DNA from: a virus
Length of the DNA: 64,000 nucleotides
Virus record (IMG/VR): IMGVR_UViG_3300023242_000004
Location: 30,788-94,787 of that record
Reading direction: 5' to 3' (one strand)
Shown here: piece by piece, positions 1-64,000 of the stretch
Position numbering within the stretch: position 1 is the stretch's first letter
Layout of the letters: each line of letters starts with the position of its first letter
The notes under the pieces: generated by a model
The model's input: the letters and a program-made list of their open reading frames with translations, nothing else
Database searches by the model: none
What the model was told of the DNA's origin: nothing
Made by a program: the position numbers and the translations under genes

Positions 1-208
1 GTTGAGTTAAACCGAGATAACGTTCTTGTTTAACGTTATCTAATTGGTTTACGATAGCCGCTGACACCCCCTCTGAATCAAAGTGCGGTTCAATCGATGA
101 AAGGGTTGTCGTAACCGACTTATAAGTCTTACCAGTTACCCTGTGATGGTATTTATGTTCTATTGGCTCTAGAAATACTGGCCCTTCCCATAATTTAGCT
201 TTACTCAT
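1..208 (-). CDS. PD-(D/E)XK / Cas4-like phage exonuclease, 5' part (runs off window)
   Basis: Not in the ORF track. ATG at 208 reads MSKAKLWEGPVFLEPIEHKYHHRVTGKTYKSVTTTLSSIEPHFD, matching the F-x-E-x2-H-x-Y...SVTT...P-x-FD N-terminus of phage exonucleases. A TAnnTTTG promoter lies upstream. Confidence 0.65.
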   Translation of the reverse strand, partial: MSKAKLWEGPVFLEPIEHKYHHRVTGKTYKSVTTTLSSIEPHFDSEGVSAAIVNQLDNVKQERYLGLTQ

Positions 209-222
209 ATTTACTTTTATTA

Positions 223-253
223 CAAAGATACGAAATTTTATTCTACATTGCAA
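223..253 (-). promoter_or_regulatory. Bacteroidota-type housekeeping promoter (TTG ... TAnnTTTG)
   Basis: Minus strand TTG(253-251)...TATCTTTG(230-223), 14 nt upstream of the ATG at 208. Confidence 0.6.
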
Positions 254-275
254 GTATTTATATTAAAAGAATACC

Positions 276-662
276 ATGAAAGATTTTATTAAAGAACAAT
301 TTAGAAAAGCAATATTGGAATCTGAAAACGAAAAAATTGATACTTCTAAGATAAAAATAAAAAGACAAATAGTGAATAATTTGTTAGTTTTTATACCTTT
401 TTATGAAAACGAAAGAATGGGTGGTTTTAGACTTAAACCCTTTGAAGATGGTTATAAAATATTTGGAGTGGTACTCTATGATAAATTTAGAAATAAAGGT
501 TTGGGTAAAGGGATATATAAATATATTATTAGAACACTCTCCAAAGAACATAAAAAATTATATTCTGACAATTATTTATCACCAGACGCAAAAAATGTAT
601 GGGGTAGTTTAGTGTCTAATGGTTTTGCAACTAGTACGGACAATGGTTTCGTATCCATTTAA
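276..662 (+). CDS. GNAT-family acetyltransferase-like protein
   Basis: Acetyl-CoA motif A-like FRNKGLGKGIY and SPDAKNVW. Preceded by TATTTATA at 255-262. Confidence 0.6.
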   Translation: MKDFIKEQFRKAILESENEKIDTSKIKIKRQIVNNLLVFIPFYENERMGGFRLKPFEDGYKIFGVVLYDKFRNKGLGKGIYKYIIRTLSKEHKKLYSDNYLSPDAKNVWGSLVSNGFATSTDNGFVSI

Positions 663-1615
663 TATACATCTTTATCCTCTGGTTTAAAAGCACCCATAAG
701 GAGTTTAGTTATACCCTTATTACCTAAATTTTCGTAAATCTTAGATGGGTCATAACCTTCTGGTGTGCTAACTAATTTTATTCTACCTCTTAAGTTACCA
801 AAATTTAATTGTTGATACAAAATTTTAGCGTCTTCCCACGCATCACCATCTAAAACAATCACAACAAAACCAGATGATTTATCATGTAATAACTCTAAAA
901 GTTTGTTTGAGATAAATTTACCTAGTAATGGGATAGAATTTGGTGTTACTATATTATCAGTTGCGCCCTCAACCAAATAAATAGTTGCATCTAAGTTTAA
1001 TCGCCCTTCGTTAAATATAATTTCTTGTTTTTCAGCATCTGGATTTAGATACTTTAATTTTGTATATTCTTTACCAAACCATCTAGCAATAAAATAATTT
1101 AATTCGCCTTCCGAATCGTAAGACGGAATGATTACCCTATTGAAGAATTTTCCACGATAAGTATAACCAATATCGTATTCATCTATGATATCATCTGTGA
1201 TACCTCTGGTTTTTAAATAATTTAACGCTAAATTTGCTTTGTAGTCTTTTTCTGTGCAGTCAGATAATCGTTTATACCCTTCTGGTAATGTTAATAATAC
1301 TCGTTCACGTTCTATATTGGTAATAAATTCAGCATCTGGTTTTACCAATAAATAATCTCGAATATTTTTAGGTGTTGCGTATTTTTTTAAAAGTTTTAAA
1401 ACTGGGCCACGCATATGGTTAACTTCATGACATGACCAACATTTAAACTTGTTCATTTGGTAGTTAATCTCTAAATTACCTTTACCATCACCATCTATTA
1501 AACCTTTTTCAGCAGAACATGCTGGACAATCAAATGCGATTTGCCCAGTGTCTTCATTATGTTTTCTAGTTTCGCCTAAAAAACTTTCTAATATGTTAAC
1601 CAATAACATTGCCAT
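659..1615 (-). CDS. DNA primase (Zn finger + TOPRIM)
   Basis: CPAC...CWSC zinc ribbon, YLKTRGI, KYLNP, TOPRIM motifs YLVEGATD and VLDGD. Confidence 0.9.
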   Translation of the reverse strand: MAMLLVNILESFLGETRKHNEDTGQIAFDCPACSAEKGLIDGDGKGNLEINYQMNKFKCWSCHEVNHMRGPVLKLLKKYATPKNIRDYLLVKPDAEFITNIERERVLLTLPEGYKRLSDCTEKDYKANLALNYLKTRGITDDIIDEYDIGYTYRGKFFNRVIIPSYDSEGELNYFIARWFGKEYTKLKYLNPDAEKQEIIFNEGRLNLDATIYLVEGATDNIVTPNSIPLLGKFISNKLLELLHDKSSGFVVIVLDGDAWEDAKILYQQLNFGNLRGRIKLVSTPEGYDPSKIYENLGNKGITKLLMGAFKPEDKDVY

Positions 1616-1619
1616 TCGA

Positions 1620-1650
1620 CAAAGGTACGAAATTAAAATTGTTTTTCCAA
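1620..1650 (-). promoter_or_regulatory. Bacteroidota-type promoter upstream of primase
   Basis: TACCTTTG at 1627-1620 with TTG about 21 nt upstream. Confidence 0.55.
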
Positions 1651-1672
1651 ATAATTTTAATTTTGATTTGGT

Positions 1673-2332
1673 TTACCTAGGCCAAACACTTATTTTATTC
1701 ATATAACCTATAGCACAAGCATAGGCATCACTCATGTCGAAATTTTCTTTTTTTAGTTTATTTTTTTTATCTAAAATCCATTTTATTTGCGGTTCTAAAT
1801 CACATACATTTTCGAAAATCACCATTTTCTTGTCAACATCAAATGGGTAACCCCCAAACAACACAGGAGCGTTTTTAGCTATTTGTTTATCAGCTAAAGG
1901 TGTTCCATCTTTTTTTGCTTTTCTAACGACCATAAGTTCTGGAAATGCGTATTTACGTGCATCGTAAGAAGATATGAACTCTGGTACAATACCTAAAGCA
2001 TCGTAAACGGATTTTGAAATCATCCCGTTAAACCTTAATAAGGTCGCAATTGTGTAAACATTGTTAGACTGAAGTAGTGGTTCTTCGATAACAACCCTAG
2101 TAATACCAAAATCACTATAGTGTGAAAGAAACTCATTTTCAAATATTTCAATTTTCCTAAACAATTCTTCCGTTTTTGTTTCTGGTTTTGGTTTAACTTT
2201 TGGAGATACATGGTGTAAGAGTTTTAATTTACCCTTGTTACCCATATCTTCAAATAATGAAATACCAATGGTTGAAGTTGATACATCCAGACTTAAAAGA
2301 AATTCTGGTTCTTTTTCTATTTTATTTTTCAT
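1673..2332 (-). CDS. RuvC-like Holliday junction resolvase (likely true start ATG 2332)
   Basis: RNase H-fold acidic motifs LSLDVSTSTIG, VVIEEP and DMSDAY. The upstream extension in the ORF track overlaps an endonuclease relic. Confidence 0.8.
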   Translation of the reverse strand: MKNKIEKEPEFLLSLDVSTSTIGISLFEDMGNKGKLKLLHHVSPKVKPKPETKTEELFRKIEIFENEFLSHYSDFGITRVVIEEPLLQSNNVYTIATLLRFNGMISKSVYDALGIVPEFISSYDARKYAFPELMVVRKAKKDGTPLADKQIAKNAPVLFGGYPFDVDKKMVIFENVCDLEPQIKWILDKKNKLKKENFDMSDAYACAIGYMNKISVWPR

Positions 2333-2551
2333 AATTTTTATATTTCCATTTAAAACCATATGCTGTTTTTGCAAACCCACCACAACACATTCTTATACTT
2401 TTTGCTGGTATATTTAATACTTCGCTAGCTGTAATTGAACAACTGAATTCGTTAATTAAATTATTATCCATATCAAATTGTTGTACTAATTTTGCTTTCG
2501 GGTGTTTTTCACCAGTATTAACGCCAATAAAAATTCTGGTTCTTTAATCAT
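2322..2551 (-). pseudogene. Homing endonuclease relic (NUMOD1/HTH C-terminus) preceded by a duplicate of the resolvase N-terminus
   Basis: 2525-2322 reads GVNTGEKHPKAKLVQQFDMDNNLINEFSCSITASEVLNIPAKSIRMCCGGFAKTAYGFKWKY. 2551-2519 reads MIKEPEFLLAL. Confidence 0.75.
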
Positions 2552-2596
2552 AACGCTTTTTACATTAATTTAACACACAAACAAAAAAAATAAACC

Positions 2597-3799
2597 TTAA
2601 AGAGTTATTTTTATCCCCAAAGCCAAAAATTCGTTAACATTTTTTATTATATGACGGTCTGTTTTAGCTACAGCAATTAAATTACCTACATCATCAAATA
2701 AACCAACCTCACTAATTCTAGGTATATCTCCAATATCAAAAGTAGGGTTTGTTGTTGAACCAAACTCACCTCTGTCAGCTATACATGTTATGCTTTGATA
2801 TACATTTGTTGAAACACTATTAAACATTACTGTCGTCGCTGTTGAAGCAGATTGATTAAAATTATTTACTATTGTTTGGTCTGTAATTACCGCAAATCCT
2901 TTGTCTAAATAAACTATCCCAACCAATGTGTCGGCTGTAACACCTAAATTAGAATTTGTTTGAAAATTGTATGTTTGTTTTTGGTTTAATGAGAAAGGTT
3001 TTTCCGTATTATAACCTGTAGCCCAACTTTTAGATACATCACCACCGTTTGGTTTCATGATATCATCAGAAACCAAAGCAGCGACATTATTACCAAATTG
3101 GTTAGTTTGCAATGCGTTATCTGAGATAAAATTATCTAATGTTATCAATGTATTATTACCACCTAAATAGGTAGAATAAATAGTATACGTCCCAGCAGAT
3201 GTTGGTAGTTCAAGTTTAAATGTTTTACCATCAATACACTCACCGTAGTTATTGTTATTTATTGCAATTACAAGTATTTTTGTTGCACTAAAAGCACTTA
3301 AAGCAGTATTGGAGTAACCACCATTCGTGTAAGTAACTCCAGTATATTTTGTATCATCATTAGTATTTAAAGGTAAACCGAATGAATAAAATAAATTAAC
3401 CAAGTTATCAGTAGCTATGTTATTTCTATTAACTAAAGATTGTGATAAATTACCAGCATCAACTGTAACCACACCATTAGGTATTATTTCGGACAAAACA
3501 TTAATTGATTGAGAAGAAACAGGTTTGGTTAACATACCGCTAGAGTTTACTATAAGCATACTTTTCATACCAATAGATTGTGTTGTACTATTACTAATTG
3601 TAGCGTTAGTACCAATATCACCACCAATTCCAGGTATTTCACCCGTGCCTAGTGTTAAGTTAGTGTGGTAATTAGCATCTGAATCGCCAAAACTAAAAGT
3701 TTTGATTAATGCATTATTGGTAGACACGATTTTTTGTCTACCAAGTGGAGTTAACTTAGCCGTTAGCGTAAGTGTTGTTGCAGTGTTATTAAATCCCAT
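2597..3799 (-). CDS. Virion tail/baseplate protein with tail-collar-fibre (DUF3751-like) termini (likely start MGFNN, 3799)
   Basis: N-terminal AKLTPLGRQKI and C-terminal ISEVGLFDDVGNLIAVAK motifs. Confidence 0.6.
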   Translation of the reverse strand: MGFNNTATTLTLTAKLTPLGRQKIVSTNNALIKTFSFGDSDANYHTNLTLGTGEIPGIGGDIGTNATISNSTTQSIGMKSMLIVNSSGMLTKPVSSQSINVLSEIIPNGVVTVDAGNLSQSLVNRNNIATDNLVNLFYSFGLPLNTNDDTKYTGVTYTNGGYSNTALSAFSATKILVIAINNNNYGECIDGKTFKLELPTSAGTYTIYSTYLGGNNTLITLDNFISDNALQTNQFGNNVAALVSDDIMKPNGGDVSKSWATGYNTEKPFSLNQKQTYNFQTNSNLGVTADTLVGIVYLDKGFAVITDQTIVNNFNQSASTATTVMFNSVSTNVYQSITCIADRGEFGSTTNPTFDIGDIPRISEVGLFDDVGNLIAVAKTDRHIIKNVNEFLALGIKITL

Positions 3800-3800
3800 A

Positions 3801-5936
3801 TTAAAAGTCCATTGATAATTCAATCATTATTATATTACCACTAACTAAAGGAACTGGATTAGATAATTTACCAATACATACAAGATTTTTATCTGCATCG
3901 TAAATTCCTACCTCAGTAATTTTAATATTTGGTGGGTTTGTTAACAAATCTTTGCTTCTAGTTGGGTTAGTAGTCGTATTAAACAGGCTAGCGTCAACTC
4001 TAATATCGAAGATTGTTTTGTATATTGTTGCACCGATGAATGTTGTTAAATTTCCATAAAAGAATCTTTCATCACCGAATTGTAATTCTTCTGGTTGTGT
4101 GTTTGCTGGTAAATTTAACGCAGCGATAACACTAAATATATCTGCTGATATATCTTTTAATTTATCTATAATAAACCCAGTTGTTGTTGGTGTTTGACCT
4201 TCTAATAATTTAGGGTCAATTGTTTCACCAACAACACCAGTAATTGCAGTGGTTGTAAAATCAAAAGTTTTCCAAGCTCCTGGGTCTGGACGGTCAGTTT
4301 GGTCTTGAACCATTTGATAAACTAATTTGAAGTTGTCAGCATAAAAACCATAACCATCATAACCAGTTTCTAATTTACGCATGTAAGGAAATAAATCCAT
4401 TTGATTTATTCTAAAAGAAACATCTTTAGATGATTCTGTGTTATTTGTTATTTTAACATATTCTTGGCAAGCCATAGAAGTCGTTAAACCAGTAGCCCTA
4501 GTGTTTTCTAAAATATATGTTAAGTACATTGTGTCGTTTACCGCTAATAAACCATTAGACGTACCACCAGTAGGTGCTTGTAAGGTTGCAGCTAATTCTG
4601 GGAGCGTCCAATTTCTATTTGATTTATAAGAAGTTGCAGCAACAATTTCATCATCATGAATAACACATGTTTTTAATTGTGGGTAAACCCTACCAACCAC
4701 TTTAGGTATTGATGTCGAGGCAATCGAAGTAGGATTTTCAATTAAATCAACGTATTCAATGTCGTTATTAGACATTAATTGTGTTGCACCTGTCGCAATA
4801 AACGTCATACCCATAGATGTTCCACTACCAGTAGCACCAGAATGTCTATGATACATTAAATCTGGCATATACAAACTCAAATACTTACCAGATACTGAAT
4901 CAGTGTAAAAGAATTCACCATATAAATTAGATATAGTATTATTCGTGTAGTGAATAATAGAAATAGATTTAACCACATCGTCTGGATAACTTAAACCTGG
5001 ACCGTTACAATTAAATGTTAGTGTTTGGCCAGTTGATTGACAAAGATATTCCATGTAAGGGTTTTTAGAACCTAAATATCTATACGAACCAAACTTAGTG
5101 TAGTTTTCGTATTCATTAGTAATAGACAAACCAGTAATCCCAGCAATATCTTCACACCAAACATTATTCATATTCCAAACTGGGACATCGTGACACGTAA
5201 CGTTTACGTTTGAATCAAAAGACAAAGTACCAGAATCCCAATAAGCTGTCGTTGTCCCAGTAGCGATAGTTTCATAAACCTCACCACCTCTATAAACAAT
5301 AACTTGGCTTGACGAAGTTTGAGCAGATAAATTTGGTAAGTTTCTATCTACAGTAACATACCCAATTCCAGTTGCTTTAACTTTGAACCAAAGATTCGGA
5401 AGCGCTCTAGTATTTTCATTATTGATAATATCACCAATTGTATCGTTCGCCAATTTAATCAACACAATATCACCAACATTTATGTTGGTAGTTGTGATAG
5501 CAAAGCTAGTTCCACCTGTAAAAACTGAATTAAATACGTTTGTAAAATATGGTGTGTAAGTTGACCCTGTAAGCGTTGTAAATGTTGAACCAGAACGTTG
5601 AAAAAACCCTCTTTCGTCAGCTTCATTGTTAACAATTGCTTTGACAACATTTAAAACTGAACCATTAACTGTTTGGAATGGGTCGCTCGCACCTTTTGGT
5701 GTGATAAATGTCTTTATATTTGGTTGTCTATCAAATGGTCTGAACACAGCACTAGTTGCTGATAATGTTGCGTCAGTAGGGTTTGCATCCACAATAGCTT
5801 CTCTATTGTAGTTAATTTCAGAATCCCCAATTGCCCAGTAATTAAAATTTAATTTACCTTGGGCCAATTGCTCACGTCCTTTTTGTGTTAACTTTATGCT
5901 AACAAACGGACTTGTGTTTTTAATTATGTAACTCAT
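3801..5936 (-). CDS. Virion tail/baseplate protein, paralog of the downstream gene
   Basis: IKLTQKGREQLA...GDSEINY and ITEVGIYDADKNLVCIGK. Confidence 0.6.
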   Translation of the reverse strand: MSYIIKNTSPFVSIKLTQKGREQLAQGKLNFNYWAIGDSEINYNREAIVDANPTDATLSATSAVFRPFDRQPNIKTFITPKGASDPFQTVNGSVLNVVKAIVNNEADERGFFQRSGSTFTTLTGSTYTPYFTNVFNSVFTGGTSFAITTTNINVGDIVLIKLANDTIGDIINNENTRALPNLWFKVKATGIGYVTVDRNLPNLSAQTSSSQVIVYRGGEVYETIATGTTTAYWDSGTLSFDSNVNVTCHDVPVWNMNNVWCEDIAGITGLSITNEYENYTKFGSYRYLGSKNPYMEYLCQSTGQTLTFNCNGPGLSYPDDVVKSISIIHYTNNTISNLYGEFFYTDSVSGKYLSLYMPDLMYHRHSGATGSGTSMGMTFIATGATQLMSNNDIEYVDLIENPTSIASTSIPKVVGRVYPQLKTCVIHDDEIVAATSYKSNRNWTLPELAATLQAPTGGTSNGLLAVNDTMYLTYILENTRATGLTTSMACQEYVKITNNTESSKDVSFRINQMDLFPYMRKLETGYDGYGFYADNFKLVYQMVQDQTDRPDPGAWKTFDFTTTAITGVVGETIDPKLLEGQTPTTTGFIIDKLKDISADIFSVIAALNLPANTQPEELQFGDERFFYGNLTTFIGATIYKTIFDIRVDASLFNTTTNPTRSKDLLTNPPNIKITEVGIYDADKNLVCIGKLSNPVPLVSGNIIMIELSMDF

Positions 5937-5992
5937 GTTTTATAAATGTCTTTTTCTTTATTTTACTTATAAATATCCAATAGTAAATAATA

Positions 5993-7423
5993 TTAATACG
6001 AATTTATCGAATTACTTTGAATTATTACTGGAATTATTTCACTATATGCTGTACTGTTGACGTTATCACCACAAATAGTTGTGTAATTTTTTTCATTTTT
6101 TACTCTATAGTATAAAGTATCACCTACTGTTCCATTAGCAATGAAACCTTGACTATAATAACTAATACCAACTTGATAATCTGTAATACCACTATAATAT
6201 AATGAATTAAACGTATCACCAGTCGATACCTCTAGAATAAAATAACCATTTTGAATAGTTGGTGATTCTCTTATACCCCAAGATACAATTGGTGTGTTTG
6301 TGTTTAAACCCATAGAAGAGGTGGCTCTAGGAAAATACACTATTGTAATAATATCGTTAACTATCACTGTGCCTTGAAGAATAATTCTTTTTGGGTTAGT
6401 GATTGATTGGAAGTGGTCTATATTATTAGCTAACGTAGCTCCATTCAACATTACTATAACACTACCACCATCCTGTGGTGTTATTGAAGTATAAATTTCA
6501 TATTTATCAGTATTTGTGTTAAAATAAACCTCACTAGAGCCTTGACTATCTGTTACACCACTCACAATAGGTGTCTTTATATTTATGTTATCACTTACCA
6601 TATTGTAACCACCACTAGTTGAATAAATAACTGTAATTATGTCGTTAGAAAAAGTTTCACCGCTCAAATATACTACATTACCAGAAAAAGAATAATCTTC
6701 ACCTAGAGCTAAAACCAAACCATTTAACGTAACAACAAAATCACCAATAACACCATTTTGAACATTAAAGGTTACTTGCCCATCACTAGGTATAATTACT
6801 TGTTGCGTTAATTGACCTATTTCAGCTGAGTTGCTACTATTTTGGGTTAAAATAGGTGTTTCGGCTTGTTTCATCGCCATAAAATAATAATCAAATTTTT
6901 TGTTGTAAATACCATATTCTGTTCCGTAAATAAATGTTGATGTGTCGACATTTTTGTTTAATTTACCCAAAAAATCAGTACATACACCAAAAGAATAATA
7001 TGGTTTAATTATATATTCACCATCAAGTGTTAAACCACTAGATGGAACATATTGTGTAGTCATATTGGTAGCACTAAATGTTGAATAATTTAGTGTTTCT
7101 GATTTATATACAGGTGTTGAACTAAACCCACTAAAAATATCTGAATATTTATAGATTTCAAATCTAAACAACGCACTAGTGTCAATAAAAGAGCTAGTGT
7201 TTGCTGTAAAATCAAATGTTAGAGGAATATTTTGTGTAGCAGCGGTAATAATATAAGAAGTACCGCTAGTTGAACCAATACAATCTATTTTAGATGCACC
7301 ACTAAGTGAATATTGTGGGCTTTGAAAAACACAAATATCTGAACTCATGTTGACATTCAGAATATCTTTGTTTCTCACAGCACCATTTTCATTTTGAACA
7401 TATATTGGTTCTTGATGTCTCAT
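5993..7423 (-). CDS. Virion structural protein with repeated beta-sandwich modules
   Basis: Two V-x-LNG...D(Y/H)...DIITxxY repeats and an FN3-like YYRVK end, within the structural cluster. Confidence 0.5.
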   Translation of the reverse strand: MRHQEPIYVQNENGAVRNKDILNVNMSSDICVFQSPQYSLSGASKIDCIGSTSGTSYIITAATQNIPLTFDFTANTSSFIDTSALFRFEIYKYSDIFSGFSSTPVYKSETLNYSTFSATNMTTQYVPSSGLTLDGEYIIKPYYSFGVCTDFLGKLNKNVDTSTFIYGTEYGIYNKKFDYYFMAMKQAETPILTQNSSNSAEIGQLTQQVIIPSDGQVTFNVQNGVIGDFVVTLNGLVLALGEDYSFSGNVVYLSGETFSNDIITVIYSTSGGYNMVSDNINIKTPIVSGVTDSQGSSEVYFNTNTDKYEIYTSITPQDGGSVIVMLNGATLANNIDHFQSITNPKRIILQGTVIVNDIITIVYFPRATSSMGLNTNTPIVSWGIRESPTIQNGYFILEVSTGDTFNSLYYSGITDYQVGISYYSQGFIANGTVGDTLYYRVKNEKNYTTICGDNVNSTAYSEIIPVIIQSNSINSY

Positions 7424-7665
7424 TAGTAATTTATTTCTAGCGTAATCATTGTTTTATTATAACTATTCTGTAAACCAAAAGATTGTGGAATAGTCAAAGC
7501 AGTTGTTTCTTCTGCTTTTGTTAAATTCTGTAAATATCCGACAAAACCGTTCAAGTTAATGAAATCTTCTTGTTGTATCTCACCTGTAATATTAGAAATA
7601 TAACGAATATTATCTATAACATTCGTTAACACTTCACCTTGTATGTTTTTAATTAATTTAGGCAT
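7423..7665 (-). CDS. Hypothetical protein
   Basis: Tightly packed between co-oriented genes; stop overlaps the next start. Confidence 0.6.
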   Translation of the reverse strand: MPKLIKNIQGEVLTNVIDNIRYISNITGEIQQEDFINLNGFVGYLQNLTKAEETTALTIPQSFGLQNSYNKTMITLEINY

Positions 7666-7669
7666 AATA

Positions 7670-8893
7670 TTATGGTTTTAGATAAACTGCTCTAGAACCT
7701 CTTAACAAATAAAGACCACCAGAAGGCATCGATGTATCTACATCAGCTTGAGCGTCATCATCGTATGGTCCGTATGTTTTAATACTTAATCTATCAACAT
7801 ATGTCGAATTAGCCACACTACTCTTAATACTAGCACCTAAAACAATCGTATTAATTTGTCCCGCTGTTGAATTTAAACCATGAACAAATGAATAAGTACC
7901 AAGAGCAGTGCTGCCAGAACCACCAGCGTGTGATGATTTACCACTAGCTAGTGTGTTTTGACCTTCAGCGTGTGATGTAAAACCACTAGCTACCGTGCCT
8001 TGACCTTCAGCATGTGAATAATCACCACTAGCTAGTGTGCTTTGACCTTCAGCGTGTGAAGAATCACCACTAGCTACCGTTGAATTACCTTCAGCATGTG
8101 AAAAATTCCCATTAGCTTGCGTGAATTCACCTTCAGCGTGTGAAGAATCACCACTAGCTACCGTTGAATTACCTTCAGCATGTGAAAAATTCCCATTAGC
8201 TTGCGTGAATTCACCTTCAGCGTGTGATGCTTCACCACTAGCTTGTGTTGAATTACCTTCAGCATGTGAAGAATTCCCACTAGCTATTGTATCACTACCT
8301 TCAGCATGTGATGCTCCACCACTAGCTACCGTTGCACCACCTTCAGCGTGACTATTATCCCCAGACGCTGTTGTGCTTTGACCTTCAGCGTGTGATGCTC
8401 CACCACTAGCTACCGTTGAATTACCTTCAGCATGTGACGCATAACTAATAGCTTGCGTTAATTCACCTTCAGCGTGTGATGCTCCACCACTAGCTTGTGT
8501 TGAATTACCTTCAGCATGTGAAGAATTCCCACTAGCTATTGTGCCTCGACCTTCAGCGACTGCATAGTCACCTGTTGCATCTAACCCAGTACCGTTAATA
8601 GCTTTGATTGAACCAACACCCGCTGAACCAGTTACCCAAATAGTATCTCCAATTGAGAAACCAGTTACGCTAAACGTACCACCAGTATTGTTGGTAAAAG
8701 TAGTAACACCATTTGTGTAAGTACCACCTGTAACTGTTACATCAGTGGGCAAAGTTATATTATCCAAAAGTTGTTGAACTGTAGCTTTATAAGAACTACC
8801 GTTAGGGTCTTGTGATTGGTCATTTACCAAAACAATGTGGAGAACATCATCCAAACCAACTGAAGGGGCTGTATTTCTACTAGTTAATTTCAT
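7670..8893 (-). CDS. Tail fibre/adhesin with YadA-head-like 14-aa repeats
   Basis: About 17 units of xASGxxSHAEGxxT. Confidence 0.75.
   Translation of the reverse strand: MKLTSRNTAPSVGLDDVLHIVLVNDQSQDPNGSSYKATVQQLLDNITLPTDVTVTGGTYTNGVTTFTNNTGGTFSVTGFSIGDTIWVTGSAGVGSIKAINGTGLDATGDYAVAEGRGTIASGNSSHAEGNSTQASGGASHAEGELTQAISYASHAEGNSTVASGGASHAEGQSTTASGDNSHAEGGATVASGGASHAEGSDTIASGNSSHAEGNSTQASGEASHAEGEFTQANGNFSHAEGNSTVASGDSSHAEGEFTQANGNFSHAEGNSTVASGDSSHAEGQSTLASGDYSHAEGQGTVASGFTSHAEGQNTLASGKSSHAGGSGSTALGTYSFVHGLNSTAGQINTIVLGASIKSSVANSTYVDRLSIKTYGPYDDDAQADVDTSMPSGGLYLLRGSRAVYLKP
7870..8583. repeat. 42-bp coding tandem repeat, including an exact 84-bp-period duplication (8045-8227)
   Basis: Recurrent ccttcagc(g/a)tgtga and ccactagct every 42 nt. 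Confidence 0.9.
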
Positions 8894-8991
8894 TTTTTAT
8901 TTTCTTTTATATATAAATATATTATTTTATTGAAATAAGGTCTTTATTTCGTTTAAATAAAAACGCACTTGTTTTTAAATTTATCTTTTTA

Positions 8992-11613
8992 TTAATCTCT
9001 ACCCTTTATAATAACCACGCTACCTATAAATTCAGAACCCCAATTCATCTGGGAAATACAAAGTTTGTTTAAACGAGTAGGTACTGGTTTTAGTGTTATT
9101 TCACCTTCTTTTGGTGTTGAAATAACTCTTATAACAACATCAATGTTTTGACACTGACCAGAAACTCCGTTTATCGGACTTAATACGTTTAAATATTCAA
9201 AAGGGTTACCACCAAATAATGAGGAATATTGTTTATACTTAAACTTCTGTTGGTCGAATATTGTGTTGGTATAAATTTTAACGCTACCCCAAATTGTTGT
9301 TGCTGGAATAACTTGTTCAATCACATCAACCCAATAATCACCTATAAGGTTAGCGAATTGGTCCATTGTATAATAGTCAAAAGCAGAACTTTCTGTGGGA
9401 CAATATTTTAAACTATTTAAGTATCTTTCATATAACGCTTTAAGTGTTGGATATCCAGATATTGTTTGTCTATTTTTAACGTTGATTAGTTCAGAAACTA
9501 ATAATTTTTTAAATTTATCAATTGTTTTAATTGTTGATAAATCAGTTGTAAACAAACTAGTAAAATCTATTTGGTTATCACCACAACAATATGGTTGTGT
9601 AGATAATTGGGCGTTATTTGATGTACCGTCCATAAAATCGTAAACATTAGAATCTTGAAAATTAAAACATTCACCATCTTGAAAATTGTAATTTCCACAA
9701 AAAACGCATGGGTCACAATATGTTACACCAGTTAATAAACATGGGTTATCTGATAAATAACACCAAACATCGTGTTCCACCGCAGAAGCGATATTCATAT
9801 CTAAATCAATTTCTTTGGTGTTAATTACCAATCTTTCATCAAACACATCGTAATCTGTTTGTCTAATAGCATTAAAACCACTAACGTTTTTAATATCAAA
9901 TTCTCTATTTACTAAATCAGTGTTATTTACCCAAGATTTTTTATTGTCGACAACTCTAGTTATATTAAAACCTGGTGATTGACTGATAAACAGGTTAGTA
10001 CTATCAACATCAACACATTGTTTTGTTAACGAAATCCTATCAATCATAACACAAAAATCACCACAACTACTATTAATATTAAGACTTAACTTAATTTTTT
10101 TGTTGGTAATCATATTAATTATGTCAACATCATTAATAAAACTGGTATGTTGTAACCACGAAGAAGATAATATTGTTGGCGATAACGAATTATTAAATAC
10201 TGATTGACCATTTGTTTGACCGCCTAATTCAGATTGGTTAAATAACTCTTGTAGAATATAATCTCTAACCCTTAAACAGTTTGAAACATTTGTTTGACCA
10301 TTAACCATATCATTACCTTGAAATTGTGGTAATAATTCTGTGTAACTTAATGGTGTACACCCACTAGCCCAAGATTCGTTAGCGCTAGGTTCACCACAAA
10401 CAAAGAAACCACTATTTGTTGGGTTGGAAGATAAATAATTATATAAATTACCAGCACCTATAGATGGAAAAAAATTATCTTCGTAAGCTGTTGTTAGATT
10501 ACCATTATCATCAACAACATCTATACTCATAGAAACACTTAAATTTTCAATAACACCAATCGGTGTACCACAACTAACAGTTAAGTCTTGTCGCTGTGTT
10601 ATTGAATTATCCAAATCTGTTTTTAATGTTAGTAATAAATCATTAAATTCAGTTTGTTTAATCACAAGCACATCTATTTTATTTTTAATTTCTGTTTTAT
10701 CACCAAAAGGTGTTTTACATTCTAAAATAAGCGGATTAATGTTTCCAGTTATTGATAATAATGCTTGATTTTGATTGTATATATTAATAACGTTTTCACA
10801 TGTGTAAGATGATGGGTCACCATTTAAAAACTGTTGGTACTTATTAGGACCCAAAATATTTTGCCAAATAGTAAGACCATCAGTTGTTAAACAAAAAGTA
10901 ACACTAGTGTATTTTACACTAGGAAAAGAAAAAGGTGCTAACCCTCCATTAAACCCAGTTCTAGTAAAAGGTTCTTTTTGTGTTTGTGTTGGGTTTATAG
11001 TTTCACTTGGCAAATATTCGATTGCTTCCGAATCAATTATTGTCATAGATGGGAAGCTATCACATTTTATTGAATAACTTGTTTTATCGTATTGGTCTAG
11101 CAAATAAATTAACTGCGTTTTTATTTCCTCACATTTAACTGTTTGTTCATCAATTTTTTGGTTTAAAGTAAAAATTCGGTTGTCTAAATCTGGGTCGCTA
11201 ACACTAGTTTGTGTTAGCGTTTTACTAAGCATTTCGCAATCTAGTTTAAACAAATAATCAAAATCAACAACCAAAGAACATGTTTCATCATCTTGAAGAT
11301 AGAAAATAGTCCCATCATTACCCTTTGGGTTTAAGACTATTTTAAATGGTTGGTCATCCGAACAACCTATACTAGATTTATCAGACCATCTACATTTTTG
11401 AGCATCTAAATCATAATAATATGGTTCGTTTGTTATTTCACCCAAAACACTACAACATTGTTGCGATACATATGTTGGTGATGGTAAACCGTTACTATTG
11501 GGTAAATATACAGAAATAGTACCGTCTGTGTTTTTAACCAAACCATTTTGTGCTATAACGTAACGCCAAAATTCATTACACCCTTTGATTATGTCTGCTA
11601 GGTTTATCCCCAT
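8992..11613 (-). CDS. Cys-rich virion/baseplate protein
   Basis: 873 aa in the structural cluster; C-terminal WVDVIEQVIPATTIW; coiled-coil segments. Confidence 0.5.
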   Translation of the reverse strand: MGINLADIIKGCNEFWRYVIAQNGLVKNTDGTISVYLPNSNGLPSPTYVSQQCCSVLGEITNEPYYYDLDAQKCRWSDKSSIGCSDDQPFKIVLNPKGNDGTIFYLQDDETCSLVVDFDYLFKLDCEMLSKTLTQTSVSDPDLDNRIFTLNQKIDEQTVKCEEIKTQLIYLLDQYDKTSYSIKCDSFPSMTIIDSEAIEYLPSETINPTQTQKEPFTRTGFNGGLAPFSFPSVKYTSVTFCLTTDGLTIWQNILGPNKYQQFLNGDPSSYTCENVINIYNQNQALLSITGNINPLILECKTPFGDKTEIKNKIDVLVIKQTEFNDLLLTLKTDLDNSITQRQDLTVSCGTPIGVIENLSVSMSIDVVDDNGNLTTAYEDNFFPSIGAGNLYNYLSSNPTNSGFFVCGEPSANESWASGCTPLSYTELLPQFQGNDMVNGQTNVSNCLRVRDYILQELFNQSELGGQTNGQSVFNNSLSPTILSSSWLQHTSFINDVDIINMITNKKIKLSLNINSSCGDFCVMIDRISLTKQCVDVDSTNLFISQSPGFNITRVVDNKKSWVNNTDLVNREFDIKNVSGFNAIRQTDYDVFDERLVINTKEIDLDMNIASAVEHDVWCYLSDNPCLLTGVTYCDPCVFCGNYNFQDGECFNFQDSNVYDFMDGTSNNAQLSTQPYCCGDNQIDFTSLFTTDLSTIKTIDKFKKLLVSELINVKNRQTISGYPTLKALYERYLNSLKYCPTESSAFDYYTMDQFANLIGDYWVDVIEQVIPATTIWGSVKIYTNTIFDQQKFKYKQYSSLFGGNPFEYLNVLSPINGVSGQCQNIDVVIRVISTPKEGEITLKPVPTRLNKLCISQMNWGSEFIGSVVIIKGRD

Positions 11614-11649
11614 TTTATTTTTTTATTATAAGTATTCTTTATTTTATTT

Positions 11650-14600
11650 TTAACACGCTGGTAGCGTATTAAAATCAATAATTTTTGTAACTACACCGTT
11701 ATTAATCTGAATAACGTATTTTTGTTTTAATTGTAAACCAGTGTTTGTTGTGCTATTTAAATTAGTAACATCAATTGAGAAATTACCATTTAATGTATTA
11801 TACGGTGCTGCACCTAAAGCATTTGACACATATAATTGGGTACCTACAGTTATTGGACTAAAACTCCATGGTAATGTTGTTGGACCACTTAACCCAACCG
11901 TTCTTGATAGTGGGTAATAACTAAGTGGGTTAAGGGTTTTACATTTAACAGTTAGGTTATCGTCTGATGTAAACGGATAAATATTTGTACCGCTTTTAAA
12001 TGTAACTATTAGACTATCATATAATTTATAAATTATTGTTGGTGCCGATAATGTTGGCCAATTAAAATTACAACAATCACCCTTATCAGCCCTATTTGCA
12101 AATAAAGTTACTAATGTTTGGTAATTTTGTAAACCATATGTTGTTAATTTACAACCAACACCTGTTTCATTTGTAAATGGGTCTACTATATTTGGCACAG
12201 GTGTTGTCCACCCAACTGGACAAACTGATGCGTCTGGTAAAGTCACTTTGTTTACTCCAACACCGTAAAGAGTTATAAACGATAAAAAAGCATCGTCATT
12301 TAAATATACTGGTTCGTTATTTAATACCCAATTACACGATGCACTGCACCCACAGTTTTCACTAAAACAACAAATATAACCGCTTTCTAAATTACTAGTT
12401 ATTGGGTTGACAACTTCAGTATATACTGATTTTCCGTTTAGTGCTTTACAACATTCTCTGTCAGTAAAAATAGATGTTCTAATTATGGGTTGACCATTTG
12501 ATTCGAACACTGAACCATCTTGGTTATATTGGTAATAGTTGAAAACATAATAACCAGTATTAACATTTTTTTTTGGTTTTAAAGAAAACTCACTACATGG
12601 TTTTAATTGTGGTTTTTCTATTTTCTTAATACAAACGCTTAAAGCATCATCACTTAAATCAGATGGGCAACCACAAGCTGTTAAAACATCTTCTGGTATT
12701 GGGTCTTTTACTATTTCGGCTGTATATACAATACAATCACTTAAGTCTGTACCATCAATGTTAATAACGTCCACATAAGTGTCACCAACATAATCAGTAA
12801 TTTGACCTAAATCATAATTAATAAACAAATTAGTCGACCCACTAGATATTGTTTCAGCAGTAATAGTTACTGCCGAAAAATTAGGTATAAGTTTTCTTAA
12901 TTGGTTGATGTATTTACTACCACCATCGTATGGCCCAACGTGTGGGTTATTACCATTTAGATTATCCATTGTTGAACCACTTCCACCAGTTTCCCTATAC
13001 CAAAGACCATCAGATTGGAAATACATGTTTGGGTTGTCTTCGAAAAATTTAGGGTAACCATCATTATCTATTGGATAATTACTCAAATCACTATCTAAAT
13101 TGTTTAACCGTAATATTTTTTGGAAAAGTTCAGTATCTATAGGTGCATCCGCTAAATAAACATACTCATTAAACTCTATTAAACCTTTTGGTGTGCCGAT
13201 AAATTTAAGTAAAAACTCAACAGATTTACGTGCACCTTTGGATTTCCATATCCAAGGAGAGTTTAATATGATTCTTCTCCATAATTCGACATCGGCTTCA
13301 ATGTCGGTTAAACCAACTTCTTCACCAGAATATGTTGATTTTGAAGTTTTAACGTAATTCTTCAATAAATTATTTTCTAAAATAGAAGAAATTAAATCCC
13401 AACCCAAGACTCTAGCCAAATCTTTTAAGTATTTGTCTGGCATGTTATCTTGTTTATTATAAGTAACAACATTCGCAAATGAAACACTATAAATAAATGT
13501 GTTTATATCGTCAAAAGACCTACCATAAATGTTAAGTGTTTTATTAATTTTTTGACCAGAAGTATCCAAATGTTCTTCAGCTAAATGGACTGGGGTTGTG
13601 TCAAAATCAGAAATAGAGTCAGATACTAAGAATCTATTCATTAAATTACTATTACTTAAGTCATTATCTTCCGAAATTTTTAGTAATTTTGAAGCATAAT
13701 CAATATATTCACCACTATTGAAATCGATATTATATCCATCAGATACTGGCCAAATTATGTCTTTATCTACGTAAAGTACTATACCTTGTTCTGAAATAAT
13801 AGGTGAATTAAAAGTTGCTTTATATTTTGGAGATGATTTTCTATTTAATAAATAACCCTCAAAATTACTTAAACCATTGAAAAATAAATCTTCATTTATC
13901 TTACTAGGTTTTATGTGGTAACTAATTGTTGTTTGTTGACCAGAAAAAACATCACCTTTAACTTTAAAATAAACGTAATCATTAGTTAATTCGGTAGAAC
14001 CAGTAAAACCTATTACATCATATTCTAAATTATCTCTTAATATAACATACGAACCATAGTTAACGGTTAAATTTCTAATATCGTTTGTTTCATTAAATGT
14101 GTTAACAATAGTTCCATTTTTTAAATAATTAATATTGAATTTGTTGGTGATTAACGATGTGTTTATTTTAAAACTTGCAGAATTAGAAATTAAATCATAA
14201 GAATAGTCAGAATATGTGTTATCAACTATTGATTGACCTATATTATTAATAATGAAAGGAGATAAAAATAAAGATGCTGGCCATTTAGTTATTATTTCTT
14301 CTAGACTAACACGCACAAATTCAACTAAAGAACCAAACATAGCATAATATTTTAATTTAGTTTTATCTAAATTTAATATAACACCAGCGTTATTATTTAA
14401 AAGGGTTTGTGTTTGTTGAACCGTTAAATTTAAGTTTTCTAAAGAATAATAATCAGAAAATTTACCAGTATTATAAGACTTATCTTTTTTAGGGTCCATA
14501 TTTGTAGTGATAGAAAAATTACCCATAGTAAACAACGCCTCATCACTAGTTAGTTGAAGACCAACTAGGTCTGGGCTAAAATTTCTATACTCTATATTAC

Positions 14601-14652
14601 CGTTGTAAGTTTCTTTTTTTACATATCCAGCTACTTTAATGTTATCACTCAT
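11650..14652 (-). CDS. Baseplate wedge protein (gp7 / P2 gpI-like core) with Cys-rich C-terminus
   Basis: YLKDLARVLGW...ELWRRII...WKSKGARKSVEFLL tail-protein-I-like motif. Confidence 0.6.
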   Translation of the reverse strand: MSDNIKVAGYVKKETYNGNIEYRNFSPDLVGLQLTSDEALFTMGNFSITTNMDPKKDKSYNTGKFSDYYSLENLNLTVQQTQTLLNNNAGVILNLDKTKLKYYAMFGSLVEFVRVSLEEIITKWPASLFLSPFIINNIGQSIVDNTYSDYSYDLISNSASFKINTSLITNKFNINYLKNGTIVNTFNETNDIRNLTVNYGSYVILRDNLEYDVIGFTGSTELTNDYVYFKVKGDVFSGQQTTISYHIKPSKINEDLFFNGLSNFEGYLLNRKSSPKYKATFNSPIISEQGIVLYVDKDIIWPVSDGYNIDFNSGEYIDYASKLLKISEDNDLSNSNLMNRFLVSDSISDFDTTPVHLAEEHLDTSGQKINKTLNIYGRSFDDINTFIYSVSFANVVTYNKQDNMPDKYLKDLARVLGWDLISSILENNLLKNYVKTSKSTYSGEEVGLTDIEADVELWRRIILNSPWIWKSKGARKSVEFLLKFIGTPKGLIEFNEYVYLADAPIDTELFQKILRLNNLDSDLSNYPIDNDGYPKFFEDNPNMYFQSDGLWYRETGGSGSTMDNLNGNNPHVGPYDGGSKYINQLRKLIPNFSAVTITAETISSGSTNLFINYDLGQITDYVGDTYVDVINIDGTDLSDCIVYTAEIVKDPIPEDVLTACGCPSDLSDDALSVCIKKIEKPQLKPCSEFSLKPKKNVNTGYYVFNYYQYNQDGSVFESNGQPIIRTSIFTDRECCKALNGKSVYTEVVNPITSNLESGYICCFSENCGCSASCNWVLNNEPVYLNDDAFLSFITLYGVGVNKVTLPDASVCPVGWTTPVPNIVDPFTNETGVGCKLTTYGLQNYQTLVTLFANRADKGDCCNFNWPTLSAPTIIYKLYDSLIVTFKSGTNIYPFTSDDNLTVKCKTLNPLSYYPLSRTVGLSGPTTLPWSFSPITVGTQLYVSNALGAAPYNTLNGNFSIDVTNLNSTTNTGLQLKQKYVIQINNGVVTKIIDFNTLPAC

Positions 14653-14660
14653 TTTTTATA

Positions 14661-15599
14661 TTAGATTGTTGTTATATTATTAAATGTTTTGTTAAAATCT
14701 ATACTAGCACGTTCCTCTCTAACTTCAAATAATGGTTTACCAGTAAACTTATCTTTTATTTCATATAAGTTGTATTGTTTGTAAATATCGTTATTGAAAT
14801 TGTATATAGTATAAATCCCATCATCAAGACTTTTGCTTTGATTACCAAATAACGCAAATGCGATTGTTTCTATATCATGTTGTACCATCTCAACTTCAAG
14901 CATAACTGGGTTAAAGTAAGTATTGGTTATAATAACTTTTTGGTTTGGTTGCCCGATAAAAGGTAACGCATTTGGTTTTACACTAGGAGCTGAAGCTGGC
15001 GATACAGTACAAAAAGTAAGTGTTGAATTATCATTAAATCTATATCTAATAGCTTTTTGATTAGAATTAGTAAGGTTTTGGTTAACTGGTTCAGCTCTAT
15101 TATTTGTGGTGATAACCCTAAAAAAATTATTTATCTTAACGTCACTAACCGAATTAGCTGAACTATCAGTATTTAAATATTCAACCCTATAACCAACCAA
15201 ACCGTTATTTTCGAATCTATTTAAAAAATTTGCTGGGATGTTTGACATATCAAACACCAAACCTTTGATATCTGGATAAGCCGATAAAACACCAACATCA
15301 ACTATTGATGTTCTAATTTCAATGGGTTTTATAATTATAGTATAAAACCCTTTAACACCAAAAGTGGCTACGGGTAATTTAAGTGTATACATACCACCAA
15401 AAACCTCAAAACCAGTTACATTTGATTGCGCTTTGTTTGGGTTGTCTATTTTTATTAATACTTCTAATGGGTCTAATCTATTTAATTTTTCATCACCGAT
15501 TGTATCTCTAGATGGTGTAAAATGATAAAATATCTCTACGTCTTCTGGTGATATATCTGCTGGTCTAACTATTCCATATGTTCCTGTTGCAAAATACAT
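14661..15599 (-). CDS. Putative virion structural protein
   Basis: 312-aa ORF in the structural operon; no motif recognised. Confidence 0.5.
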   Translation of the reverse strand: MYFATGTYGIVRPADISPEDVEIFYHFTPSRDTIGDEKLNRLDPLEVLIKIDNPNKAQSNVTGFEVFGGMYTLKLPVATFGVKGFYTIIIKPIEIRTSIVDVGVLSAYPDIKGLVFDMSNIPANFLNRFENNGLVGYRVEYLNTDSSANSVSDVKINNFFRVITTNNRAEPVNQNLTNSNQKAIRYRFNDNSTLTFCTVSPASAPSVKPNALPFIGQPNQKVIITNTYFNPVMLEVEMVQHDIETIAFALFGNQSKSLDDGIYTIYNFNNDIYKQYNLYEIKDKFTGKPLFEVREERASIDFNKTFNNITTI

Positions 15600-15707
15600 T
15601 TATATTTGTTTATTAATAATTTTGTTATTTTTATCTACCACTAAAATTTTAATTGGTTTATGTTTTGTTTTTACTTAATATAACATTTTTTTTTAAAAAG
15701 TATATTT

Positions 15708-16580
15708 TTATTGTTTATTTAATTTGTAATAACCATTTCCGTATCTAGTTAACGCTGAAATATTACCTATTTCAGATAATTTTAAATGCATATCCAACAC
15801 ACTAGTTGAACCTCTATCTATAAATACATCACTTTGTACTTCTGGTTGAGAAATAACACCAAATAAATATTCTTCTTTGGTTAATGCAGATAAAGAAATG
15901 TTTGTTTTATTCCAACCTTCACCTATAAACCTAAAAGTATTTAAAGGTATTAAACCTAAAACACCATTAATATTTATTTCAGTATCACCACTATAGTCCA
16001 TGTATTGAATACCTGTTGTTTGATTCATAGTACCTAAATTAGCATCGTTTTCAGTATCAAAAACATAAATCTTGGGCTCACCCATTGATTTTATCCTATC
16101 AACACCCATAACTGTTAAATCATTGTAGTTTTCATAAGTTTCTGTTGCTGTGTTAAAATTAATCCTAAATTGGTCGTTACTTTTGTAAGATTTTACGTCT
16201 TCAATTTTACTATCAGTTTTACCAGTAATTGGTAAATTACCAAAAACATAATAATCCGATTCACTTGAATTTGGTAACCTAACCGTTACTTTATCGGTAC
16301 CATACAAATTTGTTAATGTTTGAGGCACAGCCCCAAGCATAAAAGGAAAAGAATAACCTAAAGTATTTAATTTAGAAATTAAAACACTATAATCAACTGA
16401 TGTGTTTTCCTCGTCTTGTGAGATAAATTCTGAATTAACAAATAACCCCATATCATCAATATTTTGAGTTAATAAAACATTCAAATAAAAAGTAGATGCC
16501 GTAATGGTACCCCATTTATTGCTACCCTTACCTCTATCAATACTATCTTCTAGCAATATTTTTCTTTTAATTATTTCCAT
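15708..16580 (-). CDS. Hypothetical (putative structural) protein
   Basis: Long ORF, start overlaps the upstream stop. Confidence 0.55.
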   Translation of the reverse strand: MEIIKRKILLEDSIDRGKGSNKWGTITASTFYLNVLLTQNIDDMGLFVNSEFISQDEENTSVDYSVLISKLNTLGYSFPFMLGAVPQTLTNLYGTDKVTVRLPNSSESDYYVFGNLPITGKTDSKIEDVKSYKSNDQFRINFNTATETYENYNDLTVMGVDRIKSMGEPKIYVFDTENDANLGTMNQTTGIQYMDYSGDTEININGVLGLIPLNTFRFIGEGWNKTNISLSALTKEEYLFGVISQPEVQSDVFIDRGSTSVLDMHLKLSEIGNISALTRYGNGYYKLNKQ

Positions 16581-17434
16581 TATGTTGCTTTTATTTCATA
16601 CAATGTAACTTTACATGTATTACCATTATAAGTTACGTTATTAGACCCACTAGTACCTGTATTACCATGGTATACATTATCTATTTCATAATAATAACCA
16701 CTAGACGTTCTAGTCATTTTATATCTTGTATATAATTCATGAACTAATTTGTCGATTGGTTGTGCAATATTTTTAACCATAAGGTTTACCGATTTACCAG
16801 TCTTTGCGTTTTTAAAACTAGCTCTCATATAAACATATTTTGATTCACCGATATCTAAGCTATCTTTGTAATCATATAAATGAAAACCTTCAGCAAAACC
16901 TCTAGGGTTAAGTAATGGGTTTTCTACCACAAAATTAATTGGTATTTGTGAAACATCAACTGGTTGTCCAGGTATACCATTTGTTGTAGAAATAGGTAAA
17001 TAATCAGTTTTATTCAAATTAGCATAAAGAGTCAAAAAAGTTACTAGTTTTTGTGTTAATGGGTTATCATTATCATAAAAAGATAGATTTAAAAATGTTT
17101 CTTTAAAACTATTTTTCCTAAATTTTATATCATTATTATCAAAACCAATAAAACCATAATAATCAACATAGTTATTTGCTGTGTCGAACAACTTAACATC
17201 ATAAATTATTTTATTTATTTGATTATTTCCTAAATCTAAAGGTAAAAACCTAATTCTATCATAGTCTAATATTGGGTTAATTGAATTTTCTATTTCAGTT
17301 TTAACAAAAACTTCTTCAATAAGTTCGGCATTATCAACAATTTGATATTCCATATTAATAGGGAAACTAATAGTAGTAGCTGTTGAGCCACTAGCTAGTG
17401 TTGATAGGTTTATTTTAAATTTATTAACAAACAT
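16580..17434 (-). CDS. Hypothetical (putative structural) protein
   Basis: Long ORF overlapping both neighbours. Confidence 0.55.
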   Translation of the reverse strand: MFVNKFKINLSTLASGSTATTISFPINMEYQIVDNAELIEEVFVKTEIENSINPILDYDRIRFLPLDLGNNQINKIIYDVKLFDTANNYVDYYGFIGFDNNDIKFRKNSFKETFLNLSFYDNDNPLTQKLVTFLTLYANLNKTDYLPISTTNGIPGQPVDVSQIPINFVVENPLLNPRGFAEGFHLYDYKDSLDIGESKYVYMRASFKNAKTGKSVNLMVKNIAQPIDKLVHELYTRYKMTRTSSGYYYEIDNVYHGNTGTSGSNNVTYNGNTCKVTLYEIKAT

Positions 17435-19235
17435 CTGGATTAGCTGTATTTACTGTAAATTTATCTGTTATTCTTTCACCAACTGGGTCAGCTGGAAACC
17501 TACCGTAGTAAAGATTCCATAAAGAAAATTGGTCTTGTCTTCTTAAATAAAAACAATGATTTTGGTACATATAATGGCTACCATTTAAAAATGGGTAGTT
17601 CAATGGTCTTTCATCTGTTTGGTTGAAACCAATATCTAATAAGTCCCTCCATAAATATCTACCATCACCCATATTTACAACGTAATCTGGCATACCTTCA
17701 GTAAATTCATCACCTTCTTCAACATAGTTAGAAAAATCTCTAATTTTAATTTGGTGATGTGCTTGATAATGGTACCCTTCTTGCCTAGGCCCCAAATTGG
17801 TCTGAGCATATGTCGGTTGACCATTAACGTCTGTTGGTGTTGATAAAACATAACTAATCGTTGCTGGTGTTTCTCTACTTATTGTGTTAAATCTATGAGA
17901 AACAGTTGCTAAAATTATTTCATTTAATATTTCAATATTGTATTCAACTAAATCACCATAATAATCAATATTACTTGGTAACCCATTGTTGTCAGTAATT
18001 TTAACATTATTTTCTAATGGTGTATGTGATTGGAAAGGCAACGCACCACCGTTGTGTATTTTATTAATTGCTGGGATATCTAACAAATAAGGGTTTATAT
18101 TACTAGTGTTTAAACGATTAATAAAAGGTGTTTCAATACCAGAAGACACATTACTAAATAAATTATTACTATCAGTTTTAATTATTGTCAAATAAATTTC
18201 ACTAAGCGGTCTACCTAAATTATCAGTTAAATCACTAACATCAATATCTTCATTAAAAACATATTGAGTTATTTGGTCGTTAAACAAGTTTTCGCTGAAC
18301 CCAACTTGGTATGTTTCATAATCATCAGTTTCAATAACAGCAGTAGCTCTAGTTTTAATTTTTCTAAATTTTCTAAAATAATATTCTGACTCAACACCAT
18401 TTACTAGTTTTTTAATTCTAGATAGATTATTTATTGTCCCAGTATTTGGAACATCAATCACAAAATAATAATCTTTGTAATCACCGTTACTTAAACCTAA
18501 AGTAAATACTTCGTGGTCACCATTATACCCATTAGTTCCACTTATTCTTACTATATCACCAATCGATAGGTTGTGCAAACAAGGCATACCAATAGCTGTC
18601 ATTGGTCTAGTTGAAACTATTGTTGTTTGGGTTTCAACTATCAATAAACCACCATTAACTAATTTATGTGTTTTATCACTTGAGTTTGGGTAGGTTACCA
18701 CCAACTCCCAATTTTTAACTGGTTGACTAGTTGGAGAATGGTATGGTGAGATATCTGGTAAAAAAGAAAAACGTTCTCTTTTTGGTTCCATATCATAATA
18801 ACTACATAACATTGGTTTTGTAATGTCTGGGTCAAAATAACCAAACCAACCATCTTTTTCTTTTAAATAATACTTAATTGATTTAGCGTATGTAAAATCA
18901 CCATCATCATTCACATCACCGTCTTTTGGGTATGACCAATCTAGAAAATCTAAATTATTAAACCCAGCTAATGTGTTTCTATCTGCTAATAATGAGTCAT
19001 TCAAATTAAATAAAGGATTGCTGATTAAAGGGTTTATCGTACCGATTAATCGATAATATTTACTTCGTTGTCTTTCAACATTAAACCTATCGGCAACATT
19101 GACTATCCTATCAATTTCATTGGTGGGTAATAACCTTTCATCGCCTTCAATACTAATTTTTAAAAAAGCGTCAGTATTTGTAGCTAATTTAGATTTTTCA
19201 ACACCAAATCTTTTTATTATTCTATCAGTACTCAT
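17424..19235 (-). CDS. Putative virion structural protein
   Basis: 603 aa with an HNLSIGDIVRISG..GYNG beta-barrel module common in phage tail proteins. Confidence 0.5.
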   Translation of the reverse strand: MSTDRIIKRFGVEKSKLATNTDAFLKISIEGDERLLPTNEIDRIVNVADRFNVERQRSKYYRLIGTINPLISNPLFNLNDSLLADRNTLAGFNNLDFLDWSYPKDGDVNDDGDFTYAKSIKYYLKEKDGWFGYFDPDITKPMLCSYYDMEPKRERFSFLPDISPYHSPTSQPVKNWELVVTYPNSSDKTHKLVNGGLLIVETQTTIVSTRPMTAIGMPCLHNLSIGDIVRISGTNGYNGDHEVFTLGLSNGDYKDYYFVIDVPNTGTINNLSRIKKLVNGVESEYYFRKFRKIKTRATAVIETDDYETYQVGFSENLFNDQITQYVFNEDIDVSDLTDNLGRPLSEIYLTIIKTDSNNLFSNVSSGIETPFINRLNTSNINPYLLDIPAINKIHNGGALPFQSHTPLENNVKITDNNGLPSNIDYYGDLVEYNIEILNEIILATVSHRFNTISRETPATISYVLSTPTDVNGQPTYAQTNLGPRQEGYHYQAHHQIKIRDFSNYVEEGDEFTEGMPDYVVNMGDGRYLWRDLLDIGFNQTDERPLNYPFLNGSHYMYQNHCFYLRRQDQFSLWNLYYGRFPADPVGERITDKFTVNTANPDVC

Positions 19236-19260
19236 TATTTATTTATATTTTTTATATTCA

Positions 19261-22200
19261 TTATGTAGAAATATTAATAGTGTTTGAAATACAACCTACA
19301 TTATCTGTTATGGTTATTGTAACAATAACCGTTGTTGCTGGTAGACTATTTGGTTGTGGCACATTTCCAATTATTTCTTGTTGATTTGTAATTATTACTG
19401 GTAATGTTGATGGATTTATAATCAACGCACCTTCTGAATTAATCCCTTCAACTGAATAACTTACAGTATAAGGTACTCTTAATGTTTGCCCTAACAATAA
19501 ATGACTAACATTAAACTTAAACTTAACTAAATTTGGACCTATTAATTGTATAGGTGCGTTAACACCTGTAGTGTTAATACTTAACAAGTTTGGTGGTAAT
19601 TTAATATCGTAAACACTTATATAAACTTCTTGACTAAAACATGTTTTAGCCGCATTAGTCATCCTAAAAATAATTTCATCTTGTAAAACTGATGCTGGTA
19701 TTATTATACTTAACGGTGTTGTCGAATTAACATAAATATTACTCGGTGTTGGTTGCCATAATGGTGAACCGTCAGGCATTTGTTGCCCATCAATAACATA
19801 ATCTAAATAAACTATTGAACCAACAGAATAAGGGCTTGTAACAAATAAATCAATATGGTAATTATTTGGGTCACACTGTTTTTCCAAATCTTGTAGTGAG
19901 GCTGATTCAATTTCCATGAATGGGTTCATATAACTCAAAACACTAGTTGAAAAAGCTTGCGTACCCATAATGTCAACTACTTCTGTAGTGTATGTGTCAG
20001 CAGATAAACTCAGCAAATTAAAACCAGAACCAACGTAACCGTTAGGTGATGTTGTATTTGCTGAATATGGTGGTGTACCCCCACTAACATTTATATTTAT
20101 AATACCCGTATTTTGACCATAACATAAAATTTGTGTAACTGTAGGTGTTAATGTAATTGGTGTCGCACCATTTAAAACTAAATTAACTAAATACACTGTT
20201 TCAATACCATCGGTTACTGTCATTGTATAACCGTTTCCAGTGAATGCAGTAAAAGTTGTATTTACACCAACATCAACCGCCAGACCTTGTATAATATGTG
20301 GTACAGAAGTAATATTAAGCGGACCGCTAGCAACAGCACCATTACTATTATAAAGAGTATAACTATAAATACTACCAACACCACCAATAATTGACATGAT
20401 TGTTATTTCACCATTAGAAGCAGCAGCTGTTGTGCAATCTTGACTAACGAAAGCATCAACCGATAATGGTGGTGGGCCAGAAATTATAAATGTTTGTGTT
20501 ACTGGCGAACCAAAGTTATCGTTACCTGTTATCGTATAAATACCAATTGGTAGATTATTTAAAGTTCCAGTTGGTTGTGTGTTATTTTGACCAACAATTG
20601 TTATATTAGTATAACCATTAACACCACTAGTTGTAGCAGTAAATGGTGCGTCACCGCCAATAAATGTGAATGTTGCCGTACCATTTGTTGTTTCATTAGT
20701 TGTAGTTGGTGTTGTAGATATTTGAATCACAAATTCCAAATCATTTTTTGCTGTGCAAGCGGTAAAAAATCTTTGATTCATAACCTCTAACCCACTTTTA
20801 CCAGGAAGTATTCCAAAGTAAAAATAATACGAATGTTTTGGTTGACCAAAATTATATTGACCTACTTGACTATTACCCATCGAATAATTCCTAAAATTAA
20901 CGTAATCCTGTCCATTTTCAACTGGACTGGTAAAATCGTATACACTCTCATCAAATAAATTAAAATTACTGGTATAAGGTAATTGTAAATTCCATGAATT
21001 AACTGTTGAATTTAACCCTAAGAAAACATCTCTAAACCATTTTGGTCTATCAACGTCATCAGCATCTAAATCTCTTAAACCAATTACACCATCAGTTTCA
21101 TTATTAACACCTCTATATTCATCAATTTCAACACCAAACTCACATAAATGTCTAATGTTCATACATTGCCTAGTATTTACATGTAAACCTAAACAATTTA
21201 TACTAAAAAATAAACCAAGTGTGTTTCCATCAACATCACATTGTCCAGTAGTTAACACTGTTGTGTTATCCGCTGCAAGTTCTTGAATAACTGGTGGTAT
21301 TTTATATGTTGTAGGTATTAAATGCTCTTGTAGTTTTGGTACACCTTGCCAGTCGCAATTAAATACCGCACCTAAATTAATAATATCCGTAGCGAATAAC
21401 TTAAAACTAGCGTTATGTGTTGACGCAGCATAGAAGAACTCATTGTTTTTCTTTTTAATTAAACCTTCTCTAAGTAAAACATTTCTATTTTCAAATTGTT
21501 GGTCCCCGCTATCACCTCTAAAACATGTATCTAATAGGTGACTACTCCTACAATTATTATCTGGTACACCATTTTTGTTTCCATCAACAGTCGTACTATC
21601 CGTATAGTTTTTAAAATCACTGCAATCATATTCGCAGAATCTTTCTGAATTTCTACGTCTAATTTTGTATTTTAATAAAAAAGTATATAATGAGCCATTT
21701 ATCCAATCATTATAAAAATCAAACTCAAAAAGATTTAATTTTTGCGCCATTTGAAAAGCCACACAATCATCCAAACCACATAAGTCACCGAAACCACCAT
21801 GACCAAAACTATCACCATCATAATATTTTGGTGTGTTACCTTGGTCAACCGAAGAATCAAAAGCCGCACCACCATCTAAACCACCTTTGCTACACCCAGG
21901 AGCAAAAATAGATGGGTTATCATCTGCTGGGCATTGAATATAAATACAAGGTATGTAATTAATTGGGTTAATTATTAATTTACACAAAAAACTAAGAAAA
22001 CCAAAAATTTTAACCCCCAATATTTTTCTTTTACTAGCATCACATAAAGCACCCACCAAAAAATTCCATCCTTCAATTAAAAGATTTATAACTTTTAACA
22101 CCACATTAATTAAAGGTATAATAAGCGAATTAATTATATAAATTAAAAAACCTACAATTTTAATAACCAAACAAATAATAAAAAAAATAGGTGATGTTTG

Positions 22201-23574
22201 GGTTCCTACTCTATTAAAAGGAAACGGTGTTTTATCACCAGCACAGGCATCAACATCTTTAATACCCATCATATTTCTAGTGCGTGAACCACCAGAATTA
22301 AACGGTGTAATCTGTTGGAACCTAGAAATAAAATTACTAACAGAATATATTTTATTCCAATATAAATCTCTAAAACTACTTTCTTTAGTTTTTTCACCAA
22401 ACTCATAGTCAATTTCATTTTCGTTGTTTGGGTTGTTTGGTACCAAATATTTAGCCCTAGTTCTAAGTCTACCTTCACCACCTGTTTGGTCCATACCAAT
22501 TTTAAATCGAACACTAGCTCTAGTTGGTATACCTTTGTTTGGTTCATCAGACAATACCAAAACACCAAATTCATCGGTAACCATATAATCTAAATTCATT
22601 GGGATTTGATAAGCCCAAGCACCGTTTTCATCAATAACTCTTCCACCCTCAACATCAAATCTTTCGATAGTGCCGTCAAGTGTTTCTCTAATCATTTCAA
22701 TAGTACCTTCATTTGCAACTTGTTCGCAAAGGTTACCTAAATCTTTTCTAGGTCGACAATTTTTATTAACACTATTTTTATCTTGGTCACCAAATATACT
22801 ACCCATAAATATTGCAGATGGGGTTATGGAGTAGTTTAAATCAATATCTACCCTAGTTATACCAATCTCACACGTATCGATATCCCCCCAAAAAGGCTGT
22901 ACGTTTACACCAATATTAGATGATTTTACTTGAATTAATTTATCTAAATTAGTATCACCTTTAAATTTTGTTGGTGAATCGAAAAATTTCAATGGAGTCC
23001 CTTGGCTAATGCTATCATAAGGTCTTTGAGACGCAATACCTATATCGGAAATATCCGCATCAACATGTAGAGTATATGTACCAACTGGTACCCCAAAAAC
23101 CATAAAATCACCAGCATAATTTGTTGTTGTAGTAAATTTATAGTATTTACAATAAACACCTAACATTTCTGGGTTATCTAATACTTCTCTTTTATTTGGA
23201 AAAGTACCAATTGGTGTAAAACAGTTATTATCTGTTTCAGAAGTTCTAGGTAGCAAATTATACCTAATACCATCACTATCTCTATCCGTGATAATCTCAT
23301 AAGGATATAACCCTTTAATATTTGGGTCATTTATATCAATATCATCAATAGGTATGAAAACACTAACTCTAGCATTTGGAACACCAAAACCACTGTTAAT
23401 TATTACTCTACCAGTAATCACACCGTAATCAGAACAAAAATTTCTATACGCTTCTTCTTGCGAAATCTTTAGTGAAAGAACTTCAATAAAGTCAAACTCT
23501 TGTTCTAGTTTTACTTTTAAATATTTATCGGTACCATTAGGTGTAGTCCTAATTCTAACAGTGTTGTTAGGCAT
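19261..23574 (-). CDS. Large structural protein with a hydrophobic segment and SprB-like repeats
   Basis: N-terminal carboxypeptidase-regulatory-like GVITGRV..GVPNARVSV; hydrophobic IFFIICLVIKIVGFLIYII; CYGQNTGIININVSGGTPPY repeat. Confidence 0.55.
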   Translation of the reverse strand: MPNNTVRIRTTPNGTDKYLKVKLEQEFDFIEVLSLKISQEEAYRNFCSDYGVITGRVIINSGFGVPNARVSVFIPIDDIDINDPNIKGLYPYEIITDRDSDGIRYNLLPRTSETDNNCFTPIGTFPNKREVLDNPEMLGVYCKYYKFTTTTNYAGDFMVFGVPVGTYTLHVDADISDIGIASQRPYDSISQGTPLKFFDSPTKFKGDTNLDKLIQVKSSNIGVNVQPFWGDIDTCEIGITRVDIDLNYSITPSAIFMGSIFGDQDKNSVNKNCRPRKDLGNLCEQVANEGTIEMIRETLDGTIERFDVEGGRVIDENGAWAYQIPMNLDYMVTDEFGVLVLSDEPNKGIPTRASVRFKIGMDQTGGEGRLRTRAKYLVPNNPNNENEIDYEFGEKTKESSFRDLYWNKIYSVSNFISRFQQITPFNSGGSRTRNMMGIKDVDACAGDKTPFPFNRVGTQTSPIFFIICLVIKIVGFLIYIINSLIIPLINVVLKVINLLIEGWNFLVGALCDASKRKILGVKIFGFLSFLCKLIINPINYIPCIYIQCPADDNPSIFAPGCSKGGLDGGAAFDSSVDQGNTPKYYDGDSFGHGGFGDLCGLDDCVAFQMAQKLNLFEFDFYNDWINGSLYTFLLKYKIRRRNSERFCEYDCSDFKNYTDSTTVDGNKNGVPDNNCRSSHLLDTCFRGDSGDQQFENRNVLLREGLIKKKNNEFFYAASTHNASFKLFATDIINLGAVFNCDWQGVPKLQEHLIPTTYKIPPVIQELAADNTTVLTTGQCDVDGNTLGLFFSINCLGLHVNTRQCMNIRHLCEFGVEIDEYRGVNNETDGVIGLRDLDADDVDRPKWFRDVFLGLNSTVNSWNLQLPYTSNFNLFDESVYDFTSPVENGQDYVNFRNYSMGNSQVGQYNFGQPKHSYYFYFGILPGKSGLEVMNQRFFTACTAKNDLEFVIQISTTPTTTNETTNGTATFTFIGGDAPFTATTSGVNGYTNITIVGQNNTQPTGTLNNLPIGIYTITGNDNFGSPVTQTFIISGPPPLSVDAFVSQDCTTAAASNGEITIMSIIGGVGSIYSYTLYNSNGAVASGPLNITSVPHIIQGLAVDVGVNTTFTAFTGNGYTMTVTDGIETVYLVNLVLNGATPITLTPTVTQILCYGQNTGIININVSGGTPPYSANTTSPNGYVGSGFNLLSLSADTYTTEVVDIMGTQAFSTSVLSYMNPFMEIESASLQDLEKQCDPNNYHIDLFVTSPYSVGSIVYLDYVIDGQQMPDGSPLWQPTPSNIYVNSTTPLSIIIPASVLQDEIIFRMTNAAKTCFSQEVYISVYDIKLPPNLLSINTTGVNAPIQLIGPNLVKFKFNVSHLLLGQTLRVPYTVSYSVEGINSEGALIINPSTLPVIITNQQEIIGNVPQPNSLPATTVIVTITITDNVGCISNTINIST

Positions 23575-23581
23575 ATTTTAA

Positions 23582-23932
23582 TTATTTGCTTTTATTTGTT
23601 ATATCTTCTACGTTAACCATGATTACATCTTCTTCAGTTAATTCATCATCATCATCATCATCATCATAATCATCATCGTCGTCTTTCATAAAAAATTTAT
23701 TTGCTTTCACAAATTTATTAATTACAAGTCTTAAATCAATATCTTTATTCAATACTATTGTATCAAACATAAACCACACTATGGCTAACATTATAATTGG
23801 TAATAATAACATACCAACTAAAAAACCTAGGGTTTTTGCTAGGTATTTTACTATCGTTGCGGTTACACCTTCGTTTTGTGTTAGTACATTATACTCTTTA
23901 ACCCCATCGGTGTTTTTACAATTACATCCCAT
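23582..23932 (-). CDS. Small membrane protein (MGCNCK start, poly-Asp tail)
   Basis: One TM helix, DDDDDYDDDDDDDE tract, TATATTTG promoter at 23966-23959. Confidence 0.6.
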   Translation of the reverse strand: MGCNCKNTDGVKEYNVLTQNEGVTATIVKYLAKTLGFLVGMLLLPIIMLAIVWFMFDTIVLNKDIDLRLVINKFVKANKFFMKDDDDDYDDDDDDDELTEEDVIMVNVEDITNKSK

Positions 23933-23994
23933 TTTATTTGTTTTTATTTTGTTATTAACAAATATAGTTATAACATACAAATAAGGAAACCCTA

Positions 23995-25812
23995 TTATTT
24001 AACTCTAACAACAATATCGAACGTTGGGGTTTTAACTTCAAACATACTATTTGATTCTCCGAATAAAGTATAGTTTTCACCTAAATCAATTTGTCTAGTT
24101 GTTACGTCAAAATATTCTTGTGATATTTCATTTAAACTATAGTTACCATTAACTTTATTAAAAACTCTAACATCTAAAACATTTATAACACCTCCAACAT
24201 TGTTAATAACCTCTATTAATGGTGACATGTAAATACTATCACCCATTTGGTATTTACTAATATCCGTATAGTTTTTAACCTCGGTAATTACTTGACTGAT
24301 GATTTGCGATTGTGGCATTTTTTTATCAATAAGCAAATCCACCTCAAAAGACAAATTAATTATTCTACCATTACCTACTTGGACATAGTCATTTAACATT
24401 CTATAATCGGCCAAATAAGTTGTTATGTTTTCTCTTAAGGCACTAGTTGAATTATTTGATAATTTACCAGTTGAATCTAAACCTAAAATATAAATTTTAA
24501 CCTTATTTTGTTCCTCAGTTACACCGCATCTAAAAGGTATTCCAAAACTTCCAGGCATTTGAGCAATTCTAGTTTGATAATCTTTAATGGTTACAGCTCT
24601 GTTTTGAGACGAAAAATTATATTTAACCATATTCCTAATCTCCTCAACACTAGGAACGTCTTTACCACCTAACGCTGGAAATAAATTATTTACTTTTAAT
24701 GAACTCCTAACCGCTTGATTTATTGATTCGTTTGGACCATTGATTGTTAAATTTAAAAGACCAACAGAATTTAAAGTATTTGGACCTATATTACTATCAG
24801 CGCCACCACCTAATCTATATCTTATGAACATAGTAGTGTTTGCGTTTGGTACAATACCTAAAGATAAATTATTTATAAAATCACCAATTTGATTTACTAA
24901 TTCTTTATTAGTATCAAAATCACATAAACTACTAGTGTCTTGGGTACCAGCACCAAATGTAATTTTAGTAAAACCTAAATCAGTATATTCACTAATAAAT
25001 TTTTTATTGGTTGTTATCCATTTTCCTGGTGTTACACCAGAATTATCTGTTATTCTTGAATAATCAGAAATAAACACTTTGTCTTCAGCTAAAGCGCTCA
25101 TCTCAAACCATTTATTTTCTATGTTTGCAAAATCAGAAATATTAGGCGTGCCAACAAAATTAGTACCAGGAAGCATTATAATAGATTCAATACTAATCAC
25201 ATTATCTTCTGGTAATATAACTTCTAAAAATGGTCTAACATCAGATTGTGTGATAACTCTTTTATAAATTTTTGAATACCCATTTGTAACTATTTCCCTT
25301 TTTATTAAAGTATAGTTAACCAACGTACCATTAGAATTAAAATTTGGTAAAATTAATCTATTTGGTACTCCACCTATAGTAAATGGATTTGAGAAATCTA
25401 TATCATTTGTTGTTTCAAAAATTTTACCACCACCAGAAACTTGGGAACCAGTTGTGATAATTGGTGCATAAGAAAAGTTAAAGGTGTCACCTAATACAGG
25501 TACTATTATACTAAAATCAACAATAGTAATACTAGGTCTTTTTCCTGGGATTTTTAAACCAAAAGTTCTAGCCATAGATAAAACTGATTTTCTTTCTTTT
25601 GCATAATCTATTTGTGTTTCTTGAAACATTCTATCAGTATTAACTGACAGCATATCACCTACAGCTGCATTTAACTCTAGAAGCATCATACCAACACTAG
25701 CGTCATTAAAATCATTAAATATGTCTGGGTAATATTGTCTTACCATATCGACTAATTCTGCACGTATATCAGCAAAATTTCTTGCTGTATAATTTATTCC
25801 TTGATTTGCCAT
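23995..25812 (-). CDS. Baseplate wedge protein (T4 gp6-like)
   Basis: INYTARNFADIR, YRLGGGADSNIG and QNRAVTIKDY motifs. Confidence 0.88.
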   Translation of the reverse strand: MANQGINYTARNFADIRAELVDMVRQYYPDIFNDFNDASVGMMLLELNAAVGDMLSVNTDRMFQETQIDYAKERKSVLSMARTFGLKIPGKRPSITIVDFSIIVPVLGDTFNFSYAPIITTGSQVSGGGKIFETTNDIDFSNPFTIGGVPNRLILPNFNSNGTLVNYTLIKREIVTNGYSKIYKRVITQSDVRPFLEVILPEDNVISIESIIMLPGTNFVGTPNISDFANIENKWFEMSALAEDKVFISDYSRITDNSGVTPGKWITTNKKFISEYTDLGFTKITFGAGTQDTSSLCDFDTNKELVNQIGDFINNLSLGIVPNANTTMFIRYRLGGGADSNIGPNTLNSVGLLNLTINGPNESINQAVRSSLKVNNLFPALGGKDVPSVEEIRNMVKYNFSSQNRAVTIKDYQTRIAQMPGSFGIPFRCGVTEEQNKVKIYILGLDSTGKLSNNSTSALRENITTYLADYRMLNDYVQVGNGRIINLSFEVDLLIDKKMPQSQIISQVITEVKNYTDISKYQMGDSIYMSPLIEVINNVGGVINVLDVRVFNKVNGNYSLNEISQEYFDVTTRQIDLGENYTLFGESNSMFEVKTPTFDIVVRVK

Positions 25813-25819
25813 AATTTAT

Positions 25820-26206
25820 TTATAGTTTTACTACTACTATGTCTGATGTTGTAAAAACAGCATCTGTTATTGTATATTTTAAAGTGAACACAGCAGCGTA
25901 TTCGCTTTCAGTTGATTCTTCAACCAAAATTTCATCCAATTGTAATTTTGGTAAATAAAGTTTTACTACTGATTTAATTTCTTCTTTAACACCATTTAAT
26001 GTCATCCCATCTTGTGGTTCAAAGATAAATTTTAATAAATCAGTACCAAAGTTTGGTTTATAAAGTCTTTGACCTTTTCTAGTCAATATTATATGTAGAA
26101 GGTCGGCTTTTATCGCTTGACTATCTTCATCATTTAAATCTAAGAAAAAACCTTTGTTACTATTCTTAAAAGGATAATTTATATTTATGTATTTACCGTT
26201 TGCCAT
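25820..26206 (-). CDS. Baseplate sheath initiator (gp25 / GPW-like)
   Basis: IKADLLHIILTRKGQRLYKPNFGTDLLKFIFEP. Confidence 0.9.
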   Translation of the reverse strand: MANGKYININYPFKNSNKGFFLDLNDEDSQAIKADLLHIILTRKGQRLYKPNFGTDLLKFIFEPQDGMTLNGVKEEIKSVVKLYLPKLQLDEILVEESTESEYAAVFTLKYTITDAVFTTSDIVVVKL

Positions 26207-26265
26207 AATTGTGTTTATTTGATAAATATCATACTAAACAATTTTTATAAGTAAATATGGGAAAT

Positions 26266-26292
26266 AAAAAAAGGGTCCCTATTGGACCCTTT
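26266..26292 (-). terminator. Rho-independent terminator after nrdA part 3
   Basis: AAAGGGTCC-aatag-GGACCCTTT followed by a T run. Confidence 0.8.
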
Positions 26293-26309
26293 AATTTGTT
26301 TATCTTTTA

Positions 26310-26927
26310 TTAACTTGAACAACCCACGCACTCAAATTGACTCTCGGTAGGTTTTTCTACTTGTTTTTGTTTTGTCATATCAATAGCTAAATGTTTAGCT
26401 TTCATATCAACGGACTCACTCCTTAAATAATACTGACCAGTTTTAAGTCCTAATTTCCAAGACAAATTATGTGATGTAGTTAATTTACCAACAGTAGGTG
26501 TACTAAAGAAAATATTAAGACTTTGCGATTGGTCAATGAATGGTGCTCTATCAGCAGACATTTCGATTAACGCTTTTTGGGAAATTTCCCAAACTGTTTT
26601 ATACCTTTCTTTCATCTCTGAACTAATAACTGGTATGTTTTGAACACTACCATTATTTTTTATCAATTCACTAAGAATTTCTCTATTCCATAAACCTTCT
26701 GATTCTAAATCTCTAACTAGGTGTTTGTTTACCATAGCGAATTCACCACCAGTCACTCTTCGAACATAAAGATTTGAAGTGAACGGTTCGAAAGCTTCGT
26801 TTGAACCAATTACACGAGCAGAATTATGACTAACACAACCATTTTCCATTATATAATGATTCACGTTTGGTACTTCAATATCCCACGTAGGTTTTATATC
26901 ACCCTTAGTTATTTTTTTTATTTTCAT
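26310..26927 (-). CDS. nrdA: RNR class Ia alpha subunit, part 3 (35-aa IntC-2 + C-terminal extein)
   Basis: MKIKKI...TWDIEV...VSHN|SARVIGSNEAFEP...FIDQSQSLN...LKTGQYYLR...CVGCSS. Confidence 0.92.
   Translation of the reverse strand: MKIKKITKGDIKPTWDIEVPNVNHYIMENGCVSHNSARVIGSNEAFEPFTSNLYVRRVTGGEFAMVNKHLVRDLESEGLWNREILSELIKNNGSVQNIPVISSEMKERYKTVWEISQKALIEMSADRAPFIDQSQSLNIFFSTPTVGKLTTSHNLSWKLGLKTGQYYLRSESVDMKAKHLAIDMTKQKQVEKPTESQFECVGCSS
26823..26927 (-). other. Split intein 2, C-half (IntC)
   Basis: Block F WDIEV and block G HN followed by Ser+1. Confidence 0.9.
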
Positions 26928-27260
26928 AATTTATTCTTTAAAATTTTATTTATTTTTTCTTTATTTATTTTTTCAGAATCCGAAGACCATAATTCTATAT
27001 AGTTACCCCATTTTAAATTACCATCGTGTTCACCCCATTTAATTATAAACATTTCTAAGGTGTGTTTACTTTTATCACAAAATTCTTGGTATTTTAATGG
27101 ACCATAAATTTCGCCATGATTAAAAATAAAACTCTCTAAAGTCCTACCACACTTTAATTTATGTAACCTTACTTTTTCAATAGATTCATTATTCATTAAA
27201 CCTTTTTTTAACCAATACTCAATTTTGAATGGTGATGGTTTGTTAGATATTTTTATATGT
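26924..27260 (-). pseudogene. Internally deleted homing endonuclease relic between IntN-2 and IntC-2
   Basis: The frame stays open upstream of ATG 27196 (SPFKIEYWLKKGL). It has two LExFI..(H/W)GE..G..K(Y/W) repeats like the 373-aa HEG, lacks a nuclease core, and ends EKINKEK like that HEG. Confidence 0.7.
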
Positions 27261-27295
27261 TTTATTAACTACGTACACAACACTTAAACGACCTA

Positions 27296-28282
27296 CTACT
27301 TTTCAAATATATTTAATATATCGTCCGTGGCTACCAAATCAATTACTTCAACCCATATTCCATCATTACCTCTTTTTACTTTGAATTTATGATTTTCAGT
27401 TGCTTCAAAAATTGACCCATCTTCCATTTCTATTTTATAGACAACAGAATGTGCGTTATACTTTATTTTATTAACTTCTTCATACCCATTAATTGTTTTA
27501 ACATTAAAAGCTTTTAAATCTAACCATTGTTGTAGATTCATACTTTCTAATTGTTCCCAATCAATATTGTTTTCTTCTAATATATCTTTAAATGATTTAA
27601 CACCACTTTCAGTATGAATCCTAGTATCAATAACTTGACAACTAGCTGTTGGTGGGCATGTTGTAACTAAAGAGTTTCTAACACCATATTTTTTAATGTC
27701 TTTTCTTAACCCTTTCCAATCATGCATACCAGATAAATTATCTTCAGTCAACCCCCACATTTGCCATTGGAAAATACCTTCAGAAATTGGTGAACCCTCG
27801 TAACCATCATACGTTAACCCAGTTTTTTTAGCTAAAGCACAAGATTCACTTAAAGCATTAAAATAAATCGTTTCAAATATGTCTTTATTTAATTGTCTAG
27901 CTATTTCACCAGTGAACGGTAATTTTAATATAGCAAACACATCTGCTAAACCTTGTATACCAATACCTAATGCTCTTTGTTCTAAACCACCTTTTCTACC
28001 TTCTGGTGTTGAATATTCGTTAACCTCTAAAGCTATGTTTAATGATTTTGTTATTGAACGTGCTACTTTACCCAATCCTATGAAGTCGTAAACTCCATCT
28101 ATAATATATTTTTGAACTGGGATGCTAGTAAGCGTACAAATAGCTGTTGTTTCAGCGTTGGTCGTCTCCATAATTTCCGAACAATTATGTACTAATATAT
28201 CATTACCAAAAAAATTATGGTTATCCTCAACAGTAATATCGTATACTGGTATTTTTTCGTTTAATTTTTCTATTTTTATCAT
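27296..28282 (-). CDS. nrdA: RNR class Ia alpha subunit, part 2 (IntC-1 + middle extein + IntN-2)
   Basis: MIKIEK...VYDITVEDNHNFFGNDILVHN|CSEI...ICTLTSI...RALGIGIQGLAD...GVRNSLVTTCPPTAS|CQVIDT...ATENHKF. Confidence 0.92.
   Translation of the reverse strand: MIKIEKLNEKIPVYDITVEDNHNFFGNDILVHNCSEIMETTNAETTAICTLTSIPVQKYIIDGVYDFIGLGKVARSITKSLNIALEVNEYSTPEGRKGGLEQRALGIGIQGLADVFAILKLPFTGEIARQLNKDIFETIYFNALSESCALAKKTGLTYDGYEGSPISEGIFQWQMWGLTEDNLSGMHDWKGLRKDIKKYGVRNSLVTTCPPTASCQVIDTRIHTESGVKSFKDILEENNIDWEQLESMNLQQWLDLKAFNVKTINGYEEVNKIKYNAHSVVYKIEMEDGSIFEATENHKFKVKRGNDGIWVEVIDLVATDDILNIFEK
27299..27640 (-). other. Split intein 2, N-half (114 aa)
   Basis: Cys1 (CQVIDT) and block B ATENHKF, ending at a stop codon. 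Confidence 0.9.
28184..28282 (-). other. Split intein 1, C-half (33 aa)
   Basis: VYDITV, HNFF, VHN followed by Cys+1. Confidence 0.92.
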
Positions 28283-28287
28283 TTATT

Positions 28288-29034
28288 TTAATTTTTAAAT
28301 TTCCATTTAAAACCACCAGCAGTGGTTCCTTGTTTACAAGCTCTACTAATTCCAGACTTATGTTTAATATTATTCTTTTCAGCTGCTTCAACAGTAGTTA
28401 AGTAAGTGTCAATTTCTTCACCATTTACACTCATTTTAACAACAGTTTTAGCGTTTGGGTTATTTTCTCTAGTATTATTAATAGACATCTTTTTTAAAGT
28501 TTCATCATTAGCTTTTCTACCTAAGTTCCAATGATTACCATTTATTTTAGCTTTATGTGATGGTCGTTCTTTTAAAGATAACCCATACATATTGTTATTA
28601 ACACCAGTAGCGTTTAACCTATGTTTTTCACGTATTTCTTCTTTATTTGGGTTATTAGTAAACGTATCACCACCTAACCCACCTTTAGTTAAATTGGTTA
28701 GAATACCACTTTTATTATGTCTAAAACCCATTATATCTATTAATAAACTTTCAATATCATAAGCGGTTTGTTCTTCTAACCCTTCAACTATTTTTATTAT
28801 TATGGGTTCTAACCCATTTTTTAATATTTGATTAATAACATTTAACTTATAAATATTATTTGTTAAATCTTTATTTTGTTCTTTTATTAACTTTAAATGT
28901 TTTTCTAACCTATTAGAACTATCTTTACCCTTTCCAATATAAAAAGGTTTATTTTTAAAAATATAATTTCCAAAATTATACTCACCAATTTCTCTAGGGT
29001 CCAAGTAAGCGTACACATAATATTTTTTTTCCAT
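28288..29034 (-). CDS. Free-standing GIY-YIG homing endonuclease with NUMOD domains (likely start MEKKYY, 29034)
   Basis: YYVYAYLDPR...PFYIGKGK...RLEKH...E...LTN..GG.GG; NUMOD3-like NNNMYG; C-terminal NUMOD1 ISRAC...TAGGFKWKF. Confidence 0.85.
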   Translation of the reverse strand: MEKKYYVYAYLDPREIGEYNFGNYIFKNKPFYIGKGKDSSNRLEKHLKLIKEQNKDLTNNIYKLNVINQILKNGLEPIIIKIVEGLEEQTAYDIESLLIDIMGFRHNKSGILTNLTKGGLGGDTFTNNPNKEEIREKHRLNATGVNNNMYGLSLKERPSHKAKINGNHWNLGRKANDETLKKMSINNTRENNPNAKTVVKMSVNGEEIDTYLTTVEAAEKNNIKHKSGISRACKQGTTAGGFKWKFKN

Positions 29035-29075
29035 TGTGATTTCCATTATGTATATATACATAATGGAAATCACAA
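29034..29075. promoter_or_regulatory. Perfect 42-bp palindrome over the endonuclease translation start
   Basis: TTGTGATTTCCATTATGTATATATACATAATGGAAATCACAA is its own reverse complement. Confidence 0.8.
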
Positions 29076-29080
29076 AAAGA

Positions 29081-30655
29081 TTAAAATATTTCTAATACAT
29101 CAGTCTCAACTAAATCTTTAGCTAACACATATCCTCTATTTTTTGTGAATATTTGGTGTTCTGGTGTGCAAATAATATGTTTACCAGTTTCCTCATCAGT
29201 TATCTTTAAAACATCAGCTGACTCATTCATTAAGGCAGCATTTGTTATCTTTTTATATTCTGGTTTATTTGTTTCAATATTATAACTTAATACTTCTATA
29301 CCGTGTTCTACATTAAAATCGTTAACAACATCGGAAATATTAAAATCAACTTCCTTACCATGATATTTTGTTTTAATAATTGTTTTACCATCAACACACA
29401 AATTACTAGAGTGAATCATACCAATATTTTTTTGGTTGGATTTCTCATTAACGTGGTCTTTAAAGCACATATATGGCATACCAGTTTCAATTTGTGATTC
29501 CAAAATTTTAAGCCATAAATCATGTGCTTTAATTTTAGTACCAATACCCATCTCTACGGCCTTATTATATTCTTCCTCATACTCTTTACCATAAATCTCA
29601 TAAAATGGCTTTAAACCAGCTTCTTTTATGTCGTTTGGGCAGAATAAATACCAAGCATCATTTGTTTCAACAGCTCTCATAAAATTATTTGGAATCCATA
29701 GTGCTGAAAATAAGTCACGAGCCCTTAAAGTATCATCACCTGTCTTTTTTCTTATATCTAAAACGTCGAAAACATCTTTATGCCATGGTTCAATATAAAC
29801 AGCACAAGAGCCAGGTCTTTTACCTCTTTGGTTCCAGAATCTAAGTGTTTCATTAACAACTTTAAGGTATTTTAAAATACCACCAGCTTTTCCGTTTGAA
29901 TTACCCACATTACTTTCTTTTGAACGAATATTTGAAATAGCTAAACCTATACCTTCTGCTTTTGATGATGATATAGCAATTCTACCTAGGATATCTAATA
30001 ACCCTTCTGTTGAATCATCTGGAACAATCGATAAATTACATGAGGCAATTTGACCAATTGTTGTTCCTATGTTCATTTTTATAGGCGTTGCTGGGCTTTC
30101 TTTTTGATTACTTATGTAATTGTATTTTTCAATAAAATCTTCAGCGTTTTCTGTCACCATAAGAGCGACCCTAACATACATTTGTTGTGGTCTTTCTACT
30201 ATCACGCCATCTTTTGTTTTTAAAAGATATATGTCTTTAAGAGAACACCAACCAAAATAATCAAAATTAAAATCTCTAGAATAATCGATTGTTGATTCGA
30301 TTAACTCTATATTTTCTTTAACTTTATTAAAATACACATCATTCAATAAACCTAAATTATACATTTTTTTTATTGCCTTCATGAACGAGTCATCGGTTTC
30401 TTTATGTAATTTAGTTATGGATATATTTGCAGCCAATTTTGAATAGTCTGGATGATTCATAGCTAATGATTCAGATACGACTGAAATCAAATCATCTAAC
30501 TCATTTGTTGTCATATCATCAGCAATACCTTGCGTAACCTTTATAAACACCTCGTCAGCGTTAACTTTTAACCCTTCGGATTGTTTTTTTATTCTGGTAA
30601 GAATTTTATTTGGGTTAAAATCTATTTTATTACCGTTTCTTTTTATTACTTGCAT
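29081..30655 (-). CDS. nrdA: RNR class Ia alpha subunit, part 1 (ATP cone + N-extein + IntN-1)
   Basis: VIKRNG ATP cone, ERPQQM, SPATP, ASC, QRGKRPG, ETGMPY, HSSNL|CVDGKT. Confidence 0.95.
   Translation of the reverse strand: MQVIKRNGNKIDFNPNKILTRIKKQSEGLKVNADEVFIKVTQGIADDMTTNELDDLISVVSESLAMNHPDYSKLAANISITKLHKETDDSFMKAIKKMYNLGLLNDVYFNKVKENIELIESTIDYSRDFNFDYFGWCSLKDIYLLKTKDGVIVERPQQMYVRVALMVTENAEDFIEKYNYISNQKESPATPIKMNIGTTIGQIASCNLSIVPDDSTEGLLDILGRIAISSSKAEGIGLAISNIRSKESNVGNSNGKAGGILKYLKVVNETLRFWNQRGKRPGSCAVYIEPWHKDVFDVLDIRKKTGDDTLRARDLFSALWIPNNFMRAVETNDAWYLFCPNDIKEAGLKPFYEIYGKEYEEEYNKAVEMGIGTKIKAHDLWLKILESQIETGMPYMCFKDHVNEKSNQKNIGMIHSSNLCVDGKTIIKTKYHGKEVDFNISDVVNDFNVEHGIEVLSYNIETNKPEYKKITNAALMNESADVLKITDEETGKHIICTPEHQIFTKNRGYVLAKDLVETDVLEIF
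29084..29398 (-). other. Split intein 1, N-half (105 aa), NrdA-2/NrdJ-1-like
   Basis: Cys1 and block B ICTPEHQIFTKNRGYV, ending at a stop codon. Confidence 0.92.
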
Positions 30656-30672
30656 ACTTTTATTTATTAATG

Positions 30673-31626
30673 TTAAATTTCTTCATCAAATGAGATTGGC
30701 CCACTTAAATCAGCTGATTTATATTCCGTTGAACGACCCTCGAAAAAATTTGCCTTTGTTTTTAAAGCAATTTGATTCATAAACTCAAAAGGGTTTTTAC
30801 TATTAAATTCTTTATCGCACTCTAATTGTTGTAATAAACCATCAACAACAAACTCTAAATATTGTTTCATAACATTAGAGTTCATACCAATAAGCGAAAC
30901 TGGTAATGATTCAGTAATAAATTCTTTCTCAATCTCTAAAGCAGATAAGAAAATTTCTTTGATTCTTTCTTTAGATGGTTTATCAACTATATGATTATTT
31001 AATAAATGAATAGCAAAATCAGCATGCATAGCTTCATCTCTAGAAATGAACGTATTTGAATCACATAAACCTGGCATTAAACCTCTAGATTTTAAATAAA
31101 AAATACTACAGAAAGAACCAGAAAAGAAAATACCCTCCACAGCAACAAACGCTATTAATCTCTCAACAAAAGATTCAGATTCAATCCATTTTAACGCCCA
31201 TTCAGCTTTTTTCTTAACTGGTGGCATGTATTCAATAGCGTTAAAACATTCTTGTCTTTCTTTAGTATCTTTAATGTATGTATCGATAAGTAAAGAATAC
31301 ATTTGACTATGGATATTTTCCATCATAATTTGAAAACCGTAAAAAAACTTTGCTTCGGTGTATTGAACCTCATTTAAGAAATTTATAGCTAGATTTTCGT
31401 TCACTATACCGTCACTGGCAGCAAAGAAGGCTAACACGTTTTTAACGAAAAATCTTTCTTTTTCAGTTAGTTTATTGTTCCAGTGGTCAATGTCTTTAGA
31501 TAAATCAACTTCTTGAGTTGTCCACATAGCACTTAATTGTGTTTCATACAAATCCCAAATATCTTGGTGTTCAATAGGAAAAAGCACAAATCTGTTTGGG
31601 TTGTTAATTAATATTGGTTCGTTCAT
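30673..31626 (-). CDS. nrdB: RNR class Ia beta subunit
   Basis: [42 protein letters not shown]. Confidence 0.96.
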
Positions 31627-31661
31627 TTTTTTATTAAATTATTATTTTATTTTATTTTGTA

Positions 31662-32150
31662 TTATTGTTGAGTTGGGCTATTTAATATAGTGTTTCTGTT
31701 TTGAGCGGCCGCTAATACTGTATTAACTCTGTTTTGGTTTACTTCGTCTTTATCCATCTTATGTTCCGTTTGACTTCTAGCGCCTTTACTTTTACCCATA
31801 TCTATTTGAATTTTTGCGTTATCAAATCTTATATCTTGAAAGATAATACCATCTTTACCAAATCTAGATTTAAGTATCGCCATTGTCGCAGTACCAGCTT
31901 CTTTTTGGTCTAAGTTTTTCGCTATAGACACAATAAAGTGACCAATTTGACCTTTTTTAATTGAACCACCTATTTGGTTAGCTTCAACCACATCAGCCGA
32001 AATAGAGCTGTTGTGTGTGTAAATATCGTTACCATAAAACATATGTGTGTCTTCTACGGTGATATCAATAGTGTCTTCCTCACCAATTAACTCAATTGAT
32101 TCGATTTCATCCAAATCAAAATTACTTAAATCTAAATTGTGTTTTACCAT
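31662..32150 (-). CDS. DnaB/gp41 helicase, part 2 (IntC + C-extein; likely start MVKHN, 32150)
   Basis: EEDTIDITVEDTHMFYGNDIYTHN|SSISADVV...ILKSRFG. Confidence 0.9.
   Translation of the reverse strand: MVKHNLDLSNFDLDEIESIELIGEEDTIDITVEDTHMFYGNDIYTHNSSISADVVEANQIGGSIKKGQIGHFIVSIAKNLDQKEAGTATMAILKSRFGKDGIIFQDIRFDNAKIQIDMGKSKGARSQTEHKMDKDEVNQNRVNTVLAAAQNRNTILNSPTQQ
32010..32150 (-). other. Split intein 3, C-half (gp41-8-like, acidic)
   Basis: DEIESIELIGEEDTIDITV...THN followed by Ser+1. Confidence 0.9.
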
Positions 32151-32155
32151 TTTTT

Positions 32156-33277
32156 TTATTTTAAAAAGTTTAAACATTTCTCTAATGTTTTTTCTTTATT
32201 TATTTTGTATTCACTTTCTTTAATCCTTAATATTTTATAACCCTTACCAATTAAAAACTCATCTCTTACCATATCTTTAGATTTTTGTTCTGGTTTAGAA
32301 TGCCAATAATCACCATCAAACTCAATTATTTTATCACCACATTTGAAATCGACAAGTATAGTAAAAATATTTTTTATGTTAACGTAGAAATACTCTTCAC
32401 CATTTAATTCCGCAAATTTAACATTAATTTTATCAATATCTGTTAATTTATTAAATAATAACCAAAATAATTCCTGTGATATCTTACTATAATAGACACC
32501 ACTTCTAAATTGTTTATCTAAAAACTCAATAAATTTTATTTTACCAACTTTACAACCATATCTATCGATAAATGATTGTAATGACGTTTTTGACATAGTG
32601 GTACAATATTCTAACCATTTAACTTTACCATGTTTATCACCATATAAATCAATAAAATATTTTTCACTAAATCGATATTTTTGTTGGTTGTTACGTTTTA
32701 TCCATTTTTGATAACCAACTTTAACCCCATCTCTATCTTGATATTCAACTAAAGTTCTACCATTTCTATATGGTTTAATTTTCCTACGTTCTTTTTGGGT
32801 CTCAATTTTCTTAGTTAAACGTTCTTGCCATTTTTTAGTACCTTCAGTCTCACCATATCTTTCAATGCAAGCTTCAAATCCCCAAGGTGTTTTTGAATTA
32901 ACTAAATATTCAGTATATTTATTAACCCCATCTTCTTTACCATATTTTTTAATATAACCATCTAACGTATGTGCAAATTTAACATATAATTCTGATTTAA
33001 CCAATTCAACATTTTCTTTACCATACCTAATTTCTAAAGCATATTCAGAAGCGATATCATTTTTTAAAACGTTGATGATGATATTAAGTCTTTCTAACCA
33101 ATCACCATCAACATTAAATTTAATAAAATCATGTATATTTTTCATTCTATTCTTAATTCTTACATTATCGTAAACTTCTAATATTTTACTTATTTCAGTC
33201 TTTTGACATTCTGTAACTTTAGAAATATCAATATCCCCAAATATTTTTCTACTTAATAATTTTTCTATAGTTATCAT
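32156..33277 (-). CDS. Free-standing Vsr-like (DUF559-type) homing endonuclease with N-terminal repeats
   Basis: Repeats (K/R)YGxxxGxxK(W/Y); C-terminal VDF..IIEFDGDYWH...KD..RD...GYKILRIKE. Confidence 0.85.
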   Translation of the reverse strand: MITIEKLLSRKIFGDIDISKVTECQKTEISKILEVYDNVRIKNRMKNIHDFIKFNVDGDWLERLNIIINVLKNDIASEYALEIRYGKENVELVKSELYVKFAHTLDGYIKKYGKEDGVNKYTEYLVNSKTPWGFEACIERYGETEGTKKWQERLTKKIETQKERRKIKPYRNGRTLVEYQDRDGVKVGYQKWIKRNNQQKYRFSEKYFIDLYGDKHGKVKWLEYCTTMSKTSLQSFIDRYGCKVGKIKFIEFLDKQFRSGVYYSKISQELFWLLFNKLTDIDKINVKFAELNGEEYFYVNIKNIFTILVDFKCGDKIIEFDGDYWHSKPEQKSKDMVRDEFLIGKGYKILRIKESEYKINKEKTLEKCLNFLK

Positions 33278-33280
33278 ATC

Positions 33281-33302
33281 TTTTCATATAAATATATGAA
33301 AA
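33281..33302 (-). promoter_or_regulatory. Hairpin containing the TATTTATA motif, 3 nt before the endonuclease ATG
   Basis: TTTTCATATA-TT-TATATGAAAA. Confidence 0.7.
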
Positions 33303-33336
33303 TCACATAAAAAGTAAACAGCAATAGAAAAAAAAA

Positions 33337-34665
33337 TTATTTTTTGGTTAATAAACTATCACCAACTGTTAACCCACTCTCAATAGATAAAAACTTACCA
33401 TCAGAAGTTGGGAAAAAATGTTTTTTAGCTACTTTAATTTCCTTACCCGATTTTAATTTAATTTTATAAACTGGTTGTTTCGCAATAGGGAAAATATGTG
33501 ATATTGTTTTATATCCATCATGAGTCAAAATTTCGTCACCTAATACAGCATCTTTTATCTCAATAAGTCCATTATTTTTCGTAACTATCTTAGTATCAAG
33601 TGAAACACATCTATTACCTTGAACAGCCGTCCATCCAGCTATATCTAGTTCAGATAAAAGCGTTTCAAATTGTCGCATAACACTACCCTCACCAGCGTTA
33701 ATATCATCAAATTTTTTCGATGGTTCGACACAATCAATATAATCCAATAAAATTATATCTGGTCTAAAACCTTGTGCTATCAACTTTCTAATATATTGTC
33801 TAATCATTGGAATTGTAGTACCATCGCTAGAAAACTTTTTAAGTTTAAGATTTTCATGAGGTAATTTTGCAGCAATTTCAAATATTTCTTCTTTGTGTAA
33901 ACTTAAACTATTTAGTTCATACCCAGAAGAACAAGCTAAATGTTTTCTTTGGATAACTTTTGGGTTGTCTTCGAAAAATATTTGTAAAACTTTATAACCA
34001 TCTGCCATTGCGGTGTTAGCTAATTTTGTAATCATGGTTGTTTTTCCAACACCGAATGGTGCTAATATTACAGCTAACTCACCTCTGGATAACCCACCAT
34101 CCATGACTTCATCTAAACCTTTTATCCCAGTAGCAATTGGTTTTCTAAAATCATCAACTAAAACATGTTCTATACCATCAAAAACGTTAAAACCATCATC
34201 TTTAGCATCACCATGCTCAAGTGCTTTTCTTATAATAGCTTCAACTTGTTCGTAATCTTCAAGGTTACCTCGTTCGATGATTTTATTAACTTGCATCATC
34301 GATTTTCTCATTTCTTGTTGTTTACAAAACCTCATCGCCATATCTTGGACTTTCAAGGTATCGTTCAAATCAGCTTCTTGAACTTTACGTAGTTGGCTGA
34401 TAACGTATTTTCTTTGGTATTCGTCCTTAACATCTTCTAGTAACCTGAATTCAAGACTACCAACATCTGGGACAATATCATCGGTAACCTTTGCATCTTT
34501 TATTGTTGCAACTATTACTCGTAAATACTGGTCTTCAAAGTAGTTTGGGTCAACGATATCTAATATAGAATTTGCAAACTTTCTATCCGTTAAAAATTGC
34601 GCTATAAGCCTTAATTGGTAGTCGTGTCCTAAATAACCAAAACTATTTTTATCTATTTTTGTCAT
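33337..34665 (-). CDS. DnaB/gp41 replicative helicase, part 1 (N-extein + IntN)
   Basis: Walker A APFGVGKTT, Walker B ILLDYID, WTAVQGNR|CVSLDT. Confidence 0.93.
   Translation of the reverse strand: MTKIDKNSFGYLGHDYQLRLIAQFLTDRKFANSILDIVDPNYFEDQYLRVIVATIKDAKVTDDIVPDVGSLEFRLLEDVKDEYQRKYVISQLRKVQEADLNDTLKVQDMAMRFCKQQEMRKSMMQVNKIIERGNLEDYEQVEAIIRKALEHGDAKDDGFNVFDGIEHVLVDDFRKPIATGIKGLDEVMDGGLSRGELAVILAPFGVGKTTMITKLANTAMADGYKVLQIFFEDNPKVIQRKHLACSSGYELNSLSLHKEEIFEIAAKLPHENLKLKKFSSDGTTIPMIRQYIRKLIAQGFRPDIILLDYIDCVEPSKKFDDINAGEGSVMRQFETLLSELDIAGWTAVQGNRCVSLDTKIVTKNNGLIEIKDAVLGDEILTHDGYKTISHIFPIAKQPVYKIKLKSGKEIKVAKKHFFPTSDGKFLSIESGLTVGDSLLTKK
33340..33609 (-). other. Split intein 3, N-half (90 aa, gp41-8-like, basic)
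   Basis: CVSLDT...KQPVYKIKLKSGKEIKVAKKHFFPT. Confidence 0.9.
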
Positions 34666-34717
34666 TAAAAATTTCTATTTTTTCACTTGTGTTATAATAA
34701 ATATCTAATAATAATTA

Positions 34718-35194
34718 TTAAACTGTCACCAGTGAATAATTTTTTCTACTAGTTGTTTGTCTAATCTCAGACATAATTTCTGGGATAACTTCTCTAATAT
34801 CAACATTAACTCTAGGGTTTAAAGTAAAAAATTCGTTTGAGAATTGTGTTGCGACAACAACTCTTTTATCGACCTTAAATTCAAATTGAAACTCGTCACC
34901 TTTTTTGGCTGGTGCCCTATACGATTCATCTGTTTGAACAAAGTATGGGTTATAATTTTCCCAAAGGTACTGGATTGATTTTCTTTTTAAATATTTAGGT
35001 ATAATACCTGACGTACCAGCAATTTCATCAATCATTTCTTTAATATCTAAAGAATTGATAGAGTCCTCATTAAAATCAAAAATATGGAAATATCTTTGAC
35101 AAACGATATTATTGTTAACATAAAGTACGAATTCAAATCTTTGTTCTTCGATTTTCTTTGTAATTGGTGCGGTTGTTTTTTCTTTTGCGTTCAT
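34718..35194 (-). CDS. Hypothetical protein
   Basis: 158-aa ORF in the replication operon. Confidence 0.65.
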   Translation of the reverse strand: MNAKEKTTAPITKKIEEQRFEFVLYVNNNIVCQRYFHIFDFNEDSINSLDIKEMIDEIAGTSGIIPKYLKRKSIQYLWENYNPYFVQTDESYRAPAKKGDEFQFEFKVDKRVVVATQFSNEFFTLNPRVNVDIREVIPEIMSEIRQTTSRKNYSLVTV

Positions 35195-35206
35195 ATAATT
35201 TTTTTT

Positions 35207-36259
35207 TTAAAATATTAGTTTTTCTCTAGCTATTAAGTTTTTAAAGGGTAAAAGATATTCTGGATACCTGTGTTCACCTATAGCTTTATCTATCCCATCT
35301 CTTTTCATGTATATTAGAACGTTTTTTAAGTCTCTACCCGATGAGTCTAGGGTACCGTCAATTAACTCTTCTAAATTTTTTATACCATCTTCGGTCATCA
35401 TAGGTTTTCTTAGGTTAACTAATCTTTCGTTTATTTCGTAAACTTTTTCACCTTGTACACCTTCAGTAACAGCATTGATAATGTTATCTAACACTTTAAG
35501 TGGTTTTTTCTTATCGATTAATCTTTGTTCTTGTTGTTTTTTTGCATTTTCTAAAATTTCGGTTAAAATTACTTTTCTTTGCGTCAATACTGGAAATAAT
35601 GTTGTGAGTGTTGTTTCACCTAGACCTTTTATACCCTTGATACTATCACTTGAATCACCAGTCATTGTTTTTACCAACGCTGCATTTTCATAATAATAAC
35701 AAAAGTACGAAGAAAAGTTGGCATTATCAACATATTTCTTCAAATCTAGAAAATAAACTTTAACATTATCTTGGATTAACTGTGCCATATCCCTATCATT
35801 AGTCATAATAGTTATTTTCTCGTTTTCTTTTTTTGTTAAACAATAGTAGGCTATGAAGTCGTCACCCTCAATTATCTCATCTTTTAATTGTCTAACATAC
35901 ATTTCATTTAAATATTCCCAAACAATTTCTCTTTGTCTTAATTCCGACTCATCAATAGGTTGGGTGCCGTTTTTATAATCCTTACCTCTACCGCTTTTGT
36001 ATGGTTCGTAAATTTCATATCTTAATTTACCACTAAACTTACCATCCCAAAAAACATAGACTCTATGATATAAATCATTATCTAATACCATTCTAAGTGT
36101 AGTGAGGAATTGATAGATGCCACCTACATGATTACCATGTTGGTTATATTGACTTTTGGCCCCGAAAAACCCTGTCTTAAACAAGGCGTTTCCGTCTACC
36201 AACAATGTATTTTGTATTTTTAAAGTAATTTCACCATTACGTGGTGGTCTTTTGTTCAT
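35207..36259 (-). CDS. 5'-3' exonuclease / flap endonuclease (T4 RNase H-like)
   Basis: LLVDGN, VFWDG, YKSGR, EGDDFIA, TNDRD, GDSSDSIKGIKGLG (H3TH). Confidence 0.92.
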   Translation of the reverse strand: MNKRPPRNGEITLKIQNTLLVDGNALFKTGFFGAKSQYNQHGNHVGGIYQFLTTLRMVLDNDLYHRVYVFWDGKFSGKLRYEIYEPYKSGRGKDYKNGTQPIDESELRQREIVWEYLNEMYVRQLKDEIIEGDDFIAYYCLTKKENEKITIMTNDRDMAQLIQDNVKVYFLDLKKYVDNANFSSYFCYYYENAALVKTMTGDSSDSIKGIKGLGETTLTTLFPVLTQRKVILTEILENAKKQQEQRLIDKKKPLKVLDNIINAVTEGVQGEKVYEINERLVNLRKPMMTEDGIKNLEELIDGTLDSSGRDLKNVLIYMKRDGIDKAIGEHRYPEYLLPFKNLIAREKLIF

Positions 36260-36290
36260 ATTAGAACATTTAAAGAGTTAATAAATAGAT

Positions 36291-37403
36291 TTAATCTTTT
36301 TCGTATGCATCAGCTTCTAAAGCAATTTCTTTAACATCGAAATCGTCAAATGATGTTCCTAACTTTTGGTTAATAAAATCTTTGTTTGCTTTAACATAAT
36401 CGTTTTTTTCAGTTGGGTTCACAAACCCATGTGGTGTTGAACAAATAGAACCCATTTGTTCGATTCCATTTACGTGATTTTTAACACATTTGATATCGGT
36501 CATAACACCAAATTGGTAACTTCTACCAGCGTTTACTGCATCCAATTTTTTTGCTGAAGATGTTGTCATACCACCCATGTGAAAAATAAGTCTAACACCA
36601 TATTTGAAACCTTCACCACCATTATGCATAACAGTTGGTTGACCTACAGCATTTGGTCTTAACCAGATTTTTTGCACAGCAACAAACGTATTTATAAAAG
36701 GAGCATCTTCTCTTCTAGAAGCTGGAATTCTAAAGTTTAGAATTGATTCAAAAGCTCTTTTTAACGCACCAGCGGTCCATTGGTTGTTGTTTGTATTTGA
36801 CACAGCACCTTCATAGCAACCAATAGAACCAATTGAGTCCCAAAGGAACGTAATGTTTTTATTTAACTCACCTCTCATTTGCTTATCCATAAGTTCATTC
36901 ATTGCACGTGCAACATCTTCAACGACTGGAATGTAACGTTTTGGTTCTGTTGTCAGCTTACCAGATTTGTAGTCAAAATTTTGATACATATTAACCAAAT
37001 CCATTCCACCTAAATAAAGAAAGTCTTCACCTTCATAATCAATCACCTCACCAGTTTCTTCATCACAAACTTCAGTATACTTAAACCCAACTAATCGTGC
37101 GTGTTCCCAACTAAAACTTCCTTCTGTATCAAATATTACAATATAGTCACCCAATTTTTGAGCACCAGAAATTGTCTCATAAATACTAGTTGATTTACCC
37201 ACATCCGAGAAACCTCTAAATTGTGAGGTATAACCACGTGGAACACCTGGTAGGCCTACGGCATCGTGGAACGCTTTTTTAAAGGGAATCCACGCTAATT
37301 CTTTTTCTTTAACAATTTGACCACCTAAACCTAATGACGCTTTCATAGTTTTATTATCGAATTCTTTTTTTTCAATTGTTTTTTTTTGTGGTTTTGTCGC
37401 CAT
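36291..37403 (-). CDS. RecA/UvsX-like recombinase
   Basis: Walker A GFSDVGKST, IFDTEGS, FLWDSIG, GGEGFKY, VKNHV. Confidence 0.88.
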   Translation of the reverse strand: MATKPQKKTIEKKEFDNKTMKASLGLGGQIVKEKELAWIPFKKAFHDAVGLPGVPRGYTSQFRGFSDVGKSTSIYETISGAQKLGDYIVIFDTEGSFSWEHARLVGFKYTEVCDEETGEVIDYEGEDFLYLGGMDLVNMYQNFDYKSGKLTTEPKRYIPVVEDVARAMNELMDKQMRGELNKNITFLWDSIGSIGCYEGAVSNTNNNQWTAGALKRAFESILNFRIPASRREDAPFINTFVAVQKIWLRPNAVGQPTVMHNGGEGFKYGVRLIFHMGGMTTSSAKKLDAVNAGRSYQFGVMTDIKCVKNHVNGIEQMGSICSTPHGFVNPTEKNDYVKANKDFINQKLGTSFDDFDVKEIALEADAYEKD

Positions 37404-37438
37404 TTCTTATAAGATTTATTTATTTGTTATTTTAGAAC

Positions 37439-37467
37439 AAAAAAGAGGCAATTCCTCACCTCTTTTT
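37439..37467. terminator. Terminator-like hairpin after ssb
   Basis: AAAAAGAGG-10nt-CCTCTTTTT. Confidence 0.65.
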
Positions 37468-37485
37468 GTTTTGTTTAATTTCAAA

Positions 37486-38373
37486 TTAGAAAGGTAAGTC
37501 ATCTTCTTCTTCAGTAGGAGCAGTTTTAACAGTCTCAGCAACTTTTAAGTTAGCTTTGATATTTTCAACACCCATTGTTAACTCGGCCTCTAAAGTAGCG
37601 TTAGGGTTTTCAGTAGTTAAAGCTTCTCTATCAACAAATTTTTTCTCTTCTTTATCCCACACTGGAACCCCGCCTTTAACTATAATTTCTAAGTAATCAT
37701 AAGTTCTTACCGAATAAACGTCTTCCCATACTCTAGAATCAGACAACCACAAGTCTGTTAATTCTTGGTCTTCTGATAACGTAGAAGGGTCAAGTGAAGC
37801 AACAGCCGACACAACTGGGATGTTATTCATGTTTCTGTTAATAGTCAATAATAAATCACGACCATTTTCTGCGTTTGTAACATCTTTTTTGATTGCATTA
37901 AGAACACCAATGATTTTATCATAGATACCCTCTTTACGATAATCATGATTAAATCTCCAGAATTTAACACCTTCGTCTTCGTGTTCTCTGTCAATTACTT
38001 TAACCACATACATCTTGCGTGCATTGTATTTTTTAGCTAGTTCTTTATCAGAATCTTTACCTGTTGATAATAGAGCCTCACGAGCTTCACAAAAAGGACA
38101 AGCCTCACCTTTTTCATGTTTTAAACATGCGAATGTTTTCCATTCACCATCCACTTGAACTTTGTGTGTGTGTACTTCCACAAACGGTGTAGAACCATTA
38201 GTTGTTGGAAGAATTCTAATTTGTTTAGTCGCTGATTTAACACCTTCTTTAATGTAAGTGTTAAAATAGTTTTTAAGGTCATAAACCTTGGCTTCAGTTT
38301 TTACTGGTCTTGGAGCGTTGTTTTTCTCATACTGCGCAAGCATAGCGTCTAATGAGTTGTTTTCTTTAGTCAT
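37486..38373 (-). CDS. Single-stranded DNA-binding protein (gp32-like)
   Basis: IRILP, H...C..(x7)..CPFC Zn site, GVKFWRF, GRDL, acidic tail EEEDDLPF. Confidence 0.85.
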   Translation of the reverse strand: MTKENNSLDAMLAQYEKNNAPRPVKTEAKVYDLKNYFNTYIKEGVKSATKQIRILPTTNGSTPFVEVHTHKVQVDGEWKTFACLKHEKGEACPFCEAREALLSTGKDSDKELAKKYNARKMYVVKVIDREHEDEGVKFWRFNHDYRKEGIYDKIIGVLNAIKKDVTNAENGRDLLLTINRNMNNIPVVSAVASLDPSTLSEDQELTDLWLSDSRVWEDVYSVRTYDYLEIIVKGGVPVWDKEEKKFVDREALTTENPNATLEAELTMGVENIKANLKVAETVKTAPTEEEDDLPF

Positions 38374-38426
38374 TTTTTTGTTTGTTTTATATATTTACGT
38401 TATTTATTTTCTTTTAAATTGTTATA

Positions 38427-38565
38427 CAAATATAGTAACTTTTAGTTTAAAAGTCAATAGATTTTCAACATAAGTTAAGGTATATTGTTAAATTATTTTT
38501 ATAAATAATTTAACCATAGCAACATAATTACGTACAAAGATACGAAGACTTTGCTGTATATGCAA
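38427..38565 (-). promoter_or_regulatory. Tandem Bacteroidota-type promoters plus TATTTATA upstream of ssb
   Basis: TATATTTG 38434-38427 with TTGAC about 38457; TATCTTTG 38542-38535 with TTG about 38565; TATTTATA 38507-38500. Confidence 0.6.
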
Positions 38566-38594
38566 CAAAAAAATAACATTTATCGTTATAAAAC

Positions 38595-38621
38595 AAAAAG
38601 ACCCTAAAATAGGGTCTTTTT
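38595..38621. terminator. Rho-independent terminator
   Basis: AAAAAGACCCTA-aaa-TAGGGTCTTTTT. Confidence 0.8.
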
Positions 38622-38639
38622 AAATATATTTATTTTGTT

Positions 38640-39386
38640 TTAGATATCTTCTTCTTCAAAGTCATTTGTATTAACACTAAAACTTTTTTTGATGTTTGGT
38701 GCGCTGTAATCGTAATCAACATCATCTTGTTTCAATACGTACTCTTCTTTTTTATCATTACCCATGACATCATACGCACCTTCTTTATCGGCCCAATAAT
38801 CAGTTAGTTTCTGGCTGTAAGGGAATGAGTTCAACGAACGCATTTCTAATTTTTCAACAGGTGTTGGGTTTCTTTTAACTATTTCTTTTTCTAACGCTTC
38901 AATCTTAGCAGAAACAGAATCCATTTTAGCGATACGTGCTTCTAAATCAGATAACTTATTCAACAACATTTCTGAATTTTTACTAGCGTTATCAGCAGCG
39001 GCTTTAGCTTCTTCTGAACCTTGTACTAAAGAAGTGACATCTACCTCAACCGAATCATCTACTGGTTCCTCAATAGCTGGTTCAACTTCTGGTTCTGGCA
39101 TATCTCCAACTGGTGTTTCATCATCTGTTGGTTCAACACCTAACTCCCCAGCAACAGCATCAGCAGCGTTTGCGTCTATATCACCGTTACCTTCAACATC
39201 TGCTGGTTGTAAGTCGTTTAGGTTTTCATCGTCTTCAGCTTCTTCTAATTCATTACCTAGTAAAATAGCTTCAGTATTATATTCTGGTTCTTTTTTTTCT
39301 TCATGATAGAAATCATAATTTTCAAGCACCTTGAATCTTTTCAATTCTTCTTTAAGTAATTCTGGATTAAATTTATTTTTTCTCAT
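38640..39386 (-). CDS. Acidic coiled-coil hypothetical protein (possible head-associated)
   Basis: Very D/E-rich middle, coiled coil, PTPVEKLEMRSL.SFPY. Confidence 0.55.
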   Translation of the reverse strand: MRKNKFNPELLKEELKRFKVLENYDFYHEEKKEPEYNTEAILLGNELEEAEDDENLNDLQPADVEGNGDIDANAADAVAGELGVEPTDDETPVGDMPEPEVEPAIEEPVDDSVEVDVTSLVQGSEEAKAAADNASKNSEMLLNKLSDLEARIAKMDSVSAKIEALEKEIVKRNPTPVEKLEMRSLNSFPYSQKLTDYWADKEGAYDVMGNDKKEEYVLKQDDVDYDYSAPNIKKSFSVNTNDFEEEDI

Positions 39387-39577
39387 TAGAATAATAGTTG
39401 TCTTCCGTCTTCTGTTATTATTTTTTTATTTATTCTTTCAACAAGGCTTTTATCACCTTTAATAACACAAACACCAGAACTACAATCTAAATTCGGGTCT
39501 TTATCTTCAGTATTTAAAAAACCTTCTAAGGCTTTATCTAATTTACTGACTTCTTTTTTGTTTTCTTTATTTTCCAT
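39386..39577 (-). CDS. Hypothetical protein
   Basis: Preceded by TATTTATA (39617-39610); stop overlaps the next ATG. Confidence 0.65.
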   Translation of the reverse strand: MENKENKKEVSKLDKALEGFLNTEDKDPNLDCSSGVCVIKGDKSLVERINKKIITEDGRQLLF

Positions 39578-39628
39578 GATTTATATTTTTGTAAATATTA
39601 TCTTTTTAATATAAATATCACAAAACCA

Positions 39629-40030
39629 TCAAAAAACCCTACTTATGTTGAAAATAGTGAGTTCACCATTATTGATAAGAATCATTTTGTTTTGATATGT
39701 TTCCCAATCTATTTTTATTGATTTATTATCAATATTACCAATTGATTCTGGAAATTTTTCTTGAATTAGTTTATTTAAAGCATTTATTGTATATAAAGCA
39801 TCACCTTTTTTATGTATTGGGATTGCACTAGGAAATAAATTTTTAAGGTCTAATTTTTTATCTTCTGGTATTGATATTTTAAACGTCATAATTAATTTGG
39901 ATTCATCACCCAAATTTTTATAACAAAAAATTTTATCCTTAGTGACTTTAAATCTTGAGTCTAGGTAGCTAAGAAACCATTCTACTCTCTCTGGGAATAT
40001 GAATGAAGCTAGAAGTATTGTTTTGGTCAT
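39629..40030 (-). CDS. Hypothetical protein
   Basis: 133-aa ORF, LYTINALN. Confidence 0.65.
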   Translation of the reverse strand: MTKTILLASFIFPERVEWFLSYLDSRFKVTKDKIFCYKNLGDESKLIMTFKISIPEDKKLDLKNLFPSAIPIHKKGDALYTINALNKLIQEKFPESIGNIDNKSIKIDWETYQNKMILINNGELTIFNISRVF

Positions 40031-40619
40031 TTGTTATAGAATATAAATATGGTATATATCTAACTTGATTGTCAAGTTCATTGATAGTATCTTTATAATC
40101 TATAAGTATCTTGTCATTGGTCAAAAAGACTGAGCTTTTTGTTATTATTTTATCTTTTATCTTACCATAATCTAAACCAATATATTTTAACAATTTTAAA
40201 TCAACACCGAAAATAATTTTGTCTGAGTAAATATACAACATTTGCCCATTTTGGTAAGTAATTTTATTTACCATAGAATGGAATTTTCTAATTATTTTTC
40301 TAATAGTTTTAGCGTTATATTGTATTAGGTCAACAAAAACATAGCTTATATCTGAAATTAAGTCAGTAAGAACTTTATTTATAAACCAAGATAAATCTTC
40401 TTCATATTTATCTCTTTTTTCTGTTCGTTTAAGTGTCCAATATAGTTTTTCACCTAATTTTCTATCCATAACGTCAAAATTTGGGTAATTTTTATTAACA
40501 TAATCAAAACCAACTATTAATGTAGGTAAGCCATGAATAATATCATCCATGGATACCACCACATTAAATTCTGCTGAAACACTTACCTTTTGGTTTGACA
40601 CTATATTTGCAATCTTCAT
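39969..40619 (-). CDS. Hypothetical protein (likely start MKIANI, 40619)
   Basis: TACTTTTG promoter at 40631-40624 directly upstream. Confidence 0.6.
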   Translation of the reverse strand: MKIANIVSNQKVSVSAEFNVVVSMDDIIHGLPTLIVGFDYVNKNYPNFDVMDRKLGEKLYWTLKRTEKRDKYEEDLSWFINKVLTDLISDISYVFVDLIQYNAKTIRKIIRKFHSMVNKITYQNGQMLYIYSDKIIFGVDLKLLKYIGLDYGKIKDKIITKSSVFLTNDKILIDYKDTINELDNQVRYIPYLYSITNDQNNTSSFIHIPRESRMVS

Positions 40620-40656
40620 TTTACAAAAGTACGAATAATATACCAAATAAACAAAT

Positions 40657-43600
40657 TTATATCCAAGTATTCATAGGTTCGTCTATATCTACATTAAAAC
40701 CATAAGATTTTAAAGTTAGTGCCGTAGATAAGGCATAATTACTAGGGTTATTTTTATCCCCCCATGGAGCGTATTGGTTAATGTATTGTCTTAACGATGG
40801 GCTGGTATTTTTAGTATACGCATAACTACCTAAATCTTGGTATTTAACACCACCATTTTTAAACAATTTATTTGTATCTGCTACATAACAATCAGCTAAA
40901 GTATTTGACCAACTCCAACCAGTTTTTGACCTTCCAAGTAAATATTCACTATAAGCTTCATAACCTTCTTGCCACGTACTAAAAGTTTTAAACCCTTTAT
41001 TACTAGAAGGTCGTAAATTTCCTGGGTTTTTTCTACTTGGTGCGCTTCCGAACCCTTCATCAATAGCTTGAGACATAGCAACAACACCCCTTTTGGTTAA
41101 TTTACTACCATCCCAAAGAGTAGGTACTAGTTTTAACCCAGCTAAGGAACCTACACAATCTCTAGTACTTGGACAATTGTTCTTACCAGCTAATATTTTA
41201 TCTATAGATGATTTATTACCACTATTTTGAGCAAAACCTTTATTACCTATAGCTGGACAAGATGTGTTGTTATTAGACATAGCCCCAGTACCAGTTCCAA
41301 TTAATTTTTTTTCATTATAGTATTTGTTATCGGTTTTTTTAACACATAAAACATAACCCAGAACATCTGATGTATCGTCAATATAACCATTTTTTAAATT
41401 TAATTCAAGTAAAGAAATACTGTCACCAATATTTCCACCAATTAAGTAAGCTTTTTCACCGAACACAGAGTAAACAACTTCTGAGTGACTTGCGTTATTG
41501 CCACCGACTCTTGGTTTGTTAAAAATATCACCTACTTCAACTTTTATTTTCAACCCAGCTTTTAAAGGAAATACCTCATAACCAGCAACGCCATTCATTG
41601 CTGACTCTATATATACTTGATGTGAAGCTGACCTTGGAAAATTTTTATCAGCAGCTAACATTATATAAGAAATAAACACACCACTCCATGGTTCAGTATT
41701 ATTAGCGAAATTTTCAGCAGAGATTCCAGGTGTAGCTTTAGCGTATTCCTTTAAAAATTGAACGCCATCAGATTCATCTAAATTACCATCATCCCAATTA
41801 AGTTTTTCTTGTTGGGCTGTAACCCCTAAACTATTTTTTTCAATAGCAGTTAAGGTACCTATGATTATTTTATCTTCAGGTAAATTTGCCATTAAATCTG
41901 ATTTAAATGAAGTAGTAAAATGATTGGAAAAATTACCACCGCTAGAACCACCACCACCACTATTTCCACCTGTAATCCCTAAATTATCAATAAATGACAT
42001 ATATAAATCCAATGCAGTAATTAAAGGTGTTTCCGCATACCTAATCCTAACACCTGTGAAATTTGTTGACATGTGATTTGGTTTTATTGAGTGTTTGACT
42101 CTTGTAATCATATATGCACCATGAAACATAGGTATATTATCTAATTGAAAATACATCATAGGTTGTATCATAGCGTTACCCATCATTTCAATTTGGGCCG
42201 TATAGCTTCTTACTGAATAAACATTGTAAAGATTTTGACCAGCAATACTTCTATTATTTGTACCAGCTTTTTGAGATATATCATCTTGTATTTGTAGCGA
42301 TTCATCTGTTTCAGTAAACTCACTTTGGTCCAAACTAATATCTTTAAATAAATTTTGGTTTTGTTGACTATATCTTACAACAAAAGCACCAACAGCGTCC
42401 TCATAAGGCTCATCATCTGTTTTAAAATCATCTGGGATACCAGGATTAATATTTACACTTTTTTCATCATATAAACATCTAAGGTCAAAACCATCGTTAG
42501 GGTAATCAGAAGTACTATAATCCAAATGATTTGATTTACCACCAACATACGCACAAACAAATGAAGGACCACAAGTTCCAACAGAAATAGCTTCTGTGTA
42601 ACTACCATAGGGTTGAAATATCGCTTCTACTTCTGCTTTATCTTTAAAATTAATAAAACTAGGTAACGCAATAAAATCAAAATTATTATCTGATAATAAT
42701 TGACTAATAGCACCATAAGACGAAGTGTTAGGGTTTTCTAATAAAAAATCATTAATTGGTAACGGATTAATATATAATTTATCACCAATATCTTTAAAAG
42801 ACCTACTAATAAACCTAAAACTATCAATTAATTTTGGTGATGTTTTACTTTTATATTGAATAGCTAATTTAGAATCGGTATTACTTCTATTATTTGCACC
42901 GCATTGAAAAATGATATTATTTATATCTGTAGTACCAGCTAACCACTTATCATGTACATTTTTACATGTTTTATATAATATTAGTTTTATTGTGTCCTCA
43001 TTCGCAGTGCCAAAAATTTCTTGTTGTAATTGTTTATCTTCATTTGTCGGTGAATAAGAGTCCGAGGTGTCTTTTAAACGCTTAGTTAATGCATCAAAAT
43101 ATATTTTAAAAGTTGCCTCGTAAACATTTATTCCTTCTCTTAGGTTTGTTTTATACTCACCCTTAGTACCATAGTCATCTTTTTTTGGACCTCTCCAGAT
43201 ATAATAGTTATTATTAGCTATTATAAGTGGTTCAACCAAAGCTTTTATTAATGTTGTAACCGAATCGTTAGTACTATAACCATCTTTTAATTCTAACCTA
43301 AAATTATCTTTTTCGCCTAAAATAGTTTGCGGTATTATTACCACATATTTATCTTCGTTTTTTAAACCATTAATTTGGGAAAGGTCACTATATGAATTGT
43401 TTAGTAAAGTTTCAAAACCAATACCATCTCCATCCCAAATTTCTAGACCATTTTTAATTGCATCCCATGATATTGAGTTATCATCGCCATTAACAAAATT
43501 AAAAAATATTTTTTTAAATTCAATTTTAACTTGTTTTGGTAACGTACTTAATAAATCTGTTTGGCTTATTTCCACAGGTAGTTCGGTTTTTTTACTTGTT

Positions 43601-46600
43601 TTATAAAGACTTACAATATAATCAGTTTTCTCTATTTTTTTATAATTACCCCAAATTATAGGGTCGTTACTACCAGTACCACCACCAGTTTGTTTTCCTC
43701 CTATTAATTCTGGGTCATCAGTTGACAACCTCCAGAGAATACTACCAATATAAGCACACCAAAGTCTTGGTACTGCTACAAAACCACCACGTATGGTAAA
43801 TATATTTCTAATATAATTAATAACACCTCCTGATGTTTGGTTAATACCGTTACCCACAAAAGGTAATGTGTGTAAAAATAACATCGCTTTAGAGTATTCG
43901 CTAGTTTGATTATAATATAAGGTAGACCCAAATAAACTAACACCTTTAGATTCACTATTTATAATGAAATCTGGTTCAGATTCATTTGCTGCACCAAGTT
44001 GGAAAGGTAATAATAGAAAAGGAAAAGTTAAGTCAGAAGTATTACCAGAATAATATTCTAATAATAATTCTCTATTACTACCCCATTTATTATGAAATTT
44101 TTTACCACCAATTTCATAATTAATAGTTTGATTATTTTCTGGTATGTTTTGTGGTTTTTTACTTAAATCAAATATAGAACTATTACCACCAGAGGCTTTT
44201 CTGGTGTATGTTAAACCTGGTCTTTTATCTCGGTAAAAAGCAAAACTTAAAGGGCCTTGGTTATCATCACCAAAATCCATTAAAGAAAATTCTTGCATAC
44301 CTAAAGGACCAGCAAATACGTTAAACCCAGCGTCTGATACTTGCTGAGGTGTTAAAGTTACATTATCTTTTAAAATACTTAATTTTAAAGGTGAAATTTT
44401 TGTATCCACCCCTTCAACAGGGTATAATTGTTTTATTTTGTTATAATCATTTAATGTTAATATTTTAACATATGTACCACCATCTAAAGATTTATCATAT
44501 TGGTCTGTCTCACCGCTTTTACCAAAAGAAGAGGAATAATTTGTTAAAAATAAATTACCACTTTCGCTATCTTTTTGTAAATTAGTATAGTTTTTAGTTG
44601 AGTTTACACCCCCACTAACATCACCCCATGTTTTATTGTTAAACTCTTTTTGTATTGGGATAATTTTAAAATCATTTGAGGAGTTATAGATATAATCATA
44701 AGAATAATAAGGTTTTACTTGTTGTCCATCAAAAGTTGATACTTTATTTACCACGTTTCTAGATACCGTATTTATAGTACCAGTAACGTTAGCTACAGTA
44801 CTAGTACTTATAAGACTTATAGTTTGTTTTAAATTTTTATTTGTTACCCCTCTAACAATAGCGTCTGCTTCAGCTATCGCCATTGATTGAATTTCTTTAT
44901 CGCTTAACGAATCTGGGTCGTTAGTATAACCTAAAAAAGTCATACCTCTTATTAACATAAGCCTCATAACATCTTGATTACTTAGCAATTCAACCCTAGA
45001 ATAAGGTTCTGTATTTATAAAAATACTAGTATCTATAGGTGAAATCGGAAACCAAGTGGTTTGGTTTTGTGTTATGTCATCAAGTACATCGTCAGTTGCT
45101 TTTTGAGCAATTAAAAACGCATTTAATAAATCATCAATAAAAACTAATTCATCAACGTGGTGTGGTTTTTCTAACAGACGAGCTTTACCTAAATATTTAT
45201 CAACATATGTCTTAGTTTTTTCATCTCTTTCTCTATAATCTGGCCAAGCATAAAACTCTTTTGTTTCTAATTTTTCTTTTTTTATATCCGAATTTATTAT
45301 TTCAACACCAAATGTTGATTCTAATTGTGAAATTCTTCTTTCATTACCTTTATTTTCCGCTGTTTGAGAAACAGTGTAAATACTTTCCATAAATACCTCA
45401 ATTGCATTTGTGAAAATTTCAATTATTCTTCTAACTGTTGGGTCGAAACCTAAAGATTCGGCAACGTTTTCTTTTAATTCTAACGCTAATTCTTTTTTAC
45501 TAGAGTTAATTTGTTCATTTACAACTAATCTAGTAGCGTTTATTTTTTCATATAAACCATTGAAATTATATATATCTAATTTAACAGTATTATTAATTTC
45601 ATAATCTTTTAAATAGTCAAATATTTCTTTTTTTAATTTTTCTAAATCGGTTGGTGAACCTAAAGTGTTGGATAAAGTTTTTTGGTCAAATGAACCATTT
45701 TTATTTGGGTCAAACATTTCTTTAACAACTGACGTATATAGACCTTTATTCGTATCTACTTTGTCAAAAAATAAAAAATAATTTTCATCTAATTTACCAC
45801 CAGAATCCGTTTCATTAAATTCGTTTATTCTTACAACTACCGATGCTTTATACTCCTCTATATTCGCAGTTTGTTCATCTGTTAACGGGTTATTTTTTTT
45901 TACAACAAAAAAATGATTATCTTTTACATCACTGTTTAAATCTAAATTACGACCTAACACATTAATTAACGCCTCAATATTATTTAATTTTTCAATAGCG
46001 TCATTACCTCTACCAAAAGAATCAGCGTTTTTTGAGTTTTGGGCTATTTTTTCAACACCACCATTTATTTTCTGGATATTTTCCATTAAAGTTACCAATT
46101 TGATTACTTCGTAACCACGCTCCTCGTTATATCTTTCATGTATTTTTTTACCGATTGTTGTAAATGGTATTGCTTTAAGATAACCTAATAACATATCTGA
46201 TAACATAGCGTAAGTATAACCAATAAATTGGCAAGAAATTTCAAAATTACCTGTTTTTGAATTAAATTTTGAATTAAATTTAAGCATATGTAAACAATAT
46301 GTAACTGGTTTACCGTAATAACCTTTAATTTCTAACTCAAATTTTGGGTATGGTAATTGAAAAAAAGTAGAATACTTGTTTGCTGTATTATTACCCGAAT
46401 TATTTTGTTCATTTTGGAAAATAGCACTACCTCTAACATCAATAAAATCAATGTTAACCATTGGGGCGAAAGAAGAATTAAAATCAATGTCAATATTTGT
46501 AATACCTAAAGCCTCATCATTACTACTATCTGAACCCAAAGAAGTTAAATCGGTATAATTAGTTGTTAATACTTTTCTACCAGAAACTTCGCTTCCCTCA

Positions 46601-46836
46601 ATAAAATTTATTGTCATAGTTTTAGAACTTTCTCTAGTACCTACAGTGTTTTCATCATCACTACTAGTTAAAACTGTTCTACCCATTCTTGTTGTAGATA
46701 AAACAACCGAAATATTTAAGTCCTCTAATGGTACTGATATATTGCTTTCAGAATCAAAACCACTAAAATTATTTGGGTCAACAATTTTTGTTCTACCAGC
46801 TTCACAACCTATCTTGTTTGTTATTCTATTCGCCAT
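40657..46836 (-). CDS. Giant baseplate hub / tail-associated lysin with C-terminal DUF2272 (CHAP-like) and lysozyme-like domains
   Basis: Hub-like IEMMGNAMIQP...GAYMITRVKHSI; EPWSGVFISYIM..SH..GGN; RKNPGNL..F.T..EG..YAP. Confidence 0.65.
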   Translation of the reverse strand: MANRITNKIGCEAGRTKIVDPNNFSGFDSESNISVPLEDLNISVVLSTTRMGRTVLTSSDDENTVGTRESSKTMTINFIEGSEVSGRKVLTTNYTDLTSLGSDSSNDEALGITNIDIDFNSSFAPMVNIDFIDVRGSAIFQNEQNNSGNNTANKYSTFFQLPYPKFELEIKGYYGKPVTYCLHMLKFNSKFNSKTGNFEISCQFIGYTYAMLSDMLLGYLKAIPFTTIGKKIHERYNEERGYEVIKLVTLMENIQKINGGVEKIAQNSKNADSFGRGNDAIEKLNNIEALINVLGRNLDLNSDVKDNHFFVVKKNNPLTDEQTANIEEYKASVVVRINEFNETDSGGKLDENYFLFFDKVDTNKGLYTSVVKEMFDPNKNGSFDQKTLSNTLGSPTDLEKLKKEIFDYLKDYEINNTVKLDIYNFNGLYEKINATRLVVNEQINSSKKELALELKENVAESLGFDPTVRRIIEIFTNAIEVFMESIYTVSQTAENKGNERRISQLESTFGVEIINSDIKKEKLETKEFYAWPDYRERDEKTKTYVDKYLGKARLLEKPHHVDELVFIDDLLNAFLIAQKATDDVLDDITQNQTTWFPISPIDTSIFINTEPYSRVELLSNQDVMRLMLIRGMTFLGYTNDPDSLSDKEIQSMAIAEADAIVRGVTNKNLKQTISLISTSTVANVTGTINTVSRNVVNKVSTFDGQQVKPYYSYDYIYNSSNDFKIIPIQKEFNNKTWGDVSGGVNSTKNYTNLQKDSESGNLFLTNYSSSFGKSGETDQYDKSLDGGTYVKILTLNDYNKIKQLYPVEGVDTKISPLKLSILKDNVTLTPQQVSDAGFNVFAGPLGMQEFSLMDFGDDNQGPLSFAFYRDKRPGLTYTRKASGGNSSIFDLSKKPQNIPENNQTINYEIGGKKFHNKWGSNRELLLEYYSGNTSDLTFPFLLLPFQLGAANESEPDFIINSESKGVSLFGSTLYYNQTSEYSKAMLFLHTLPFVGNGINQTSGGVINYIRNIFTIRGGFVAVPRLWCAYIGSILWRLSTDDPELIGGKQTGGGTGSNDPIIWGNYKKIEKTDYIVSLYKTSKKTELPVEISQTDLLSTLPKQVKIEFKKIFFNFVNGDDNSISWDAIKNGLEIWDGDGIGFETLLNNSYSDLSQINGLKNEDKYVVIIPQTILGEKDNFRLELKDGYSTNDSVTTLIKALVEPLIIANNNYYIWRGPKKDDYGTKGEYKTNLREGINVYEATFKIYFDALTKRLKDTSDSYSPTNEDKQLQQEIFGTANEDTIKLILYKTCKNVHDKWLAGTTDINNIIFQCGANNRSNTDSKLAIQYKSKTSPKLIDSFRFISRSFKDIGDKLYINPLPINDFLLENPNTSSYGAISQLLSDNNFDFIALPSFINFKDKAEVEAIFQPYGSYTEAISVGTCGPSFVCAYVGGKSNHLDYSTSDYPNDGFDLRCLYDEKSVNINPGIPDDFKTDDEPYEDAVGAFVVRYSQQNQNLFKDISLDQSEFTETDESLQIQDDISQKAGTNNRSIAGQNLYNVYSVRSYTAQIEMMGNAMIQPMMYFQLDNIPMFHGAYMITRVKHSIKPNHMSTNFTGVRIRYAETPLITALDLYMSFIDNLGITGGNSGGGGSSGGNFSNHFTTSFKSDLMANLPEDKIIIGTLTAIEKNSLGVTAQQEKLNWDDGNLDESDGVQFLKEYAKATPGISAENFANNTEPWSGVFISYIMLAADKNFPRSASHQVYIESAMNGVAGYEVFPLKAGLKIKVEVGDIFNKPRVGGNNASHSEVVYSVFGEKAYLIGGNIGDSISLLELNLKNGYIDDTSDVLGYVLCVKKTDNKYYNEKKLIGTGTGAMSNNNTSCPAIGNKGFAQNSGNKSSIDKILAGKNNCPSTRDCVGSLAGLKLVPTLWDGSKLTKRGVVAMSQAIDEGFGSAPSRKNPGNLRPSSNKGFKTFSTWQEGYEAYSEYLLGRSKTGWSWSNTLADCYVADTNKLFKNGGVKYQDLGSYAYTKNTSPSLRQYINQYAPWGDKNNPSNYALSTALTLKSYGFNVDIDEPMNTWI

Positions 46837-47146
46837 ATAATATTTTATGTTTTGTAATTTGTTCGTTATACCTACCTATAGCACTATCAAAAGGGTATGG
46901 TACCCTAATTAATGTCATATCTGGTATATTAAATTCTAAACCACCAAATTCTGGGTTAGCTAACATAATTAACCAACCACTATATGGGTTATTATAATAC
47001 ATCTGACTCAATTTGTCAAGTCTAGTTAACCCATGTTTATAAATCATATTTTTATCTTGACCAGAATTTGGTATTGTTGTACCAATCACTGGCTTCATAC
47101 TAGCGTTAACTCTGAACGCATTATATCTATCTACGTATTGTGCCAT
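46826..47146 (-). CDS. Baseplate wedge protein (gp53/LysM-like)
   Basis: RLDKLSQMYYNNPYSGWLIMLANP...IRVP. Confidence 0.75.
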   Translation of the reverse strand: MAQYVDRYNAFRVNASMKPVIGTTIPNSGQDKNMIYKHGLTRLDKLSQMYYNNPYSGWLIMLANPEFGGLEFNIPDMTLIRVPYPFDSAIGRYNEQITKHKILYGE

Positions 47147-47158
47147 AATATTTTCTTG

Positions 47159-50100
47159 TTAATTATTTGTTAATACATTAAGGTGTGTAAAGTTTGCATA
47201 AATTTTACCACCCCATTCTACTTGCCAAACTATTTCAATCGAGCCACCATTGCCGTTCCAAGCATCAATAATAAATTTAGTTAGTTCATCGTCGTCATCA
47301 ATATCTACATCTGTATGTAATAATATTTTATTTTTATCTTGTTGCCCGACAAAACCAATCACGGTACTGGTTTTAGGTTGGCTAGGGATACTACTAGGAG
47401 TTATTTGTCCGCTACCAAAACCATACACCGAATATACCAAAGTATCTGCTGAGTTTGGTCGTATTTTAATAAGACCAACTAATCTCTTTCCTTTTTTATC
47501 GTTAATAATGTAAATAAAAGCTTCATATGTTTTATTTAATGCTGGGTTTTGTATATCTTTTGTTGCGTTCCAATTCAATCTTAAATTCAAAGAAACACTT
47601 GTTGGGTCCGTTTGGTCGAAAGCAAAACAACCATCATAACCAAAACAACCAATAACCGCTTTATCATCAATAGTTGTTTCCGTACTTGGTGCGTTATCTG
47701 GAGATGATGAAATAGCTATTTCATTTGCTTTTTCTTGGTCAATTTCTGGTGTGTTATCAGTTATCGTTTCATTTGTAGCTGTACCTCCTTCAATATATTT
47801 TTTAACATCTCCATTGTATGGTGATTCATCTATTAAATTACGAAGATAATATCCAGTTGGTGAATTAGCTAAATCTTTACCGTCTTTATCTTTTATTAAT
47901 GGTTTTTCAATTGAAATATAATCAGCTCTAGGGTCATAAACTTGTGAGTTGGCAAAATAATTAAAAGATAAAGCGTTTTGTAATTTATTTAATGGTCCCA
48001 TAAGCGTTGAACCACCTATAAATTTAAAAGCCATACTAACATTTGCAATCATCGGTTGTACACCTACACCTTCTGGGTTAAGGTCCCAAACCAATGGTTC
48101 GTAATCAATACTAACATTATCGATAATAATTTTTGTATTGTAAAAATCACCTATTCTAAGTATACAAACTGGAGCCCTACCAAAAGCTAAATTATTAGCA
48201 CCTTGGCCTTCGTTAGTTTTACCTTGTCTGGTACACTGTAGTAAAAACGTTAACCTAGAATTTAAACCTTCTGGTGTAGTTGAATGGAAAGCTGGATGAA
48301 AATAACGAATTTTTTCCCTAAAACTATCAAAAACAAAAGGGTCGTTATCAGTTAATTGCTCAAAATAATTACATTCAGTGTAAAATCTATTTGTTATAGT
48401 TGTGTTGATAGTTTTAGTCCTTTTTTTAATTATTGGTGGTGGTGTAGCCATTTCATCTTCTGCCATTTGAGAACTATACTCGAAATTAATAGTTGCACGC
48501 CTATCTTGTTTACATTCCAATGTATCGGTAGGACATAAAATATCTCTATTTTCATTAGTTACGTTTGGTGGGCATGGTTTACAACCAGTACCAGTTAATT
48601 GTTTTGTTTCACCAATTTTAAAACGTTTATCAAAATCAGATTCAATTAATTTTGGTAAAGCAGCTTTAATACTTGGCCACCATTTTTGTTTAATATCTTC
48701 TTTAATTTTTTCTGCTCTAGCTTTAGCTAGTTTGTCGTTGTATTCTAGACTACCTTGTTCACTAGCATAACCAGTTATAGTGGCAACACAATGTGGGCAA
48801 ATCTCGGTTAAATGTTTTATAATAAAAACATCAGTATTAGGGTCAAAATAACCTCTAAGTTCAAAATCATCAGCACCAACAATGGTTGTTTTTGTTTCTG
48901 GACTACGAGAAGTACCAGACTGGGAATAATTTAAGCCATAATTATACCTATCTGGCCAACCTTCACCATCACTTAATAAACTGTTGTTGTGATTACCAGG
49001 AGTAAAATTAGCTTTATAAGACCCTAAACCTTCACCAGCACCGTTTTTGTTAATTAAATAATCAATAGGTGTAGTTGTACTAGGTATTAAACCATTTTCA
49101 TATGGTTTGTATATTTCTGCGTTATCATTAGGGAAATAAACAGATAGAGGTCCTGGTGGTTTTTCTGCTGTTGGATTTTTCTTAACTGGTATTGTCAAAT
49201 CATCTGGGGTCGAAACGCTCCTTTCACTAACTGTTAATTTTTTACCCATCTCACTATTTGGGTCAATACAACCAGCCCAGAATGAATTAACGTAATTATC
49301 ATCTGGACCAAATGCACCTCTAAACGAATTTACATAGCTTGGGTGGTCGACAACTATCTTAAATGATAAGTTACCACTTCTTTCAGTGTTGTTATATGTG
49401 TATACCGATTCACCTCTACCTATAAAATTGTTAGCTTCCCAGCTAACGCTACTATTTTCACTAAACTGTATATCATATGGTGGAAACCACATAATTCTAC
49501 CTTTTTTGCCAGATAATAAATCTCCTGGACCAACTTCACATTCTGGTAAATTTTCATGTTCATCACTCCACGCTAAGTTTTCTATAGAAAACATAAATTT
49601 TTTAGTGTCACTTGTTGCGTTGGCATAAGGCGCTATTTTTGGAAAACCATACTCACCCAATACTGAATTTTCAGTATTTAACCTGTACGGTACGTTATTT
49701 GAATCCCACAAACCGTGACTTCTAACCATTTTGGACACGGTATCGTACCTATCTAATGTTGTCCAACTTCTACAATAGGTATCTTCAGCACTATAAGTAC
49801 CTCCGCTATATCGGCCCGTTGATAAATCAAATAATTCTTTTTTTAATACAGCATTACCTTTAGAAATACCATTACCGTTAACTGTTTCTATTTGTGAGGA
49901 TTTTTTTCCAATATCACCTTTATTAGTAACAATATTTCTCATTCCTTTACTATTAAATAATTTTTGTGTTTTACTTAAAAGCGATTTTTTATTGACATCT
50001 TCGATATTAATTTGGGCATATTCATATCCACTAGAATTTGAATTAACTAACCCACCCATTTCAGTGCCCCAAGAAAAACCTATATCGCTAATTTTTCTAT

Positions 50101-51493
50101 CATTATAACTAAAACCACCTTGGTACCCCACGAATAATTGTTCTTCTGGACTTTTGAACCCAGCTTCACTAACTTTTTCTTCTCTTAGATAAGTTAAATC
50201 AGCAATGATACCATCAGTAGAACCGAATAAATTTATAGCAGCACCATTTTTACTAAAAGCATAAACCAAAGCATCAGTGATTTGTGTTTGACCTTTGTTG
50301 TTTGCAAAAGCTGGTGCGTATCCACTTCTAAATAAGGATTTAGAAGGGTCATCAGAACCTCCAGCGTTAGTTCCTATCTGATTTGTTTTAATATTTTTTA
50401 AAAGGGCCTCTATTTGACCTTTACCTGTGTTTAGAATCATAGAGTTAGCTCTTTCAATATTACCAACCCCATTATTTTCTGTTTGAAATATAGAGCCCTC
50501 TGGTTCTAAATAACTTCTAGGTATAGTAAACCCTAGTATTTTACCAGCGGTATCTAATATTCTACCCCCAACACTAGATGGTATAGTAATTTTGTAGCTT
50601 GGTCTTAAACCAACCAAACCATCACCTTTTATAAGGCTAAGTATATTGTTTTGTACATTTAACGAACCTAGTATTTCTTGTTGAACATTAAAAGCAGCGT
50701 TATTAGCTAACGCCAAAGCCAATTGTTGTCCACCTATGTTTCCTAGCTTAGTATCTGTTATAATACCTGTAGCGCCTAATATTCTACCAGCTAAGGAACT
50801 TCTAATATCAAAATTAGGTACCACACCACCTTTACTTAAACCTAATCCTTGACCAGTTATAACACTACCGATAATGTTTGCAGCTTGAATAGCACCACTA
50901 CCACCTAAATTTAAGCTCCCATAAGTGTCTAAATAACCAGAAACTTGTCGAGATATATCTAAAGGGTTTAAATTGATGAAATCAGCCATATCTATTTGTT
51001 TAGTAACATCTAGATATAAATTTTTTATCACATTTTTCTTTCTGAATTGTGCATCAGTAGTTTTACCAATCAATCCGTAATCATTTACTTCTTGATTAGC
51101 TGTAGTTGGGTAATCTTGAGTACCTTGTGGCCAAATACTATTTGGAAAATTAACGTTAGGTATTGCATTAATATAATACATACTAGTTAAATCATTTGCA
51201 GTTGAGGCACCGTTTTGAAATGTGTTTATGCTGATGTTTATATCCTTGAATAAAATACCGTTTGTTTCCAAAGGCAAATATAATGGAATAACATTACTAC
51301 CGTTGTTGATAAGTGTGTCTAAGACTGGCTCACCAATCTTGGGACTACCATTCAATGAAGTTGATATCTGTGGATAAGTTGGTAATAGATTTAAGTTCAA
51401 TAAAAAATCCCTAACACCATAGTTAGTTGCAACATCTGTAATAGTATTTTTAGTTGTTGGTGTAGGGGTTGAAGTATTATAAAAAATTGGCAT
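47159..51493 (-). CDS. Tail tube initiator/baseplate protein (gp48/gp54-like) with an inserted OmpA-like domain
   Basis: FSENSSVSWEANNFIGRGESVYTYNNTERS and PVCILRIGDFY flank VYF...ITGYAS...YNDKLAKARA...DRRA. Confidence 0.6.
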   Translation of the reverse strand: MPIFYNTSTPTPTTKNTITDVATNYGVRDFLLNLNLLPTYPQISTSLNGSPKIGEPVLDTLINNGSNVIPLYLPLETNGILFKDINISINTFQNGASTANDLTSMYYINAIPNVNFPNSIWPQGTQDYPTTANQEVNDYGLIGKTTDAQFRKKNVIKNLYLDVTKQIDMADFINLNPLDISRQVSGYLDTYGSLNLGGSGAIQAANIIGSVITGQGLGLSKGGVVPNFDIRSSLAGRILGATGIITDTKLGNIGGQQLALALANNAAFNVQQEILGSLNVQNNILSLIKGDGLVGLRPSYKITIPSSVGGRILDTAGKILGFTIPRSYLEPEGSIFQTENNGVGNIERANSMILNTGKGQIEALLKNIKTNQIGTNAGGSDDPSKSLFRSGYAPAFANNKGQTQITDALVYAFSKNGAAINLFGSTDGIIADLTYLREEKVSEAGFKSPEEQLFVGYQGGFSYNDRKISDIGFSWGTEMGGLVNSNSSGYEYAQINIEDVNKKSLLSKTQKLFNSKGMRNIVTNKGDIGKKSSQIETVNGNGISKGNAVLKKELFDLSTGRYSGGTYSAEDTYCRSWTTLDRYDTVSKMVRSHGLWDSNNVPYRLNTENSVLGEYGFPKIAPYANATSDTKKFMFSIENLAWSDEHENLPECEVGPGDLLSGKKGRIMWFPPYDIQFSENSSVSWEANNFIGRGESVYTYNNTERSGNLSFKIVVDHPSYVNSFRGAFGPDDNYVNSFWAGCIDPNSEMGKKLTVSERSVSTPDDLTIPVKKNPTAEKPPGPLSVYFPNDNAEIYKPYENGLIPSTTTPIDYLINKNGAGEGLGSYKANFTPGNHNNSLLSDGEGWPDRYNYGLNYSQSGTSRSPETKTTIVGADDFELRGYFDPNTDVFIIKHLTEICPHCVATITGYASEQGSLEYNDKLAKARAEKIKEDIKQKWWPSIKAALPKLIESDFDKRFKIGETKQLTGTGCKPCPPNVTNENRDILCPTDTLECKQDRRATINFEYSSQMAEDEMATPPPIIKKRTKTINTTITNRFYTECNYFEQLTDNDPFVFDSFREKIRYFHPAFHSTTPEGLNSRLTFLLQCTRQGKTNEGQGANNLAFGRAPVCILRIGDFYNTKIIIDNVSIDYEPLVWDLNPEGVGVQPMIANVSMAFKFIGGSTLMGPLNKLQNALSFNYFANSQVYDPRADYISIEKPLIKDKDGKDLANSPTGYYLRNLIDESPYNGDVKKYIEGGTATNETITDNTPEIDQEKANEIAISSSPDNAPSTETTIDDKAVIGCFGYDGCFAFDQTDPTSVSLNLRLNWNATKDIQNPALNKTYEAFIYIINDKKGKRLVGLIKIRPNSADTLVYSVYGFGSGQITPSSIPSQPKTSTVIGFVGQQDKNKILLHTDVDIDDDDELTKFIIDAWNGNGGSIEIVWQVEWGGKIYANFTHLNVLTNN

Positions 51494-51571
51494 AGTTATT
51501 TATTTATATATAAATACTACACTACTAAAAATTTTGATAAAATAAATACTTAGACTAAAAGAAGGTAAAAT

Positions 51572-51596
51572 AAAAAAAGACACAATGCGTGTCTTT
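51572..51596 (-). terminator. Rho-independent terminator
   Basis: AAAGACAC-gcatt-GTGTCTTTTTTT on the minus strand. Confidence 0.75.
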
Positions 51597-51710
51597 AATT
51601 AATTTATATTATAATTAAATATATAATAATTTATAATAATATATAATAATATATATATATATAATACTTTTTATTTATACAAAAATACGGTTTTTTAACC
51701 ACAAAGTCAA
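51597..51710 (-). promoter_or_regulatory. Host-type promoter firing into a nearly pure-AT tract
   Basis: TTGAC (51709-51705)...TATTTTTG (51687-51680); tataataat repeats and a (ta)n run in 51597-51666. Confidence 0.5.
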
Positions 51711-51765
51711 GTCATTGTAACATTAATTTTAATAAAAAACATAATTTGTTGATAATCAATGATAA

Positions 51766-54369
51766 TTAGCCTTTATTTTTACCACCATTTCTATTCTTTT
51801 CGAGTTCAACTTGAATAATTCTGGTTATATCTCTTTTGAAAGAAGCATCTTTTAATAAGTCTACAACTTCTCCAGGATTATTTCCTGGACTTTTTAATAA
51901 TATTTCACCGTTTATGTTTATGTTACCAAATGAATGTGTAACAATATTACTACCTTGTGATTTAGAGGTTTTATCAATAGCACCACTAGGTTTCATCGCC
52001 AACAAATCATCTTTATTATCAATTGGTGTTATTTTACCACCTTGTATTACACCTCTACCCTTAGAAAAATCAGAACCTAACATATTACCAGACGAACTAG
52101 CAATAGAACCTAACATACCAGATAGAGGCGAACTACTCATTCCACCTATTATGCCATCATGTAATGGTCTGGTCATTCTATCTTCATCACCATATATTGC
52201 ATCACCACCAGCTTCACCTAAAGAACCACCAGCAAATCCTCCTAAAGCAGCACCAATAAGACCACCAATAATTGTCCCAACAACAGGAAAAGCAGAACCA
52301 ATAGCTGCACCAGCAGCAGCACCACCCCATGCACCTAAACCAGCACCAGCAGCCTTAGCGGTAGTTCTTCCAGTATTTTCACCTTTATCCATACCTTTTT
52401 CAGCGTTTTCACTCCATTCATCCCATGCAGCTAACCCACCAGCTAAAATACCAGCACCAACACCACCAAAACTTTTAAGTCCACCTTTAAAATTACCCGC
52501 CATACCTTTACTTGTTTTTGCGGCAGCACCTGTTATTTTTTGATTAAATATTTTTTTACCAAATTTATCTAAAACACTTTCAACACCATCTGTTGGGTCA
52601 CTATCACCACCACCAATACTAGCTGCCATATTAAACCCTTTAGCCAATGCAATACCGTTAAGTAACCATTTAGCCACATCGAAGAACATACCACCAAATT
52701 TAGCGGCACCATAAATCATTGCTGACATAATAGGGTTATCAATAATAAACCCACCAATAGCTGAAATTACCCCACCAACAGATTCGGCAAGTTTCTCAAT
52801 TTTTTCACCCCAACCACCTTTAACTGTGAATTTATCACTTAAGTCCCTTAATTTAGGGATAAGTTTTTCATTCATTGTTTTAACCAATGGTAACATAAAT
52901 ACTTTTAATTCATTTATTAAATAAGTTATTTGTTCATCAAAAGTTATAGATTGTTCAGCTCTTTTTTTCATAGTAGCTTGTTCCGTGATTCTGCTTTTTA
53001 TAGCTTCTCTATCAGCACTAGTTAACTGACTTAATAACTTTGGTGTCCCACCAATTTCAACTTCAATTCTAGCATTACCGTTTTCATCAAGTTTAGCTGT
53101 ATTGGCTAAAAATTCTTTTTCATCCTCATTCATGGTAAAACTTACTTGACCTTTAATTTTCGTAAATTTAGCTGCATTTTTTCCAGCTGTAGCTAGTTCA
53201 TCGTAAGATATACCAGTTTGTTCCGCAATAACTCTAAGTCTGCTCATTTCCAGTGAACCCAATTCAAATTCTTTAGTCTTTGTGTTAAATGTAGCAGAAG
53301 AAGCAGCGGCATTTGCTATTTCTTCAGTCAAACCAGCCATATCATTTCTAGCCATAAACATTAAACGAAAAGGGTCAGCTAATTTAGACCATTCACCACC
53401 CATAACCTGTAATTGAGCTGACATATCAACTGCACCCTCTATGTTAAATAATTTTTCAGCAAAACCAGCTGCGAATTCCATATTTACACCTAATTTAGTT
53501 ACAAGAGAAGCCATTTTAGTTAAACCTTTTACACCATCTTTGAAGTTGTAACGATTAAGCATTTTTGTGTTATTGGCTATGTTTTTCATAATCTTGGTTG
53601 CGTTGATACCCATAGCACTAGCATCATTCAATGTTTGTTCAACATACGCAGCAGTTCTTTCAGCCGATAAACCTTGATTTTCCATTTCAGCCGACATCTT
53701 AGCCGCACCTTCGGCACCTAAACCAGTAACCACAGCCATTTGGCCCATAGCAACCAAACCTTCTTTACTTAAAGTAACTGCTCTACCTAATTCTTCACTA
53801 TAAGCTGATTGCATTTGAGACAATTCCTTGACACCTATACCAATCATAGCGGTTTCTTTAGCTGCATTGACTATTGTAGTTCTAAAAGAATCACTTTGTT
53901 TAGATAAAACACCCATGGATAAAGCAGATTTTTTAATCTCCTTCTCCATTTCAAATAAACCTGAACCTTTAATTTTGCCGTATGCCGACTGAATCATTCC
54001 AGGTAAATTAACAAAAGCTTTACCTAAACCTTTTGCTGCCTCACCCATTAATTTAGCACCAAGCAAAGATTTTTTATTAACGGAAGATAAAGCCCCACCC
54101 ATTATCCTACTTTGTTTTTCAAGTTCGTCTGTTTGGTCTTGTAATATTTTAAGTTTTATAGATGCTAAATCTTTTTCCTTTTGGGTACCAACAGTTGTTA
54201 ATCTTTGTAACTCAATTTCACGCTGTTTGTTTTTATTAATCTCCTTTAAAGTTCTCTTATATTCATCCATTCCACTCATATAAGCTTCAATGGATTGACC
54301 AATTTCTTGTTGTATTTTAGCTTGTTTGGTAAGCTCTTCGGTAAGTTGTTTAATCTCTGCTGGACTCAT
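51766..54369 (-). CDS. Tape measure protein
   Basis: Ala/Gly/Met-rich helical protein with a Gly-zipper C-terminus, located downstream of tube and chaperones. Confidence 0.8.
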   Translation of the reverse strand: MSPAEIKQLTEELTKQAKIQQEIGQSIEAYMSGMDEYKRTLKEINKNKQREIELQRLTTVGTQKEKDLASIKLKILQDQTDELEKQSRIMGGALSSVNKKSLLGAKLMGEAAKGLGKAFVNLPGMIQSAYGKIKGSGLFEMEKEIKKSALSMGVLSKQSDSFRTTIVNAAKETAMIGIGVKELSQMQSAYSEELGRAVTLSKEGLVAMGQMAVVTGLGAEGAAKMSAEMENQGLSAERTAAYVEQTLNDASAMGINATKIMKNIANNTKMLNRYNFKDGVKGLTKMASLVTKLGVNMEFAAGFAEKLFNIEGAVDMSAQLQVMGGEWSKLADPFRLMFMARNDMAGLTEEIANAAASSATFNTKTKEFELGSLEMSRLRVIAEQTGISYDELATAGKNAAKFTKIKGQVSFTMNEDEKEFLANTAKLDENGNARIEVEIGGTPKLLSQLTSADREAIKSRITEQATMKKRAEQSITFDEQITYLINELKVFMLPLVKTMNEKLIPKLRDLSDKFTVKGGWGEKIEKLAESVGGVISAIGGFIIDNPIMSAMIYGAAKFGGMFFDVAKWLLNGIALAKGFNMAASIGGGDSDPTDGVESVLDKFGKKIFNQKITGAAAKTSKGMAGNFKGGLKSFGGVGAGILAGGLAAWDEWSENAEKGMDKGENTGRTTAKAAGAGLGAWGGAAAGAAIGSAFPVVGTIIGGLIGAALGGFAGGSLGEAGGDAIYGDEDRMTRPLHDGIIGGMSSSPLSGMLGSIASSSGNMLGSDFSKGRGVIQGGKITPIDNKDDLLAMKPSGAIDKTSKSQGSNIVTHSFGNININGEILLKSPGNNPGEVVDLLKDASFKRDITRIIQVELEKNRNGGKNKG

Positions 54370-54371
54370 AA

Positions 54372-55835
54372 TTATTTAATATTTTCTTTTTTTGGAATCT
54401 TATATCCATCTGAATTTAAAAACTCTAATTCGGTAGTTATTGGTTTACTAACAGCGGTAAAAATATTACTACTAGTTAATCTACCTATTATTAACCTACA
54501 TTCTTTTATATTTTCAGTTTCGGTTTTCCCGTCAACAATAACCCTTAAAATATAATTTGGGTCTTGAGGTAAGTTAACGTCCAAAACCAACCCAGTTTCT
54601 CTTTTATCGGCAGAAGTTTTAATTTCTGTTGGTTTTAATGTTTGTAATTTAAATTCTTTACGACCTTCTTTTTGTAGGTTGTAACTAATCGTTGTTGGTT
54701 TTAAAGGGTTAAATTCTACAATATCACCTTTTTTATTGCTAAAACCTTCACCAATCTGTTCAATTATTTGTTTGTACTCATAGTTTTTAACTATATTTAA
54801 AACGGTAATTATACCATTTCCTGGACTTTTTTTACCTTTTAATTCAGCCACGAATGATTGCCAAAATGTTGGTTGTGAATAAAAAGCTTTTTGCATCATT
54901 GGGTCCGAAATAATTTTTTCAAAAGCTTCTTTAGCGTCCAATTTTAATTCTTCTTCTTTGTTGTTAGCTTCTTCACTATTTTCCATGTCATTATCAGTTT
55001 TATCTTCACATGATTTTGTAATAGCAACACCTTGACCACCTATAACCCAAACTTCAGATTCTTTATCACTAGTTATCACTTTAAATTTTATACTAAAAGT
55101 TTTACCGTTGTCTGGTGTTTTTACTATGTTTTTGTTCGCTTCGTAAATAGATGTTTCATCATCATTGGGGTTACTTTTAATATCTAAAACAAAAGTTTGC
55201 CATTTATTTAGTTCTGGTATTGATTTATTTTCCATGATTTCTAAATCAAAAATACCCCCCGTCTTTTTATTACAGCAAAAAATAACTTCAGCGTTATTTA
55301 AAATCAATTTCAATCCTTTACCTTCAGCTAATTGTTCTAAGATTATGGTTAAATTATTGTTTATATCTGTAATAAAATCACTAGACTCAGTAGTGTCAGT
55401 ATTTCCTTTTTTTTGTTGTTTAGCAGCATTAGGGGAAACTGGGTCGACTCTATCAATTACTTTACCATCTCTAATAACTTGAATATCCGTAATGTCTTTA
55501 ACTGTAATGTTTGCCCATTTTTTTTGGTCATCTAATTTATCGGCTTCTTTTGTTTTATGTACTCTTCTTAATTCCAAATCATCACCATCTAAAGACGTAT
55601 AAACCATAAAATAACGATAATTAATATTAGCGGAACCTTTATCAATGTTGTCCATGGTAATTTGACCAGAAGTATTATTAATAACTTTAAAGTTATTTTT
55701 GCTACCTTTCCATGTAATAGATATCACATCCCCATTTTTAATACTAGATTTAGTCATAGTATCAAAAGGTGTTTCAACCATTAGATTAATTAACCTATTG
55801 TATTGTGTTTCTGTTATTTTTATTTTTTTATTCAT
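54372..55835 (-). CDS. Hypothetical protein with KIKITExQY leader
   Basis: 487-aa ORF preceded by TATTTATA (55859-55852). Confidence 0.6.
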   Translation of the reverse strand: MNKKIKITETQYNRLINLMVETPFDTMTKSSIKNGDVISITWKGSKNNFKVINNTSGQITMDNIDKGSANINYRYFMVYTSLDGDDLELRRVHKTKEADKLDDQKKWANITVKDITDIQVIRDGKVIDRVDPVSPNAAKQQKKGNTDTTESSDFITDINNNLTIILEQLAEGKGLKLILNNAEVIFCCNKKTGGIFDLEIMENKSIPELNKWQTFVLDIKSNPNDDETSIYEANKNIVKTPDNGKTFSIKFKVITSDKESEVWVIGGQGVAITKSCEDKTDNDMENSEEANNKEEELKLDAKEAFEKIISDPMMQKAFYSQPTFWQSFVAELKGKKSPGNGIITVLNIVKNYEYKQIIEQIGEGFSNKKGDIVEFNPLKPTTISYNLQKEGRKEFKLQTLKPTEIKTSADKRETGLVLDVNLPQDPNYILRVIVDGKTETENIKECRLIIGRLTSSNIFTAVSKPITTELEFLNSDGYKIPKKENIK

Positions 55836-55870
55836 TATTTTACTGTTTGTTTATAAATATCTTATAAAAC

Positions 55871-55898
55871 AAAATACCCACTAAAAAGCGGGTATTTT
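55871..55898. terminator. Terminator-like hairpin
   Basis: AAAATACCC...GGGTATTTT. Confidence 0.65.
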
Positions 55899-55899
55899 A

Positions 55900-56185
55900 T
55901 TATGTTAATGGTATATCTCCATTTTTCATTCTATTTTTAAGACCTTCACCACTAACCTTTGTTGTTCGGTTACCTTTGGTGCCTTTTGTTTTTTGTTGTT
56001 CTTTCATTTTTTCTACTTGTTCTTCTTTATCCCTATTTTCTTTAGTTAACAACCCTAAAAAGAATCGTCTTTCATAAGTAGGCATAGATAGAACATCATT
56101 ATAACTCATACCTTTTAAATATTGTGTACAAATATATATTTCTTCTAATAATGGTATTTTATACTCTGTAGTTAGGCCAAAAAAA
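55900..56185 (-). CDS. gp51-like tail/baseplate assembly protein; probably a frameshift extension of the upstream chaperone
   Basis: LLEEIY...SYNDVLSMPTYERRFFL; no ATG before the conserved region. Confidence 0.65.
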
Positions 56186-57508
56186 CTGGATGTTAAGTGG
56201 AAGAAAGGTGGCAATAGACCCACCTCCAGGGGTCGCAATCTTAATATTTAAGTCGATACCACTCTCTAATTCCTCAATATAATTATCTAAAGCTTTTGCG
56301 TCTGAGATTCTCATAATGTTAGCAAATTCTCTAATCATATTTCTATCTCTAGAACCATTAACTTCTTTAATCATTCTTTCAAACTTATATGTTGTTAGGT
56401 TGTTTACTGGAATTCCTTTTTCTTTTTCATCAGTGATTGTTTTTTCCAAATCATCTATTTCACCACATGTCAATAACTTAAATTTAAGATTTACCTTCAT
56501 TATCGGTAAATCGAAAGAATACAAACCATCCTCATCTGGGTCAATCGCACATTCTTTTGTTTTTAAATCATTCAAGTTAACCTCCGTATCAAAAGGAATA
56601 CTGTTTTCATCTAACAACGTTACTGGGTACATCTCACCGTAACCAGTTGCTCGCAACCAAATCATGATTGCGTTTCTATCTCCTGGTAAAAGGTCTTTAT
56701 AACGCAATTCTGGGTCTAGTATTTTTCTATTGATTAAAATTTCTAAAAATTCACCACTTTGTAATAAGTTAGGGCTAGTAAGAATGTTTTCATCGGCTGT
56801 TGTCATGTATGCTAATTTAACATTGGCTTTTTTATTTCTATAAGTCTTACCTTTAGAAGGTAATGGAATCACATCAAATGGTGCGTTGTAATTAGGTTGA
56901 CTTAGCTCTAAAATATAAGGGTCGATATTAGAAGGGTTCTGACCAAAATTTTGGTTTAAATTTACTGGTGGAACACTAGGTGGTGTTGGTGGGATATAAT
57001 AACCTTTATTGTTATTATCATTAGTATAGTTATTAGCTGTACTTTGTGTATTTTCATTCATTTGAGGTGTTGGATTATATAAACCAGTGTTTGTTTCTGG
57101 GTTTTTATTTTCTCTAGCAGAAGCTTGATTAGCTTGCTGTTGATATTTTTGAATATTTTCATTGTTTATTCTTAACTGCTCATCACGAAGTCTCATTTGT
57201 TCTTCATTTTTTTCACGAGCCGCTTCAGCGTAAACACTAGCAGCAGTCTTCTCAGCCAATGAATGGTCTTGAACAACACCACTTTCTTGTTGTTGTTGTA
57301 ATTGGTTAAAAGTTCTTTGTCGCATCATCTCAACAGCGCTTATATGACCATAAGGTGTGTCATCTGGTGCCATAGCTGTACCGTATACTTCATTAGTGAC
57401 CAAAGCTTTTTCTGTTTCATACGCTTCTAATTTAGCTTTTTCAGTAGCAGCGGCATTCATTTGTTCCTTACTAGGAATAACGTTTGGTTTTAGGGTTTTT
57501 TCGCTCAT
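56159..57508 (-). CDS. gp26-like baseplate hub/tail assembly chaperone with a low-complexity N-terminal extension
   Basis: IPLPSKGKTY, YMTTADENILTS, GDRNAIMIWLRATGYG, FFWP end. Confidence 0.75.
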   Translation of the reverse strand: MSEKTLKPNVIPSKEQMNAAATEKAKLEAYETEKALVTNEVYGTAMAPDDTPYGHISAVEMMRQRTFNQLQQQQESGVVQDHSLAEKTAASVYAEAAREKNEEQMRLRDEQLRINNENIQKYQQQANQASARENKNPETNTGLYNPTPQMNENTQSTANNYTNDNNNKGYYIPPTPPSVPPVNLNQNFGQNPSNIDPYILELSQPNYNAPFDVIPLPSKGKTYRNKKANVKLAYMTTADENILTSPNLLQSGEFLEILINRKILDPELRYKDLLPGDRNAIMIWLRATGYGEMYPVTLLDENSIPFDTEVNLNDLKTKECAIDPDEDGLYSFDLPIMKVNLKFKLLTCGEIDDLEKTITDEKEKGIPVNNLTTYKFERMIKEVNGSRDRNMIREFANIMRISDAKALDNYIEELESGIDLNIKIATPGGGSIATFLPLNIQFFWPNYRV

Positions 57509-57613
57509 TATTTATATTTTTATGTTTTTATGTTTTTATATTTACTAGTATATATTAATAAACGTAAAAAGTAAATCTTAAATAAAAAAATAAATCAAAT
57601 TATTTGGGTAAAT

Positions 57614-57637
57614 AAAAAAACCACCGTGTGGTGGTTT
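57614..57637 (-). terminator. Rho-independent terminator
   Basis: AAACCACC-acac-GGTGGTTTTTTT. Confidence 0.8.
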
Positions 57638-57644
57638 CTCTATG

Positions 57645-58427
57645 CTATTTGTTATATTTCAACATGTCAATTACTTTATCTACTGAATCTTTATCCATCA
57701 ATTCAATGTCGTCATTTGAATCAATGTAATAAACATTTGAAGGGTCATACTTAATAAAAAGAGTTTTATCGTTGTATTCATCTTCACTTTTAGGTCTCAT
57801 AAATATCAAGTCATATTTTCCAAAATTATTAGTATATTTTAATGTTTCAAAAAAATATCTACCATTTGTTGTTTCAACACTTTGTCCTTTATAATTATTA
57901 TTAAATTCTATTTTAAATTTTTCATTAGCTTGTTGGTTTCTATTTTTATAATCACCACCCTTTTGTTTGTCCCCTAAAAAATCTATCCACGGATAATCAC
58001 CAGTATTATTTAGTTCTGTAGAATAATCTGATAAACCATCTTCGTTTAATTCAGAATCAACACCATTATTCCCCATCATAGTACCTAATTGTTGAATATG
58101 TGATTGATAAATTTTAATTATCGTATCTAAAACCTCATTATTACTATAATAAGGTTTCTCCATAGCATATAGTTTACTAGTATACTCACTTTTTATGGCA
58201 CTAATATCTTTACCAGCGTCTTGTTGTGCTTGAACCCACTCATCAGAACCATACATTCTATCTATTGGCGCTTCTTCTGATACTGGTCTGTGCATACTAT
58301 CAACACCAATTGGCGTACCGTCAGCATTATGGAATGATTCCTTAACCAAACCCTTAGACTCTAAATATCTTTGCTCTGATAATAAGTTAACTTTTTTAAA
58401 GTTGTTCTTTTTGTCTATTTTTCTCAT
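57645..58427 (-). CDS. Hypothetical protein
   Basis: 260-aa ORF. Confidence 0.65.
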   Translation of the reverse strand: MRKIDKKNNFKKVNLLSEQRYLESKGLVKESFHNADGTPIGVDSMHRPVSEEAPIDRMYGSDEWVQAQQDAGKDISAIKSEYTSKLYAMEKPYYSNNEVLDTIIKIYQSHIQQLGTMMGNNGVDSELNEDGLSDYSTELNNTGDYPWIDFLGDKQKGGDYKNRNQQANEKFKIEFNNNYKGQSVETTNGRYFFETLKYTNNFGKYDLIFMRPKSEDEYNDKTLFIKYDPSNVYYIDSNDDIELMDKDSVDKVIDMLKYNK

Positions 58428-58456
58428 ATTTTATATTTTTAAACTCATTTAATCTT

Positions 58457-58543
58457 TTATTTTATACCATGCTTTTGACTTCTGTGTTACCTAACTGAAT
58501 CTAACGTTTCGAAATCTCTATCACATTCTTTACAAACTACCAT
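58457..58543 (-). pseudogene. C2H2 zinc-finger gene relic (probable endonuclease N-terminus)
   Basis: MVVCKECDRDFETLDSVR*HRSQKHGIK* with an in-frame TAA at 58489-58487. Confidence 0.55.
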
Positions 58544-58634
58544 AAAATAAATATTTTTTTAATTTATTTGTTATTTTTAACAAAAACTAAAGAAATATTT
58601 ACAAGTCAAGTTTTGGTAAAGCTATTTTAATAAA

Positions 58635-59123
58635 TTAAAATAATAAAATTGCTCTATCGAATCTAAGAGTTGCTGTAATCTCAGCGATACCATCATCGTC
58701 CATTGATAAGGCACCAAATCCAACGTTAGTTAACATTGTACCATCTAATAACCATTTTTCGACAACAACACCCGTTGGGTCAAGCATCTCTAGTTCAACT
58801 GGGCGTTTGTAACCAGCAGCATAACCTTGACGACCTGTTATTGATTCAGAATGAAGACGTACCCACTCCATGATTGCTTGTGTAGCAGATGGACCGATTG
58901 GGTCACGGAACGTTACATCGATTGCTTCCCAAGTAAATCTACCGATTACCCACGTAGATGTGTTAAGAAACGGGATTTCAACTTCGTTTTGTGTAATTGA
59001 AGGTCTAGAAGCAGACGCTAACCACCATTGTTGGATACCTAAATCTGCTGGGAATGTAATTAACCAACGATTCTTTTTCTTAGGTTCGTATGGTAAGGGC
59101 ATTTTCATCAATAAATCAGCCAT
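58635..59123 (-). CDS. Tail tube protein (gp19-like)
   Basis: YEPKKKNRW, GRFTWEAIDVTFRDPI, MEW, YKR, LDPTGVVVEKW; follows sheath. Confidence 0.92.
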   Translation of the reverse strand: MADLLMKMPLPYEPKKKNRWLITFPADLGIQQWWLASASRPSITQNEVEIPFLNTSTWVIGRFTWEAIDVTFRDPIGPSATQAIMEWVRLHSESITGRQGYAAGYKRPVELEMLDPTGVVVEKWLLDGTMLTNVGFGALSMDDDGIAEITATLRFDRAILLF

Positions 59124-59282
59124 GTTTTTTGTTTTTAATTTTATTTGTTCTTATTTAATAAAAAATATAATAAGAATTATTTTTGTTATTTTTTTATCCT
59201 TACCTATAAATATAATGGTTTTTAAAAATATACTAGGAAATATTAAAAAAAAATCGTGTATTTGTTCTTTAATATAAATATC

Positions 59283-59414
59283 ATGAAAGAAATTAAAATT
59301 ACTAAAAAACAATTATTAAAAAAATATAATAACTTTGTTGATAATATTTTAAATGATTGTAACTGGAAAACTAGTTTTACTGGAGAAATAATTTACGAAT
59401 TACTTACCACCTAG
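59283..59414 (+). CDS. Small hypothetical protein (43 aa)
   Basis: MKEIKITKKQLLKKYNNFVDNILNDCNWKTSFTGEIIYELLTT; below the ORF-track cutoff. Confidence 0.4.
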   Translation: MKEIKITKKQLLKKYNNFVDNILNDCNWKTSFTGEIIYELLTT

Positions 59415-59789
59415 CTCTAAAAGGTTTGTTTTTGATATAAAATCTAATTTTCCAGATTTTGCGTATTGGTTATATTTTTTAACTAACCCACCAACATTCT
59501 TAGATAAAAAACTTTCAACGTCCTTCATACCTTTTTCTTCCATTTTACCAACCAATTCTTTAACTTTATTTTTATCCTCTAACGTAGATTTGATTAAATC
59601 CATAGTTTTATTATCATTTAAAGCTTTATTAGCGATTATTTCGTTTTGGCCAGATAGTTTTAACCCAGCTAACTTTGCAACACCTAAAATGACTTCATTT
59701 GTTGTTTCAACTAACAAAGATGAACGTGAAGCTTGTTCATGTAAAATAATTTTGTTATATTGTTCTTGCGTGATTTTTAGTTTAACCAT
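59400..59789 (-). CDS. Hypothetical protein with KLKITQEQY leader
   Basis: Preceded by TATTTATA (59810-59803). Confidence 0.6.
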   Translation of the reverse strand: MVKLKITQEQYNKIILHEQASRSSLLVETTNEVILGVAKLAGLKLSGQNEIIANKALNDNKTMDLIKSTLEDKNKVKELVGKMEEKGMKDVESFLSKNVGGLVKKYNQYAKSGKLDFISKTNLLELGGK

Positions 59790-59821
59790 AATATTGTTTT
59801 ACTATAAATATCTTATAAAAC

Positions 59822-59847
59822 AAAAAAGCCTCCGTTATGGAAGCTTT
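59822..59847 (-). terminator. Terminator after tail sheath
   Basis: AAAGCTTCC-ataac-GGAGGCTTTTTT. Confidence 0.7.
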
Positions 59848-59870
59848 GATGTTTAAATATGTTTTTATGA

Positions 59871-62729
59871 TTAGATATTGTCGAAAGACGCACCTGTATT
59901 CATAATTACGAATTCTAATTGAATGAACTCTAAAGCTCTGGTCGGCTTCAAGAAGATTTGACCAGTCAATTGGTTTCTATCGCTATCCTCTGGGTCGTTT
60001 GAAAGAACCACACGGAAGTCAGTTAAACCTCTCTCACTTCTAATGCTATCCAAGATTGGGTTTACAAGCGCTAAGAATTGGTTTCTAACTACACTATCGT
60101 TTTGTTCAAACAACAATCTGATAGATACAGCAGAAATAAGTTTTCTAGCTTGTAATAACAATCTTCTAACGTTAATTCTGTTAAGAGCAGACTCTTTAAC
60201 TTGTAACGTTTTATTTCCCCATATTTTAATACCATCAGATGTGAAAGTAGCAATTGGGTTAATTCTGTTTTCGTAAAGCTCATCTCTCTCGGCAAGAGTT
60301 AATTTTTTACGAGCTTGTACAGCATCAACATCCCCTCTTTGGATACCAGCAACTGCGAACCATGGGAACGCAATGTTGTCAGTTAAAGCGATATTTCTTA
60401 CAACATCTCTTGTTGGTGGCATGAAAATATAAACGTTGTTTTCGGTATCGTTTACTTGAATCCAAGGCCAGTAAGTACATGAGTAGTTACTATCGTACAT
60501 TCCATCTAAGAAATCAGTTACGTCTTCTACACCCATAACATCACCACCACCGTTAGTGTCTGGAGTTGTCATAATATATAATGAGTCAGCTCTATCGGTT
60601 TCAACCATATCAATAGCTGCTTCAATTAAATTAGTGTTATCAAAATTATCAATACCAGGTGTAGCAAATACACTAATATTAACAGCTTCTGGGTTTTTGA
60701 ATGTCCAGATTGCCTCTAAATAAGCGTAGTAATCAGAGTTGATACCCATATCACCGTTTGTAAGTGTTTTATTAGTGAAAGCACCGCTAGATAAACCTTT
60801 AGAACCATTAGTACCGTTTATAATGAAACTATCTAAATTACTTCTTCTAGTTCTATAAACATCCCATCCATCATATCCACCGTATGGTGCAAATGTAAAT
60901 TTACGAGATTGAATTCTTTCATATGGTCCGTTAACCAAACCGTTATCAGTTCTAAACTGCCAATTACCTGTGTCGAACAAGAATATTGGGCTGTAAGTAC
61001 CACCTGTAGTATTAATAACCACAGTTATATTGTCAATTGTAGAAGCAGACGCATCGATATCCATGTGGAAACCATTTGTCATACCTGTCCACATATCTGG
61101 AGATAATGTTTGTGGTTTACCTTTATAATCAAAGAAATCAGCGTCAATACCCATAGTTTCAGAAAGACCTAAGTAATATTTACGTTTATTTTCAAATGCA
61201 CCATATTCAGTTTTGTAAGTTAATTTAGGGTCAACAACGGTTGGATTATTTAATTGGTAATCACGGATTGGATAACCTACGAAACCAGCTGGGAACGCAT
61301 CACTAGTGTTAGATGAATCATCTAATTCACATAATATGTAAGTAGATTTAGAAGGATAAAAACCATCAAGTGTACCGATTCTTCTACCAATATAATTGTT
61401 AGAAGTTGGGTCCATTGTACAACGGCTAAATGATTCTAATATTGTTGGTTGAGCATCCGTATCGTAGAAAGCTCTAACCACCACATCAAATTCTTTAGTG
61501 TCTAATTTAATATTTCTAATAGATATTTTAAATTGTTCGTTAGCAGCATTACCATCAGATATAGTCCAAAATCTGAACAATCTTAATAATTTATTACCAC
61601 GTAACTCAGATACAACATAAGGTGTTATAGCTGGTTGGAATTGTTGTTGATAATCAGAAAATTCATCATCATATTCAACAATATCGTAGTTAATACCGTA
61701 TATTTTATCGTTATCGTTAAGAGTTTCAAACATTTTGTTATAAAATTCTTCAAGGAATAATGGTGTGTTACCATCTGGAACTGTTCTACCTAATACTCTA
61801 GGTAAATAATTCTTTTTAGTTTTATCCAAAGACACTAAGTTGTTAAATAAACCTTGAGTATTAGAAACACCTGTCAAAGCAAAATCACCTAATGGGTTAG
61901 TTATCGCACCAACAACATTTGGGTCAAACACAACAGCGTTTGTTACACCAGTAACTTCGAATGATGGGTATTGTGTGTCTGAGTTAATTCCACCTCTAGA
62001 GCGTAATAACGCTACTAATTTATTTTCAACATCAACATAAGCATCACCACTGAATAATGTAGTGACACCACTAGTTGTACCCGTGATAAAACCACCAGAT
62101 GGGTCTTGACCTTTAGAGTCTAAATAAATAGTAAATTCAGCACCACTAAAATTAGCACCATTTTTAATATAGTTAGGGTCAATTTTAGAAGAGTATCCTA
62201 CGCTTGAAAAAGATAATACAGATAATGTACTATTTAATGTTCCGTTATCGATAAGGTCTTGAATAATTGGTTCAGCGGAAACAAGGGTAACAATAGTACC
62301 AGCAGATGTTGCCGTAAATGAAATTAATGAATCAGAGCTACCACCAGTATAAGTATTAGTAGCAGTTGCTATAACTGTATCTGGGTCTAATGCACCTTGA
62401 AGAGTAATACCCCACGATAAACCAGCATAGAAACCAGAAAAACCTAATACTCTAGTTACGAATAATTGGTTAGATTGTGTAAAATATGATTTTGCAATGT
62501 ATGGAAGTTCATATTTTGGTGCCCCGTTGTCTTTTATTTTTGCTGGATTTGTACCACCAAAGAAAGACTGAAATTCACCATAGTTGCTAACAAAGATTGG
62601 TTGAAAAGCTGGCCCTATTGTTGTTTCGCCAACTAACCCCAATGTTGTAACACCTACTTGACGTGTAATAAAACTTAAGTCTTTTTCTGAAGTATAAACA
62701 CCAGGACTTACGAATACTTTTGTTGCCAT
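59871..62729 (-). CDS. Tail sheath protein (gp18-like)
   Basis: VSPGVYTSEKD, PWFAVAGIQRG, LYENRINPI, IWGNKTL, RINVRRL, PTRALEFI. Confidence 0.96.
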   Translation of the reverse strand: MATKVFVSPGVYTSEKDLSFITRQVGVTTLGLVGETTIGPAFQPIFVSNYGEFQSFFGGTNPAKIKDNGAPKYELPYIAKSYFTQSNQLFVTRVLGFSGFYAGLSWGITLQGALDPDTVIATATNTYTGGSSDSLISFTATSAGTIVTLVSAEPIIQDLIDNGTLNSTLSVLSFSSVGYSSKIDPNYIKNGANFSGAEFTIYLDSKGQDPSGGFITGTTSGVTTLFSGDAYVDVENKLVALLRSRGGINSDTQYPSFEVTGVTNAVVFDPNVVGAITNPLGDFALTGVSNTQGLFNNLVSLDKTKKNYLPRVLGRTVPDGNTPLFLEEFYNKMFETLNDNDKIYGINYDIVEYDDEFSDYQQQFQPAITPYVVSELRGNKLLRLFRFWTISDGNAANEQFKISIRNIKLDTKEFDVVVRAFYDTDAQPTILESFSRCTMDPTSNNYIGRRIGTLDGFYPSKSTYILCELDDSSNTSDAFPAGFVGYPIRDYQLNNPTVVDPKLTYKTEYGAFENKRKYYLGLSETMGIDADFFDYKGKPQTLSPDMWTGMTNGFHMDIDASASTIDNITVVINTTGGTYSPIFLFDTGNWQFRTDNGLVNGPYERIQSRKFTFAPYGGYDGWDVYRTRRSNLDSFIINGTNGSKGLSSGAFTNKTLTNGDMGINSDYYAYLEAIWTFKNPEAVNISVFATPGIDNFDNTNLIEAAIDMVETDRADSLYIMTTPDTNGGGDVMGVEDVTDFLDGMYDSNYSCTYWPWIQVNDTENNVYIFMPPTRDVVRNIALTDNIAFPWFAVAGIQRGDVDAVQARKKLTLAERDELYENRINPIATFTSDGIKIWGNKTLQVKESALNRINVRRLLLQARKLISAVSIRLLFEQNDSVVRNQFLALVNPILDSIRSERGLTDFRVVLSNDPEDSDRNQLTGQIFLKPTRALEFIQLEFVIMNTGASFDNI

Positions 62730-62763
62730 TTTTTTAAGATTTTATTTTTTGTTATTATTTACT

Positions 62764-62833
62764 TTATAATTTTCTTTATTATAAATATTAAGTTTTTATC
62801 AAAAGTAGGGGTGATTAAAAAGATAAATTCGTT
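62764..62833. repeat. 70-bp direct repeat, copy 1 (sheath promoter region)
   Basis: 69/70 identical to 63467-63536; contains TATTTATA (minus). Confidence 0.9.
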
Positions 62834-62882
62834 TTAGTGTGTTTTTTTTCATACTTTTGACATACTTATATCAAAAAACACT

Positions 62883-63032
62883 ATGAAAAGGGATAAAAAC
62901 TTAAAAATAACACCAACCACTCACGAACTTTTAAAAAAGTATTGTGATGATAACGGGTTAAAAATGTTTGCTTTTGTTGAAAGATTAATTAGGGAAAAAT
63001 GTACTCCTAAAAAAGATTTATATGGTGAATAA
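62883..63032 (+). CDS. Small ribbon-helix-helix-like DNA-binding protein (49 aa)
   Basis: MKRDKNLKITPTTHELLKKYCDDNGLKMFAFVERLIREK; TACTTATA at 62863-62870 upstream. Confidence 0.7.
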   Translation: MKRDKNLKITPTTHELLKKYCDDNGLKMFAFVERLIREKCTPKKDLYGE

Positions 63033-63117
63033 AATAGTTATTCGTTTATTTCCCATTTGACCAATTATTTTTTACCAGACTGTTAGTTATTCTAGATTGT
63101 TTTCGTAGATATGAATG

Positions 63118-63435
63118 TTACCATAAAACATAAGCTATTAAAAAACCTAAATAAGCGAAAATTGTTGAAACGATTATATCGGTTATTGTGTCTTTTCGGC
63201 TAGGTTTTACCACCAAATCTTTTTGTTGAAAGTACTCAAACGCACCCGAAAATACAATTGATAAAATAATCACAATTATCGATTGTGGAATAAAGGCTGA
63301 TGTTTGAAATTCCCAACCAAACCATTTATCGTTGTATTGTAGTGCGTTCCAGCCTGTCCAATTGGTTATTTTTAAAATTATAGCTAATATAAAAGCTATT
63401 GGTAGGGCTAAAGTGTGTTTTTTACTTGTTCTCAT
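63118..63435 (-). CDS. Small membrane protein (3 predicted TM helices)
   Basis: Three hydrophobic stretches; FEYFQ..D..DI pattern. Confidence 0.6.
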   Translation of the reverse strand: MRTSKKHTLALPIAFILAIILKITNWTGWNALQYNDKWFGWEFQTSAFIPQSIIVIILSIVFSGAFEYFQQKDLVVKPSRKDTITDIIVSTIFAYLGFLIAYVLW

Positions 63436-63466
63436 TTGTTGTTATTTTTTAATATTTTATTTTTTG

Positions 63467-63536
63467 TTATAATTTTCTTTATTATAAATATTAAGTTTTT
63501 ATAAAAAGTAGGGGTGATTAAAAAGATAAATTCGTT
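63467..63536. repeat. 70-bp direct repeat, copy 2
   Basis: Matches 62764-62833 with one mismatch. Confidence 0.9.
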
Positions 63537-63543
63537 ATAAAAT

Positions 63544-63765
63544 CTATTTTTTCTCATTTTTAATTTTTTTATAGTACTTCGGTTTGTATATATATATGAA
63601 ATTCTTAGTGTATCTAAATATCGTTTTTTCATTACACTTGTAAATAGTATCATTATAAAGCATCAAAACTTCTACGACTTTATATTTTTTATTTTCATAT
63701 GTTATGAACTCTCTTTTTTGAGATGAACAATTTAAAAAAATCAGTAGTAATAGTAATTTCATCAT
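63544..63765 (-). CDS. Putative small lipoprotein
   Basis: MMKLLLLLIFLN-C signal-peptide-II-like start. Confidence 0.45.
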   Translation of the reverse strand: MMKLLLLLIFLNCSSQKREFITYENKKYKVVEVLMLYNDTIYKCNEKTIFRYTKNFIYIYKPKYYKKIKNEKK

Positions 63766-63776
63766 AATTGAATATT

Positions 63777-64000
63777 TTATACTAAATTAGGCGTTATTTT
63801 TATTTCAAAAAGTGTTTTTCTAAAGTTATCAGAAGTATTTCCTTTAACGGCAAAAAATACATAATTATCAATTGCTGGATTAAAAGTATAATCTAAAAAC
63901 TGATTTTGAGACACTTGCAATATACTTACCGCTTCGTCAGTTGTGCCTGCAAAAGCCGTTGAAATCCCTCGTAAATTTGTGCCTCTCAAGATTAACTCAC
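63777..64000 (-). CDS. C-terminal part of a hypothetical protein (begins outside window)
   Basis: Open frame to the window edge. Confidence 0.45.
   Translation of the reverse strand, partial: ELILRGTNLRGISTAFAGTTDEAVSILQVSQNQFLDYTFNPAIDNYVFFAVKGNTSDNFRKTLFEIKITPNLV

Follow-up and report, generated by a model that had tools for sequence, protein, structure and literature searches.

Ribonucleotide reductase (RNR) in a large uncultured tailed phage has its big subunit, NrdA, encoded as three separate proteins that carry matching halves of two different split inteins, and the enzyme is very probably assembled from these pieces by trans-splicing. Judging from the sequence, we consider it highly likely that a single class Ia nrdA has been occupied by two split-intein homing elements, and that its three polypeptides are trans-spliced into a 770-aa NrdA. 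The DNA analysed – referred to here as the window – is 64,000 nucleotides long, and positions are given within it.

Organization of the three-piece nrdA

The three nrdA open reading frames (ORFs) are all on the minus strand, at 30655-29081 (524 aa), 28282-27296 (328 aa) and 26927-26310 (205 aa), and each has its own ATG and its own stop. A conserved enzyme gene has thus been broken, with the pieces remaining on one strand and in their original order. Limits of the segments within each piece were set by a script that cuts at intein motifs:

30673..31626, minus strand: nrdB (RNR small subunit), directly upstream of nrdA in the same orientation; PF00268, E 4.8e-104
29399..30655, minus strand: nrdA piece 1, N-extein E1 (419 aa), with the ATP-cone, the all-alpha domain and the first barrel part; ends ...HSSNL
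29084..29398, minus strand: IntN1 (105 aa), with Cys start (CVDGKT) and block B TPEH; stop at 29081-29083; PF14890 match at 438-521
28184..28282, minus strand: IntC1 (33 aa), ends ...ILVHN; PF14890 positions 124-155
27641..28183, minus strand: middle extein E2 (181 aa), running from CSEI, with the thiyl-radical Cys at +1, to PPTAS
27299..27640, minus strand: IntN2 (114 aa), with Cys start (CQVIDT) and block B TENH; stop at 27296-27298; PF14890 match in the genome search
26823..26927, minus strand: IntC2 (35 aa), ends ...GCVSHN
26313..26822, minus strand: C-extein E3 (170 aa), starts SARVIG (Ser +1), with the YY pair and C-terminal CxxC; stop at 26310-26312

The middle piece therefore has IntC1 at its head, followed by E2, and IntN2 at its tail. 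These coordinates and sizes, as well as the length of the joined exteins (419 + 181 + 170 = 770 aa), are those of the original prediction, with which both the ORF check and the motif-cut script agree.

All three ORFs proved, as had been proposed, to be consecutive parts of one class Ia NrdA. The RNR barrel is distributed over pieces 1, 2 and 3 at Pfam profile positions 1-213, 197-459 and 393-523 respectively, with the ATP-cone and all-alpha domains also found in piece 1. Alignment with human RRM1 (3hnc) places the same pieces at residues 1-431, 421-611 and 605-763, and since these spans are consecutive, so are the pieces. The exteins are full length, with the catalytic N, C and E residues of the NxCxE loop, the YY pair and the C-terminal Cys pair all present and, together with the domain content and the nrdB partner, these are the features of a class Ia enzyme. 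Four uninterrupted nrdA alleles in other viral contigs (L005-L008) are 83-89% identical and run contiguously through SSNL/CSEIME and PPTAS/SARVIG (slashes mark insertion points), the two junctions originally predicted. Because these intact alleles cross both junctions without a gap, the agreement of the pieces with one nrdA is far beyond chance.

Two split inteins and their predicted reactions

The textbook splicing residues of an intein are Cys1, TxxH, HN, and Cys or Ser at +1. At each break the upstream piece closes in-frame with an IntN and the downstream piece opens with the matching IntC, and the class 1 residues are present in both inteins (C...TPEH...VHN/C in intein 1 and C...TENH...SHN/S in intein 2). 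Of the four halves, IntN1, IntC1 and IntN2 are matched by the Pfam profile PF14890 (Intein_splicing), with bit scores of 42.2 for piece 2 and 28.3 for piece 1, the latter below the cut-off of 35.8; IntC2 is missed by Pfam, so that the profile check suggested for the four halves gave matches in three, one of them sub-threshold. Solved inteins match intein 1 (IntN1 with the NrdJ-1 intein 8ubs, E 2.8e-11; IntC1 with the gp41-1 intein 6qaz, E 3.4e-5) and, weakly, intein 2 (E about 0.08); in the Mxe GyrA intein it is the C-terminal 34 residues that IntC2 aligns with, end to end but again weakly (E 0.085). Relatives have contiguous mini-inteins at this site, and IntC2 shares 64-74% identity with their C-terminal part. 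The site-2 halves correspond to one contiguous mini-intein in three relatives (P0044, P0052 and P0053) and in Campylobacter phages, where the GenBank intein annotation covers exactly the stretch homologous to the halves. IntN1 and IntN2 are 26-30% identical and IntC1 and IntC2 34-38%, which bears out the view that two different split inteins are involved.

These observations suggest the following scheme. Two active-site motifs of one phage nrdA would have been invaded by two different homing elements, each consisting of a split intein and a free-standing endonuclease gene. The three polypeptides would be translated separately, IntN1 on piece 1 pairing with IntC1 on piece 2, and IntN2 on piece 2 with IntC2 on piece 3; two class 1 trans-splicing reactions would then join the exteins into a NrdA of normal length, restoring PPTAS-S at the second joint and, at the first, NLCSE, in which intein 1 has the radical Cys as its +1 nucleophile. 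With an IntC at the head and an IntN at the tail of the middle piece, the two pairs must not cross-react, and presumably they do not. The predicted three-fragment double trans-splicing is thus supported by complementary halves with intact splicing residues at each break, the reactions themselves being read from sequence.

The intein halves could instead serve as docking domains for a non-covalent assembly with no peptide bond formed, which we regard as improbable. There is precedent in the intein-less nrdA-a/nrdA-b of phage Aeh1, a split NrdA that is functional without ligation (PMC3045599, PMC2677866), and extra breaks lacking intein halves are present in Klebsiella phage KP13-7 and in two relatives (L009 and L011). 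Relics used only for docking would, however, be under no constraint to keep Cys1, the terminal Asn or the +1 nucleophile, whereas the splicing-chemistry residues are kept across 64 diverged middle pieces and seven C-pieces: VHN followed by C or S is found in 64/64 middle-piece homologues and the IntN2 Cys1 in 63/64, and the S-H-N of IntC2 (7/7 homologues) and its +1 Ser/Thr are invariant. Moreover, intein 1, if left unspliced, would sit on the radical Cys.

Gaps, endonucleases and relatives

The two gaps and the flanking DNA have the following features:

29034..29075, minus strand: perfect 19-bp hairpin between the piece 1 stop and the endonuclease gene, whose in-frame start codons it spans
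28288..29073, minus strand: free-standing GIY-YIG homing endonuclease gene in gap 1, intact (PF22945, E 3.5e-12, and NUMOD3)
26924..27196, minus strand: 90-aa ORF in gap 2, its stop overlapping the piece 3 ATG (ATGA)
26270..26292, minus strand: terminator-like hairpin and T-run just 3' of piece 3

The longest ORF of the gap 1 gene is 261 aa, although ATG 29034 is its likely start, and the IntC1 ATG lies 5 nt past its stop; GIY-YIG homologues occupy the same gap in L009, L011 and L015. The 19-bp hairpin (MFE -32.8 kcal/mol, z -7.7; equalled by 0/200 shuffles) probably throttles translation of the endonuclease, and hairpins 5' of endonuclease ORFs have been described in fractured genes (PMC2677866).

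No Pfam match was found for the 90-aa ORF of gap 2, which does match residues ~143-237 of 414-424-aa endonucleases that lie in the same gap in L010, L011, L012 and L014 (E 3e-12 to 7e-8); over its final 25 aa the ORF corresponds to the C-terminus of the L012 endonuclease, and the four larger proteins have weak DUF559/MTES_1575 matches. We interpret the ORF as an internal-deletion relic of a Vsr-like homing endonuclease from which the nuclease domain has gone, so that gap 1 holds an intact free-standing endonuclease gene and gap 2 only a relic; the published gp41-7 fractured locus also lacks an endonuclease (PMC2677866). Translational coupling to piece 3 may explain why the relic persists. The terminator-like element is likely to be the end of the transcription unit and, together with the hairpin and the tight gene spacing, it is consistent with the published fractured-gene layout (PMC2677866).

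Phage group I introns often harbour GIY-YIG genes, and the gaps might be removed from RNA as endonuclease-carrying introns, or the stops might be artefacts of assembly or sequencing; we give these readings hardly any weight. A search of 26000-35000 found no Rfam intron at E up to 1, the sole match being a spurious miRNA on the 19-bp hairpin, and nothing reached the Rfam gathering score in L003, L004, L009 or L011. Further, both gaps are bordered by in-frame intein halves, which an intron would not need. As for artefacts, the same IntC-extein-IntN architecture of the middle piece recurs in 64 of the 124 related metagenome proteins (64 clusters, 325-375 aa), and piece boundaries and lengths agree between these independent assemblies and L004, L009 and L011. 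Relatives split at site 1 only, at site 2 only, at both and at neither all exist, as expected for homing elements. This shared layout and the mixed-site relatives make an assembly error very unlikely; the three-piece layout is widespread in phage metagenomes, not unique to this phage.

Comparison with relatives also bears on whether the gene is decaying. Dwivedi et al. proposed for Campylobacter phage nrdA that it is a pseudogene broken by selfish elements, an interpretation given to the interrupted CPt10 gene (PMC3653736), and the gap 2 endonuclease here is itself degraded. Against the same reading in this phage, which we think most improbable, are the full-length exteins with their catalytic residues, as noted above, the retention of the three-piece layout at 41-79% identity, and extein dN/dS values of 0.02-0.18. 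Against L004, dN/dS is 0.07-0.18 for the exteins and 0.18-0.25 for IntC1, IntN2 and IntC2, all of them rough values since dS is near saturation. From these sequence comparisons, exteins and intein halves alike are judged to be under purifying selection.

The nrdA/nrdB region adjoins a two-piece fractured DnaB/gp41-like helicase, whose intein adds a third pair to this gene cluster:

31662..34665, minus strand: the helicase locus as a whole
34665-33337, minus strand: helicase N-piece, carrying an IntN (90 aa)
33277-32156, minus strand: Vsr-like endonuclease gene between the helicase pieces
32177-31662, minus strand: helicase C-piece, starting with an IntC that ends THN/SS

Upstream of the window, a 936-aa ORF without a Pfam family contains a weak intein-like match (C1:24364-24681), which was dropped.

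Relationship to known systems

Fractured genes with split inteins were described by Dassa, London, Stoddard, Schueler-Furman and Pietrokovski in 2009 at 26 loci, each broken once into two pieces, and all seven fractured NrdA loci (NrdA-1 to NrdA-7) have their insertion at the +1 Cys of NLCxE (PMC2677866). Break 1 here likewise inserts directly N-terminal to the thiyl-radical Cys, and the GIY-YIG gene with its upstream hairpin in gap 1, the tight gene spacing and the phage setting are also shared; the neighbouring helicase is the gp41 type of that study, with its Vsr-like endonuclease. The original prediction correctly identified the Cys of NLCxE as +1 nucleophile of intein 1, but as this insertion point was already named in 2009 (PMC2677866), its siting was known, and intein 1 is of the known fractured-gene type. 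Two differences are evident. A second, unrelated split intein lies 181 residues downstream, giving two breaks and three pieces, and the NrdA has its nearest counterparts among eukaryote-type class Ia enzymes and Tenacibaculum/Cellulophaga phage NrdA proteins, unlike the cyanophage type of the earlier loci.

Inteins at the same two sites are present in the nrdA of Campylobacter phages CPt10 and vB_CcoM-IBB_35 (PMC3322345, PMC3653736). Site 1 is split there with free-standing ORFs in the gap, as here, and the site-2 intein is homologous to IntN2 plus IntC2 (33-39% identity); it is, however, a contiguous mini-intein, so that there are two pieces rather than three. These genes were labelled as having "two inteins" or as a pseudogene, and split inteins were not discussed (PMC3322345, PMC3653736). 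The cultured Klebsiella phage KP13-7 (OP617745, Alcyoneusvirus) has the order IntN, GIY-YIG gene, IntC-extein-IntN, HNH gene, IntC-extein at the corresponding two sites, with one further intein-less break that makes four pieces. Its insertion points are one residue off (NLC/C and PGE/T), its host gene is an E. coli-like NrdA, and the pieces are annotated as hypothetical proteins; in its relatives RaK2, K64-1 and Muenster nrdA is uninterrupted at those sites. In phage Aeh1 (nrdA-a / mobE / nrdA-b; Friedrich 2007; Crona 2010, PMC3045599) a free-standing homing endonuclease also breaks nrdA into separately translated pieces, but without an intein these stay separate and associate non-covalently, whereas both breaks here carry intein halves.

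Three fragments, two orthogonal split inteins and a middle fragment with an IntC head and IntN tail are also used in engineered tandem or multi-fragment trans-splicing (PMC7090010, PMC7210297), but those systems are man-made with inteins from different genes, while here the pair lies within one natural gene. The full-text literature searched yielded no account of two split inteins interrupting one natural gene, and the three-piece layout appears there only in engineered proteins; within that literature, the suggestion that no such natural system has been described stands. The two-split-intein, three-piece design is new relative to single-break fractured genes.

The two split inteins might be a naturally co-evolved orthogonal pair that ligates an essential enzyme from three fragments and makes assembly of NrdA, and with it dNTP supply, conditional on redox state or on a fixed joining order, with the gap 2 relic as a translational coupler for piece 3. 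This reading, which we think unlikely, is suggested by the Cys that opens each intein and by the double role of the radical Cys, which is also the +1 nucleophile for intein 1; if true, the arrangement would represent conditional assembly instead of a neutral by-product of parasitism.

To date, genes with natural split inteins have been described with a single cut. If nrdA depends on two trans-splicing reactions that run at once without cross-reacting, the "tandem trans-splicing" built by engineers would already exist in nature, and nrdA would be a source of ready-made intein pairs bound to work side by side in one cell. Among the alleles either site, both or neither may be occupied, the endonucleases are intact, decayed or lost, and neighbouring insertion points differ by a single residue; together they document, in compact form, the homing cycle at two active-site motifs in the same enzyme. 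Pipelines annotate pieces of this kind as hypothetical proteins or as pseudogenes, as in KP13-7 and CPt10, so that phage nucleotide metabolism is under-called.

Anatomy of the three-piece nrdA gene

Five open reading frames (orfs) lie downstream of nrdB, three encoding pieces of NrdA (exteins E1 to E3 with N- and C-terminal intein halves, IntN and IntC) and two occupying the gaps between them.

The nrdB-nrdA region (window positions)
31626-30673, minus strand: nrdB, upstream of the five nrdA-region orfs
30655-29081, minus strand: nrdA piece 1, 524 aa; E1 (419 aa) and IntN1 (105 aa)
29073-28288, minus strand: gap-1 GIY-YIG endonuclease, 261 aa
28282-27296, minus strand: nrdA piece 2, 328 aa; IntC1 (33 aa), E2 (181 aa) and IntN2 (114 aa)
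27196-26924, minus strand: gap-2 orf, endonuclease relic, 90 aa
26927-26310, minus strand: nrdA piece 3, 205 aa; IntC2 (35 aa) and E3 (170 aa)

Cutting at the motifs reproduced the originally proposed segment sizes exactly, and the three exteins sum to 770 aa. In Pfam, piece 1 matches the ATP-cone and the all-alpha domain of RNR and covers barrel positions 1-213, with barrel positions 197-459 in piece 2 and 393-523 in piece 3; the pieces align in turn with residues 1-431, 421-611 and 605-763 of human RRM1 (3hnc). The RNR catalytic motifs – the N-x-C-x-E loop, the YY pair and the C-terminal CxxC – are complete across the pieces.

Four viral contigs (L005-L008) encode an unbroken NrdA of 775-788 aa, 83-89% identical to the joined exteins; both predicted junctions, HSSNL-CSEIME and PPTAS-SARVIG, read through gap-free in these, the empty-site alleles. 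Both window joints have textbook +1 residues, Cys for intein 1 and Ser for intein 2.

Intein halves and gap genes

When the four predicted halves were compared with intein profiles, IntN1, IntC1 and IntN2 matched PF14890 and IntC2 was missed, having no Pfam match. IntN1 has an initial Cys and TPEH, and matches the NrdJ-1 split intein of solved structure (E 2.8e-11). IntC1 ends in VHN, with a PF14890 match over threshold and a further match to the gp41-1 intein; IntN2 has an initial Cys and TENH, its PF14890 match coming from a profile search of the genome; and IntC2 ends in SHN followed by Ser and matches solved structures weakly. Homologues of IntN2 and IntC2 are linked by 3-6 residues in three metagenome proteins (P0044, P0052 and P0053) and in Campylobacter phages CPt10 and IBB_35, forming one mini-intein of ~150 aa at site 2, the insertion point of intein 2; the GenBank intein annotation of IBB_35 is exactly this stretch. 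IntN2 and IntC2 are therefore the two parts of a single Hint domain. Intein 1 and intein 2 are different, as had been claimed, with only 26-38% mutual identity.

Gap 1 contains a GIY-YIG/NUMOD3 endonuclease gene (Pfam). A perfect 19-bp hairpin (29034-29075; z -7.7) lies between the piece-1 stop and this gene and includes its in-frame start codons; hairpins before the endonuclease are an element of the published fractured-gene layout (PMC2677866). The gap-2 orf resembles the middle of 414-424-aa gap-2 proteins from L010, L011, L012 and L014 (E 3e-12 to 7e-8), which have weak DUF559/MTES_1575 (Vsr-like) matches near their C-termini, and its final 25 residues correspond to the C-terminal end of the one from L012; it is therefore an internal-deletion relic that has lost the nuclease domain. 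Its stop overlaps the piece-3 ATG (ATGA), and the piece-2 ATG lies 5 nt past the GIY-YIG stop, spacings that suggest translational coupling. Although the nuclease domain is gone, the 3' end of the relic and its ATGA persist, and the relic is possibly retained for this coupling. A terminator-like hairpin lies 3' of piece 3.

Conservation and comparison with other fractured genes

The middle piece (piece 2) used as query matched 2385 proteins, and layout was scored in 124 of these sequences; 64 have the IntC-extein-IntN arrangement, with extein identities of 41-100%, and complete homologues are 325-375 aa. VHN followed by Cys or Ser is present in all 64 and the initial Cys of IntN2 in 63, and among seven C-pieces S-H-N and the +1 Ser/Thr are invariant. 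Relative to the three-piece locus L004, dN/dS values, which are rough because dS is near saturation, are 0.07-0.18 for the exteins, 0.25 for IntC1, 0.24 for IntN2 and 0.18 for IntC2; the exteins give 0.02-0.10 against intact alleles. No intron model matches the nrdA region. Given the motif conservation, the dN/dS values, the intact RNR motifs and the lack of an intron match, we read both nrdA breaks as active class-1 split inteins that are predicted to ligate the exteins.

The window comes from a 94.8-kb viral contig of IMG/VR (completeness estimate 27%) with myovirus tail sheath and baseplate genes. A second fractured gene lies just upstream of nrdA/nrdB.

Other features of the window
31662-34665, minus strand: two-piece fractured DnaB/gp41-like helicase
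33277-32156, minus strand: Vsr-like endonuclease (PF18741/DUF559) in the helicase gap, overlapping the C-piece by 22 nt
40657-46836, minus strand: very large orf, 2059 aa
47159-51493, minus strand: very large orf, 1444 aa
19261-23574, minus strand: very large orf, 1437 aa

The three very large orfs have no PHROG match at E 1e-5. Upstream of the window, a 936-aa orf (L084:999-3809) with no Pfam family at E 0.001 includes a weak Intein_splicing match (C1:24364-24681; 22.8 bits), a possible intein.

The helicase N-piece (442 aa) ends with a 90-aa IntN (QGNR/C) and the C-piece (171 aa) begins with an IntC ending THN/SS, 57% identical to IntC1 across the last 30 residues. In the helicase the first IntC strand is acidic (-6), but in IntC1 (+1) and IntC2 (+4) this strand is rich in Lys; conversely, the helicase IntN is net positive and IntN1 and IntN2 are acidic. 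This polarity mirrors the gp41 versus NrdA/NrdJ reversal reported by Dassa et al. (PMC2677866); inteins 1 and 2 are not separable by charge.

Dassa et al. (2009) described 26 fractured loci with one break each, all seven NrdA loci being broken at the intein-1 site (PMC2677866). Multiply interrupted Campylobacter phage nrdA genes were mentioned by Dwivedi (2013) and Carvalho (2012), and called decaying or 'two inteins' (PMC3653736, PMC3322345); the RaK2, CBB and MIJ3 papers make no mention of such nrdA genes, and three-fragment ligation was found in the literature only as engineering (PMC7090010, PMC7210297). In agreement with the original prediction, no description of two split inteins in one natural gene turned up in a literature search with partial coverage of subscription journals.

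Such genes are present in cultured phages. Klebsiella jumbo phage KP13-7 (OP617745; L003 977-6507) has nrdA in four pieces: one break lacks intein halves and has a small HNH-like orf in its gap, and after it lie IntN, a GIY-YIG gene, IntC-extein-IntN, an HNH gene and IntC-extein, the inner pieces being annotated as hypothetical proteins. Phage phiKp_21 is similar, and nrdA is uninterrupted at the corresponding place in RaK2, K64-1 and Muenster.

Intein states among relatives

Every state of the two insertion points is represented among relatives.

Intein occupancy of nrdA
Neither site occupied: L005-L008 and the majority of other loci
Site 1 alone: L015, plus 30 proteins ~384 aa long, among them P0013 (92% identity)
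Site 2 alone, Vsr-like gene intact: L012 and L014
Both sites: the window, L004, L009 and L011
Site 1 split, site 2 contiguous: P0044, P0052, P0053 and the Campylobacter phages

In L009 (809-4074) and L011 (631-4031), E1 is itself broken downstream of residue ~276, and ~1.3 kb separates its two parts; the downstream part has no recognisable IntC, and no Rfam intron was found there at gathering score.

The three-piece nrdA of L004 (3401-6633) has exteins 80-86% identical to those of the window; both endonuclease genes are lost, and the pieces abut or overlap. The intein at its first break is a different one, with an IntN 41% identical, and the insertion point lies one residue downstream, NLC/SEI. 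Ser is thus at +1, the C-extein beginning SEIM, and the N-extein (SSNLC) retains the radical Cys. One-residue shifts are also seen at site 2, with PVA/C versus TAS/C among relatives. Such shifts, losses and mixed states would be the expected leftovers of repeated selfish-element homing and decay.

Follow-up and report, generated by a model that had tools for sequence, protein, structure and literature searches.

The locus raises the question of what role can be played by a protein that carries half of one intein at its beginning and half of another at its end, and of how two intein pairs which meet on a single chain would be kept from reacting with each other. The protein is encoded in a viral sequence of 64,000 nucleotides (the window), which is AT-rich (~30% GC) and belongs to an IMG/VR record of 94,787 bp with a CheckV completeness of 27%. 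Against the baseplate wedge proteins of Flavobacterium and Microcystis myoviruses, that of the window reaches only 27-29% identity. A megablast search of positions 26000-32500 against phage records found just a 47 bp match, to Tenacibaculum phage pT24, and there is thus no close cultured relative among these records.

A sequence-only reading of this DNA had placed an IntC-1-extein-IntN-2 topology on one polypeptide, and this is borne out by the open reading frame, its Pfam matches, the domain boundaries and the invariant residues. The ORF of 328 aa at 27296-28282 on the minus strand opens at the first start codon after a stop and closes at the next stop; aa 1-33 are IntC-1, aa 34-214 are an extein from the barrel of ribonucleotide reductase (RNR), and aa 215-328 are IntN-2, as follows.

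28184-28282, minus strand: IntC-1, 33 aa (MIKIEK...VYDITV...ILVHN), the N-terminus of the middle fragment; Pfam Intein_splicing positions 124-155.
27641-28183, minus strand: middle extein, 181 aa, from CSEI (thiyl-radical Cys) to PPTAS (phosphate loop); aligns to human RRM1 429-606.
27299-27640, minus strand: IntN-2, 114 aa (CQVIDT...TENH...NIFEK), the C-terminus of the middle fragment, with Cys1 and the block B motif TENH.

The Pfam matches of the ORF are Ribonuc_red_lgC (E=7.7e-52) and Intein_splicing (E=9.1e-11), the latter in two stretches, and the residue that follows IntC-1 (+1) is a Cys, the first residue of the CSEI extein. In an alignment of 32 diverse middle fragments, which are 44-79% identical to that of the window, Cys215 and His298 are invariant, as are positions I4, V13, D15, I16, V18, F24, V31, H32, and N33 of IntC-1 in 32 relatives. 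The IntC-extein-IntN layout of the middle ORF is far beyond chance. An AF2 model of the middle chain alone, made with no positive control, gave pLDDT values of 80-97 for the extein and 70-90 for IntN-2 and left IntC-1 unplaced (33-43).

The three NrdA ORFs (29081-30655, 27296-28282, and 26310-26927) all lie on the minus strand, in native order and colinear with uninterrupted relatives, and all of the genes around them are on the same strand. The features that flank the middle ORF, in the direction of transcription, are these.

29399-30655, minus strand: NrdA N-extein, part 1 aa 1-419, ending in HSSNL; Pfam ATP-cone, Ribonuc_red_lgN and Ribonuc_red_lgC.
29084-29398, minus strand: IntN-1, 105 aa (CVDGKT...TPEH...LEIF), the last 105 aa of ORF 29081-30655; Pfam Intein_splicing positions 10-92.
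29019-29090, no strand assigned: palindrome lying between the IntN-1 stop and the endonuclease start; 36-nt arms, 83% complementary, 0 nt between them.
28288-29073, minus strand: free-standing GIY-YIG homing endonuclease gene in the intein 1 gap; Pfam LEM-3_GIY-YIG (E=3.5e-12) and NUMOD3.
26924-27196, minus strand: 90-aa ORF in the intein 2 gap; no Pfam match; its stop and the part 3 start overlap in ATGA.
26823-26927, minus strand: IntC-2, 35 aa (MKIKKITK...PTWDIEV...GCVSHN), the first 35 aa of ORF 26310-26927.
26313-26822, minus strand: NrdA C-extein, 170 aa (SARVIGSNEAFEP...YYLRS...ECVGCSS); Pfam Ribonuc_red_lgC positions 393-523; human RRM1 from 607 onward.
26270-26292, minus strand: terminator-like hairpin just after part 3; 9-bp stem with 5 GC pairs, followed by a T-run.

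The N-extein of part 1 covers the ATP-cone, the all-alpha domain and the first part of the barrel, and nrdB (30673-31626) lies directly upstream of it. The hairpin after part 3 is the sole terminator-like site on the minus strand within 26000-32000, and no terminator was found there between the NrdA pieces. Homologues of the GIY-YIG endonuclease occupy the same place in four related IMG/VR loci (L011, L017, L019, and L023). The 90-aa ORF in the other gap matches by BLASTP two non-adjacent stretches of the 422-aa gap ORF in locus L020 (aa 23-84 to 165-226, E=2e-9; aa 66-86 to 396-416) and is therefore taken to be an internally deleted endonuclease remnant; with its endonuclease decayed, the intein 2 element would no longer be mobile here. 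In IntC-2 positions K2, K4, K12, P13, W15, D16, Y25, N29, V32, S33, H34, and N35 are invariant across eight loci, and the residue at +1 is Ser or Thr in eight part 3 homologues, Ser being that of the window. The neighbouring helicase gene holds a third split intein pair in the window. A Pfam scan of the L003 intein-like match upstream of the window returned nothing.

Splicing of the three pieces would produce an NrdA of 770 aa (419+181+170). The predicted junctions, HSSNL/CSEIME and PPTAS/SARVIGSNEAFE (the slash marks the insertion point), occur letter for letter in the uninterrupted sequence of five close IMG/VR relatives, L012-L016, whose nrdA genes of 769-784 aa contain no stops and read ...HSSNLCSEIME... 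and ...PPTASSARVIGSNEAFE...; the predicted length is that of L014-L016. The +1 Cys of intein 1 aligns to C429 of human RRM1, the thiyl-radical cysteine, and the second break aligns between S606 and T607 of the human protein, in a loop which we take, from RNR structures, to be the one that binds the substrate phosphate. The catalytic RNR motifs (NLCSEI, the barrel Cys, YYLRS, and the C-terminal CxxC) are all present.

Selection was measured as dN/dS against L010, the closest three-piece locus, and gave 0.25 for IntC-1, 0.24 for IntN-2 and 0.18 for IntC-2, compared to 0.18 for the middle extein and 0.07-0.08 for the outer exteins; the intein halves are thus under purifying selection close to that on the middle extein. 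The value obtained for IntN-1 (0.73) is unusable, because intein 1 of L010 is of a different subtype (38% identity) and is inserted one residue downstream. The residues of class 1 splicing are complete in both inteins and invariant or nearly so in relatives; these are Cys1, TPEH, D15, H32-N33 and the +1 Cys for intein 1, and C215, TENH (H298), D16, H34-N35 and the +1 Ser for intein 2. Both inteins look active by these residues, and we infer that both splice.

As to the identity of the inteins, the insertion site of intein 1, SNL/C, is that of the published NrdA-2 split intein. When the NrdA-2 sequence (PMC7090010) was compared to the window by eye, identity was ~66% over IntC and ~60% over the distal two-thirds of IntN, the N-terminal third being different. 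Judged from its sequence, intein 1 is homologous to NrdA-2, a characterised split intein that comes from the GOS metagenome. NrdA-2 splices in cis at roughly 75-98% and also in trans, and in vitro it spliced only with its own partner among 12 tested, being orthogonal to 11 other inteins (Pinto et al. 2020; PMC7090010).

Intein 2 had been described from the letters alone as unlike any characterised split intein, and this description stands; the best match of IntN-2 in a PDB sequence search, to DnaE inteins, has an E of 0.08, and BLASTP produced no alignment of IntN-1 to IntN-2 at E<=100. A global alignment of the two does give 34% identity, a figure that was rejected since gap placement inflates it and BLASTP aligns nothing. 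IntC-1 and IntC-2 agree at 12 of 32 positions, all of which fall within the generic blocks F and G. No characterised member of the intein 2 family was found.

The homologues of intein 2 include both contiguous and split forms, as a comparison called for at the outset has made clear, and the split ones dominate. Searching 1.84 billion representative proteins with IntN-2 returned 241 clusters at E<=1e-3, 64 of them at E<=1e-10, and among the best 150 clusters the match ends at the protein C-terminus in 119, which indicates the split form, and is internal in 31. The proteins that carry it are large subunits of various types of RNR, B12-dependent ones included, and the junctions read ...PTAS/C, ...APTA/C, ...MPSES/C, ...APTG/C and ...KPSG/C. 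Contiguous mini-inteins from metagenomes (P0044, P0052, and P0053) and from Campylobacter phage F207 are colinear with IntN-2 plus IntC-2, and relative to them the split falls exactly at ...NIFEK/MKIKKI; the annotated "intein" of phage IBB_35 is also a contiguous member. Since the host enzyme must work, these contiguous relatives must splice. Intein 2 would on this evidence be one of a large, mostly split family located at the RNR phosphate-loop site.

The mini-inteins in the nrdA genes of Campylobacter phages (vB_CcoM-IBB_35, F207, and CP220) are homologues of intein 2 and share 33-39% identity with it across IntN-2. They sit at the same phosphate-loop site, are colinear with it and share TWDIEVP...ENGC(I/V)SHN, but differ in being unsplit, in having no gap gene and in being inserted one residue upstream (PTA/.../T).

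The three-piece layout recurs widely. When the middle fragment was used as the query, 62 of the 120 best-scoring clusters (41-79% identity) had the IntC-extein-IntN layout, and about 30 others of those 120 were two-piece forms in which IntC-1 is followed by the rest of NrdA; the only name borne by members of the clusters is "ribonucleotide reductase alpha subunit". The layout was found in the IMG/VR loci L010, L011, L017, and L019, of which L011 has both gap genes and L010 has neither. Other loci are broken once, L020 and L022 being split at site 2 only and L023 being split at site 1 with site 2 intact. A site 2 gap ORF of 412-494 aa is kept in L011, L018, L019, L020, and L022, and there is no site 2 gap gene in L010 and L017. 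These gap ORFs, which match no Pfam family (L011, L019, and L020; KP13-7/phiKp_21), are called endonucleases here on the basis of their position and an HNH-like motif seen by eye only.

The same arrangement is present in a cultured phage, Klebsiella phage KP13-7, where gene 00039 ends in IntN-1, 00040 is a GIY-YIG gene, 00041 is composed of IntC-1, extein and IntN-2 (341 aa, annotated "hypothetical protein"), 00042 is a gap ORF, and 00043 is composed of IntC-2 and the C-extein. In its sister phage phiKp_21, site 1 is free of any break and intein 1 is absent. An additional break of nrdA without any intein, located beside a free-standing endonuclease, was seen in L017, L019, and KP13-7. There are also relatives with three split inteins plus an intein-less break.

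The closest known systems are the seven fractured NrdA loci (NrdA-1 to NrdA-7) of Dassa et al. (2009), which share a single common site and have one break per gene (PMC2677866). As in these loci, a split intein interrupts the nrdA of the window immediately ahead of the thiyl-radical Cys, the gap is occupied by a GIY-YIG gene, all genes are on one strand, a hairpin precedes the endonuclease gene, and the end of the endonuclease closely abuts IntC (PMC2677866). Unlike them, the nrdA of the window is cut again 181 residues downstream by a split intein of another family, and it is this second cut that leaves a fragment flanked on either side by an intein half. An upstream IntN and a downstream IntC are present at both breaks; a gap endonuclease is present at site 1, and site 2 has just the 90-aa remnant. 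The gp41-7 locus described by Dassa and colleagues is likewise without a gap endonuclease (PMC2677866).

The order of the parts in the middle block is also that of two laboratory designs. In the multi-peptide assemblies obtained by engineered tandem trans-splicing (PMC7090010), a middle block IntC(A)-cargo-IntN(B) is joined on both sides by two ligations into one chain, as would happen here; the difference is that the arrangement of the window is natural and conserved, and that the two pairs have been together in one cell over long evolution. For SICLOPPS, to which the middle ORF had been likened, the resemblance extends to the topology, the order IntC-target-IntN being common to both, and ends with the origin of the halves, which in the window are non-cognate (no BLASTP alignment of IntN-1 to IntN-2) and have their partners on other chains, namely parts 1 and 3. 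In SICLOPPS, reportedly described in 1999, both halves come from one intein and are placed on a single chain, so the chain cyclises. Tandem three-piece trans-splicing with two orthogonal split inteins was reportedly engineered by Shi and Muir in 2005. In the full-text literature that was searched, which lay mostly outside subscription journals, we found no description of a natural protein that two different split inteins assemble out of three gene products. Split inteins, fractured phage genes and laboratory three-piece ligation are thus known, and the natural two-intein three-piece protein appears to be undescribed, no paper on it having been found. The split PolB intein of phage MIJ3, which surfaced via the Alcyoneusvirus and intein literature, is not relevant to this locus.

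We consider it quite probable that the 328-aa protein forms the central block of a three-polypeptide RNR alpha subunit which is joined by two independent trans-splicing reactions through mutually non-complementing inteins. The 33 residues of IntC-1 and the 105-residue IntN-1 that closes part 1 would together form an NrdA-2-type intein inserted at SNL/C, with the thiyl-radical cysteine as its +1 Cys, and the 114 residues of IntN-2 would join the 35-residue IntC-2 that opens part 3 in a second mini-intein at PTAS/S, in the phosphate-binding loop. The two splicing events would yield a class Ia NrdA of 770 aa, and the two halves on the middle chain would not complement each other because they belong to different intein families.

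An enzyme could also be obtained from the same pieces if one or both inteins no longer spliced and the halves acted as high-affinity docking modules in a non-covalent three-chain complex like the NrdA of Aeromonas phage Aeh1. There too a homing endonuclease gene divides nrdA into pieces that are translated separately; these differ in assembling non-covalently and in having no intein halves (PMC3045599). Split NrdA can work without covalent joining (PMC3045599, PMC2677866), and the intein-less extra break in L017, L019, and KP13-7 indicates that non-covalent assembly is tolerated in NrdA. Docking alone, however, does not need an invariant Cys1, block B His, block F Asp, His-Asn or +1 residue, all of which are kept across deep divergence; in addition both breaks cut active-site loops, those of the thiyl Cys and of the phosphate, and the contiguous members of the intein 2 family must splice. 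We regard docking without splicing as improbable. It is very unlikely that nrdA is instead decaying under the attack of selfish elements and gives no working reductase, since none of the three NrdA ORFs is disrupted, purifying selection on the exteins is strong (dN/dS 0.07-0.18), the catalytic motifs are complete with nrdB directly upstream, and the layout is conserved in dozens of lineages. Decay has been suggested for some Campylobacter phages, whose nrdA was read as degenerating (PMC3653736), and what would agree with it here is the state of phage F207, which has no obvious N-terminal part beside its C-terminal piece, together with the remnant state of the site 2 endonuclease in the window.

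With trans-splicing of the three pieces as the preferred reading, the remaining issue is the separation of the two pairs. It had been reasoned that a reaction of IntC-1 with IntN-2 would cyclise or polymerise the fragment and that one of IntN-1 with IntC-2 would skip it, and this logic is sound; any hybrid intein would hold a complete set of catalytic residues, and there is no chemical barrier to cross-reaction because each half would keep its native flanking residue. The further step, that strict orthogonality must have been selected for in the pairs, is unsupported, as the same IntC-1 is found with or without intein 2 and unrelated inteins are usually orthogonal. IntC-1 is identical between three-piece and two-piece proteins in two comparisons (P0006 and P0030; P0034 and P0109) and 97% identical in three more (P0004 and P0013; P0005 and P0015; P0045 and P0115), so that identical or 97% identical copies are shared by the two forms in at least three lineages. 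Each intein also occurs without the other among relatives, and neither this pattern nor the comparison of IntC-1 shows any visible co-adaptation of intein 1 with intein 2. Of the 16 unrelated split inteins in the largest matrix published, 15 were orthogonal to one another (PMC7090010). Together with the sharing of IntC-1, this points to orthogonality as the default of unrelated inteins, and that of the two pairs is most likely an ordinary result of divergence and not a specially evolved trait.

Charge does not provide the means of discrimination. IntN-1 and IntN-2 have net charges of -7 and -9, both IntC heads are Lys-rich (MIKIEK and MKIKKITK), and the IntN tails are alike (DLVETDVLEIF in IntN-1 and DLVATDDILNIFEK in IntN-2); because inteins 1 and 2 have the same polarity, charge cannot separate them. 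The adjoining helicase intein has the opposite polarity (IntN +5, IntC -8), and charge can, to judge from these values, part the helicase pair from the RNR pairs. Some cross-association between inteins 1 and 2 may occur, above all within one chain. Orthogonality might thus be partial, a cyclised, concatenated or skipped by-product being either tolerated or limited by rapid capture of the cognate half and by co-translation from a single operon rather than by strict specificity, and this would fit the common polarity, the similar IntN tails and IntC heads, the full catalytic set and native flanking residues of the hybrids, and the occurrence of one and the same IntC-1 whether intein 2 is present or absent, which gives no hint of co-adaptation. 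We nevertheless think it unlikely that cross-splicing takes place to such an extent, given its rarity among unrelated split inteins (15 of 16 orthogonal; PMC7090010), a similarity between IntN-1 and IntN-2 that BLASTP is unable to detect, and a spacing from block F to block G that differs between IntC-1 and IntC-2. The AF2 model, which does not dock IntC-1 on IntN-2, points the same way, weakly so for want of a positive control. We therefore keep to two trans-splicing reactions which, we infer, do not cross-react.

The locus offers a natural test case of how two intein pairs of the same polarity might avoid cross-reaction even though non-cognate halves are tethered on one chain. The three-piece layout is widespread among phage metagenomes, and Klebsiella phage KP13-7 makes it available in a phage that can be cultivated. 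The intein 2 family, mostly split and with Ser or Thr at +1, is a candidate partner for NrdA-2-type inteins in one-pot ligation of three pieces. More tentatively, the multiply fractured RNR genes of phages might constitute a natural library of split-intein pairs that evolution has tested side by side, and inteins 1 and 2 might be told apart by a specificity code other than charge which could be read and transferred. For the phages themselves, the finding gives a view of how one essential gene can be broken into three to five pieces, and yet survive, when homing endonucleases invade it repeatedly.

A second gene of the window, a helicase gene beside nrdA, is also fractured by a split intein. 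The features considered here in and upstream of the window are:

Window 31662-34665, minus strand: fractured DnaB/gp41-type helicase gene.
Window 29019-29090: palindrome between the stop of IntN-1 and the GIY-YIG start region.
G000:C1:24364-24681 (locus L003), upstream of the window: intein-like match.

The N-part of the helicase has 442 aa, of which the C-terminal 90 aa form an IntN (CVSLDT...), and it is followed by a gap holding a 373-aa Vsr-like endonuclease (DUF559/MTES_1575), after which come the IntC (...DITVEDTHMFYGNDIYTHN|SS) and the C-part. This helicase IntC, IntC-3, is 53% identical to IntC-1, which is less like IntC-2; despite this identity the charge polarity of IntC-3 is opposite to that of IntC-1. 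Hairpin regions upstream of gap endonuclease ORFs have been described in fractured genes (Dassa et al., PMC2677866), and the window palindrome has 36-nt arms that are 83% complementary with zero spacer. For the intein-like match in L003, a Pfam scan of 815 aa at this locus returned no family for the host gene.

Variation in the fracturing of nrdA was found in the following relatives:

L017:809-7034 and L019:634-8116, IMG/VR relatives: further-fractured nrdA.
L090:78-1457, Klebsiella phage KP13-7, genes 00037-00038: extra intein-less break in nrdA.
P0006, P0020, P0030, P0034 and other protein clusters; Campylobacter phage F207 and P0032-P0045: shifted insertion points.
L021:3624-5891 (IMGVR_UViG_3300037566_000130): nrdA with a terminal IntN-2-type half.

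The nrdA of L017 and L019 has more breaks than that of the window. A third split intein is inserted some 140 residues upstream of site 1 (the intein 1 insertion), and its IntC is encoded on an ORF of 80-84 aa that ends after just four extein residues (GGGK). Next comes a gene for a free-standing endonuclease, after which an ORF resumes at M-KRKGS without an intein half. In all there are five ORFs derived from nrdA, three split inteins and a single break without an intein. An additional intein-less break in KP13-7 follows ...KSCSQG, its gap holding a 128-aa ORF that resembles a small gene for a free-standing endonuclease. In this phage the annotation "hypothetical protein" is given to the middle fragment as well as to both intein-bearing pieces.

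For both inteins the insertion point is displaced by one residue in some relatives, intein 1 lying after and not before the catalytic Cys (HN|SEI or HN|CEI) and intein 2 showing P(T/V)A|C...HN|T/S in place of PTAS|C; the +1 residue differs in line with either shift.

In L021 no IntC-2 or C-extein was found in the approximately 5 kb downstream of nrdA, and another part of the 166-kb contig may encode the C-terminal piece. Several RNR N-fragments (P0201, P0130, P0121, and P0162) carry, together with a terminal IntN-2-type half, upstream contiguous inteins with LAGLIDADG domains, which indicates that split and unsplit inteins are able to coexist in the same RNR gene.
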